Below, in pieces: positions 1-64,000 of a stretch of DNA of 64,000 nt (its first letter is position 1; each line of letters starts with the position of its first letter). The DNA is from Owenia fusiformis (Eukaryota): the NCBI GenBank assembly GCA_903813345.2, contig CAIIXF020000001.1, positions 16,430,001-16,494,000 of the forward strand, written 5' to 3'. Made by a program: the position numbers and the translations under genes. The notes beneath the pieces are model-generated. The model ran no database searches. It was not told the DNA's origin and saw only the letters and a program-made list of their open reading frames with translations.

Positions 1-543
1 ATTCATTAAAATAGGGCTAATTTACGCCATTCGCCTATTTTCAAGCACAGCAACACGTATATTTATTTCACCTAAAATATCAATTGATTCGTGTTTTATG
101 ATGCTCCTAGCCCATTAACAATATATATATGATATCAGAGTTATTCGTCTAAAATGTTTTGAGATATAGAGGTAAATGTGGAGGACGAAAGGATTTTCAT
201 GTGTGTACATTTTTCTCAAAAACGTCACATTCTATCATGTTAAAAGCGAGGATCCTCTGGATTACGCCACAAAATGTGTAACAATGCGTGCGCGAGCTTT
301 TTGCGACACGTCTATGCATTGGTATAAATTGTGGCTAATTAAAATATATATGTGACCTCAAAAAGTTAGTTTTAATTAAATTCCCAAATTTTGGAACGAA
401 AAGTCTATCAAAAACCACTTTTTGGAATTCAAAAAAAAAGTTTCACATATCACACTTTGATAACATTGGGTAAGACTACAATATAAGCCAAAGTGGTTTA
501 AACTTTAGATGGGGACTTTAAATATGAATTGATATTCGATTGA

Positions 544-599
544 TTATTTTTTAGTCACGTGTAGGACATGGACCAATCAGAGAGTGGGGAATATGACAG
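544..599. repeat. Dispersed repeat shared (inverted) with 61426-61481
   Basis: TTATTTTTTAGTCACGTGTAGGACATGGACCAAT.AGAGAGTG.GGAATATGACAG matches the reverse complement of 61426-61481. Confidence 0.75.
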
Positions 600-3169
600 C
601 ATAATAATAATGATATTTAACTGACTAACTTATGAAGCAGTGGCACATGCTATCTGAATAGATTTTAACTATTCCATCGGGATAATGGTTTGTGTCTGCA
701 AATGAAGCTGTATCGTAAATCAGAAGCTAATTGCGAATCCAGTGCGTGAGTATGAATTTGGAAAAGGATACGGATACAGATTAAGTCGACCCCGTATACG
801 TAAGAGTCCACCACATAAAAAGTAGAAAACTAACGGCGCTAGCCACACACATATGTCTTACCTCAGTGGGGGTGCGAGGGGTGCCCCCCCCCTTATAACC
901 AATGAAAATACAACCATTAGATAGAAGACGCTTTAAAATGCTTCTTATTTGAAGCTTCTAGCACAATTTTGAAGGAAGTTGCATCATTTTTTGTAAAATT
1001 CAAAACAAATCTTTTTGGCTCGCTTATGCCACGATCGCAACCCCCCCCCCCTCCTCTAACTGAAGACCAAACCTTTTTTGGCGATCACATACTGAAATCA
1101 TGCTACGCCCCTGCCCGCCTCAACGTTTTTGTCAAAGCCAAAAAGAAGCGGCTGTCTCAAATTGTAGAGATATACACTTCAATCTATAAATTGGCCAGTA
1201 TTTCTAAATGGCCACCATCACTTTCATTTTCGATTGCATTACTATCATTACCAAAATGAGAACAATTATATGATAAAAAAACGATGTTATTAAAATAATA
1301 TAAATGTAATAAAATATAAAAATTAATGTTGTGAAATGTTATAATCAACCATGGACTTTCAAGAGAACGCCCATGAATCAACAGATAAGATAATAAACGT
1401 TGTTTTTAGTTTTTTCTATGATCTCGATGGTTATAATCATCACATTTTTTATTTCATCTATGACCTTTTTACTGGTTATCATATTATTTTTGGTGGTGAA
1501 AATCAAAAAAAGTTGTTATCTAGAAGATAGTAAAATGTTATCTGAGTATTGGTTATAATTGTTTTATCCTGGATAGAGAGAAAGTGTTCTAAAACATCAT
1601 TAGAAGAAAAATACGTACGTTACGAAATATGAAATAAAAATAGACCATTGCTTACACCCTCAATAACTTTCATATACTCAGATCGATTAGCCTGATTACA
1701 GCCAAGATAAAATCAATAAATGACCATTTTATGTTTTCCTAGGTAAAGTGTGTAGCTACCTAATAAAGAGTATCTTCGTGGATTTATATTTTTTGTTAGG
1801 AGTTTTGCTAATAAAAGAAACCCTGTTTAACTCCGCTAAAACTTAAAATTGAAAGGGATTTTGCTTAATTTGTAAACATAAACAAAGGACTGTATATTAC
1901 TGTCTCGAAGTATCTTTAAGAAATAATAATCACCGATTTTGTATTATTTGTATTACCATCGGGCTCTAAATCCATTCCCCTTAGCTTTACTAGATGTAAA
2001 AAGACTCGTTTTCGTTGCCTTACAATTGTAGTTTTTATTACATTTTATATAGCCTAATATAAAGGGTTATTCAAGAAAACAATATCTGACATTTAAAAAC
2101 ATCTGTTTGCGCTATTAACTGTAGTTTTATATTCAATTCTCGGGCTGAGGGCCAACACTAAACACGAGTAAAGACACTTTGATTATTACTTAATTGCATC
2201 GCCTGATATATTTTAACATTTGTAATCATCACCATAAAAAGATGACATTTCCAGAATCCTATATGTGTGGCATCTAAAGTGTTGTAATAGATGTCCTTTT
2301 AAACCAAACACAACACAAATAAATGCTATCTAAATACATGTAAAGGACACGCTTATAGATTCAATAAAGGCGCCTGTAATAATCATAATGACTGTCAAGG
2401 CGTAATTGTTTCCATTAACCGTTTTCTAGAATCGGCCAACTTATTGGGAAGTGGGCAACACAAGGCTTTAATGCAACATGCAACTCTGCAGCAAAACTTT
2501 TGTAATCTTTTCTCATCCATTAATTAACTTCGTTTAAGCGGTCATACCTCAGAAATAAAAGGCCGCCCTCTCCTTAGCGGCAAGTGAAGAAAGAAATATG
2601 ATAATAGACTACTTAATGTTAATATGAAAACCACATTAGTAACACTTAACGGGTTTTGGATTTAATGTGTCCAAATATTACAGTTACTAGTAATTGGGCA
2701 AAAAAGCTATAGTTTTCACCCTAAATAATAGTTTGATCAATTCATTGCGATATACATGTATACTTCTAACTTACAAAGAAATATATTTTAAACTTTGATT
2801 AAAACTATGAGTTATTAAAGATGGGAATAACAGCTTTTGGGCTTTAACACGGGTGTTCCTTAGTTTGACCATTGGTTTGGCTATTCCATAATATTTAGTG
2901 TCAATGAAGGATGGAAACGGATGGTGCAACGACGACGATCCCGTTGTAGTAATAAGATGTCAGCATACGTGGATGTCAAGTTCCATAAGATTGTTATCAC
3001 TCCGTAAAATTTAAAAAATGCTTTTTGAATAAATTCATTTTCTCGAAAAGATTTTTCTTCTAAATATTCTAATTTTTTCAATTTAATTTTTTTAGATGTT
3101 CGCTTTTCATTTACCCTTTGCATTTGTTCAACTTCACTTCTTAAAAGAGAGCTTCGTCTTCAGTAGTTT

Positions 3170-4108
3170 TTTTTTTTTATAATTTTTTTATTTCAAAGAA
3201 TAAGCATGTTAAAGCAATTGCAAAAAACAATTACAGTACAGTTACATGGTAAACCTACATTTAACAATTTTACAATACAGTACAGTGGTTAAATATTTCG
3301 TCTTAAGAGACGTTATACCATTGGCATTTTTTTTTTATTTAAAGGAAAAAATCATCAGTTTCATTTGTTTAATTTTGTTTCCATGATTTTCCACTTATCG
3401 CCTCTGCCAACCCGTTTGTCCATAATAAAATATTCCTTCACATTACTTATAAAACCTTTAAGTGTTGGTTTTAGCATAGAATATTTGCACAAATAAACAT
3501 ACCTTTTAAAAATACATAGCATATTATTTAAGATGATTGTCTTCTCATTTATACTCTCAGGTCCTATCAATACATTTTGTTTAGTGCATAGCAATGTGAG
3601 CTCTAAAGGAAGCGATTGTTTAATGTCATTTAAAACGACACTTACAATAGTACATTCATACAGAAGATGGCAAATCGTTTCAGGATTTGCTTTACAAAAA
3701 GTGCAAATGTTTGACTCTACGAGTCCACACATTTTTAGGTATGTATTAGTTGCTAAAAATCTGTGAAGGACTTTATAAGTGAAGGATGATAACTTAGGTT
3801 CATAGTTACTCAGTTTGTTAAGTTTATTTGTCTTCTTCCAATCATTTTGATTGAGTGACAAATTCAGATCTTTATTCCATCCTTCTATATATTTTGAATT
3901 CTTTTCTAAATTCTGAACAAATTCCCAGTATATTATTTTACTAATCTTTGACTGAGTAAGGAACTTTTGTACGTGTGCTTTATTTCTTTCATAATCAGTT
4001 ATATTCTGATTATTCTCCATGACGTCTCTTAGCCAAGATTTTGGAATAGTGTTTTTTAGACTCAAATAGTCTAAAAAATTAATATTACTGTGATATTTGT
4101 CATTGAAT
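3170..4108 (-). mobile_element. 5'-truncated L1/Tx1-clade LINE (ORF2 C-terminus with zf-RVT-like Cys/His domain)
   Basis: ORF 4065-3361 contains YKVLHRFLATNTYLKMCG...CTFCKANPETICHLLYEC, and the frame extends upstream as NFLDYLSLKNTIPKSW. An A-rich tail appears as T-runs at about 3167-3190. A possible TSD, TAGTTT, is at 3164 and 4109. Confidence 0.85.
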
Positions 4109-5153
4109 TAGTTTATGACTAGACTCTGCGCGCAGGGTACTTTTCATTTTTCATAAAAATCATTCTTGAACAAAATCTTTAGCAAACTACAATAAAATGT
4201 TCACAATGAAGTTATCAAATGTCAATCAATATCAATAAAAGTTTCATGAAATACGAACGTGTGTAGTTTATTGTTTTTAAAGGCCCCGTATAAAGTTTAA
4301 ACCCCGTTGGCTTATTGGCTCGTGCTGGGGCAAGAGCCATATCTCACTTGGGTTTAGTAGTAAGTGATAACGACAATGGACTGAGGTTTAAACGTTAGTT
4401 TACTAGTAGAAAACCTGATGGGTTAATATTTATTGATGAAAATGAGTTAATTCCTCGAGCAATAGTTTAACCCTAAGGTGTTAGTTTATAATAAAATTGC
4501 GTTAGAGAGGGTTTCAAACGACATATACGCACATTTTACAACAACTCCATGAACACTGTGCAATGATTTTCGGCAACATGATTTCCTAAATGGGTGTCGA
4601 CTTTTGGCAATCAACCGAAGATACCTCAAGAAAAGCCGGAGATTACCGAAGATTGCCGAAGCTTTTCTTTGCAAACGAAGTTGGCCGAGGGTACCACGAA
4701 TGTGAAGGGGACGTCTCTAATTGGTTAAAAATAGAGGCTCGGCATTCTCCGTCAGATTGAATCGGCAAAATTCGGTTGTATGGCTTACCTTCGGTTGTAT
4801 GGCTTACCTTCGGCTGCATGGCCCAACCTCGATTGATTGGAAAAGATGCTGTCCCTTTCCTAAATACGACAGAAATACGAGCGACTTCTTGATTTAGAAT
4901 TGTGAACAATTTACAACATTAAAAAAACTCCGAACATTTAACTATTTTATTAATATCCTCGGAGAACGAGAATCAAATTGACCAATCTTCACTTTTTATA
5001 TGTTTGGATGTTTTCTAAGAGGTCCAGGTACTCAGACCTTCACAATTCAAAATGTTCGGATTTTTTCTACATTTGCCGTTCGGTAAATTACAACCGCGTT
5101 AAAAGTAAGCTTGGCAATTTACTTATACAGTAGGTATGAAATACTATGAGGTA

Positions 5154-5504
5154 ATATAATGGTTGATTTCGTATATCATGTTTATACTCAAGTGAGTATT
5201 TGATATATTCACGAGTGACTGAAGGGGACGAGTGAATATATCATATACTCACTAGAGTATAACGATATACAGAATCAACCATTATATGATCTTATTATCC
5301 CACCTTATCTTTAATCAATAAAAGGTTAATCTAAATTCAGCAGTTGTATATCAAGTCGAAGAGTTGCATACGCTGCCCAGGAGTTGTATACGCTATCCAG
5401 GAGTTGTATATCGTTCTCAAGAGTTGCATACGATGAGTGTTGGTTTTATACTGCAGTTATACAATGCTATTATACAATCATATAAAGCACTGAGGGTGGG
5501 ATAA
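5154..5504. repeat. Hairpin-type non-autonomous element: ~60-bp inverted arms, then a second inverted pair enclosing 20-bp tandem repeats
   Basis: ATATAATGGTTGATT...GATATATTCAC pairs with GTGAATATATC...AATCAACCATTATAT (5154-5287). TTATCCCACC (about 5295) and GGTGGGATAA (about 5495) enclose GAGTTG(C/T)ATA 20-mers at 5361-5432. Confidence 0.7.
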
Positions 5505-7388
5505 ATCCAGATATATTATATTTGGCCCGGAATAATCCAAATATCCTGAACCTCATATAGAATAATCTCTATGTATATCTACAGCGAATGAATAAAGTGA
5601 TTAAAATACCCTTTTAATGGTAGGTATTTGTATTTTAAAAGGGCTAATATTGTCTCAACAAACAATTTATTCGTAAATGTCAAACTAATATTCCAGAGAA
5701 CTATGAATAAGCTTACACATTACCATTGAAATAATTGCAGATGACGAACAATTATTGAAAGCACAAACTGTCGTTTGTAATTTTTGTTCGTAAATATTTG
5801 ACACATTTGACGATGCAATGTTACAAATACAAACTGCGGCCCTCATTTTGTTTAAATACTATTATAAACTGAGTGGTTTTGGATGTACCCCGTACCTAGT
5901 GATGTTCTAGGGACATTCTACCATATAAGCTTCCAAAATTGGAAAAGGATTTTTAAGCCCTGAACTGGAGTGCATTTGGAGTGGTTATCATTCCTCAAGG
6001 TGTTGTTTCAAACTGGGCACATATACGCATGCGTACTAAGTGTAACCGGACGAAACGGGGAGGGGAATGGGACTTTTAAACAGAGCCTAATAAATCAAAT
6101 ACAACATGCAACACATATGCAACACGACGAGTGATGTAAAATATAACAATATGTACAAGGTTTATTTATTTAAAATCAACATAGAGAACATAATGATCAA
6201 AATAGTAATATTGCACAGAGAGAAAGAACAATGGTATTTATGATGCTTTTAATTTAATCTATTACTCTAGATATGTAAATGTCTTTATAAAATGTCTTTA
6301 AAAGATAATAAAAGCTATGCGAGACGATAAGAGGCAACCGGTTGTGGGACTGGCCCTTGAAGTCGTCGTGGACTTGATCACGATGATAGGGGACTTGCAT
6401 AGAGTGTAGGCTGCTCTTGATGGGCTTGGCTGACTGTGTGGTCTCAACTCCCGTGATGACGCTATTCCTTCAGCGAATTCCAGCCGTTACGGCACCCCAA
6501 TGGACTGCTGTAGATTCACAGCTTACGAATCCTTATCTTGGGTTGCTCATTGCTGCATATTGCTGTTGATGAAGTCTGTAAGCCGAAGTAACGCCCAGTC
6601 CAGAAACAGGAATGTTGTTCACCTAGAAAATGTGCATAGCCCTACCTTGTAGTCGTGCCTCCCGATATCGTCTGCCGCCCTACAACGCTGGCGATCTAAC
6701 ATTCGATTCAATCGTGAGTTGATACAAAATCAACCAATCAGATTATAGATAAATATTTCCAACTCGCGTTCGAATTGCGTTTTCCGTCGTGGTTTGCTTC
6801 TTCGAAGTTACAAAACCGGTTTATTTCCAATTAGTCTATCATACAGGATTCATATGTAAAGTGTTGCTCAGTTTTTGTGTTTCAGTGAAATAGACATTAA
6901 AATATCATACAACAGCAACTGCTAAAGCTTTATGCATTAATAATTTCGTTAAGCAGACCGTTACATAAGTTTATTCCTAGCTACATGTAGGCATTAGGAT
7001 ACAACGCCTGAGTGATTGTCTAAATAGGTTGACATGAAAGGAAGAATATATCATGTTTTAAATATTACTGTTCCATTGGTTTCTATGATTTGTCTAACCA
7101 AACGTCCTTCAAAAACCACTTTCTGAATTTAAAAAAACATTGGGTAAGAGTACACTATAAGCCAAAGTGGTTTAAACTTTATATTGGGCCTTTAGATTTT
7201 ACTTGTCGAATTATACTGGTTGCATTCGTTTTAATACAATTGATCCGGTATTCGTCACCTTCACTTACTTACTATGTTAATATATTAGAACCGGAAATAC
7301 TTCTGCGAGGTGAATACTCTACTCAGAATTGCCACTTGCTTGTACTTATTGTCATATTCGTTTTTTAAATAGTCCATAGTCGTATTAA

Positions 7389-7575
7389 GGTCTCGTGGTA
7401 GTTAACAGGCAATAACAAAACAGGAAGTGACAAAAACATGTGGTTTTTAAACATGATTTGAACTAGGATTACAAAGTTCTTTTCCAAATATCATTTACAT
7501 GATCAGGATCCTAATGGGTATGATCAGAATGACCCTAAACATCATGATGTAGCTTTTTAGCCACCTGAAAAATGT
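7389..7575 (+). mobile_element. Diverged left-arm fragment of the 24616 TTAA MITE family
   Basis: TTAA-GGTCTCGTGGTAGTTAACAGG..., with shared blocks ATATCATTTACATGA, TCAGAATGACC and CTGAAAA. Confidence 0.6.
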
Positions 7576-8979
7576 TTAATTGATATTGTAACGATCATGA
7601 AACCCAAATCCCAGTAACCTGAAATATCGTTGAATTGTGGCGCCTACGCACGATGTAGGAACAAGTGATCACACTCCAGAGTCTCCATTGCATGTAAGTC
7701 TGGTTTAGTTCAAACATCAAAGCATTACGTCAACTATAAAGTAGTTTAATTCGATGAAAACTAAAAACATCGAAATCGACACTTCCTGTCCGCCATCTTA
7801 AATGCGAAGGTGACGGCCGTAACGTTCGCTTGATACTGACCAATGAACACTAAAACGACAAGTGTTTTCGCACTTAGGTTCTATCTAAAATCAACATGTT
7901 TTAATTGCTATGGTAATTAACACGCTTTATGTTAATCTAATTGATATGAGAAATGTTTATAGGTTTTGATACGTAGCAGTCATAGCCAGTGTATTCATAA
8001 CGATTGGTTCGACTGTGCTCGTATCACGTATTTGGCTACTTCCAGATCATAGTTCATACATACTGACTACAATGACTTACACGTATTCTTAAAGGTATTT
8101 AGAGTGCAGAGGTTTATATACACTGATATAAGAAAAATCAAATGAGGTTGAATATGATCTGGTTTAATTTTCGTGTATGAAATATATTACTAAACTGCTT
8201 TTTATTAAAACAAAGTGCGTATTTTACTTATTAATCGACTGATCATCTCAAATATTGCCGCACCATTAACCAAGCCTTAATAGACAGACGTAATTTATAT
8301 CATGGGAAACAGCTCCTGTTATGAATCCAAATGTAGTTCAAACCTTTTTAAAATAATTCTACCTGACTACACTGTAATACAAGTTTTATACTATATGCGT
8401 TCGATTCAATTAAAAATACGTGAACAGAGACGATTAGTTCAAGATCTTCTCACATTCAAAAATAACACACAATCTTAAGCAATTCTCTTTTATGTCTACA
8501 CAAATACGACCTTACTTTTATGGTACTTTTATCTATTTTTGGTAGAATGTCTTTTCCTAACTCGATTCTTAGTTCAAAAAAAGTTTTAAAAATCAGGCCA
8601 ACTGTCCTGTTTAAGAACTCCTATTCTTACTATTATATTGAAATAGATTCTAGCAATACTATCCAACATGAATCTACTTGTTGAGAGTAGACTCGATCAA
8701 ATTGAGTTCTTCTGGGAAAATGAGGATTTCAGCGAGGGTGCATTGACCTAATAACTAGATTTCAGCTTATTACTTTGTGTAGGGTGTATGGGTATTTACC
8801 AGCCAAATCCCCATCAGACATGCCAGTCTTGTCAGGTTTGAGGTTTGTATGTTACCCTGGAATAAAACAGTTGTTTATTGCATTCTCGCCCTTTACTTGG
8901 TCGATATGATATTTATCTATGATCTTGGTTAATTTATTGTTCCTCGGAGTGAAATAAGTGAACTCCTTCAAATGAACCC

Positions 8980-9900
8980 CACAGATAGAACCAAAAAACC
9001 GTCCATATTTTTAATTTGCGGTAACATTTTTCATAACGCATAGGTTTTAATATTTTTTGCAACAATCAATTATACTGATACATGTATATCTATAGCGGTA
9101 TTGAAATGAAAATGGTTCAACAGTCAATAGGGCTCTGAATGCAGAAGGGTTCAACAGTCAATAGGGCTCTGAATGCAGAAGGGTTCAACAGTCAATAGGG
9201 CTGTGAATGCAGAAGGGTTCAACAGTCAATAGGGCTGTGAATGCAGAAGGGTTAAACAGTCAATAGGGCTGTGGATGCAGAAGGGTTCAACAGTCAATAG
9301 GGCTGTGAATGCAGAAGGGTTTAACAGTCAATAGGGCTGTGAATGCAGAAGGGTTCAGCAGTCAATAGGGCTGTGAATGCAGAAGGGTTTAACAGTCAAT
9401 AGGGCTGTGAATGCAGAAGGGTTATACAGTCAATAGGGATGTGAATGCAGAAGGGCTTAACAGTCAATAGGGCTGTGAATGCAGAAGGGTTCAACAGCCA
9501 ATAGGGCTGTGAAAAACTTCTATCAGATAGAGATACGTCATATGGAGGCTCATAGCAGTTTTCTTTAATTTACTTATTTGTCTTATGCTTCTTCGTATAT
9601 TTTTTTCATTTCTGAAAATGATTTCAGAATATATTGAACATCCTACCCATGTATCTCTCTGACAGACTTGTTAACATATCAATCCGGTGTCATTATTTGA
9701 GCCATGACTAATTTCATATTTTCATTTAGACCCCAGAGTATTTTAACCTTTTTTTCAGAAACCAATGAAGTTTTATTCATCCCATTTTAAAAAATAACTG
9801 CAATTTAAGTGAACCTTGCATCGTCCTTCAATGATCCATGCATCATTAAAAACGTTATTGCCAATTAAAAAATATGGACGGTTTTTGGCCCACCTTGTAT
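8980..9900. mobile_element. Tc1/mariner-type MITE carrying a minisatellite
   Basis: Imperfect TIRs CCAAAAAACCGTCCATATTTTTAATT (from 8991) and AATTAAAAAATATGGACGGTTTTTGGCCCACCTTGTA (to 9899). Confidence 0.7.
9114..9513 (+). repeat. 34-bp minisatellite, about 12 copies
   Basis: Unit GGTTCAACAGTCAATAGGGCTGTGAATGCAGAAG repeated head to tail with few substitutions and no spacers. Confidence 0.97.
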
Positions 9901-12900
9901 GTTGTATTTAAAGTTACATGGAAGTTTACACTGGATGAAAGTATTCGTCGTTTTTACCAATTTCTGGATCTGGGTACTAGTATACCGATGTTCGGTTACC
10001 ATGGTTACCATTTAATACAATATTAAACACATGACATGCTTAAATCATACATTCTGTAAAGATGATAGAAACATTAAAAAATACACATTGAAATAATAGA
10101 TGATTTGGCATTTCACAATCACTAATGCTAGTGTAAGCCAGTGTAAATGTATACCATGAAATCAACCCCAAAGCTCGTTCCGCATTTCGCTAGTTATCAA
10201 ACAAATTGATAAACATGTTTTTTATTACCTTTAATATCTTGAAAATATCGGCAAATACATTAGTTCTGCCATACCACTAAAACACATATAATCTCATGAT
10301 CTCGGTCTAGGTTGCACTTGAGAGAGAACGGAGCAGATAGTACAAACAAAGCTAAAGCTTAAGAAAGAATTACGTTCCCTCGATCTGTCAGATAAATTAT
10401 TTTTCATTTCATCTAATCGGAAAATAATCTTTTTTTGCTTCTGATTTTCATTAGTGAAAACAGTAATTTAATCCATTGAGCGTAGAGATTTACTTTCAAT
10501 GAGGCTCCGAGTAACTTAAAGTCAAGGAAATTGGTTGAACTCGATCTTGGAGTTGGTATCAATGTAACTCAATCAAATGTCATGTCAAGAGCAGGATGGA
10601 CCTTTCTTATTAATCTTTTAGCGATAATTGGCACTTAATAAAAAGGACCTCCGAGAAATAGTTGTGTATTTCATTTTATACATGAAACCTTTCTCGGGCG
10701 TATAGATTTTCTAAATGCGCCTTTTCGATGCACCGTTTTTGCGCGCCTCGAGGTATGTTGGTTTTAGACACTAGTGGTGTTCAAACCCTACTGCGCATGC
10801 TATAAACCATTTATGCATCTTGGAAATTATACAATTTCTGTTTATTTTATGAAATTGAGAAATGAGTATGAGATGTGCTACCCCCAAACACATGTGCTAC
10901 CCCCAAACACATGGCTTAAGTCAACTGGGAATTCTATAATTTGATGAAATCGTTATGTTTTATGAAATGAATGGACGAAACTTGCAGGGAATTGTATACT
11001 TTAATGTCCTCTTGCATCATGACGTGAACGTCAAGTTTCAAGGATTGCAGCAATTTATGAATACTTGTTACTTACTGAGTATAATGCATTATTCAAAAGT
11101 TTGCGTGAGACCTACCCACACGGGGAGGGTAAGGAATTTGATACACAATATTGCCCCCAGGGGTAGGAATTTGACGAAGATTGTCGCCCCGGGGGTGAGG
11201 AATTTGATTTACATGTGCCCGGGAATGGGGACTTTTGACTGAATCTGTTTAGTATACACTTTAGGATTCTCGGAATTTGCAAATGATCGGTAAATTCAGT
11301 GAACGAAAGATCGCTCATATACAGAAGAATATAACTCAACTACACGTTGGGTATAGTTTCAGGGGTGGAATTGCTGTGAATAACCGCTGGAGAGAGGGAA
11401 ATTCTAGAATACTGAGCAGTGTCTTAATTATAGGTTTGTCAAGCTTGTTTTATCCCTCTCTTCGGAAAAATGCACTTCCGTTCTACTTATATTTATAACC
11501 TCGTCAAAATTTAATTGATTTAATACTGATGATTAATTTGATTTAAAATTAATTTTTGAAAAGTTTTACGTTCGAACAAATTTTAATTTAATTTAATATA
11601 GATGAATAAAACGGAGGGAGGTAACCTATTAAAGTAAAAATCCATTACCTTAAAATACGTCATTGCATAAATTACAAGAGAGCTTTCGAAAATTACTACG
11701 ATGTGGATTTGTTCCCGATTTGTACCCATCAAACGCAACAATCCGCCCGCCCATTCCACAAAAAATGATCGTTCATACAGGTATGTTCTCCACTTTTGTT
11801 GAACAGATACAAACCAAGGGTATATTTTTGTCAAAACTTTCAGGCAGTTTGCGAAAACGTCATAAAATGGACTGTATCTAAGTGGCTTTTAATTTTGCGG
11901 GTAATTGCGTCATTTGACGTCATTGCGTCACATCATTTTCTTCAGAAAGCATTATACTGTGCATCGAAATCAAAATCGGAAGCATAGTATTCAGTAGACA
12001 TGAGGATAATGTTTCCCGTTGACACCAACGTGAAATTACTAATTTCCCGTTCGGAACACGAAACTCTGAAGCTGAACGGTCTCTGAAGTAAGCTAAACCA
12101 CATACAAAACTATGCGCACTCGACACATTCATGTACTTTCCGTTCGCGTATAGGTTGTGAAAAACAGCGCGAGCTTAAAGTCTCTAATAAGATCAATGAA
12201 CGGGAAGAATCAAAATTATTTCACACTCTGGTTATATTCGGCAGACAACATCTAAAATTCAGTATCTAAATACCAACGCATTCTTTTATTGTTCATTTCT
12301 AGAAAGGAACCAATAAAAGCTCTGATCAATCAAAGTAATACTGACTGCAATACTACATGTGACATCAAATCTTGTGTCGCTCTTAAGAGATTCATTTCAT
12401 GACAATAAATTAGCCTATTTAATTGAAAATTATCGTACTCAAATGTGTGGTGCTTGATGGCTACTTTTTGCAATTTTATTTTTCTTCTCAATAAATACGG
12501 GGTTCAATTAGACAAACAGAGAAATTCAACGATTCCATACAGTTTATATACAAAACAAACTGAAAGCCATTTGGTGAACAATTCAGCGTCCATTTTTTGA
12601 CGCTCTAGATACTCAATTGAGAGTTAACTCACTGAGGTTCTCTGTGAAGCATTTCAAACGCATCTAGTCCAGTTAAGGTCGATATGAACCAAGAACTTCA
12701 CCGATAGTGAGTGATAAGGAAAACAAATCAAATAGTCTAACAAAACAGGATCAACGTAACGTGTCAACAATAATCCCGTTTTATAAGGTTTGTCTATCTG
12801 TTTCTCCAATACATCCGTCTTTTTACAACTAGTCTTGTCTTTATCAGCTAAATGTTGCAAAGAGATATGCCAATGCTAATCCACGATGCTCTTTTGATAA

Positions 12901-13783
12901 CATATTGTAATTACATCAAGATTCTTTTGATAGAATCGAAATGAATCAGGGAAAATCTATAAACAGTCGAAGCGAAACATTGTAATATGCACATAATTTA
13001 CTATTGTACAGGGTGTCCAAAAAGTAGAATAGTTGAAGTGAAACGTTGTAATACAAGTATGTGCTGTAGTTATGAGATTAATAATTTACTATTATACAGG
13101 GTGACAAAAAAGCAGAACCATTGATTCAGCAGAACCGATTTGTGGGGTCTGTTTTTGGGGTCATCCTGTATATATTAGGGAGTTTAAGCTTGCAATGTTT
13201 TTCACGACCTAAACGTGAACGGAAAATATTAATTAAGCGCTGCATTTGTATGGGCGATTGGTCATACGTATAGGTTGGCATTTCGATTTTATATGCAATC
13301 TTAAACCCCATCAGTGTATCAAGAGACCCGGGTAAGCATGGGCAAGGGGTATGTACACACATCCTTGGGGCACAGGTCTTCGACCAGAAACTATATTTTA
13401 TTGTGTTACCAAGGGATTCCCTCAGTGCCTGCTTGGAACATACGGTGCGAAGTAGTGTATTAACGAGGGCATTATATTCCGATTGAAGCAATTGGTCATA
13501 GTATTAGGTGGTGTCGTATCATCGCAGCTACTACTTGTTCACTCATTTTATGTCTCAGCTCTGACGAGTAATGAGTTTTGTTAATGAGATCAGTTGAATT
13601 ACGTAATTACGTATTTGTTGGTCTAATTAATGTTAGTTGCAAAAGTAGTGGAGAAAAAAACAGTAAAAAATCACCCATGACTTAATAAATCAACTGTCAC
13701 TCTTACTTTGATTTCAGAGTCCCGAAGGTTATTCAAGATGGCTACGTCTAACGCAATTGTTCGCAACTGAATGATAGTATACC

Positions 13784-13914
13784 ATGGCTCTCGAAAATAC
13801 GACCCCTCATTCCATGGAAGCCGGAACGTTCCAAAATAACAGCTTCAAACCGTTTACCGATATGATCTATTCGAATCAAAATGTGACAAATGTAACGGTT
13901 GAACTACCGACGAA
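13784..13914 (+). CDS. Possible N-terminal coding exon of a membrane glycoprotein (GPCR-like N-terminus), truncated by assembly gap
   Basis: There is an acceptor (ttgatttcag) ending at 13717 and an ATG in accATGG context. 43 open codons run to the gap and carry four N-glycosylation sequons (NTT, NNS, NVT, NVT). No downstream exons were confirmed. Confidence 0.35.
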
Positions 13915-14414
13915 NNNNNNNNNNNNNNNNNNNNNNNNNNNNNNNNNNNNNNNNNNNNNNNNNNNNNNNNNNNNNNNNNNNNNNNNNNNNNNNNNNNNNN
14001 NNNNNNNNNNNNNNNNNNNNNNNNNNNNNNNNNNNNNNNNNNNNNNNNNNNNNNNNNNNNNNNNNNNNNNNNNNNNNNNNNNNNNNNNNNNNNNNNNNNN
14101 NNNNNNNNNNNNNNNNNNNNNNNNNNNNNNNNNNNNNNNNNNNNNNNNNNNNNNNNNNNNNNNNNNNNNNNNNNNNNNNNNNNNNNNNNNNNNNNNNNNN
14201 NNNNNNNNNNNNNNNNNNNNNNNNNNNNNNNNNNNNNNNNNNNNNNNNNNNNNNNNNNNNNNNNNNNNNNNNNNNNNNNNNNNNNNNNNNNNNNNNNNNN
14301 NNNNNNNNNNNNNNNNNNNNNNNNNNNNNNNNNNNNNNNNNNNNNNNNNNNNNNNNNNNNNNNNNNNNNNNNNNNNNNNNNNNNNNNNNNNNNNNNNNNN
14401 NNNNNNNNNNNNNN
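13915..14414. other. Assembly gap (500 N)
   Basis: Run of N. Confidence 1.
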
Positions 14415-14985
14415 AATAAATTAAGAAACGAATCTGGATGAGTCGTGTTAGATTAGAAGGAAGGAACCTCGCGAGTACCAAATGACCACAAGATCCCGAA
14501 GCAACAGTTACGATCGCGGTCCGTAACAATTAGCATCGCTGTGCAGGTAGCGATACGTAACAAGTTTGTGTCGCTGTGCGGATAATGAACGTAACAATTG
14601 GTGTCGCTGTGCAGGTAGCGATCCGTAACAATTGGTGGAGCTGCCGGGTAATAAAGGTAACAAGTTGAAGCTGTCGTAGATAAAAGAAAGAAAGGTTATG
14701 TAAGTATTAACTAAATGCATGAAAAAAGCATGTTTTCATCATACATCAACTAACATAAATTTTTCTCTAAAATGCCAAGCGAGAAGTTAGGTTTAAGACA
14801 GATAATTAATAGCTGTACAGTGGTTTGAGGAAAACGAGGTTCAGAATTTCGTTAAGAATTATGATAAATGATAATAGTAGAGTAGATCATAACGATAGTT
14901 ATTCAAGTCAAATGTGTTAGAACCAGGTCAGAACCCAGATTTACAAGGCTATTTATAGATTCATTAATAGTTAGACACGGTCATC

Positions 14986-15522
14986 TTGCAGAACTTCAAG
15001 AGAAAAATGAATAGGCTAGAGATTTTGATCCAAAATAGAAATGAGCTACAGAATAAATTTAGAATAAAAACATTTGATGGAAATGCTTTAAATCATCAAG
15101 GCCCTGTAAAATTGTTTAACAATGTTAATGGCGACTTACAGTGGCGGAACAATGAACAAATTAGAACAATTCAAATATATTTAAGTAGGAAAATGTGTAA
15201 TATACAAGCTCGATCACCTTCTAGGATTCAGAAATCAATTAAGACAGTTAAGATCGTGAAAGATATCAAACGTTTAGCATCGCATTTGCAGCTGGGGTGG
15301 AACAAACGCAAAATTTTAAACAAAAACGTTCTCCCAGAATTAAGAAAATTTGTTATTTCAAAGCAACCAAGTGATCTCGTTTTTGCCGAGTCAGCATTTT
15401 GGTTAGCTGAGTGTATAAGTCAAATACATTTAGAGTTGGAAAATAACAAAAGTGAGTTAGTTACTCAAAATTTCGATAAGACAAGTCAAGTTGACTCTTT
15501 AAGCGCCAAAAGCCGAGTCTAG
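14986..15522 (+). pseudogene. Gag (capsid)-like ORF of the LTR element
   Basis: It lies just after the PBS. Motifs IKTFDGN, IKRLASHLQL and VLPELRKFVISKQPSDLVFAESAFWLAE resemble the Ty3/Gypsy Gag consensus (GLxPxIRxxVxxxxPxTLxxAxxxA). Recognised by eye only. Confidence 0.6.
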
Positions 15523-15634
15523 AGATGCGAAGACTTAAGTTTCGTTCGAGAAAGAATGTTGACGACAATCCTCGCGAGAAATTTATAGTGGACTTTGAGA
15601 TTCAGGAAAGATTTATACTTAGAAAATGCTTTGA

Positions 15635-15725
15635 AAAGCAAAATTATTTGGTAATGTGGCAAAGTGTCTTGTTGACACAGGCGCTCAAAAAGTCTTTAAT
15701 TGACACAGAGTTTTTTTTAAGCCGT
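15635..15725 (+). pseudogene. Frameshifted retroviral-type aspartic protease remnant
   Basis: KAKLFGNVAKCLVDTGAQK (DTG at 15674-15682) continues as SLIDTEFFL after a 1-nt frameshift in the A-run at about 15687-15691. Confidence 0.7.
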
Positions 15726-18700
15726 ATGCCTATAGAATTATGATATTTAGGTCTATCCTGAATTTTAAATCAGAACAATAAGAACCGGAAATGAAAGGTT
15801 AAATTTAAAAGAAAAACGTTCACACAAATAACAATCAGACATATAGTATTCCGATGATGTTATTTGTCATATAAGGATTAAATAGGACAAAATGCAAATT
15901 GTCAATTTTTTTGAATAAATGTTACATGAAATCATGATTAACTTTAACATAAAAATTTTAATTGAGGCCATTCTAGAATTGTATTCTCATATTGATTCAA
16001 GAAACCTACATAAATCAAGACTAGCTGTTTATGCTAAAGTCAAAATAGACTTCACGAAAATCTCTCGAAGGGAAATGTTTAGCAATATATTCTCGATCCA
16101 GTAAATTTATGACCAGGAGTAGGTCTATAAGAAAAATTACAAATGAAAATTATCAAATGCAGTGTGCATACCTCTGCAAAAGAATATGATAATGTTAAGG
16201 TACATACGTGTCACTAGTTCCTAAGTTAACTCCTGAACGCAGGATCCAAGAGAATCATATGCATGGTAAACGCATGCCTTAATATTTTATGAGCTCTTTG
16301 CTTCAGGCAAGTTAGGTTATTGTGACCCGTCGAAAACCAAAAATAAAAACAAAACCTGTTACTGATACTGGTATAGTAAATTAATATCAGTTGTTAAAAG
16401 TTAATAACTACCTAACGTAGTTAATAAGATCAGTAAATCTAAAAAATATAGATTTGAAACGGTAATCCGCAATAAAGTATCAAGTAGACAAGTTTCTACC
16501 AAGAAATGATACATAATTAAAGTAAGATCACATATAAGAAAATTTGAGAGGAATCTAGAGAAATGATTCCATTCTTAAAGGTGAATAACTTAAGGTAACA
16601 CCACACTGGAAGAGAGTAGGTGAGAAGTTTATAAGATTTATGACTAAAATACTCATCATAGGTATAAAAGTCAATAAGTAGGAACGGTGGACTGACCCTT
16701 GCAAAACATGCAAGTCATTTAATGAAGCTGATTAAACCTTTATCAGAAGGATATCAAGTGGTCAATGTAATGTCCACACCTACGATTGCGTAAGCAATGT
16801 GAGATATGTTGTTATAAGTTAGAATAAGTTAGAAATATGAGATAAGTTAGAAACAGGAGAATGCCAAATAAAATATTACCTGAAGGTTATAATCTTGACA
16901 CAATCACTGTGATGATTGATGCAGAAGATAAACCTAGCAAATGTTTCAAATCTGTCTGTGAAAATTAAGATAACAGGTATAAAAGCTCCTGATTGTAATA
17001 ACAGGTATAAAGCTCCTGATTATAATTCACAATAAAATGAATTAAAACTAGAGGGTATAAGAGTTAGGAGAAGGGCATATGAAGATAATTGATCCTCAAC
17101 CATAGAGAAGTCGATGGAATAGATAAATAAAAGAAGATATAGTGTATACACATAAGAAATGAAGATGATTAATATAAAATGAGTATTATGTAATTAAGAG
17201 ATATAAAGAAATTAAGAGAGTTTAAAAGCTATTTAAAATGGGAGTCAAATAGAACCCCATAAGCTATATTTTGAATCTGATAGTGAAGTACATTAAAAGG
17301 AAAGATTCATTCCTGATTTAGTCTCACTTCAAAATGATTCTTAATGGTAGAATAAGATAATGAGAAATGCTATAGAAAGCAATTAAGCATTGACCAATGA
17401 AGAGTCAATGGAGAACATAAGTAATGAAGATGTCGAGTATAATAAAAGTAAATATGTATATGAGAGAGATGATGATTATGAAGTAGAGAAGAGTTATGAA
17501 GTACTAGTATTGTTTTAAGGAGGGTAAAAGTAGAACCCCATTATTTGCTAGAATAAAGCAAGTTATAAAATTCTTTATGGGAATCGGAAACAATCAATAA
17601 TTCCCCAATTATGTAGATAATTAAATCAGAAACCTGCTTTAATGACAGGAAAGTAAGTGTACGATCAGCTTACAAGTATTATATCGAATAGAGTTGTAAA
17701 AACGCATTAATTAAGTTGTTATTGTCCGGAAAGAATGATTTCTTAGGGTGGAAGATGGTGGTCAAATTTTCACAATATTTAAATTCACCATTTTGGAAAA
17801 GACAAACAGATTCTGTGTGATGACGTCATAATATAACAATGCTAACTTAACGCTCATATTTATGCAAAAAAAGTGTGGACAGGCAGAATTTCGTACCAAC
17901 AAGATATATATTTTGATCAATTATACATTAAATCGTTTGAAAGTTGAATTATTCTTTTTTGATTCCTGAAAGGCATATCATATTCTATGTTTTTATCAAA
18001 AAACTATATCATTTCGATTAAAATTCAGTCTGTAAGAAGTATAAATTGAAAGAAATATGAAGTGAAGCTATGTGAAAAATTCACAAAATTACGTTTCATT
18101 TTTTGAGTTCAAATATTTCTAATTGAGGGATAAACATTCAAAACTTTCCAATGTTTCAGCATGTTCTTTTAAATATACCCCTTACTACATACAATTAATT
18201 TCATTTAATTTGAACCAGTATATATTGAGATAGACATTATTTTATCACCGCAATTCCAAGTGAAGCCTTTACAAAATAAGACGTTACGCCGTTAGCGTAT
18301 TATATGTTCTCCTTTATTATTCATTGCTTTAAATAAATAAAACTAAATATTCGAGTCAAAATAAATTACAAATAATGCATTTAACAATCCTTAATATCTT
18401 CCCGTCTGTGTATATCAGTTGAATATGACAAGGGGCACTGTGAAAGAGTCCAGAAAGACGGTGCGACAACGAGAGCGCAGGGCCGAAAAGCGCGACAAGG
18501 AAGAAAACGAGTAGGGTTTGAAATGTCTACTTTCTGGTGATTCTAATTCTGTATATCGTAACACAACCTTTTTGAATATAGAATTGTATTGAAGCGCACA
18601 TTAATCTGAACAAAACTTGAAGTTTTTAAGAAGATTCCACGAATATTAAAACGTTTGCAATTACTTGGAGAAGCATTGCGCATATTTATCGCGTAAATCT

Positions 18701-21700
18701 TTGCATTTTGTCGGTAAAATGAACAATTACACTGTTACGCCGTGATGTACAGTATCTGACGTCGTATCTTTGGCGATTGAACAAGTTGACAATTCCATAG
18801 TCGGATTACATTTCGGCTAATATTCCAAAGAAAGCGCTAACTAGAGTCAAAATGAATTATCAGTGCAATTTAGATATTTCAAAATTCTGAAAAATTCAAT
18901 TATCATGAGGAAATAAATCTACGCAAGAATTATGAAAATATCCAATAATCAATTATTGATAAAAGCGGCAATGAGTGATAATTAGGTCATACGCTGTAAG
19001 ATCATGAGAAATCGTGGCTTTCTATTAGCCTCACACTAGTATGTATTTCTGTTGAAGACAGAAAAATGTGATGAGTATCAGAATGCTGTAAGCACAAACT
19101 GCCAAAACATATACCTTATTGTAGGTATTGAAAAATAAATCAGAACTTTGATTGTTCTCTGATGATCAAAGACAATTATATATACCAGAGTGAACCTATT
19201 ATATGATAGATTTAATGAAAATTAAACATAACTAATTACTAAAATGAATTGTTAATGCGGCTAAGGTTGAATTAAATTTGGAAGAGTCTTTGTCGTGAAA
19301 ATCACCGGTCACTTTGATACTACTAGAAAAATCTTTGGGAAAATGGCAAAGATGTTAAACGGTTTACATATGACTTGAAGTGGATCAGTTGAGTTTCGGA
19401 AAGAAAAGAGCTGTTTTGGGATAAATATGACCGATGTGTTGATTTGTGTTTCTTTTGCTCCAGTTGCGATTGCGATTGTCATAAATATTAACTGGATGAC
19501 AATAATAAAATATATATATATATATATTGAGTTTTATTGACGATGGAGAGCATAATTAGACTAGAAGGTCGTCACGTGACAATAAGTTCCATGTGAATAC
19601 AACTATAAGTCGTGATTAAGAATTTGTAAAACATTAGGTCACCCAAATTAGGTCAAACGTTATATTGACCATGATGACATTTTATATACTTGTAACGACG
19701 ATAAAAGTTTGCGTTAAAAGAATAGCGTGCTATTTGTGAAAAACTAAGTGTGTTATAAGAATATAAATTGCATGTTAAACCTTGAAATGCATGAGGAATA
19801 AAAGGGGAATTTATTAAAATTGCTATATACATCATACTTCACACTAACGCTTTTAACAGACCAGCAGTTTCTAGAAGGCCTGAGAATAAATAGTTGTCCT
19901 TCGGACAATGAAAAGGCCTAGAGCGAAGAAGAGGTCGAAACATCATACGCTATCATCTCAAGAATCCCCTTTTTGATCAATTTAACACCAGATGTAAATA
20001 ATTAACTGATCTAATACATAATCACATATAACCAACTATATATATATATTCAAAGCATGTTTTACTAATTCAGTGCATGAGTAATAAATGCACTAAACAC
20101 ACTTAGTGTGTGCGCATGATAACTACTATGAAATATAACGTGTGTATCATCATAACGTATAATCCAGGTGTACATAATTAATTGATCAAATAGTTTATTA
20201 ACCGATATTACCTCAGTGTCTTTAACTGAAGTGAGTTGTAAATAATACTAACATTAATTTATTAATCACATATTTATCATCAAGCATGAACAACATCTTA
20301 TTGGAAGATGTTTTAACTGCATGAGATACGATTAACTGCCTCGTGAGAAGTACCTTATTGGAAGGTGCGGTTTGGCAGAATTTAAGTAGAAGTCATATAG
20401 ATGGCGAAGTTCATTGAATATGAGATGTTAGGCATAGAGATAAGTTAAGATAAGTTTAGTTAAGTATCGTCATTGCATGCACTCATATACATACTATTCA
20501 TCTATTAATCACATTTACTCACCATATTTAACCATTATAACCCATAATATATTAATCACTAATAAAATAACAAAAAGAAGAAGATGACGAGATGACTTCA
20601 GAGGCGAATAGCTCCAACAATGATGAACAAGAGAATCACCAGGTGCCATCTATCCATGAGTTACACAACATATGTACGTTGAATGCGGATTATAAGTGAT
20701 ATCGATAGCAAATATGGACGCTGAAGGTGAACTCAGAAGATACAGTGATATGAAGAGAATGGATAGACATTAAATGCATATCCATCTACCACTACAATTC
20801 ATAAACGCTTATAGTGATATGAAGACAGACACGAAGTGTGCTGATTAACAGTTAATTAAACTATGAACTCTGGAGCATGAAAGTAATCCTGGTCTTTCAC
20901 CACATTCATTGGAACCAGGAACCACGTCAACCTAATGGGTTGTTGCGCGGCCGGAATGTGGTATATCATCTTAAAAATATAAAGTAAAAATAAAATAAAT
21001 AAATAAATAAATAACCTATATTGTAAAGTAAATTAACCAGGTATGGTTAATTTCTAAAGAAGGGGAGATTGTTATGATTCGGTCAGTACGTAATTATATT
21101 TAATTATATATAATTACTTTATTATTTATTTATTATTTATATCCAATATAAAATACAATTTATATTCAGCATATTCCAACCTTGTAAAGATCTTGCTGTA
21201 TTCTTATGATTAATGACTATTTAGACCTTTGCTTTAGTACAGGGGAATCCCTACGCTACTATATTCAGCCAAAATAAAGATATATCAGAAGAATTCTGAC
21301 AAGTTGTTACTTTCAACAACCAATCACGACTCGGAATTATGATTTGAATCTTGCTTACATAAGCATGATATCAGCAATATTCTTACTTACATTTGCACAA
21401 TTTTGACAGGTAAAATAATGTATTTTACCTGGTATATAAAGAAGTCGGCAAGATCTGTTGATTCAGTAACTTTCAGTAACTTTTACTCGATAACAACAAC
21501 ATCAAGAATGAAGTAAGTTTTACTCACTCACAACGATGCTCAACAACTAATGAAAGGAGGAACAATAGCAAGCCTACTGAAGTTCTGCTGACCGAATCAA
21601 TAATGGAGATCGACGATCAAGAAATTAAAATAAATTAAGAAACGAATCTGGATGAGTCGTGTTAGATAAGAAGGAAGGAACCTCGCGAGTACCAAATGAC

Positions 21701-22791
21701 CTCAAGATCCCGAAGCAACAGTTACGATCGCGGTCCGTAACAATTAGCATCGCTGTGCGGGTAGCGATACGTAACAAGTGGTGTCGCTGTGTGGATAATG
21801 AACGTAACAATTGGTGTCGCTGTGCGGGTAGCGATCCGTCACATATTGTTATTTAAGAATGCACACTTGACACTTTGCAAGTGTGTCACAAAAGAGGATT
21901 GACAGTGTTTGATAGTTTTCAAAGTTTCCATCATTTAAAAACAATATACAAATGTACACGTACGCTTCTCTTGTGCATTCTTTGGAATAAAACAATTTAT
22001 CAATTTCTGTATCTATTCTTACTACACTGTGGCTAGTCGATCTATGTGGATGCAGTCATTTATATGCAATGTATCGTGGGTGCTCGCCTCTGTACATTTC
22101 AGTGGAAGAATTTTGCACTTCTGTTTAAATAATCTATATTTACTCATCTGTGTATATCATACTTCATTGATTTACAAAACCAAAGCTACGCTATAAACAC
22201 ACATTCTCTGATATTTTTATGGAGAATAGATAACTCAAACGAGTTCACTCGACCAGTTTTATTATCTCGCTCATAGCTGTGGGAAGGTATGTATAATTTG
22301 CCATAGATTTACCTTATAATGAGGAATAAAAAATTTCAAGTAATATAATTAGTTCACGTACACAAATATGTCTGTGTGAAGTAAAACACAAATACAATGC
22401 GTTTCATAATATTTTGGGGGTTATGGTATGAAATATCAGCTTTAAAAAGCAGTTTTATTATGTATCATGTGGATTAGTAGACGTTCTTAATGGATTCAAT
22501 GAACAGGCTGGCTAGGTTTTAATTGAATCATTTTGAATGTGTGTATTTTTAATATTTTAATCCACAGTGTCCAAAAACAATAATAATGCTATATTGGTAA
22601 TTGGAAAGATTCCACTTACCACGATTTCAAAAAATGGAAATAGATAATATTATTCTTGAATTTGGGTCATTTGTTTCAAGGAATCTGTAGGCTCGTTAAG
22701 CTGAGCTGACAAAATCATCAAGATTTACGGATGGTCCATCTGTTGGCTGCTCATTGTCACTTTTCATGAATGTTAATGGCTATGAAACTTG

Positions 22792-24083
22792 TAGCCTTGC
22801 CCAAGTCGGTATTTATTTACTTATTCAATCTTGAATTATTATCACCTTGTACAATCCAATGCATCATCGCTGATATTATGCTTATTCAGCGGTTCCGAGA
22901 TTCCCATAATACCTACGCTACCTAAGGGTATCGCGAAACCTTATTGATTGACAATATCGCATGGACACAACGTGTGACTTCAGGCTGATTGACCAATCAA
23001 AACGCTATCTGATAAGATCGAGTGTTTCTTGAGGGTTACAATATATTATGTTATTAAATGTAAATTTTAATCTAAGCAGTCATTAATACTCATATAAATG
23101 AAATCATGCAATTCAATGTTGATTCAAAATCAAAACTGAATTTGCGATGGGAATGCACGAAGACCTTGTCCGGCGATGTAGGGCCATCGTTGATTGGTCA
23201 AAGGACGTTATACACCCGCCATTGGGATCTCCCCATGGGAAAAAAATAATTCATCTAATTTTTCAAAATGAGTATTCTGCTTCAATTATTACATTTATAT
23301 GCACACTAGTATCTTGTTGACCTATATTCAGCACTGTATTGATGTATAGGCCACTTATTAGGGTCATAATTCAATCATGAAGTGTAGAGGTATAGATTCC
23401 AAACCAGGAAGTATTTTTGTGTCTGTCAAAATCCATTTACATCCTACGCATCCCTGCATCTTATCCAAATATGTTACTACATAATTAAATATAATAATAT
23501 GATCTTTGGTTTTACAAACTTGTATGATATTTGATAAGTGTAAAAGTTGTTTTTGGAGCATTTTTCTATAGCCATTTTGTAGGAAAAAAAATGATGAAAA
23601 AATGTACAATCTTTTAATTTTAAGTATGACCTGAATCGATTGCAAACTTCATATTTGCACATTTGATTAGATAAACCATTTGTGTCGTATTGTGAAATTA
23701 TTAAGTTTGCAATCGATTCAGGTCATAGTGTATTTTTAGTATTTCTGTGATAATCAATTGAAACCAATGGCCTCTATTGGGATCTGCTGATATCCTCATG
23801 TTAAGTCAATGGTGCACATCCCCATGTAAGTCAATACAACCTTACTGAACGAAATGATCCCTATCTCAGCTTATGTGTGTCCGAGCACTTTAATATTTTC
23901 CAACTTTTTTTCTTCATGTTACACCTACGAATGATTCATTTTGACCATAGGGATATTTGCCAATAATTGCACATTGTCCTTTTACCGACAAATGATTGGG
24001 TAGATAAAGCACGTGGCTTTCTCTTGGGTACAAGGCGGTCATAATATAAATCAAGATAAGTAAAAGAGACTTGGGCAAGGCTA
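22792..24083. mobile_element. Non-autonomous TIR DNA transposon (TAG...CTA, 9-bp TSD), copy 1, interrupted by a nested Spy-like element
   Basis: TIR TAGCCTTGCCCAAGTC...GACTTGGGCAAGGCTA. TSD TGAAACTTG at 22783-22791 and 24084-24092. Homologous, in inverted orientation, to 42917-43754. Confidence 0.9.
23203..23979 (+). mobile_element. Spy-like non-autonomous DNA transposon (GGAC...GTCC between AAA and TTT), copy 1
   Basis: Flanks read AAA|GGAC...GTCC|TTT. It is highly similar to 61740-62529, has an internal inverted repeat at about 23621-23730, and the empty site is visible in the host element's other copy. Confidence 0.85.
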
Positions 24084-24615
24084 TGAAACTTGATTTGTGG
24101 GTATTCCATTGGGTTGATGGTTCTTTTGCTCTGAATTCACTTCATTGGCGTACCTAATTTCAACATTTTCATTGTCATCATTACATGTTATAGACCCGTT
24201 TTTCAAATTAACAGTATTAGGGATAAAACCATAGTTTTTTCATTTGTAATTGCCTTTTCCAGTTGATGGGTTTATATATAGTATTTTCAATTCTTCGTGG
24301 GGGTGTCTTGTAATGGTGTGGCTGATTACTTTACTGAATGAGGAATGTTTATCCAAACAATGAATAATCTGGCCAGTTATCCATCAGTAAATAAATCATC
24401 ATGATAAAAGTATAATTTATTATAGCATCCATAATTTGTTACCGTTCTGAATCCAAATGATACATAGTGGCATCCATTTTATACATATATGTTGACGTTT
24501 ACGAAATGTTTTTCAAATATCTTCCCTATAACAGGAATATGGTAGCTGAAACTTTCACACATTGTGATACTATGTATATTGAATATGTTTGCAAGATTCC
24601 AAGTCACAATGTTAA

Positions 24616-25371
24616 GGTCTCATGGAAGTTAACAGGAAGTGACAAAACAAAAAATGACAAAGCCATGCTGGATTTTGAAAATTTTTTGAACCAAGATAAC
24701 AGAGTTCTGTTTGGACCTCCAGTCAGTTTAACTAGTTCCACATATCATTTACATGACCAGGAACACAGTTGAAATGGTCAGAATGACCACAAACATGATA
24801 GAATATCCTTTTCAGCCCTCTGAAAATGTGACTAAAAAATAGCTAAGAGTAGGTGCTCAGGAAAGGTCACTGAACAGGATCTTTTGACTTTTTCAGAAAA
24901 TGTGCCCAATATATTGCTCTAAATGATACAATTAAAAAAAATTTATATCATTCTTAGAAAAAGAAAACATTGAAAAAAACTGAATTGAAAATCGATCTAT
25001 TTTCCTTTTTACTACAGCCATTATTGTTTCAGGCGATTTTTTTAAATTTCAAAGATTGTGTCATTTAGAGCAATATATTGGACACATATTCTGAAAAAAT
25101 CAAAAGATTCTGTTCATTGACCTTTCCTGAGCACCTACTTTTAGCTATTTTTCAGTCACATTTTCAGAGGGCTAAAAAGGTTATTTTATCATGTTTATGG
25201 TCATTCTGACCCTTTCAATTGTGTTCCTGGTCATGTAAATGATATTTGGAACTAGATAAACTGACTGGAGGTCCAAACAGAACTCTGTTATCTTGGTTCA
25301 AAAAATTTTCAAAATCCAGCATGGCTTTGTCATTTTTTGTTTTGTCATTTCCTGTTAACTTCCATGAGACC
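24616..25371. mobile_element. Palindromic TTAA-flanked MITE (Kolobok-type termini GG...CC)
   Basis: TTAA-GGTCTCATGGAAGTTAACAGG...CCTGTTAACTTCCATGAGACC-TTAA, with inverted arms of about 315 bp. Confidence 0.85.
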
Positions 25372-25414
25372 TTAAGTAGAAACTCTGAGATCACTTACCT
25401 CGATTTGCTGTCAT

Positions 25415-25914
25415 NNNNNNNNNNNNNNNNNNNNNNNNNNNNNNNNNNNNNNNNNNNNNNNNNNNNNNNNNNNNNNNNNNNNNNNNNNNNNNNNNNNNNN
25501 NNNNNNNNNNNNNNNNNNNNNNNNNNNNNNNNNNNNNNNNNNNNNNNNNNNNNNNNNNNNNNNNNNNNNNNNNNNNNNNNNNNNNNNNNNNNNNNNNNNN
25601 NNNNNNNNNNNNNNNNNNNNNNNNNNNNNNNNNNNNNNNNNNNNNNNNNNNNNNNNNNNNNNNNNNNNNNNNNNNNNNNNNNNNNNNNNNNNNNNNNNNN
25701 NNNNNNNNNNNNNNNNNNNNNNNNNNNNNNNNNNNNNNNNNNNNNNNNNNNNNNNNNNNNNNNNNNNNNNNNNNNNNNNNNNNNNNNNNNNNNNNNNNNN
25801 NNNNNNNNNNNNNNNNNNNNNNNNNNNNNNNNNNNNNNNNNNNNNNNNNNNNNNNNNNNNNNNNNNNNNNNNNNNNNNNNNNNNNNNNNNNNNNNNNNNN
25901 NNNNNNNNNNNNNN
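25415..25914. other. Assembly gap (500 N)
   Basis: Run of N. Confidence 1.
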
Positions 25915-26834
25915 TTCATTTGATGTACCATAAAGTCACGTCTCTCCTCTTTGCAATGATATATCATTCATTCACATGTGGTAATGGTTGGGTGAGAAAT
26001 CCTTCCATTTGCACAGTGGGTCAAAATCAACTCTGGGCCAAGTTTTAGATATTGCAAAAATCAGTGCAAGGGCTAAGTGCCAATGGAAGTTCCCCTGACT
26101 TCAATCGTTGTGGCTTTTTCTTTTGGAGCTATCTCAGGAGCATCTGTGCTCACAATTCCTCCACCAGATATTGCAAAACCTCGAGAAAGAATTGCCTATG
26201 GGCTGCTTTTCTCTGCTTTAACCCACAGGTGACTTAGCGCTGAACCATGCATGACGTGGACAGATGAGCGCATCTTTATGTGCAAGGAAGTAGTGGCAAT
26301 TTCGATGGGTATAGGATGTATTCTTGCAAGAGTATGAGTATGAACACTTAACTGTCTATGCTACACCTGTCACACCTTCTCCCAATAGCACCTATGCCCC
26401 TTGTACTGACTTTTGCAATGTTTAAAACTTGGGTCCGAGCTGAATTTTGCCCCACTTTGCAAAATTAATGATTATTCGGCCAGAGATGACTCTCTGTGAA
26501 TGAATGATATTCCATTGCAAAGAGGAGTAATTTGGTTTTTGGTACATTGAATGGAAAGGATGGAGTCAGCATTGGTTTTATGTTTTCTTCCAATTTTGCA
26601 TCGGGCTCCGTACACTTACTATTGCGATGTTTATAACTTGGTCAAAAGCTAATTTGGCCTACTTGGCAAATGGAATGATTACTCGCCCAATCATGACCAA
26701 ATATCAATGAATGATATATCATTGTAAAGAGGAGACACATGGCTTTATGGTGCATTGAATTAAATCAATGCTGTTATCACTGGTTTTGTGCTTTTCCGAG
26801 ATAACAATCTGTTGCGTTTTTTTTATACGCACTG
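25915..26834 (+). mobile_element. Degenerate Tc1/mariner-superfamily element with repeated subterminal blocks (left end in gap)
   Basis: A transposase C-terminal relic SSPDFNRCGFFFWSYLR (cf. SPDLNPxDFFLWGYLK) is at about 26088-26140. 25915-26075 is inverted relative to about 26395-26555, with a further diverged copy at about 26630-26790. The right end reads ...TATACGCACTG-TA. Confidence 0.65.
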
Positions 26835-27376
26835 TATATAGGCTCATATGCTGAGAAACTTAGGTCAAATCAACATTTTGCCAATTATCTTTGTCATTCA
26901 ATATTTCAGATTTCGGGATATATGCCAAGAAAGTAAGTCAACAGTAAGTGATAAGTTAGGGCAACATTTTGAAAATCAATGGTCGAGGTGAAGATCTAGG
27001 TGGATTCAATCTGGAGTCTTAAAATTGAACATGTTCAATAATTCAAAGTTATGATCAAATTACCGTATTTTAAAATCACTTAAAACGTTTTACATGGTAG
27101 AAACGTGCACTTTAAAATTCATTAGAGTCCCTTACGTAAAAAGGAAAAAATAAAAATTGAATATATTATATTTTTCATTTCAATTACCTGTGTTTTGATA
27201 TATAACATGGCACGTATCATGCTAAAACATTGTTCAAGAGTCTCCCAAACCATTTCTATTCTGGTATTCCGGTAAATGACATTAAAATGAAATGCCAAAG
27301 TGGCATTGTGACTGCGTTAACGCTAGAAAATACGTAAAAACTTGATACTTGAACAATCGATGATAACCCCACTTAA

Positions 27377-28097
27377 GGTAACTTATAACTTAATCAAAAA
27401 ATCCAAGATGGCCGAAACCGCAAGAAGCACATGGCATTTGAGTATAATCTGACCATCAAAATTAACTGTCTTTTGGTTGGATTTTCTCTCAATTTTTTAG
27501 TTCCACTTATCATTTATATAACCAGGCTCACTGTGGTAATGCAAATAGAAACAGTAAACATTTTGGAATGGGGATTTGAGTCCTCTGAAAATGTGACAGA
27601 AAAATTGACAAAAAGAGTAGCACGGCAAAGGTCCCTGAATATTTTTTTTCTAATTTCTCTGAAACATCCCTTTAATATAGCCCAAAATGGAAGGAGCTTT
27701 AGAATTTTGAAATATCTCATACAAATTAAAAAAAATAGAAAAAAACAATTTGAGAAGTGTACTTTTTTCCTTATTTTGATCCCAATTTTTTTTATCGGGT
27801 AATTTTTCAAATTTCCGTTGCTCCTTCGTTTTTGATATATGTTTGAAGTATATTTTCTGAAATGTTCAGATATTTTGAATCAGCGGTTTTTCACGGGCTA
27901 CTCCTAGAAAAAAATCTTCTCAAATTCTTTAAACGGCACTTTTTTTCTCAAACTAAAGTTTTTTGTTGTTCTTTGATGTCTTTGTAATGATTACAGTGCA
28001 CAAGCATATGTGAAATAATAAAAACGACTTCTCAGAAAGAGTTTGAAAATTTCAAGATTGTGAAATTTTCTGAAAATCGATTAAGTTAACATTCACC
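27377..28097. mobile_element. TTAA-type non-autonomous DNA transposon, distantly related to the 24616 MITE
   Basis: TTAA-GGTAACTTATAACTTAATC at the left end versus GATTAAGTTAACATTCACC-TTAG at the right. An internal block CCTCTGAAAATGTGAC is shared with about 24817. Confidence 0.5.
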
Positions 28098-28173
28098 TTA
28101 GTAACGTATTAATTAACCCATCTCATTTTTGTCAATATCACTTCAGTGTTACATACATAGTATATAGATGTAC

Positions 28174-28423
28174 CTGTTATCAAGCTGGCGACGATCAGGG
28201 GAAGAATGATCATCTTCAACATACGAATAAACAATTCCCCTGGCAATCCTATCCACATGATTACGCCATCAGTTGGATTCGCGGACCTCACTCCCAATCC
28301 AAGGAGAAAACCAATCACAATTCCACATAATGTCAATATAAGTAGCAAGTTTTGTTTTAATCCAGATCTCAACGATGCTTTGGTGCATAGGCATCCTGTA
28401 CTGCTGGTGTTTTTCGACTTCAT
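28174..28423 (-). CDS. Paralogous first coding exon of a second SLC1 transporter gene (remaining exons not found in the window)
   Basis: MKSKNTSSTGCLCTKASLRSGLKQNLLLILTLCGIVIGFLLGLGVRSANPTDGVIMWIGLPGELFIRMLKMIILPLIVASLITG ends at the same phase-1 GT donor as exon 1 of the 40684 gene. The protein is nearly identical, and many nucleotide differences are synonymous. Confidence 0.85.
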
Positions 28424-28535
28424 GTTCCTATGGTACTGTTCCTAAATCAATAGCGATATTTCAGCGATGTGAAATCTGTGTTTACAAAACAGTACATTAT
28501 AAGAAAAAAACATATAGGTAAGCTATTCTTACTTA

Positions 28536-28675
28536 TGCCTGGGTCACATATGCTCCGATCCATCGCCCGGCGCCCGGCCGATTGAGGGTTTTGTTCAATA
28601 TTGTATTCAATTTTGAACAAAATACTCAATCGGCCAGGCGCCGTAGTGAAAATTGGAGCAAATGTGACCAAGGCA
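28536..28675. mobile_element. 140-bp palindromic MITE upstream of the orphan SLC1 exon
   Basis: TGCCTGGGTCACATATGCTCCGAT...CGGCGCCCGGCCGATTGAG..TTTTGTTCAA pairs with TTGAACAAAA..CTCAATCGGCCAGGCGCCG...ATTGGAGCAAATGTGACCAAGGCA. Confidence 0.75.
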
Positions 28676-30778
28676 TTTACGAGGATAAGATCTCAACATA
28701 TAGTTCGTGAACTTTGTTAATTCATATCCCGGGATTTATATATATGTTGAGATATCCTGTACAGTCACGGTGCGATAGTCAACCTAGCTGAAAAAAGTGG
28801 TGACTATATTGTCCTTACTAGCCGATATATCGTTCAAGCTCGTTAAAATTTGACCGCATCGATCGCTCGACACAAGTATGTTTTCGGTTGACCTCCTTAA
28901 ATGCTGCTGCATGTTGAGACATTTTGGATGATGGGTGCAGGTTTGCCGAAAGCGCAATGGTGGCCACTGGGGCATGCTGTAACATTGGGACTATCAATCT
29001 GATTGTCATGAAATGTAGGAAATTGAATGATATACAATTACAAATGTGTAAAATATCAGGGATATTAAGAATGACAAAGATATGAGTAAAATGGTGTAAG
29101 CGTTTCCAGTTTTACCACCCTGTATATTAATTGAGTAATAAATATAGCATACCTATTTTTGCGGAATAAAAGAACTTGCACAGTTCATCTATTAAGTTAT
29201 GGACAATACAAAAAATAATTAGTTAAAGGTCATTATTGAGTACCTGTATCAACATTTTGCCATCACAAGGCATTCGCTACGCCTCATCGGAAATGTTCTG
29301 GATGATATCCAGCCAAATCGAACACCTTTATGTTGAGGTGATCTGATATTCTCTCAAGGCCTGGTTGTATTTGTAGACATATCATTTTTACTGGTAGTTT
29401 TCCCGTTCTTTGTTTTTCAGGTAATACTGCTGCCTACGGTGTACGAATAATTTTCTGTTTTGGATTCAGCCGATGGAATCCTCGTTTGCTCTTTGGTGAT
29501 CTTGCTCCCATTCTAAGTCACTGCACTTGAATGGTTTATCCCATATGTTTTTCCCATTATGCGTCCTTTTTGTGCAATTAAGAAATGTAAAATGCATGTA
29601 AAACGGAGGTCCTAAATTCTAAACATAATTTAAAATTTCCTTAAATGAAAAACGATCCAGATAGGATCCAAGTAAAGTGCCTTCTTGGAGTGTTCGAATT
29701 TGACAATTTTTGGGCCAAAAATTAAAAATCACTTGAAAAGTGCACAAAATGGAATGGTGAAAAACTGCAAGATTTCCCAGAAAGTTATGCCCAGATTCTG
29801 GGCCTGTCTCATGTCTTTCTCTAATCTTTGAAATATTTAATATGCAAATCATTAGAACTGCAAACATAGTAAGCAAAAACAAGTTCATTGGTTCAGGTGA
29901 ATCTAGTTCAAGTTGAAAGATTTATTGAAAAAGATCTTACCTCTGATGTTTAAAACATTTAAAATGCAAATTATAGAGCTTCTTTAATATCATTTAACAG
30001 CTCAATCACATTTCACATTTCTCAGTAACAATTTGAGTATAATTTTGAGTAATTGTACATCTTTTCCCGACAACCAACAGTCAACTGGATTTTGTACCAC
30101 AATGATTCTTATACCTTTGGCTTAAGCTAATTGGTGGAACTACCTCTCGGGAAATCATCGGGGAGTGTGCAATGACCTGCATTCTTCAGTTCTTGTCAGG
30201 TTTAAAGGGAGAATCTCGCCTAGATTTCTCCCTCAAACAATCAGTGATGTACCATTATAATTGTGCATATATTTTACATACCCAAGATATATCTCGAGAA
30301 CGAATTGAGGGCACAGTATCACAGATACATTGAAAAAATCAACAGAACAACCAACTGTCGGTTAAAACATAATTAGTCAAAAGCATCATACAACCATTTT
30401 AACAATATTATGAAACCTTTGAAAGAAAGAAATATTATAACTACATTTTGTAAGTGTTATGGGGACAATCAATAACAATCAATGTGTTGTGATTCAAAAA
30501 TGAAAAAAATCATTTCGACTTTATTACTAGCCAGTAGAAAAGTAATATCTGTGAACAACCATCAAATTGATCATGTAACGATTTAGTTGAAGCCTCAAAG
30601 TTGGTAAGTTGATAACTTCTTATAATCTTTCCGAGCCAAAACATCAGGGGGTTACTCTGATATTGTGCTTTTATCAAACATTGCACCTTTATACTTTAAG
30701 ATACAAAAACTGAAAACGTTTTTTTATTTTCATGAACTGTCATTATAATCTTTTTAAGTAATCACTGGATCCACTCAT

Positions 30779-33700
30779 CTATATTGGCATCGTGTTAGTG
30801 TCGCATCGAGCGCCCTTTTCAGGATCGTTGTTTCGAGTATCATCAGAACAGTTAGTGTTATCAAGGTCGTTCCGGCAAATTGCATCTACAAGGGCACATC
30901 CTGTAGCGTGACTGAGAACATTAGTAACCGTCCTTAGACGATCACTAAAAAGAAAGGAAAAAAATGATCGATGACACACTTTATTATGAATTACTATTAC
31001 ATTTATATTATTTCATTTTACTTGTATACTATGTTATATAATATATATCTATAAATGGTATGAGTGATTAGTGTTTGTTTACTTTGCACGTATTTTTCGA
31101 ATTATACATAGGGGACAAACAACTTATTGATGCTTCCGCCGAGTGGGAAGACAAAAATTGGCATTTTAAAAACAAGAATATAGTCCAATTATTGTAATTA
31201 TATTAGCATCACCAGTGGTTGGATTTTGGTAAGTACATGAATGAAAAAGTATATGTATGGACCAACTCTAACACATGATTTGATGTGATGGAGGTGCATT
31301 TTCTTTAATAAATTTGACCTTTTTGACCTGCCTCCATCTGTCAAAATCAGAGTGACAATTTTTGACATTTTCTATAGATGGCGTATTCAACAGGTGAGAT
31401 CTTTTGATTTTCATGGGGAGTTTTGGTTCAAACTTTTTTGACTGACAGAGGACATACTGGAGTAGGATGGCATGATAGCAAAACATGTCCACAAATCTTC
31501 ATTTTCTCTGAAAGACATTTTTTTTATTTAGATGGGAATACGCATGGTATAGCATTTGGTTGTGTTAGCCCACAGCTTTAACAGAGGCTACTATTTGGGA
31601 CTAGGTATGTGCATGGGCTTTCAATTATTCTAGTTGAAAGCCCATGCCATGGTATGTGCTACTTAATAAGTGTTTCGTCTTATTCTCCATTATTGCATTC
31701 GAAAACTTACTTGAGCCATTCCAGTGTGAGGATAAGTGCTAAAGAGTCACCCAGGGGCATATTTAGAGCGCTGCCTAGCAAAACCACTATTACTAGACTT
31801 GCACTTGGAACCATCGCAACACCAAACGACGATACAAAGCAAAGACATCTAGAGTACATAACATAAACTAGGAGTAATAAGAAAAGTTTAAAAAGTAGAG
31901 CATTAAAATTCAACACGTTTGAAATTAGAGTTGAATTATTTTATTTCCGGTTGATATAACGTCTTAGCGTTAGTGAAATCGAACGCGATTTCAACTGATT
32001 GGATAACATGATGTGATCATGAGTAGGTTATGTGAGTGGATGCACGATGGGATCGTGTTATTCTGCGAGTAGCAACCGAAGCGTTTATACACAGTTTTAG
32101 TTAATGTTGTAAGTTGTCATACAACCGATTCGAAAATTTAGTTTTATTGTTCGAGGAGGCATACCTTTTTCCCTTTCGAAAGTCACAAAGATTTTGATCT
32201 GGGTTTTAACGGTGTCAGGTCGATAAACTAAAGTTTTTCATATTGAAGTCAACGAACACTTTCTTTAGTGCTATTGACCAAATCAACGTTTTTGAATGAA
32301 GTATACGTGTTCCGACGTTGATGTAACCTGTTCCCAATAATTACTATTTTGGGAAGTATATTTTTCTGCAATTATTACAAAGCATTGCATAGCATAGGAT
32401 GTTAATTAAGTTAATTAAAACATTTAGATATTAGGTTTCTAAGAAGCAATTATGTAATGTGCATATCTTTAAATCTGAAACTCAAGGCATGGCTTTTTAC
32501 TGACAGCGCATTGAATCTAAGTGAATAAATATGTATTTAAGTGCGTTTCTGTCATATTGTTTCAAGGAAGGCACAAAGTTTTGCTTTTAATATCTATTTC
32601 CAGAAGGGCATCAATTTTGGTAATTTAGTTGATACTTGTGTTTCTTTACAACATTTACAGTAGTTGTGTTATATCATTAAGAGAAGTGCTTGTCAACTAT
32701 TTGCATTTTATATTAAACAGATAGTATTTAGATTTACAACGTTTCGAAGAATTGTTCTTTTGCTTTTGTTGCAATACGAGATAAGTTTGTATTAAGGTTT
32801 GCAAAGCATGGTGCTTTCCAGATATTATATTGTTCATCACAATAGTTTTAGAAGATCGTATGATTTTTGTAGTCCGGTCGTGTATTCTTGTGATAATCAC
32901 GGAATTTTTGTATTTTGTGACCAACAATGTCGCATATTACGACAGTTAACTTTCTGAGTTACGTGTTTTGCCAAAAGGCAATGTTATGGTTACAGTGCAA
33001 GTCTGTAGACAGTGATTTAGATTATTGTTATGTATTAATGACAGTGCGTGATTACTGTATTAGATAGTGAGGCATGTTACTCACAGATTTTGCATAGTGC
33101 TAGAAGGCACTATATACATGTATGGTCCTTATACAAGTTTTTTTATATTGCAAGTTGACAGATAGTCACAATTTAGAATTGGTTTATTCCGAAATTTGTG
33201 AATTAATTTGAGATCTTGGACGTGTTAACAAACGTGTAGCCACAATGGTTTTAATGACAGTTGATCATTAGATATGGATGGGTTGTTGGATTTAGATGTT
33301 TTAATTAGGCACACGGTGCCTTATTGATGCCTTGAAGGCAGTTAAACATCGTAAATCAGCAGCGAGGTTGGGAGCCGAGGACGGATGTTGGGTATATTTG
33401 AACCTAAGAGGTTTCTGGCATTAATGCCATCGGCATCGTGGCCGCTATGACATTGGCATCGTGGCCGTCATAGGTACCTGGATGCATCGCGGTCTTTCTT
33501 TTTTTCACTCATTCTTTGTATCAGATGTACTTAAAGATATGCTATACAGATATGTAGGTCAGTATTACATAATCGTGAAATGAATAAGTCTGAATATATC
33601 ATTGGTCAGAAAACACTAAAACCTGCTTGAAACTGTAAAAGTTTATACACTCTATTCCACACTGTATAGAAATAAAATAACTCACACTATAAGTAACTGT

Positions 33701-36700
33701 GAGCCAATCATTGCATAGAAAAAACTTTATGCACTGTTTATAAGATTCACTGAGACAAGTGGGTCAATACTTCGTGTACTTTATGTGCTCTCACACAATT
33801 ACCTTCCCTTGCATAAAGTTGCTGTACAGTTATATGTAACTGAATATTGTATATTCATCACAAACAACATTAGCAAAATGATGGTTCGACGAAATGGACG
33901 GTTCGCTAAAACCAATAAACCAGGCAATTCAGGCCAATTTGGAAAGAAACTAGATAGCGTGATAGCGAATGAGGATAGTAAGTGAAATATATTTTGCAAA
34001 GGTCAGCTTGTAAACTACTGGGTAACCCTAAATGATGAGAAATATGTACAAAATATGTTTTGCATGATTTATTCATATCCCAATGATTTAACTCCTTCAC
34101 TGCAAGGTATATATATACTAATTACGGGACATTTAGGAATTAAGTGACTAGACCAAAGCAAGCATGTTTGAGATTTTAATGATTTTAAATAAATTACCAC
34201 TTCATTATTTGCTTTTAGACATTCAATCAGTTTTATTTGTCCAACAAACCATATTCACAATTGTTCAATCCAACGAAGATTAGGGGATACGCTAAAGAGA
34301 CCCCTCCATTTGTCCGTCCATCCATCCTTCAACTAGACAACAGCAACACCAAAGTGTAGCAAATCCCATCGAACAGCCATGACTGGCAGTTTTTTTTACA
34401 AACAAAGTATACAGCAAAAATGGCAGCCATTTTTCAAAATGGCCACCTTCTACCAAAAGTGTCATTAGACAGTGTGCCAAGCTTATAGTATTCACGCATC
34501 AAATATGAACAAAATCGCTCTACTATTTTTTGAGTTATAGTAAAATACGTTAAAATGACGGCCATTTTTCAAAATGGCTGCCTTCTACCAAAAGTGTCAT
34601 TAGACAGTGTGCCATGCTTATAGTATTCACATACCAAATATGAACAAAATCGCTCCACTACTTTTCGTGTTATAGTAAAATACGTTAAAATGGCCGCCTT
34701 CTACCAGAAGAGTCATTAGACAGTGTGCCATGCTTATAATATTCATATACCAAATATGAACAAAATCGCTCGACTACTTTTCGAGTTACAGCAAAAATCG
34801 TAAAATAACGAGTAAAGGCCGCCATAGTTCAATTCTTTGAAGCAAATGATTCTAAAAGTACAACATATCTTTGAAAAAATATCATTTTGTTAAGTGAAAT
34901 TGTAAAAAATATTTTGCAATGTGTGAAATTGAATTAAAGCACATGATTCAATGAATAGTGGATGCTTCAATTCACTTATGTCTTCTAGTCTAGGCTTTGA
35001 ATTCGGACCACCCTCGTTCACAGTCTAGAATCAGGAAATATGTTAAATTTAATCATCTACAATCAATCTATTTTTACAGGTTTTTATGATTATTTCAGAT
35101 TTTTCTATAGTTTGCGTAACCAGGACGGTGAATTTTCTTCATTTTTCATCAAACATTTCGTCTTACCAATATTTATTATATCTGTCAATTTTATCAAAAT
35201 CGCGCCGCTACGTTTGAAAATAATTCAAATTATGTAGTTTTCCCATTGAGCTCCATTATAAAAATGGAATTTTCAAACTTAATATTTTAAAATTCTACGT
35301 GGTGAAAAGTTGCATATTGAGTAGTTAGTTAATGTTATGGTGTTAAAAATTCAAAACAAAAAGGAATAAAGAAAAAATGCCACAGAGAAGTCTCAATAGA
35401 GTATCTTTAATGCTATTCCAATAAACGCGGGCTGCTGGCTCGAATTTAATCCTATAATATATGTGATATTATGTTGTGTGGTTTGTGGTGAAGACTGTTT
35501 GATTAGGAAATAATGTGCAATTTTGTGGAAAAATCACCTACTTAGCTTTCATTGTTCATTTTACCCTCATTCAAATCAAGATCGGCCAATATTTCAATTA
35601 TTCTCAGTCGTACATGGTTATTGTATATGGTACCAGAATGATTAGTTCTCATATACAAGCTTTCCTATTAATTACAACACTTACTTACCCTAGCACTATT
35701 ATTTGAGTTGCTGTGAATGTAATCCCAATACTCTGTGATACAAACAGCACGGACACACATATAAATATTACAGAGCCATCTTTATTAGTGTTGATGCTGA
35801 GTGGAAGCACAAACTTGCTAACCCGAACGTCTATCCCAACCCCTGCCGTGTTGAGAAATAGATAAGGTAGAGCCGCCATGCTTAAATATAAATGAACAAC
35901 ATTTTAATAACTTTAATTTCAATCACAAAGATTCGAAAGTCTTGACGAGCTATTTTTTAACTTACTTCTGATTAATATAATTAATCAAATATAGCTGATA
36001 GAGATCATATCTGGTTCCCTACCTGGATGCAGGAACACAACCTGCCAAGACCGAAGGGAAAACTGCAAACATGAACATGAACGGGTTCTTACGGCAAGCT
36101 ATGAAGTATATTCCCGGGAGAACGATGAAGCTGTGGATGCAGAGACCAATGGTGGCGGTCAGGGAGAAATATCCAAGGGATCGGAATGCTGAATAAAGAT
36201 CTGTTATCTTTAATACAGCATAGGCAACTAGACTACCAAGCCCTATGGGAGAGTACCTACATATTAAATCAATGAAACAATGAAACAATGAAATGTAGAA
36301 TAATGCAGAATACATGAAGAACTGAATACATAAATAAAACTTGTAATTAATGTTGTAAGATCACACGTTTTATTGGATTAATGCGAGTAACATCCGAAAC
36401 CTACCATATAATTGCAGTCATCATTTTAAAGACGATGTCATTTACTCCACTGAAGAAGTTTAACACAGGCTTGGCGGAATCCCCCGTTGCACTTGCGGCA
36501 ATTCCAAATACTATACTGAATATGATGATACCTAAATGATAAAAGATCACGTGATTTATCATCCGGAATAATATGGCCGAATCGCCTTTAATCGCAGATT
36601 GAACCAACTCACTTGATAAGTGTCAACTGTAAGGAAAAGTGAAAATATTTTCGAAATCCATCGTTTGTTCGTGTTACAAATGCAGCGTGGCCGACAATAT

Positions 36701-39700
36701 TAAACGGTATTTTGACTCCATTGATTAATAACATACAGGGTGTCCAATAAATAAGGTGAAAGATATTGTAACTTTCTTAATATTGCACCAATCTTGATGA
36801 AATTTTCAGAGTTGGTAGCCCAAACCTTTTTACCTTTATTCTGTGAATTTAAAGCGTCTTCTATTTGATTGGCCAGAGTTGTGGTTGCTATAGCAACCGA
36901 AACAACAAAAAGGCGGGGCAAGTTTGTTTACGTCACAACTTTCCAAAACATATTTATTCTTTCTGATAGCTTTATTCATACTCCCAGGTCTATTACTATC
37001 ACAAGTACAATATAAAAACAGTCCTAAAGTCCAATTATTATGAAAATAAGCTATTCAACATAATGTCCATCTCTAGCTATACACTTCTTATGCCTATTCA
37101 CCCACTCTCTAAACACACCTTCAAACCCATTCTTGCCCATTTCCTAAAGTCCTGCTGAGACATGTGATCTGAGTTCATCAGTGCTTCCAAATTTATTTCA
37201 CGCTTGAGGTCTGCATATAAGTAAAAGTCATTGGGTGCAAGGTCTGGGGAAAATGGAGGGTGTGCAAGTAGGGGTAGCCCCAGTGCCCTAATAGTTTCAC
37301 TAGTGAGCATAGCTGTGTGTGAACTCAGATCACATGTCTCAGCAAGACTTCAGGAAATGGGTAAGAATGAGTTTGAAAGTGTGTTTAGAGAGTGGGTGGA
37401 TAGGCATAAGAAGTGTAAAGCTAGAGATGGACATTATGTTGAATAGCTTATTTTTATAACAATGGGAGTTTAAGACTGTTTTTATATTGTATTTGTGATA
37501 GTAATAGACCTGGGAGTATGAATAAAGCTATCAGAAAGAATAAATATATTTTGGAAAGTTGTGACGTAAATAAACTTGCCCCGCCTTTTTGTTGTTTCGG
37601 TTGCTATAGCAACAACAACTCTGGCCAATCAAATAGAAGACGCTTTAAATTCACAGAATAAAGGTAAATAGGTTTGGGCTACAAACTCTGAAAATTTCAT
37701 CAAGATTGGTGCAATATTAATAAAGTTACAATATCTTTCACCTTATTTATTGGACACCCTGTACATTGGCATTAGTATACATTATATTGGCTCATGATAT
37801 TCACCCAATGCATTCATTCCATCCCGATAATCTCTCTCCTTTACGATCTCAGTTATGTTCAACGCACTGTTTATGATCACTTCTTTTCTCGACGTATGGA
37901 TCTGAAAGTATTACAATTTTACAATGACTGATAATGATCATTATGACAGATCCCACTTAGAAAAGTGAATTAATCAACAACATGTATCTGATTAGATTTA
38001 ACATGTGTCTGATTAGATTTAATATTTTCCCATCGATCATGACACCACCAAAAAGCTGGTTAAATGACCAAACAGGCAAAACGTTTTTGACATGTTATAG
38101 ATGACATGACATGACTTTAAATAACTTATGACAAAAGAGATTTAGTTTTCCTATTTTAATATAGACGTTATAAATATTCTATCATGACACATTGAAAATC
38201 TTCATTATAGATTATACTTACAGACTCCATGCATGCCTGAACTATATTCTCGGGTACCATATTTCTGAGTAAATCCGCAAATAAATCGGAGTAACTTATA
38301 ATTGGCTCGCCAGTGTTGTAACCTGGTGGCGCATTTTGGTTGAATTTCTCCCCTGGTCGCATTACAAGTCCAAGAACAATTCCAATGATAATACCTATTG
38401 CTTGTGTTAAGCATATATAGCCAATAGTAACACCGCCAATCTTACCATTAGAACGGGGGTCCAGCGAGGAAACACCTAAAACATACATGTACCAAAGTAC
38501 GTATAGGCATAGGCGGTATGAAAATATATCTACAGCGTTGAGATGGGATCCCTTCCCAACCCAGCTATAATTGTCTACAAACACCAACCAATAAACCTTT
38601 TCTGAGTTTCTAGTAAAAACCACCATGAAGAGAAACAACGTATTCGAACACAGATCTAGAAATATTACAACTGAAGACGCATGCGCAGCATCAGCGCATA
38701 CACTAACAGATCGATTCTTTTCTAATGACCTCAACATTCACCCAGAATGCCCAAAAACTAATCAGTTCTAAATGTTTGTACTTAAAAACATCCCTGAAAA
38801 TTTTAGATTAACCCGTGAGACGGTCTGGCTGGAAACCTGTAGACAAGCCTCGAGAGACAAGATATTAGGACGAAACTCCTAAATTCAGCCGCCTTAAGAT
38901 TTACGCAGAATGTCCATAAAACAAATAGCTCTAAGCCTTCACACATAACATCCCTGGAAATTTCAGATGGATCCCTCAGGTGGAAACGTATCGAAACATT
39001 GATATCATAGATTGAGTTGGCTTGATCGAGAAGAGGCGACTTGCTGGACCAGGCCCAGACCCAGACACAAGAAACGGAGACTAAATATTACACAAGCTTC
39101 AAAAACACGGATGGACGAGTAAGGATACTTATATTGAACTATTATTTAAGTTGCAAAGAATTTAAAGATCTGGTGAAAATTAAATTGAAACTTCGAAATC
39201 GACATCAACACAGGAGGGATCAAACAGCACTCTCCGGTAAAATCCAACGATCTGGTAAAAATCGCACTCTCGGCTGACGAGATCTCGGTCACCCTTAGCT
39301 GACGTAACCTTATCTCAAGTTTCTTCAAAAACTGGGACAAACTTGAGATGTCAATTTGTGTGCAATCCACGAACAACCGCGGCATTATGTAAGTATTCTA
39401 AAAGACGCAGATGATGTGAACACACATTTAGCAAGCTGAATATACTATCAAGAATAAGCTAGATCGATGGACTTACGAGATAGAGCCTTCGTTTGGAAAT
39501 GATTTGCCAAACTACACGATTTTTTACCCGATCGTGCGGATTTTACCGGAGAGTGCGGTTTTGTCCCTACCTGTGGCCAAGCAAAATCAAAACCACGTTT
39601 TAACAAGGGCAAATCCCCTCGAATAACTAATCTTATTTAGCACCTTTATCTTGCTTCAAACAACACCTGCTGCCTTTGTCAAGATGCCCAATTCAAGGTT

Positions 39701-40684
39701 GGTACATTTGAATTGAGTTTCTCGCTACTTCAAAATTAGGAATTTTGCTCATGATTAAGTACATCCCTTAACTAATGATTGACTTAGGACAAAACCACAC
39801 ATTGTTTTATTTGGGAAAAGTATACAAAGTATCATCTCCATTCGGTTTTGTTTTGTGAAGATCGTATTATTTTAGCATAAAGAATCCTTTATCATTCTAT
39901 ATTGGAAATTTAAAAGCATAGGTGCATGTACTTACCTGTCTGATAATGCACCGAGGGCGGAGTTAGTAACTAAGTTAGTCAGCTGCCTGGTTACTGAGTT
40001 ACTTACTCAGTAAATAAGTATCAAAGTTAGCCAGGTAGTTAAAAAAAGTTAGCTACTAAGTGACGAAGTCAGTTATAAAAGCTAGTTATAAAGTTAAGTC
40101 AGTCAGCTATTACTATTTTAGATACAAGGTTAGTGACTTAGTTGGTAACTAAGTTAGTTAAAAAGCTATTTAAAAAGCTACTTAATAACTTCTGAGGTAG
40201 CGTAGCTATTGACCCAAACAATTCTTTTAGACCTCTTTGAAAACCTAATTTTTGAAATCCCGAATGTCAATTAGAGTCAACGACAGGTCAACTATCAAAG
40301 AGATGACAAAGTGACTCCTGGCAACGTTTAGATAATGTTCATTGATGTCATAACATGTTCCTTTGTATGATCCGAATTAAATAGAGAATAAAAAACTTTC
40401 GAAGGTCATTGAGGGCCAAAAGACCCTGTATGGGTACCTGTGATTAAGCTGGCAACGATCAGAGGAAGAATGATCATCTTCAGCATACGGATAAACAATT
40501 CCCCTGGCAATCCTATCCACATAATAACGCCATCAGATGGATTCGCGGACCTCACTCCCAATCCAAGGAAAAAACCAATCACAATTCCACATAATGTCAA
40601 TATAAGTAGCAAGTTTTGTTTTAATCCAGATGTCATCGATGCTTTGGTGCACAAGCATCCTCTGCCGCAGTTTTTCGGCTTCAT
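30779..40684 (-). CDS. SLC1 family (dicarboxylate/amino acid:cation symporter, excitatory amino acid transporter-like), 8 coding exons, 484 aa
   Basis: Exons on minus: 40684-40438, 38475-38222, 37901-37805, 36531-36405, 36256-36023, 35880-35689, 31848-31711, 30944-30779. All introns are GT-AG with consistent phases; total 1455 nt. The translation has SLC1 hallmarks GELFIRMLKMIILPLIVASLITG, DLLRNMVPENIVQAC, DGMNALGIIIFSIVFG, WYSPIG, GIDVRVSKFVLPL, NKDG and DRLRTVTNV. The specific SLC1A orthologue cannot be assigned by eye. Confidence 0.95.
34419..34822 (+). repeat. Three ~116-135-bp tandem units in SLC1 intron 6, possibly within a Helentron/HINE-like element
   Basis: Unit core CCTTCTACCAAAAGTGTCATTAGACAGTGTGCCA...CAAATATGAACAAAATCGCTC at about 34446, 34581 and 34697. 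A short TCC(A/G) microsatellite lies at about 34313-34327. Confidence 0.75.
36736..37761. mobile_element. Fold-back mariner-derived element (TA TSD) in SLC1 intron 3
   Basis: TA-CAGGGTGTCCAATAAATAAGG...CCTTATTTATTGGACACCCTG-TA with inverted arms of about 440 bp. The centre encodes HPPFSPDLAPNDFYLY (mariner YSPDLAP motif). The arms carry the transposase C-terminus (...WVDRHKKCKARDGHYVE* on plus, mirrored on minus). Confidence 0.9.
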
Positions 40685-42133
40685 AGTCTTAACTTACTAC
40701 AGCTAGTGAGTAAAGTAGAATGTGTATACACTGTTAGTAGGAATTTTGAGCTATTTTTAAAAGACTATAAACAGAGACGGTGCATGATTTTCTGCCAAAT
40801 TATATAGTATAACAACGTGTGCGAACTCATTATGATAGATTATATGATGTAATCAAAGATAAATATGGCATATACACAATTTAGCATCTTCATTGAATAT
40901 ACACTTCAAGTTATTGCAATTAAATAACATTTACTTTACAATTTGTCATCTCATTATCCACGTGTTTCAGGTGAGGATTAAGAACATGACATTCATGAAG
41001 CCATTATGCAGTTATGAAGACATTGGGGAAATACATGACGACCGCCCTCCCCCACCAATCACCAATCCTAGATGACATACAATGCTGGACTTATTGAAGG
41101 AAGTTTGAATTAGCTCGGTATGTCTTACTACAACTTGCTTTATATAACTCAAAATTTGCCAATTTGATCCCTGGCATACAATCGAACAGCCAAATTCTTA
41201 AAAAATAGGCCTGAATTCATCTAGAATTAGCAAAAACATTGACTTTCTGCACGTTGGTGACGATGCACCTTTTTAAAAGATCTAATATTTTAGAAGCGTA
41301 TCAGTTCAAAAAATCCTAGAAGACCTAACATATTTTACCACCTTGCGCCTATTCACTTAGCAATTCAATTGTAAACTTTCTCTTGCCGCATCCCACCCCT
41401 CCTCCTCCGTTCATTCTATCCGATCACCGGATGTGTGACTCACTTTTGCTTAATGTTAAAAGCTTACAATGGTCACTTAATTTCATGTTTTATCAAAAAG
41501 TGTTGATTGAATCTGTCTAAAACTGTCGAAATTTCATACTATGGATTGACCATGTTAATATGCATATTGTTCTTAATCATCATGACATTTTAGTTGACGA
41601 ATAAGCCAAGGTTTTAAAGAATTTTAATATTGCACCAATGGAGATTATTTGGCCCTCTCTTTTTAGAATAGTTGAAAAAATCAAGGAATTGAAGACTGAC
41701 GGACGGCTTTTCTTTATCCCTTTCGAACTACGTTCGGTGGGATAATTACGCCAATATTTCGGCCAATGATTCCAAAATCCAATTATATATGTAATGGATG
41801 TCCATGTGACCTAGGATTGGATGTTGATGGGGGTACGGCCATTATAAAACACCCTCTACGTGGCGGGCACGTTCCGATATATTTTCTAGTACATTGTTTA
41901 GATTATTGGTGAAGTCAAACAGGTGTTGGAAAAATAGATAGAAATAGATAAAGTCTCTTCACAGTATGATGCAAGTGAAATACTGGACTTCGCATACTTT
42001 CTGCATATACACTGATTGACATAGCCATATGCATTGCGATGAATCTAAAAGCACTATTGAAAATGGTATTCAGCACGTCATTTAATTAAAACTTGATGAG
42101 AAATATTCCCCTATAAATATTCCAGAGTGTACT

Positions 42134-42794
42134 ATACGAGGGTTGTCCTCTAACTTTATCAATATTTGATATTTTTCCATGAAATTTTCATGATCCTTTG
42201 ACATATTTTGATTATTCTACAAAGTTCCATATCAATCGATATACTATATTGATGTTATACTAAAATCAAGTTGGTGAGTCTGGGTAGGGCAGGTTTTTTG
42301 TCACGTCGAAAGAAATAAAAAATTGAAAATATGAAATAATTAATCAACTAATATCATTTTGTTTTGCTTTAATAAGACCGCTCAAAAATAAATTTCACTA
42401 GGAGCATATCTTAGATTTAATTGATGTATTATTGCACAGTCCGCTTTCATGTTTCCTTGAAATACTGGCCTAAGTAATTTGACACTGTATTTTTTAAAGT
42501 CATTGTTAAAAGTATCTTTTGCCATCTCATAAGTGTAGTTCTATATCCTGTGAAATATAAATAGAATAACACTTAAAAGATATTCATGATTAGAAAACTG
42601 ATACCTGCCCCGCCCATCCCTTCTCACACGTTGCTGTAGCAACCATTTCCAGGTTTAAAATAAACCTATATGATGCTGAAACTTAAGGATACAATAATTA
42701 ACACTTCAATTACAATACACACAAAATTTTACCTGAATTGAAGAATATTCAAGAAAGTTAGAGCATATAGTGCTTTTCTTCTGGGACAACCCTA
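42134..42794. mobile_element. Degenerate Tc1/mariner-type MITE
   Basis: TACGAGGGTTGTCCTCTAACTTT at the left versus AAAGTTAGAG...GGACAACCCT at the right, plus an internal inverted pair GGGTAGGGCAGGT / ACCTGCCCCGCCC. Confidence 0.55.
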
Positions 42795-42916
42795 CATTAT
42801 ACATTATGGCGCTATTGATTCTGTTTTATCTACATCAATTGTTGGAGAAAATGACTGTTTCTAAACTACAGGTCTTGTTTCATGATTCAGTCATTTTCAT
42901 GATTTTGTGGTTGTAT

Positions 42917-43754
42917 TAGCCTTGCCCAAGTCGGTCTCTTTTACTTATCTTGATTTCCATTATGACTGCCTTGTACCCAAGAGAAAGCCACGTGCTTTAC
43001 CGACCCAATGTTTATGTCGGTAAAATTTGACCAATCAACGATAGCCCTGACGCGTTAGCTCATTATTATGCACGGTCAAAAACAAGTACACTTTTCACCA
43101 GGACTTTTCACGAACAAATCTAGCATGAATTCATCATGAAAATACAAATATTTTATCAGATAAATATCAATCAGAGTTAAGTGGATGCTGGAGCATCGAT
43201 CAGACACCCGGAGGTGAGAAGATTTCAACAAGAAATGTTGAAACGATCGCTGAATTCAAATGATCGAACATCTAGGCTGAGATTCAATCACTGAATCCGA
43301 GATCGACAACTACATGGCCGGACTAAACTGTCTAAAGGTCTTCGTGCATTTTCATCGCTAATTCAGTTTTAAATCAACATTGAATCGCATGATTTAATTT
43401 ATATTAATGACTGCTTACATTACAATGTACATTTAATTACATATTAATAAATTGTAACTCAAGAAACACTCGATCAGATCATTGAATTTCAAGTCGTAGA
43501 CGGGTAATTTGCCTTGTTTATGCAGGTCAACCTGATAACGTTTGATTGGTCAATCGGCCTGAAGTCACACGTCGTGTCGATGCGATCTTGTCAATCAATA
43601 AGGTTTCGCGATACCCCTGACAGCGTAGGTATTATGGAAATCTCGAAACCGCTGAATAACTTAGCATAATATCAGCGGAGATTTATTGGATTGTACAAGG
43701 CGGTAATAATTCAAGATCAGATAAGTAAAAAAAATACCGACTTGGGCAAGGCTA
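42917..43754. mobile_element. Non-autonomous TIR DNA transposon (TAG...CTA, 9-bp TSD), copy 2
   Basis: Same TIRs as copy 1. TSD TGGTTGTAT at 42908-42916 and 43755-43763. Opposite orientation to copy 1. Confidence 0.9.
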
Positions 43755-44083
43755 TGGTTGTATCATTTCCTATTGATTTTTCTCGTGACAAAAAGTTCGG
43801 ATTATAATTAGAACATTGGATTTCAAATAAAGCATTTAGAACTCTAAGCCCAGACTCTGTTTTTCATCTTCAGCACCCGTTTTGCACCCAAACCTTAAAG
43901 TAGTTGTATTTGTATTTTCTAGAAGATGTCCAACCTGTTCTTGTTTTATAATATGTCATTGAATAACAACCAATAAATTACAATTGTCTTCAGCTGAATG
44001 TTTTTTATTAGCATGCACTTCTACCATTCTGATAATACAATAAATAAATAAATAAATAGTTTCTGGCTTTGTTTTAACCAAGT

Positions 44084-47000
44084 TTAACCAAGGATGAGTT
44101 CGTCTGGATCCTTGATGGGTTTCCATGATGGTGAGGAAGGTGTTGACGATGTGCCCTTGGGTGCTGTCGTTACCGATGTTTGCCTAATTTGTGACATCTT
44201 GGGTTTAAAAGAATACACAAACACTCTGTCTTTGCTATAACTTGGAACAAAAAGTTCTTTGTAACCATCTTTGTCAATGTCTGCTATTGCTATACCACCA
44301 ATCGTACCATCTCCATCTTCAAGAAATGTCTTTGTCTCGTACTCCCAATTATTGAGGTCAAGGCTCTTGGGGTAAAGTATATGGGCAGACCCATCATCGT
44401 CACCAGAGACAAGAATCAGTGGTTTTCCACTCTCATTCCTAAATAAATTGAAAAATGCATAGCGGTGACAAAACAATTTTCAAAATAAGCAAATTATTAG
44501 GATTGCATATTCCTCAGCTAACATTTTGATTCGACTTTTACAATTGTCTGAGAGGCATATACCAACAACAGTGATTCGAGTTTGTCAAAATAAGAAAGAC
44601 ATTTACTTACTTTGTGTTTGGAAAGAAAGCCTTTGATGATCCCGGCGATCCTTTCCCAGGGCCCCAGCTTTTGGAACTGAATCCCGTCGCCAACGTATGC
44701 ATCACATACTTTCCTGACCTATATAGCAAATTGTATTATTTAGTTGATCGGATACAGCAAGTCTGTATCTTTATCTACTTAAATGACTTAGGGAACTTAT
44801 GAATCATCAAGTATGACTATTATTTTATGTGCCTTATTTGTAAAATATTTGTTCCTGGCCACCGAGTTGTAAAAATTTCAGAAAAAGAGTTGACCAGCTT
44901 GGTCGCGCTTCATGATATGGTATATTTCTGATCTTTCAATCTCGAAAATAGACAAATGTCCGTTGCATATATTTTCAGATTTTACCATTTAATCATTTTC
45001 GACTGGTAAAAAAACTGATAGACATTACCGTTTTCAGCAAAAAAAATCCCATGGTTGGTTGTTGAATTGAAACTTGAAAATTGAAACTCTGTCGACCAGA
45101 AACAAGAATATACATATCATACATAAACCAACCTAAAATCAATTGGCACTTCGAAGGCTAAAACCTTTCCGTTTTCATAAGCATTGAGTGAGACAAGGAG
45201 GTCCAGGCGACCATCCCTGTTAAGATCCATAACTTGAACATCAAACATCTGACCTAATTTTGTTGCGATCACATTTTGTTTCACCTAGAAATAAATAATT
45301 CAATTCATCAATTTATGTTAGTAGTTGTACTAGATAGTTGTACTAGGTATAGTATTCCGCTCAGCATGTGGCTTCGGATAGTACATTTCGGGAAATAATT
45401 TACACTTTTGCCCTCAATGGCAGTCACTATTTGCATAATATGGTCCTTTGAACATTTATGCAATATTACAAGTGTACATTAGCCTACCATCACTCATGAT
45501 TGACAGAGTATATCATGGGTAATTTTCTAGGTAATTTTGAATTAAGGCTTTCAGTACCTGAACGAAGAAAGATGCAAGTGATCAGAACTAAACCCAAATA
45601 CAATATAAGTGTGTATACCTTGGATTTTTCCCATTCACCAGACGGCGACCAATAAATAGTTAAGTTCTCTGAGAAATATGAGCTGGTAATGATGACGTCA
45701 TACATAACGCCATCTGCAGTCATCTCTGCTAAAGTGAACATGTTATCGGGCCCAGATGCTACGATATGTTCCGTCCAAGGTCTTGAGAAGTTGTAAGGTG
45801 AATCACGGGGATTTTCCAACCAAAGTAGGTTTCCCTCAGTTGAACCTTTAAAAGAATAATACATAGAAATAGCTGGAATAATACTACAGATAACTATAGT
45901 TTGACCCGACCTTTGGTGAATCTGACCTGGATGGCACTACAGGATACACTACAGCACTACAGCGGTGCAAGAAGGGCCGATGAGTAAGATGATCAACCCA
46001 CTGTCCCACTTTTTACTGCTATCATCTCCTGACAGAAAAACATCACTTGGGCAACATTTACTGCCATTGATTTTGCGTCATTTAGGCGCCAGATTCAGAT
46101 TTCCCCATTCCTGAAGCTTTTAAAACCTAGTTATCATATGAAAAGAAGCGGCTTGCGCCACTGAGACCCTTCTGGATCCGTGACTATATAAAAACTAGTT
46201 AAGTAGGTGAGAAGTGTTTGCGCGTTTGTTTGTACCATGGTTACAATTCCGGGTATTGCCTTATCTTGTTTCTAATGAATGGAAACCTGCAAAATATATT
46301 TACAGGCCGTAAAAGTTGGCTGGCCCAACTGCCCCCCCCCCTTTAATTTAACAACCAGCCTGTAAAAGGACTTTGAAACCATGAGAGTATGTTTCACTGT
46401 TTGCCTGTTTTTGGACATTTACATCTAAATACACAATATTTGATGTTTGATTCCTTAAGAATAGTAAACATAGACCCATTAAACATATCTTAAACATAAG
46501 TGTAGATTGGATAATTGTCAAAGCTAGAGCAGTTTTAGTAAAATACATTTACTCTTTAAGCTTTAAATTAATTACCAAATATTGGTTTCCTTCCTCTACA
46601 AGTGACAGCATCGGGGAGACCATCTTTGTTCATATCTTTCCACAGAACACGATGGAAGAACCAGTCCTTGTCAGCACCACCTTTAGGTGTGGATATGTCG
46701 AACGGCCCGACACTATTACGAAGTATAGTCCCAGGGTTCAAGTCAAATATATTCACAGCACCATCCTGTTTTCCGGGAACTAAGAATCCACCCGGTACAG
46801 CAATAGAATCTTTTCCAAACCCAGGTACTATAAAGTTAGGAAAACATTTTTAAATATTTAATGAAACATATTTCAAATGACATTAGTCATTTAAAGCAGT
46901 AAACGGAATTTTGTAGAGCATTTATAATTTTTGTACTTATATAAAGAATAAGTACTTCGATAAAGACCTCTATAAGTTCTACATCATATTCCAATATTGG

Positions 47001-47447
47001 TGGTAAGCTACAACTTATGGCAGATAGGGTAGGGATACAAGACTAGATATACTCACTTGGAACGGGTTCGATTTCATTCGGCCATGTTACTTTATCCGTC
47101 AATGTCTGGACATTGATGTTAGTAATGTTTTCTGAAATAACCTTATCAATATCGGTAACGTAGTAAATGTGATCGCTGTTCCATGGAATCGGATCAAAGC
47201 TGGAGATGATCAAAGTGAAGTTGCCGTCATTCTGATCTTTGTTCAGGTTATCATAAGCTGCTATGAATGACGGATACGTCACTTTAAATTCTGAGATCAG
47301 CCTTGGTGAGATCTCCGGTTCGGCAAGAGCTGTGGCGCTACAAACTAGAGAAAGGCATATTGCCATTTCAAATACGCGCATATGTTGAGACATCCTTAGA
47401 TGATTCGCGCTTTTTCGTCTACTCATCTTTAATGATTTCTTTTTCAT
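44084..47447 (-). CDS. Secreted FG-GAP/VCBS-repeat (beta-propeller) protein, 6 coding exons, about 472-494 aa
   Basis: Exons on minus: 47447 (or ATG at 47381)-47057, 46827-46576, 45845-45619, 45284-45133, 44718-44611, 44438-44084, all GT-AG and phase-consistent. It has a signal-peptide-like MRVFEMAICLSLVCSATALA, repeated Ca-binding-type motifs DMNKDGLPD, DLNRDGRLD and DIDKDGYKE, and a Ser/Thr/Pro-rich tail. The start codon is uncertain. Confidence 0.9.
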
Positions 47448-49226
47448 TTGACACTGTGTTGTCGGGATCTAGTAACGAAATTTATATTGTCCTTATCAAT
47501 GTAAATGCATATGTAAGTTCCACACTTTCACATGTTGGTACACCCTTCTGAATAAGATAAGAGATAAGATTGATGATTTGGTAAAACAAAACAAGGCATG
47601 CGACGTGTGTATTGCAGAATGATCTAAATTCAATTATGAACATTCGCTTATCCAAAGACAAAATGGGAATTTTTATAGTGTTATATCAAATCGTGATGAC
47701 TTGTATAGATGGCATAATTGCTAACTATTGTTGGTCTATCTTCATGGATATGGCAGTACTTGATATCGACTCAATACTATCACTTAGACTTCGAAATCTC
47801 ACTTTACAGAGGTTTTATTCAGATCTTTTAATCTCCCAGATTTAAGGCATTTTTAAAAAATCACTAAACTGACACATGATCAATTGCTTTAATTTGGCGC
47901 TAGTTAATTTTTGAGTAAAATATGGATATTGGAAGGCTAGCTAACTATTGAAAGAATTCTCAATGATATTTTTTTTAATTGGCAGAGACTTAATTTGGTG
48001 GATTGTATCAATCCGCCAAATCAGCCAAATTAAAACGGCTGTCAAATTAAAGCAATTTACAGCATTGAAATCGTCCTGTGTTACACGAGTTGTGTGTCGC
48101 GAATTGGTAGCTTATAACTCTATCGTCTGCACAAGAATAGATGTCTCTCAATCTGTGAGTCGCTGTAAAATATTGAATAGCACCAAGGGTACTTCTATTT
48201 TGCACCCCGTTGCATTTTTGGATTGAATATTACATCGATTTATGTTTACGGTATTTGTTCACCTTTACGCAATTGTGTACATTTGTACATTTGTGTTTTT
48301 GTCAATGTCAGTTAAAAATCAATCAATTAATAATATAGGATATTGAAAACCTTTGTCAAATCGAAGATAACCTGAACCATTGAGTATGTTTAGCCGTGGT
48401 GTGTGGTGGTACTAACGAAACTATTATCCTAATATGTAGTGGTTCAGTTCTCTATTCAGTCTGCTCTATTGTATGGCTATAGTTGGTATTTTGTTTTAGG
48501 ACTTGGAGTAAATGGGCAAGGATTAGCGATATAAGTCTTATACATAGCCTAAATGTATCTTATTGATAGCAGTATAATATCTTAAAATAAATTGAAAGTG
48601 AAGACCTATTTCTTCACCACCTAACCCAATTTTTGATCAGTAAAATAATTATATTTGTTCCACGTGTGAACCAACTTTTAATTGTTTGTACTTGTTTATT
48701 TGTATAATCTCTGATGGTGATCAAAAGCGTTTCTGATAATAAAAGGTATTCTTGTCGTTTGTCTTTTTGGTATCCAAAACACCACGTTCATGTAGTCCTT
48801 TATAAAAGATCAAAATACTACACCGAAGAAAATAATCCCCTATTTACTTAAAATAATCGTTTCACATACTAATCTGATTAATGCATATAATTGTTTTCTG
48901 CACACTTTAAAACTGACAAATGTCATCTATACGTTTCGAGACAAAAGAAAAGTTTGATTAAAACAGTTGGTCAATATCAAGGCTTATTCCTCACAGATTA
49001 TAGTATAGGGCATTCGACGGCGGATTGATTTGGCTAATGTTTACGAATCTGGTTATTCAATGGCCGTAGTATAGCAACAGTACACAATGTTGTAAACAGT
49101 TGATATAGCCTTTGTACCCGATAGTCCAATTACACTTTATTAAATCTCTACACGCGAACGGCTGTGAGACTTTTAGGATTAACTTTTACTTGTCAGTTTT
49201 GATACATCTTATTATAGATATTAAAA

Positions 49227-52200
49227 ATGGGTTGTGGAGGAAGCAAGAGCACTGGTACAGAGAACCAACAGAAGAAAGCAGATCCTGCCCCTGCTCAACA
49301 GCATAACGAGCAAGCAGATAACAAGAATGGAAGCGGTAGTGCCCCCGACAACAAGGGTAAGAAAAATATATAAACTACTCATCATGTCCAATCATTTCAT
49401 CAAATATCCTCCATAGTCTGCACTAAAGTAATAATAATCAGTCCATTCGATCCAATTTTGGAAGTTTGTGGTAAGTGATGTATAAAGTAACTGTACTGCC
49501 CGGTCGGGCTGTTCTATCGATAAGCTTTATCTTAAAATAGGATACATATAAATCAGATGAATTGAAAACATTAATCCCATAAGTAGTGTACCGTGAAAGA
49601 AAACGTATACCATAATAGAGGATTATTCCATTATTATTCATTTGATAGTTGCAGAATGTTTTAATTATTGATAATCAGTTGGTGAAACTAATGTAAAAGC
49701 CGGATAAAAATAACAAGTGAATATCGTGATCAAAACACATGTATACGGATTTTCTTGTCAGAATAAAGGATCAGAAAACATCAGCTAGGCAACGCGGCTT
49801 ATCAACAATTAAAATAAAACTTTTCTCCCTACACCAAACCAAATATGTGGTCTACACTAATACACATATATTCTCGTGACAAAAACGGACATATCAATTA
49901 AGATTATTAATGAATCTATATTAGGTGTTTCTAAATACAACTATAATTTGTGTAGCATGCCCTTCGAGAGTTGAAATCTGAAAAATCTGAAATTCGAGAT
50001 ATCCATGTGCTATTTCGTAGAAATTGGAGTTGACAGTTGGGAGAGGCTCAGTGTGGTCGTTCGGACCATTCTGCTTGTGACATGTAAGATGACATCGGTA
50101 AAGCTAACTAATCCCTTGATCACACAGATATCAGTTACATACGTAAATGATACCAATAGTGACTATTTACCATTACGGGATAACAGAATTATACTATTTG
50201 ATGAATAAAACTATAATTAACTCAAGATCAGCGTGGATCCCCTAAAACATACGACTAGGTGGATAAACTAACAAAGTGGGATGATAAATCTGATTTAGAA
50301 ACAGACACTTGTTGATCGATCAGAAATAGTTAATTGACCATCGAGACTATCCAAGTATAATACAAAGAGTAAATACTAGAAGTATAAATTGATCCTCATG
50401 TGGAACAAACATTGTATACAATCAATCTATATTGAATGCTTTCAAGTTGATGTTGTATTGGAAACGTTAACTGTTAATCCGCAACATTTACTAACTGTTA
50501 ATTGCTTAGATCGAATATGAATAATTAAAAAGCGTGACTTATTATTTAGAAGACTATTCACAGCAAAGTTTTAGATATTGCTTGACTACAATAAACTACA
50601 ATAATCATTATTAATGTTTGATGATGTTTACAAATCTAACACAATACGAATACGTGTTAACATGTGAAAATTATGGAATCAATTTGAGGAGGTTGGTTAA
50701 TTTCAAGAATGTTAACAAATGAAATGTGTAGTGGCAACCAATGACTAAACAACAATGTTTAAATCTAAATTTTTCGCTGTCACTTTCGCTACCTGGAATA
50801 TTAGAATTGATACATACATAATGATATTTATATTGATTTGAAAGTTTCTATGTCAACACTGATCTCTAAACCTATGTTGACATTCGGGCCGTGTGAAGTA
50901 GAAGAGCACATATACCTTTTGATAGCTGTTTAAAATAAACAAAGCATGACAAACAAAAACGATCAAGAATAAATAATATTCTTCTTAGTCAAATGCAATT
51001 GTTTATACGTAATGACATTGAATATTTTAACAATAACAATAGTATGTCTACTTTCATGACCAACCCATAGTAAATAGCAAATCCCTTCGTAAAGTTTTCT
51101 ACCATATGAAATAATATGCCACAATAAGTTTTAGGAATCCCGATTCAGATTACATTTTAGAAATTATTAGAGTATCCAATTACAATGTCGATGTTAGCTT
51201 CATTGGGTACAATGACATCAGACAATAACCTATGGATATCGATTCTATTAGAAATCATACTCAAACATTCTAATAAAAATGAACAGGAATATACTTCAAT
51301 AGTTTCGTGTATTATATAGTTTTGTATATGTGGCTATAATTAATTATAATTAAGGTCTTTGTATTCGTCTAAATAATACTATTTGAAACATATTTATGGG
51401 GACGAAACAATGAACAACATCAGTATTATTTTTAAACAATTTATAAAATATATTTGCCATTTCATCCGAACTCGACAAGATGACGGATAAGAAACATATT
51501 TCTAACATTTACAAATATAAGTAAACATGTATGCGACAGCATATGTTACATGATGAAGTTCAAAACACGAAACAGAGACAGAAAGTTCTACACCGATTCA
51601 CCCTGACATTGTCAAAGAAGGTCAATCACCATTAAACCAAAAAACAGAAACCAAACAAACGGATATGTATTGACTGAATAATCGATTCATAATCCATTGT
51701 TAAAATATGAAGTTTACCATGCCCACTAAATACACACCAACATCAAGTATCGATGTATAAGTTGGAAGTAACGTGGCGGTTTTATGACAGGAGCTGTTGT
51801 GGCAACAATGATCGTTGCTAAAAGACTGTTAATTGAACTTCGATCCTTATCTTGTAAGCGGTAATGTAGAATACTGCTATAAGCTAACAACCTGGTGTAC
51901 TCAGCCTCCCGAGTTCAATACTTACGACCAAGTCGGCTGAGACTCGAGACAACCAGTAAACTAACCAAACTCTGCAAAGGGTAGCCATCATATCATTATC
52001 ACAACGGATTGTTGAACTAATATTAGAAAGTTAGACCAGTTGCTGAGGAATTGATTTCTTCTGTAGCTTTTGCACAATTGCCCTTTGATGATGAGAGCTT
52101 CACTGATAACAATCTGAACACTTTTTCCTCTCATTGACTCCCATGTTAAAAAAATCTTGATCTGAACATCCCCTAATCTGAACAATGAACAATAATATTT

Positions 52201-55200
52201 GAAAATTGAGCTGTCTAATCTGAACATTTTACAGTAATTCTATTCAGACTCTTCAATAATATTCTTGAATCTACAAAGTCCACACTGGCAGACTCACACT
52301 GTCATCGACTTATATATACCGAGAGACAATTATATTCAAACTCCGATGGAAATGCAATAACAATGAGAAATATCTTATAAAGCATTAATACTGTAAAACT
52401 ACCGCTCTTATAAGAGGCTAGGAGTTCTAGCATTTGGATTCCAGGACATTGTACTTTACATGTAGTGTTATTGTTATCGGTTCGAATAGTTTATCGGTTT
52501 ATATATAGTTGTTTGTGTTATTACAAGTGTTTAGTATTGTGTTTTCTTATTATTTTATCAGAAATGTTACAACCATCTTCGATTCATTTGGTATGATCTT
52601 GATCAAATATTCTTTAGGAAATGTCAACATGATATTAAGTCACATTAATTGTAATTACAGGTAGCAGAACAAGTGTCAAAGATAACAAAGAAGCTGAAAA
52701 GATAGAGGCTAGTGAGGAAAACAATGAGGAAAAGAAAGATGAAGAAAAGAAAGTTGAAACTGAAGAAAACAACGAAGAAAAGAAGGAAGAAGGTAAGTCC
52801 AATACTCATCAAGGCAAAGATGAATCGTATACGTAGTGCTGATCCTGAAAAATATGAGATATGCATAATATTGTATCATGCTACCATCAATACATATAAA
52901 GATGGCCAAAACCATGATTTTGAAGGATTGGCATTACCAAAGCTTTTATTTTCTGCTTTCATTATTTTCCAGGAAGAAGTGAATACTAGTAGTTTAAATA
53001 TTTTGCTTGGAGCTTTTTGAAATGCTCATTGCTTAAGAGGCTTGTTACGTTTATTTTAACCATGGTTTGGAGGTGCCATTGAAACGTTTTTGCTTGTTTT
53101 AGTTTAATTTAGATTTCGTTAACTGCTTGGAATGTTGTCAGAAATGATACGTTTTGCTGTTTCGTTAATGTGCAATATACACATGTACTTGTTTAAATGT
53201 GCTTATATTTGTTTTATGTTCTCTTTAAGTCTCGCTTTTCTTTTCCCCCACTTCTTGCACGCTGTCTTATTTCCCCTATGAATCAAAGCATTCACACTGT
53301 ATAGCCTACCTGTATCGTGGCTGCACCCCCGTGTATCATTACTACAAAATAGTACTAGCCTAATTAAAACCATTAATTAATAATTAAACAATGGACAATC
53401 AAAGTGAGATAATCAACGCTTGTACTTTTACAAACAATAATTGATACTCTGGTCCTGTTGAACTAATATCTATCTCCTCTATAAAAAAAAAACTAGCGAG
53501 ATTTGCATGTTTCCAACTGAAACCAGAAAATAACCATTATATTAGTAATGGTCCTGATTCACTCCTCAATAAAATAACTAGCGAGATTTGCATGTTTCTA
53601 ACTGAAACCAGAAAATAATCATAAATAACATCTTCGTTTAAGCATTAATCATTAAAAAACATCATCCACGTCATATTGATCCTTGCTTATCTTACTACAT
53701 TGAATTTTACATCCCTGTAAAAAATGTTATGTTATGATTGAAAGGCTGATTGATCTACCGTAATATACAGCACCAGTAGCACGCATATATGCTGCCAATA
53801 ACCTTTCAGTGGTAGATTGAGACTGATCTGGATCCTGGTCTTTGTTATGTGTGGTACTAGCTACATACACCCAATTCTTAATAACCATCTGACCATTGGT
53901 GATACGGATCAATTATGTTCTACTTTATTGTACAAGATAGAATACTTTTATTAACTTATCTTTAAGAGCTCTTGTCATCATATTATCTCTCTCGACACCT
54001 CTTATAGTTAAATATATAAATTCTAAACATGCTGCCCTTTATCTCATAACATGTAATAATAAAATTGTAGATAAATGTAAATGCCGAAGAATCAAAATCA
54101 TTAACAAAATAATGACCTTCAAATCTAATCTCATTGCATGCGTGTTTTTCTCCTAAATCGTGGAATCGGAAGATAAATTGCACAATATGAATTATTAATT
54201 AACTGACTTTGCATGTGTTAGAGGAGTTGCACGAGTTAATCTATATTTGGCCTTCTTCTGAGTTTTGAGTCTGAAAATAGGTTCATGGGAATATTGATCT
54301 ACTTTATAATTAGCCCAAGATTCTATGAATCCGTTTGAGGAGGCCGATAAACCTAATGAAGAGATGGTTCAAGATCTTACAATAGAGAACTTAGATGATA
54401 TAGGTGAGGAAACCCCGCATGATACCCATCATAATATGAACTGAACTTAGAAATGAATAAGTTGAAAATGAGAATTTGGAATTGCTTTCCCATAATGAGA
54501 AAAACCTTAAAATTGTGTGATGAATAATTTGAAAACGAGTAGAATTTGAAATTGCTTTCCCATAATGAGAAGAGCTTGAAATTGTGTGAGACCTTTGTTA
54601 TTACATTATTAACAGAAATTAAGATGAGTTCTGTTAAAAGATTAATGAGGTAAAAATCAATACAGTGCGCAGATTATAAAAAAAACTTTGATTAATTAGT
54701 TGTGATAAGGTTGGAATGTCGTCACATCGAATCTCATTGATCACCAGGTCTCCCAGATTATATTTATTTTTATCCACTTTCTATATGGTAAATCTAAACT
54801 GCTATGAAAACAACGGTACTTGAGTTTTCAATACTAAGACAGATTTTCGAGAGATTCAATTGATTTTTTACAGTTCGTAAGTCTTCCGATATGCTTTAAG
54901 CGTTTCTATTGTAAAATTGTACAATGTTTGCATTACGATTATAGTTAGTATTTACTCTCCAAAATAGAAAAACGTGTTGTGGATATTTAGCCCATAGAAG
55001 TGTAGAGGTACCTAGCGACCAAAGTTTCCCTTATTGCCCCACACAATCAAGATCACGGCTAGCTAATAAAAAATACGTATAAATCATAAAGACATTAACA
55101 TGTAAGAGACCAGAACTATTCTTTCAGTAAAATGGTCTCTGACATCTCATCAATAACTAGAATTACGGATCTGGTCTTATGGGATAGTCTCAAGGATTTG

Positions 55201-57079
55201 ATCGATTATTTTAATAATGTGATGTACTTTTTCTGTCGGTGTATCTTTGTAAAGAATATTAGCTCGATAAGTTTTGTGATTTATCATATCATTGTTTTTG
55301 TGGTTGCTATGGTGGATATCACAAAGAAATACCAATGATTGTGTTAAGCCAGACTGTTCCCCTGTAGTGTTTTATGGCTAATGTAGCTCCAAATGCAATA
55401 TTAAAAAAATATGATAACTAAACTAATTTAGGATAAAAGTGAAGTTCAGAAATAGTTTGGCATACAAGAGAAAAAATTAATATTCAAATCAACTGAACTG
55501 TCTGGCTGCTTTACAAACGTGGGTCATACACACTCAATTCAAACATGATTAAAACAATTTCATTTCATTACAATATGGAAATAGTATACTGGTAAATATA
55601 TTTTACAATGTTTGTGAGTATTTAGATGTTTTCAAATGTTGTAAACAATGCTTACGCTTCACGTGGCACAATTGTTTTAAAATAACGTCTTCGACGTCTC
55701 AACATATGCGACACCGTTCGGAAAACGGAATGTTACTACAATAAATATATATAACTACTATAAATCAGGAATAATAAAAGTAACGCTCAAATGAGCAAAA
55801 CCTTTAATCAAATAAATAATTCAAAAATTGCAAGTGCACGAACTGATCATTTTTCATTTACTAGTAGTTATTAAGTTCTTCTTTAAACCCATCTATTTGT
55901 AATTAATACCAAATGCTTTTGTAACCCATAACAGTATAACTGCTTGTCTCATAATCCCCGCATAATCCTAACCTTTCTGCGAATCCTCTAGGAGAGACAC
56001 CAACATCTCATATGCATTTGCTAATGTACATGGGGTCTCTTCTAGAAGATGTCAACCCTGTTGGACTTCCAATGCATGTCTGCTTGATTAACCTAGTTGC
56101 ATCAAAATTGCTTTATTATTAGGCGAGGCGGGGCAAAAATCTGAAGAGAAGACAGAGGCAGCAAAAGAAGAACCAGTAAAAATAGAATCAGATGAGACTG
56201 ATAATTCACAAACTGTAGCAGCTGATTCAGAAGAAACTCCTAAATCAGAGGAAACAGTTGAATCAGATGTAAAAACTGAAACTGCTGAATCAGCAGCTGA
56301 AAATGTTGATACAGCTGAGAAATCTGAATCAGATCAAATTACTGAACCAGAAAAAACTGAATCTGCTGAGCCAGAAACTGCTCAAAACGAACCAACTGAA
56401 TCAGAAACTGCTCAAACTGAAGCAGTTGAACCAGAAACTGCTCAAACTGAAAATGTAGTAGCTGAAACTGCACAAAATGATGCAGCAGCAGAAACAACTG
56501 AAACTAATCCATCTGATTCACAAGCTACTGAAACACAACCCATTGAAACACAAGATAGTAAGTCACGCCTAGAAACTGAAGACAGCAACAGAGAAATATT
56601 GTATACTTTTGCATGATTCAATCTTAAAATGGCATGTGTTTCCCGTTTTGTATATATATCATCCTTTCAGTTTCATAAAATTATTTCTTTGCATGGTTAT
56701 TCTAAAGTAAAATATGTGTTCTCCATAATCAAGTTTATATGATTTTTCTCATGAGTTCATTTAAATACCAACGTTCATAATAATTATAAATATAAAGGGT
56801 AATGTTTTCTTTGCTTAAGACTAAAATTATTTAGTACTGAAATGCATACTAAGTTGTTATCATCATAAGGAACGACAGTGTATATAACCATGAACATGAT
56901 AATTGCAATCTGACTTGCCCGACTATGAACTACATGCCAAATTCCCTGTTTACGGTGCCCATGATCAATGTAATATTGTTTTTTCAGATGAAAATAAAAC
57001 AGAGGAAACCCCAGCTACAGAAGGAGAAACCTCAGAGGAAACAAAAGCTGAGGAAACAGAAGAAAAGAAAGAAGAATAG
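49227..57079 (+). CDS. Acidic low-complexity protein with N-terminal myristoylation/palmitoylation motif (MARCKS/BASP1/GAP-43-like in composition), up to 292 aa
   Basis: Exons on plus: 49227-49356 (MGCGGSKSTGTENQQKKADPAP...), 52661-52792 (EENNEEKKDEEKKVETEE...), 54314-54403 (AQDSMNPFEEADKP...), 56123-56557 (EPETAQTE-type 10-aa repeats), 56988-57079 (...EETEEKKEE*). All introns are phase 1 and GT-AG. An acceptor at 49217 just before the ATG implies an upstream UTR exon. Inclusion of the 54314 exon is less certain. Confidence 0.85.
53490..53620 (+). repeat. Local tandem duplication (period about 85 bp)
   Basis: AACTAGCGAGATTTGCATGTTTC.AACTGAAACCAGAAAATAA occurs twice. Confidence 0.8.
54462..54589 (+). 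repeat. Local tandem duplication (period about 70 bp)
   Basis: AGAATTTG.AATTGCTTTCCCATAATGAGAA...CTT.AAATTGTGTGA occurs twice. Confidence 0.8.
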
Positions 57080-60000
57080 GGACAATGTTGTTTTAGGAAA
57101 GTCTAGCAATTCTTATATTTATTATCTTTACAAAATATTGAACTGCTGGTTCAGCATTTATCAGTCATTGGAAGGACATCCAAAAAGCTTTTGATCACTT
57201 TCAAATTAAGTGAGAGTAAAGCCAATAAGGGGTGTAACAATGAAATTGATGTAATGTCGTCACAGCCACATGACAGTAAATAATCTGAGAACATGACTGA
57301 AATTCGCTCAATTCAGTTTAGGGAGGTTTTGTATTTGTACATCATTGACTTGTATAACAGTTGCAATACAGATATAGGGGGTTAGATTACAAACGGCTTA
57401 ACAGGTAATGGTGAAGCCCTCTTCGATCAACCCTATATGGTACCAAACTTGATGCAAGGGTCATAAGGCATCAGTCATATCTGTCGACAGTACCGAGCCC
57501 TGTATGGTTCAACCATGTAGAATGAAGTACCAGTTTTGATATCAGGAAAACAATGATAACAGTGCAATGCAATATTTTTCATGGTGTGTATTAAATTGCT
57601 TGTTCGCAGTGTCAATGTTCTATTTGCCAGAATTTTGTAAAACTTGTGTTGTATATATTTTTCTAAACGCAAAAATGGGCATATGATGCCACTCTTAAAG
57701 AAACATAAATATTGCTAACTTTACTACGTTTGGCGCTTTTGTGTCTCCTTTACATGTGGAGGAACGTTGCTTTTTCCATTTGTCTAGGAGAGCGGGAGTC
57801 ACATTGGCTCAACAGTCAGTATTACTTAGTGACTGCACGATATTTTCATCTGTCTATTAACGACAACAGTCACTTCTTTGCCGCGCCAAACGTCGCAATA
57901 GCAGCAATAATCTTGTAAATAAGGTCGTTTTTGTATCGGGATCATCTTCCATTTGTGGTAACAGATCAGAGGATAGCATGAAAAAAAGTTCATTCCCTTG
58001 TTATGATTAAAGATTTGGAAATAGCGTCTACTGATAAGTGTAATTGTAAAATGTAATTCTCCCTTATCAGCGCACTATCAAGAGGTGTGTAAGTTATGAT
58101 AGCATTGTCTGGAGATTGAGTGTTCACATTATTCAAGCATTTCTAGATATCTATTGTACATATTGAACTTTCTGATATTACGGTCACGTCTTCATAAAGG
58201 ACCGAATGTATATAGCTTACCGGCGCCATCTATATTGCTCAGTAGATCATCATCATAAGATGGCGCCATATGTATGGTAACGCACATAGCACGAATACAT
58301 CTAGTGTAATAAACAAGCGGCCATATTATCATCGTTCATACAAAAATCATTTAGGTGTCATCAAAAGTCATTCATTTTTAAGATCTGATAAGGTGGACTT
58401 GAAAAAACTTGAAAATTACCAATCATCCAATCGCCATCACTACGTCATCAATAAATATTAAAATTATGATATCTGTGATAAACATTATATATATGAATTA
58501 TATTATAAATGTAAATTACGAGCATGTAACCACATAAATAAATGAAACCGTCCAAAATGAATCTTTTATAATATATGATATACATTATCTACCTAAAATG
58601 ATGTCTTGTTGTCTTATTTCTTCCGTCGTATTACATATTTCAAAATATGATTTTGATAAAATCATGGACTTGAAAAAATGGATTGGAATCTCCCATTTAC
58701 GCATTGGCATCGTCTAATTTTATATCAACCATTGTTACAGATATAAATTCTCCAGAGCAGAATCCCGTGAAAGTTGTCATTTGTTTAGGCATCTCACAAA
58801 GAATGTGGTTTAAAAGCTGGCAAATATTCTGGATACCTTGATTGTTATGAATGTCCTTTCCGTAAATTATAAAATCAGCACATCCAACAGAAGCCAGAGA
58901 GAATTATTGAAAAAACTGTAGTGTAGTATATACGATTTCGATATTCTTAGTTTTCATTAAATTAAACTACTTTATATAGTTGACGTTATGCTTTGATATT
59001 TGAACCAAAACAGGGTTATATGACATGGAAACTATGGGGTATGATCATTTGTTCATATATCGTGCGTGGGCGCCACCGTTCAACAATATCTTCCACCGCC
59101 TATGGGGGCCCTAATGGAAGATAACTGGAAATGTATGATACGGAAACGGTCATGTTAGTTTTCAATACGCGGTAAATGGACATCTGAGCTCTCCATTATA
59201 AACTCTCATAACGTTACCGCATCACCGCATATCATAATATAATCTGTAAAACCAAAATACCAGTTCTCTTAAGCGGTGGAAGATATAGTTGAACTATGGT
59301 GCCTACGCATGGTATATGAACAAATGATCATACTCCAGAGTTTCCATGTCATATAAGCCTGATATAGTTCAAATATCAAATGTGCATAACGCCATCTTAG
59401 ATAGATGCAAAGGTTACGGCCGTTACTTCGCTTGATACTGACCCATGTGTATCGGGTAAACCTAGAAGTAAAAGCAGAATATAATTCCGTCAAAAAATAT
59501 TTAAGGTAACCAAAACGTTAGAATTCTGGACAAAAATGGAGATTTGGAAGATATTCTGGAATTCCCTTATATTTCTTATGAAGCGGTTAAAGCCTCAAAA
59601 TGAACTATGTTTGTAAATTGAGCATTGTCAGCCTATTCGATATAAACAGACCAAATTTTCCAATAGATTCTTGACCATTTCGTCATGCCAATGTGTAAAA
59701 TATACATATTATTTAGGGTGACATCTATTATATTAGTAATATGTTAAAAAAGAGACGCAGAGAAAAGATTTCAAAATGAATATTTCCTGACCTTCAGACC
59801 CACTACTACTAGGAACGAGTAAATAAACCCCTTCCTCTATATAATAGTTTGATTACAACTGGCATAGCCATGTACGTAATGAAGCATTGGTTTAAAGAGA
59901 AAACACTTAAGAAAACTCCAAAACTCTTGATATAAACAACGATAAAATGTATCCATATATGCATGTATCATTGATTTAATAGTTTTATTCTGTATTATGT

Positions 60001-60116
60001 TACAATGATTGTGTTGTTTAATTTTGCTTCCCATAAATATCACGCCTTTATAATATAACTGTAGTAGTTAGACTACAAACATTTAATGTCATTATATCAC
60101 TCTCAAATGTTATTCT

Positions 60117-63100
60117 TTATTTATCCACTATTTCACCCAGTACAGCAATGGCTTCTATTTCAACCTTGGCTCCCTAAAAATTAAAAAATTAAATAAAACT
60201 ATATTATTAAATTTCCAAACATATTGATACTGTCCGATGTACATTGGTTATGCACTTGGAGATTTCTGATACAAGATTTATCTCGGTAAAATATCAATCC
60301 ACTGAAAAATTATGGATTAGGATCCAACCTTGGCATTTTTTGAAATGTTAGGCTTGTTTTCTTAAAAGAGGATCTTGTTTTTCTCAATTTAAATATATCA
60401 AAAGTTTTCTCTACACTATCAATAACTCCCGAAAGGGAGATGGATGGGTATTGAAATACGATAAAGTTAAAAGACACATATTCCATGTTATTTTCTCATT
60501 GGGAAAACTCATGCTATCCATTGTTTTCAGCTTAATTTGGTCATCGGAAATTGATATGTTCAAAATTAGACGTTTCATACTACAGAAGAAATTTTAGACC
60601 CCTTGTTGAATAATCTTTTCATGCAATAAAAATCAGAAAAGGAAGATCCCCTTTTGAGTAAATAGGTTAAACATTTTGAAAAAATTGTTGATATGGGGTC
60701 CCTATTCATAATTTTTCGAATTGTTCACTTGATATTTTTATCATCATGGGGACTTGACTTGCCATACTGCACATGGACCTTTAACGTGGAAAAGTTGAAA
60801 AGTCCCTAAAACAACAGGCGGTTTGTGAAAAAGAATGGTGAAAATCGCCTATTGCCTGCTGCTAATGACTTCATGACACAAAGGTTATTTTAGACATTTT
60901 TGAAATAAAACATTTTTTGAAAAAAAAATTCAGCTTTTTATCTAAAAGTTGAAGTTTTTTAATCAACTAATCCACTAAACAGTGCAAGACAAAATATCTT
61001 TTGGAGATTGACCATGATGATTGACACTATTTAAATCATAAAATATCATACACTTTAATGTGCCACTCAAATCGTTTAGCATATCAAAAATGTTGCATCC
61101 ATTATTTAGATCCAGAAACATGGCAGCAATTCAAAATTATTATCACACAGTGTTTACATGAAATACATATCACATTCACATTACCTTTGGCAATCCAGCC
61201 ACTGCAAATGCTGCTCTTGCTGGATATGGCTCTTTGAAATCTGCAAATCAAAGAGGCTGTCCTATGTACTTATCCTATGTACAATATGTTATCAATAAGC
61301 AATAGATAAAACAGATACTATTTAAGTATATAATGTTTAACATTATTTAAGTATTTAATGTTTAATGCGAACAATAATATATGTGTAATATTGTAATAAA
61401 ATATTAATCATTATTATATCGATCCCTGTCATATTCCTCACTCTCTTATTGGTCCATGTCCTACACGTGACTAAAAAATAACTAGCGATATTCAACGGAA
61501 GTCACGTGACTTCCGGTGAATATCAAATGATATTCAACGGTCATGACTTATACATACATATTATACGGCAGTACTAACAAGGAGTCATCTCAGAATGGAC
61601 ATTTGAAAAACATTCCCAACCTGTTTCCCACATGGCCAATACTATGAGTATGAACACAATGGTTCCATTTTCATTGACCCATTGCAATGTTACAATTAAT
61701 TATAATGTTAACACGAAACCTTAAATTAAAATACTAAAAGGACCTTATACACCCTTCATTGGGATCTCCCCATGGGAAAAAATAATTCATCTGATTTTTC
61801 AAAATGAGTATTCTGCTTCAATTATTACATTTATATGCACACTAGTATCTTGTTGACCTATATTCAGCACTGTATTGATGTATAGGCCACTTATTAGGGT
61901 CATAATCCAATCATGAAGTGTAGAGGCATATGATTCCAAACCAGGAAGTATTTTTGTGTCTGTCAAAATCCATTTACATCCTACGCATCCCTGCATCCTA
62001 TCCAAATATTTTACTACATAATGAAATATAATAGTATAATCTTTGGTTTTACAAACTTGTATGATATTTGATAAGTGTAAAAATTGTTTTTGGAGCATTT
62101 TTCTATAGCCATTTTGTAGGGGAAAAAATGATGAAAAAATGTACAATCTTTTAATTTTAAGTATGACCTGAATCGATTGCAAACTTCATATTGGCACATT
62201 TGATGAGATAGACCATTTGTGTCGTATTGTGAAATTATTAAGTTTGCAATCGATTCAGGTCATAGTGTATTTTTGGTATTTCTGTGATAATCAATGGAAA
62301 CCAATGGCCTCTATTGGGATCTGCTGATATCCTCATGTTAAGTCACTGGTGCACAGCCCCATGTAAGTCAATACAACCTTACTGAACGAAATGATCCCTA
62401 TCTCAGCTTATGTGTGTCCGAGCACTTTAATATTTTCCAAAGTATTATATGACATTTTATTCTTCATGTTACACCTACAAATGATTCATTTTGACCATAG
62501 GGATATTTGCCAATAATTGCACCTTGTCCTTTGGGAGTTGATATTTATTGACTATATAATTTGGTAGTTGATATTAATTGTATTTATTGTTAAAATGTTA
62601 GAAGAAATATAAATGTATTTCAATGTTAACATATGACTTATTTAATTATAGAAGATGTTATGACAGTGAGATAATAAAACAAATATTTAATTCTATTTTC
62701 GGTGAATACCTATTACACTTTCACAAGAATATCACTTGTGAAAGATGCACAGGTATTCACCTCAATAGAATTAAATATTTGTATATTGTTACTGTACATT
62801 GTATTTCAAGTTTTGACAAATTGGAGAAATGATATTCTATTTTCGTAATTGATATTTTACTTAATATGGTAATGTATGAAAGACTCATTTGAAAAATGAG
62901 ACATTTTGAAGATATTATTGGGATTTTGAATTGAGTTCTATGATTTTGCTTACATTTACATGACTGTTTTGGAATTTCAGATATTAGTCATTTAAATTAA
63001 TGTGGATATCTACGAATGATGGTGATTTTTGGTGTTTCAAACTTATACATGTACTGGTGATATTGCTTTTAAGATGATCAATTTAGCAATACATGTACTT

Positions 63101-64000
63101 ACATTGAGCATAAATTGTGTTGACAGTTGGGTAATCCTTCATGTCTGTCAACAGAACAGTGGACTTCACAACTACAAGTAAAAAAAACATAATTGTGCAA
63201 AATTAAAACAAATCCAACTAAAACATATAAACATTGACTGGAAACATACTATTGATACACAACTTTTTCCTTCTATATGCCATGTTATTTTCAAAGCATG
63301 GCTTCAAAATAACCATGGCTGAAACTCCTAAATTTAAATGTTCAAAAAGTATACCTAGAATATGAATGTATTTTTCTATATAATATTGCAATTTGATTGC
63401 TTAATTTTTAATGTTTGATTGACTTTGACTGTAAAATGGACTGTGCATGCAATATATGTATACCAAAAAAATATATACACTGTCTGACTATATATAAGAT
63501 GTCACTTACTGTTTGAGAAATTACCACCAACACTGGCCAAAACTGCTTGCATATTCTTAAATACCTAATAAAAATTAAATGATTACTCATGAGACGTAAA
63601 ACTCTTAACATTGCATAGTATATGTTTTGTAATGTAATGTATGTTACATTGCAATCTTGTGGCTTTGATTTTACATTGTAATTTATAACCTTTGGACTTT
63701 AGTATATATATAGTTATAATACCTTTATTGTACTGATATTATCATGAAAGTAAAGAAAACATAAACCAGTGTTATAAATTAATACATAAAAATATGATGG
63801 AATTGATCTACAAACACAATAACATAACTTGAAAACAGGAACAATGACAGGACATTGGAGGAACACTCTATGTTCCAGTGCACTAAGTTAATTTTGCAAA
63901 GCAAAGTACTGGATCATTCTCAATGTGATGAGTAAGACGCTTACCTGATGTGCCTCGGCCTCTACTCCACCCTCTGCCATCACCCCAGATGTTGGTTCAA
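60117..64000 (-). CDS. RIDA: RidA/YjgF/UK114 family 2-iminobutanoate/2-iminopropanoate deaminase (5' part beyond the window end)
   Basis: Exons on minus: >64000-63945 (EPTSGVMAEGGVEAEAHQ), 63564-63510 (VFKNMQAVLASVGGNFSN), 63171-63103 (IVKSTVLLTDMKDYPTVNTIYAQ), 61240-61185 (YFKEPYPARAAFAVAGLPK), 60173-60117 (GAKVEIEAIAVLGEIVDK*). All are GT-AG and phase-consistent. The catalytic PAR arginine and the VEIE motif are intact. Confidence 0.95.
61740..62529 (+). mobile_element. Spy-like non-autonomous DNA transposon, copy 2, in a RIDA intron
   Basis: AAA|GGAC...GTCC|TTT flanks and near-identity to 23203-23979. Confidence 0.85.

Follow-up and report, generated by a model that had tools for sequence, protein, structure and literature searches.

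An SLC1 gene of Owenia fusiformis with replaced ion-coupling residues and a retained acidic-substrate site, from an apparently unnamed branch of animal carriers

The NMDG motif and the Na1 aspartate of SLC1 carriers are regarded as near-invariant, and to our knowledge all characterised animal members of the family are Na+-dependent. Studies have shown what single coupling residues do. For example, the sulfur of M311 coordinates Na2 directly, and the Na+ stoichiometry of GltTk is unaltered by M311 mutation (PMC8431971). Aspartate binding by GltPh D405N needs no Na+ (10.1101/2021.11.29.470416), and K+ coupling requires E374/Y373 (PMC10160106). EAAT3 D455N/S and EAAT2 Y403F perform exchange and no net transport, T370S lowers the affinity for glutamate and not that for aspartate, and EAAT3 D455A/E is dead, not uncoupled (PMC3958442). 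The uncoupled ancestral prokaryotic homolog AncInt is functional, the residues of the coupling machinery disappeared only once uncoupling had taken place, and coupling can be switched through residues outside the ion sites (PMC12668577). Among invertebrates, Drosophila EAAT2 is an aspartate/taurine carrier, and the mosquito dicarboxylate transporter CuqDCT has an altered TM8 and no K+ countertransport (PMC3737229).

The SLC1 gene described here lies on the minus strand, at 40684-30779 of the window, which is the whole 64,000-nucleotide stretch of Owenia fusiformis DNA that was analysed (Table 1). It has eight exons, all seven introns are GT-AG, and the open frame of 484 aa contains no internal stop; the spliced product is identical, letter for letter, to the Owenia fusiformis NCBI protein model (P0001). 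The Pfam family SDF (PF00375, SLC1/DAACS) matches residues 27-451 with 292 bits against a curated cut-off of 27.9. The AF2 model (pLDDT 83.2) has the EAAT/GltPh fold with HP1, a broken TM7, HP2 and TM8, and its top Foldseek matches were EAAT2 as the best, then EAAT3, EAAT1 and ASCT2 (E 1e-27). When homologs of exon 6 were searched against longer proteins, one of the 10 candidates matched, and this was the gene itself.

Table 1. Coordinates of the SLC1 gene, its substituted codons and the neighbouring orphan exon in the window.
Feature	Position	Strand	Remark
Exon 1	40438..40684	-	ATG, TM1-TM2; Pfam SDF match
Exon 2	38222..38475	-	TM3; T106 kept, Q107 replaces Na3 ligand S93
Exon 3	37805..37901	-	Extracellular loop; no Pfam match when taken alone
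Exon 4	36405..36531	-	TM4c-TM5
Exon 5	36023..36256	-	TM6 and beginning of HP1
Exon 6	35689..35880	-	HP1b, TM7; NKDGS motif, F359/I360
Exon 7	31711..31848	-	HP2 (S401 for G359), TM8a
Exon 8	30779..30944	-	TM8; D431, R434, T435, N438 kept; S441-H442 for G404-D405; stop codon
NKDG motif	35786-35775	-	NMDGT of EAATs reads NKDGS
K353 codon	35781..35783	-	Replaces GltPh M311 / EAAT3 M367 (Na2 ligand, allosteric coupler)
F359-I360 codons	35760..35765	-	Replace EAAT3 Y373-E374 (proton/K+ coupling pair)
H442 codon	30908..30910	-	Replaces Na1 ligand D405 / D455 in TM8
Orphan exon 1 of tandem paralog	28174..28423	-	90% aa identity

Residue equivalences were taken from an alignment to human EAAT2 (7xr4, E 4.9e-91). 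NKDG, F359/I360, the His codon and PASSMAALP, all named in the preliminary description, were located, and the alignment agrees with them. Replacements affect each of the three sodium sites and the proton/K+ residue, and the acidic-substrate residues are kept: the canonical TM8 set D444/R447/T448/N451 of EAATs is present as D431/R434/T435/N438, which bears out the earlier statement that D431 and R434 are retained, and GltPh S277/S278 correspond to S319 and S320. The HP1 segment PASSMAALP, which straddles the exon 5/6 junction, had been described as a reduced serine run; it falls short of its EAAT1/3 counterparts in length, but the EAAT2 sequence at this point is TASSAG, so that the segment is better called EAAT2-like. 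Among the canonical Na3 ligands T101, T102, N366 and D368, three of four are kept and T102 is replaced by Q107; T106, N352 and D354 are the retained equivalents of T92, N310 and D312. Changes beyond the preliminary description are Q107 for S93 (TM3, Na3), S348 for G306, N350 for T308, S356 for T314, S401 for G359 and S441 for G404.

The gene is intact, as had been claimed, and under purifying selection, with a paralog dN/dS of 0.23-0.26. A public contig of another haplotype, compared over 35574-36115, differed at six letters and one gap; intron 5 held every one of these, and exon 6 was identical. The exonic differences listed from other runs were synonymous in 3/3 cases. Four of 16 listed runs were compared with the gene, two RNA runs and two contig sets. 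The two contig sets carry intron sequence and therefore confirm letters, not transcripts. With contig cover shown for 35574-36115, the His codon is supported by the same Ser-His pair in three paralogs. Sequencing error and pseudogene were rejected as explanations by the open frame, the GT-AG sites, the dN/dS and the haplotype match. In the two RNA runs, of which about 6% was read, 35738-36178 had a depth of 0-0.23, 40148-40588 had a depth of 0, 30446-30886 carried a weak stranded signal (depth 3-4), and none of the 15 splice joints listed, out of 68, belonged to the gene. The locus results from a recent tandem duplication, and the neighbouring copy is split. The orphan exon of Table 1 is probably the missing first exon of a gene on the unplaced contig C209; no sequence overlap was found between the orphan exon region and C209, which may belong at a gap at 25415-25914. 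In exon 4, the gene and the C209 paralog differ by one non-synonymous and no synonymous change.

This is not a one-off gene. It belongs to a clade of 37 among 176 non-redundant homologs, and the named members are annelids, molluscs, brachiopods, nemerteans, flatworms, Seison and hemichordates, that is, seven phyla. On an unrooted tree with several clade rows on long branches, FastTree support for the clade was 1.00 both with and without the motif columns, and the SH-aLRT value under IQ-TREE LG+C20 was 100. A profile search added few members. Owenia itself has four clade-type and four NMDG-type SLC1 genes; a further paralog of the gene, C6, is of the NADG type. The clade is apparently an unnamed SLC1 branch. 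No paper naming it, and no transport assay of any member, was found in a literature search of main texts, mostly outside subscription journals; nor was it found in passages of PMC2873418, PMC5237233, PMC9993606 and 10.1101/2023.08.18.553804. Supplementary trees of planarian EAATs (PMC5055395) and metazoan EAATs (10.64898/2026.09.05.749567) may hold clade members.

The census compared 36 clade rows with TM8 against 133 other rows, with denominators varying by column. The substrate residues D394, R397 and N401 were present in 36/36, 36/36 and 31/36 clade rows and in 122/128, 111/130 and 127/130 other rows, respectively. D405, M311, E374 and T/S93 were present in 0/36, 0/36, 0/36 and 0/35 clade rows and in 122/130, 122/133, 109/132 and 123/132 other rows, respectively, and the joint loss of these four is the signature of the clade. 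N310 was kept in 13/36 against 124/133 rows, and D312 in 18/36 against 114/133. Outside the clade, 104 columns reached 80% conservation or more, and 15 of them were lost within it; the seven lost completely include S93, M311, E374, D405 and the T352 position, and a sixth is G404, adjoining D405. The Owenia copy retains T92, N310 and D312, as do nine of the 36 clade rows. The S93 position is Q in the Owenia gene and N or H in most clade rows, and because many members also lack N310 and D312, Na3 cannot be an essential site for the clade.

The preliminary description asked whether K311, I318 and H405 co-occur as a clade. They do not: the exact trio was found in 2/176 rows, both from Owenia. Position 311 varies (R, A, K), and Lys311 was dropped as a conserved signature: it occurs in 5/37 clade rows and in four outside rows. 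K or R at 311 was found in 20/36 rows and His405 in 22/36, with no His405 outside the clade; the other 14 rows have Q, N, V, S, I or T at 405, from five changes on the tree. Of these 14, 13 have K/R311 and the remaining one has K310. The raw table of K/R311 against His405 loss (7,13 / 15,1) gave p = 0.0004 ignoring kinship, whereas a kinship-aware test, left with two independent pairs among the supported branches, gave p = 1 and had no power. The covariation, and with it the earlier idea that Lys and His act as built-in charges, is a lead only. A link between K/R311 and T308 loss (T308 kept in 9/20 against 12/16, p = 0.096) was unsupported.

Among known systems, human EAAT2/GLT-1 (SLC1A2), one of EAAT1-5, is the best solved relative by sequence and fold. 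The Owenia protein shares with it the HP1 A-S-S, the TM8 D/R/T/N substrate set and a Ser-type HP2 tip region, and differs from EAATs in NKDGS, FI, His at Na1 and Gln for the Na3 Thr, at about 37-38% identity. The nearest group on the unrooted tree is an arthropod one without E374 (Pieris, Armadillidium, Bemisia, tick, centipede), and the joint branch had SH-aLRT 95 and FastTree 0.92. Like the clade it has E374 and Y373 in 0/6 rows; unlike the clade it keeps D405, S/T93, N310 and G306 in 6/6 each, and it forms a separate branch. Presumably it is the group of Drosophila EAAT2, a protein outside our sequence set. ASCT1/2 (SLC1A4/5), Na+-dependent neutral exchangers, also have F at Y373 and no Glu374 (FQ); they replace R397 (R447 in EAATs, Thr or Cys in ASCTs) yet keep NMDG and D405, whereas the Owenia gene keeps R434, and their rows lie far from the clade. 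AncInt and GltP give an SLC1 precedent for losing Na+ coupling and then its ligands while aspartate binding is kept (PMC12668577), although in an independent, prokaryotic lineage. At the GltP-type signature sites the Owenia gene reads T106, K353, H442 and M321, which is a different combination. CuqDCT has D444 changed and D455 kept, the reverse of the Owenia gene, and the D444 to Asn/Ser change of the dicarboxylate type (CuqDCT, DctA) is absent here, since D431 is kept.

We believe, with a probability of about 0.55, that the gene encodes a carrier of acidic amino acids that works independently of K+, has lost all or much of its Na+ coupling and operates by exchange or facilitated transport. 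The altered or reduced Na+/H+/K+ coupling suggested in the preliminary description thus stays the best account of the replaced coupling residues, as judged from sequence. The protein would be an elevator-type SLC1 carrier of an old bilaterian branch, with cation coupling dismantled and the substrate site kept. D431/R434/T435/N438/S320 would bind the substrate in the EAAT manner, probably aspartate in preference to glutamate. With E374 gone, there would be neither a proton carrier nor a K+ return step, and the neighbouring G359 may have changed to Ser together with the loss of E374. His at Na1, an amide at S93 (Na3) and Lys at M311 beside Na2 would fill or remove the Na+ sites, and because of this the high-affinity state would be attained at little or zero Na+. 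The substrate would be equilibrated by exchange or facilitated transport, not steeply pumped. Nutrient or metabolic amino acid traffic would be a likelier role than synaptic clearance, which could fall to the four NMDG paralogs. More tentatively, at somewhat less than even odds, we speculate that the clade is a second ancient animal SLC1 branch, predating the protostome-deuterostome split and unseen in vertebrates, in which coupling to Na+, H+ and K+ has been abandoned entirely and acidic amino acids move with no ions driving them, with His405 and Lys/Arg311 as interchangeable built-in cations in empty Na1 and Na2 sites.

Against the exchanger or facilitated-carrier reading, the kept T92, N310 and D312 mean that Na3 may still bind one Na+, and the tree is unrooted with long branches in several clade rows. 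RNA depth was near zero on several exons (two runs, about 6% read). The unchanged stoichiometry of the GltTk M311 mutant (PMC8431971) and the switching of coupling outside the ion sites (PMC12668577) also speak against it. So does the fact that EAAT3 D455A/E is dead and not uncoupled: how a single mutant behaves is no guide to a protein that carries many compensating changes. It is possible, though unlikely, that the gene encodes a Na+-coupled concentrative carrier using one or two Na+ and no K+, with His442 and Lys353 as built-in Na1 and Na2 cations and Na3 still binding Na+. The retained T106, N352 and D354 and the basic residues at 311 or 310 in rows without His405 would fit such a carrier. 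In ApcT and CaiT, which are of a different fold, a Lys or Arg stands in for Na2. Because the M311 sulfur coordinates Na2 directly (PMC8431971), a Lys there would aim its charge at that site. However, S93 is Q here and mostly N or H elsewhere in the clade, at least half of which lacks N310 and at least half D312, and the His405/basic-311 pattern had no more than the two independent pairs behind it.

A proton-coupled symporter with His442 titratable in place of Na1, an animal parallel to the bacterial H+-coupled GltP, seems improbable: His405 is buried at the Na1 position and confined to the clade, but it is swapped for other residues in 14/36 rows, E374 is gone, and the signature of bacterial H+ coupling (T92 hydrophobic, M311L, D405N, S279E; PMC12668577) is lacking. 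We give very little weight to the view, also raised in the preliminary description, that the protein is chiefly an anion channel or sensor that substrate gates and that transports little. We take S79 and K342 to match EAAT1 S103 and R388. These anion-conductance residues (PMC5472439) are kept or conservative, but ordinary EAATs keep them too, so they do not discriminate, and no positive sign of a channel-dominant mode was seen in the sequence. Least probable of all, and already largely refuted, is that the gene is a duplicate in decay, a pseudogene or an artefact of assembly, as the tandem duplication with its split neighbour and the low RNA depth might suggest; against it stand the open frame, canonical splice sites, purifying selection, confident fold, synonymous exonic differences and the same changes across seven phyla.

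The clade amounts to a set of natural experiments that could show which elements of the coupling machinery can be dispensed with and whether side chains can replace Na1 and Na2. Its genes are automatically annotated as 'excitatory amino acid transporter-like' and may therefore mislead as neuronal or glial markers in expression studies of molluscs, annelids and flatworms. Parasitic flatworms and farmed bivalves, whose amino acid uptake carriers are poorly identified, are among the animals with clade members. An ion-uncoupled branch, if real, would be the natural parallel in eukaryotes to the uncoupled ancestor that has been reconstructed.

The focal gene, an SLC1 member of the glutamate-transporter family, comprised eight minus-strand exons (1455 nt) with AG acceptors and GT donors throughout and an open frame of 484 aa. 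Six of the eight exons matched Pfam SDF when taken singly, and the whole protein, identical to the database protein P0001 (NCBI name Owenia fusiformis), scored 292 bits. The AlphaFold2 model (40-row alignment) had a pLDDT of 83.2, and human EAAT2, EAAT3, EAAT1 and ASCT2 took the top Foldseek ranks.

The preliminary description allowed for sequencing errors or relaxed dN/dS; neither was borne out. A contig from sequencing run X1 over 35574-36115 had six letter differences and one gap; all of these fall in intron 5, and another haplotype therefore matches exon 6 exactly. A contig from run X2 had 17 differences; of the 16 listed, 15 were intronic and one lay in exon 5. The listed differences within exons of the gene numbered three, all synonymous. 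The dN/dS against the closest paralog (Nei-Gojobori) was 0.26 (479 codons) and, over the core of exons 2-8, 0.225 (370 codons). The focal gene is real and under constraint. Two RNA runs, about 6% of which was read, gave scant exon depth and no splice joint among those listed; most reads placed on the gene were collected by a high-copy tandem repeat element in intron 6 and a long inverted-repeat, MITE-like element in intron 3. In other species, whole coding sequences of some members of its clade (below) on short contigs, such as P0012 (493 aa on 1588 nt), suggest spliced transcripts.

Residues were mapped by alignment to human EAAT2 and the GltPh/EAAT equivalence table in the available part of PMC3958442 (GltPh numbering below unless stated). 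The substrate-side and HP1 positions S277/S278 (S319/S320), D394 (D431), R397 (R434), T398 and N401 were retained, as were T92 (T106), N310, D312 and G313. S93 (Na3), G306 (Na1 backbone), T308 and M311 (both Na2) were replaced by Q107, S348, N350 and K353, respectively. T314 became S356, Y317/Q318 (EAAT3 Y373/E374) became F359/I360, G359 and D390 became S401 and E427, and G404/D405 became S441/H442. The EAAT2 alignment thus confirmed the three substitutions first described (NMDG to NKDG, YE to FI, TM8 Asp to His) and added further sites. The reduced HP1 serine run held against EAAT1 and EAAT3 but not against EAAT2, which reads TASSAG. The protein departed from the residues that define canonical EAATs, ASCTs, bacterial H+-coupled GltP and, as described in the available part of PMC3737229, CuqDCT.

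Of 289 proteins collected for the tree, 258 spanned 85% or more of the core, and 176 were left once rows more than 85% identical had been dropped. The focal gene fell inside a group of 37 rows (FastTree support 1.00), here called the Ser-His clade after the TM8 pair at G404/D405, which persisted when motif columns were left out. Under LG+C20 its SH-aLRT was 100 (quick search on an 80-row subset picked after the first tree, with a long-branch warning for two rows); there the focal gene joined the C209 paralog and P0122 (97), and these three in turn joined a Lingula protein plus one unnamed row (97). Named rows (25 of 37), with extra rows of the 80-row tree, came from Annelida, Mollusca (gastropods, bivalves), Brachiopoda, Nemertea, Platyhelminthes (cestodes, Schistosoma), Seison and Hemichordata (Saccoglossus, Ptychodera). 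Among the matches listed, none of the named clade rows came from a vertebrate, arthropod, nematode or cnidarian, which is not evidence of absence. This distribution, on an unrooted tree, suggests an origin before the protostome-deuterostome split. The nearest group, arthropod proteins, also misses E374 but retains D405 and the Na3 ligands. The hemichordate-type members P0126, P0127, P0131, P0250 and P0264 had A/G instead of Arg at EAAT3 R445, and several had Lys/Arg at the HP1 R276 position, a GltPh-like charge placement. In the papers searched, outside subscription journals and supplements, the clade was neither named nor assayed.

The genome search gave 39 matches, grouping into eight SLC1 loci and one orphan exon; all four divergent genes shared Ser-His in TM8. 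The orphan exon 1, which lies near an assembly gap, and exons 2-8 on C209 together form an open frame of 492 aa, whose product shares 81% identity with the focal protein. No sequence overlap joining them was found; as the parsimonious pairing, they are probably one tandem paralog divided by assembly. Sequence downstream of exon 8 was similar in the focal gene and C209 (72%). Exon 4 showed no synonymous differences from C209, against dS of 0.2-1.0 in the remaining exons, so recent gene conversion is likely. In the C3 paralog, also without N310, the last exon was present in two copies and a stray exon 4 piece lay between them, through either a partial duplication or an assembly artefact. The NMDG-type paralog P0180 (775-aa model with a long C-terminal tail) had a shortened HP2 and Thr at the D394/D444 position, reminiscent of the dicarboxylate-type change in CuqDCT. 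Elsewhere in the window, the upstream neighbour was a gene of several exons whose product has FG-GAP repeats (Pfam FG-GAP_3) and a signal-like start; the other NKDG match lies inside it and has no relation to the transporter. A retroelement remnant carried a zf-RVT domain, and an acidic, low-complexity, Glu/Thr/Ala-rich open frame (174 aa) is probably another gene's exon.

Features of the focal gene, its paralogs and the window (window positions unless a contig of the Owenia genome G000, or a stretch L040, L041 or L048 around a paralog, is named)
Feature	Position	Strand	Source or remark
Exon 1	40684-40438	-	gene model
Exon 2	38475-38222	-	gene model
Exon 3	37901-37805	-	gene model
Exon 4	36531-36405	-	gene model
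Exon 5	36256-36023	-	gene model
Exon 6	35880-35689	-	gene model
Exon 7	31848-31711	-	gene model
Exon 8	30944-30779	-	gene model
Intron 3 element	36620-37800
Intron 6 element	34416-34832
Orphan exon 1	28423-28174	-	genome search
Assembly gap	25415-25914
Unplaced contig C209, exons 2-8 without exon 1	G000:C209:1344-6103
C209 counterpart of exon 4	C209 1978-2104
Similar downstream sequence	C209 6471-6694; 29125-28918
C3 paralog	~29.798 Mb		G000:C3
C3 duplicated pieces	L040 9935-10000; L041 463-513, 1433-1585		G000:C3
P0180, Thr at D394/D444	L048 2388-2516		G000:C8, ~36.558 Mb
NMDG + YE paralogs (4)	C4; C1 at 60.18 Mb; C1 at 4.98 Mb; C8
Divergent loci (4)	focal gene; C209; C3 (P0122); C6		NKDG; NRDG; KKDG; NADG
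FG-GAP gene	44084-47468	-
Other NKDG match	46619-46630
Retroelement remnant	3361-4107	-
Open frame	56092-56616	+

A census compared 36 clade rows (P0176, a fragment without TM8, was excluded) with 133 outside rows. The substrate residues D394 and R397 were kept in 36/36, T/S398 in 32/36, and N401 and S/T278 in 31/36 each. D405 (His in 22, Gln in 6), M311 and E374 (mostly Ile) were each found in 0/36 and T/S93 (mostly Asn) in 0/35, while G306, N310 and D312 remained in 4/34, 13/36 and 18/36, respectively; outside rows retained each of these seven coupling residues at 83-95%. As a baseline, 104 of the 390 core columns reached 80% conservation or more in outside rows; within the clade, 40 stayed so and 15 were lost. 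The seven fully lost were S93, M311, E374, G404, D405, the T352 position and one HP2a threonine. The divergence of the clade is thus centred on the cation machinery. Position 311 held R in 16, A in 10 and K in 5 of 37 rows, and the exact K/I/H trio (311/318/405) occurred in 2/176; Lys is thus a local state.

Studies, in the parts available, bear on these sites. M311 lies between substrate, Na1 and Na2, and M311A reduces Na+/substrate cooperativity (PMC4051121); its sulfur is a Na2 ligand whose mutation leaves GltTk stoichiometry unchanged (PMC8431971). In GltPh, the D405N mutant binds aspartate even when Na+ is absent (10.1101/2021.11.29.470416). E374 is the proton carrier and, with Y373, is required for K+ coupling (PMC10160106). 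EAAT3 D455N/S only exchanges and D455A/E is inactive; in T370S the affinity for aspartate is preserved and that for glutamate is not (PMC3958442). In prokaryotes, Na+ dependence went first through allosteric change and ligands later (PMC12668577).

We believe with high confidence that the focal carrier would lack both K+ antiport and the E374 proton step, and with moderate confidence that its substrate would be acidic and aspartate-biased. Na+ coupling may be absent or much reduced, leaving an exchanger or facilitated carrier (probability about 0.55). The main rival, residual coupling to one or two Na+ in which His and Lys serve as built-in charges, is unlikely; in its favour, T92, N310 and D312 are retained in the focal copy. 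For the built-in charges there is one suggestive pattern, in that 13 of 14 rows without His405 carry K/R311 (the remaining one K310), but these make just two independent pairs on supported branches. A proton symporter using His442 is more doubtful still, being weakened by repeated loss of His in the clade. The original observation is confirmed, and its interpretation of altered ion coupling is supported in part.

Mussel digestive gland has been reported to take up a glutamate analogue in a Na+-independent and Cl--dependent manner, with no carrier identified, in the available part of PMC8310042; tying it to the Ser-His clade is pure speculation. The unit of interest is the clade rather than the single focal gene.
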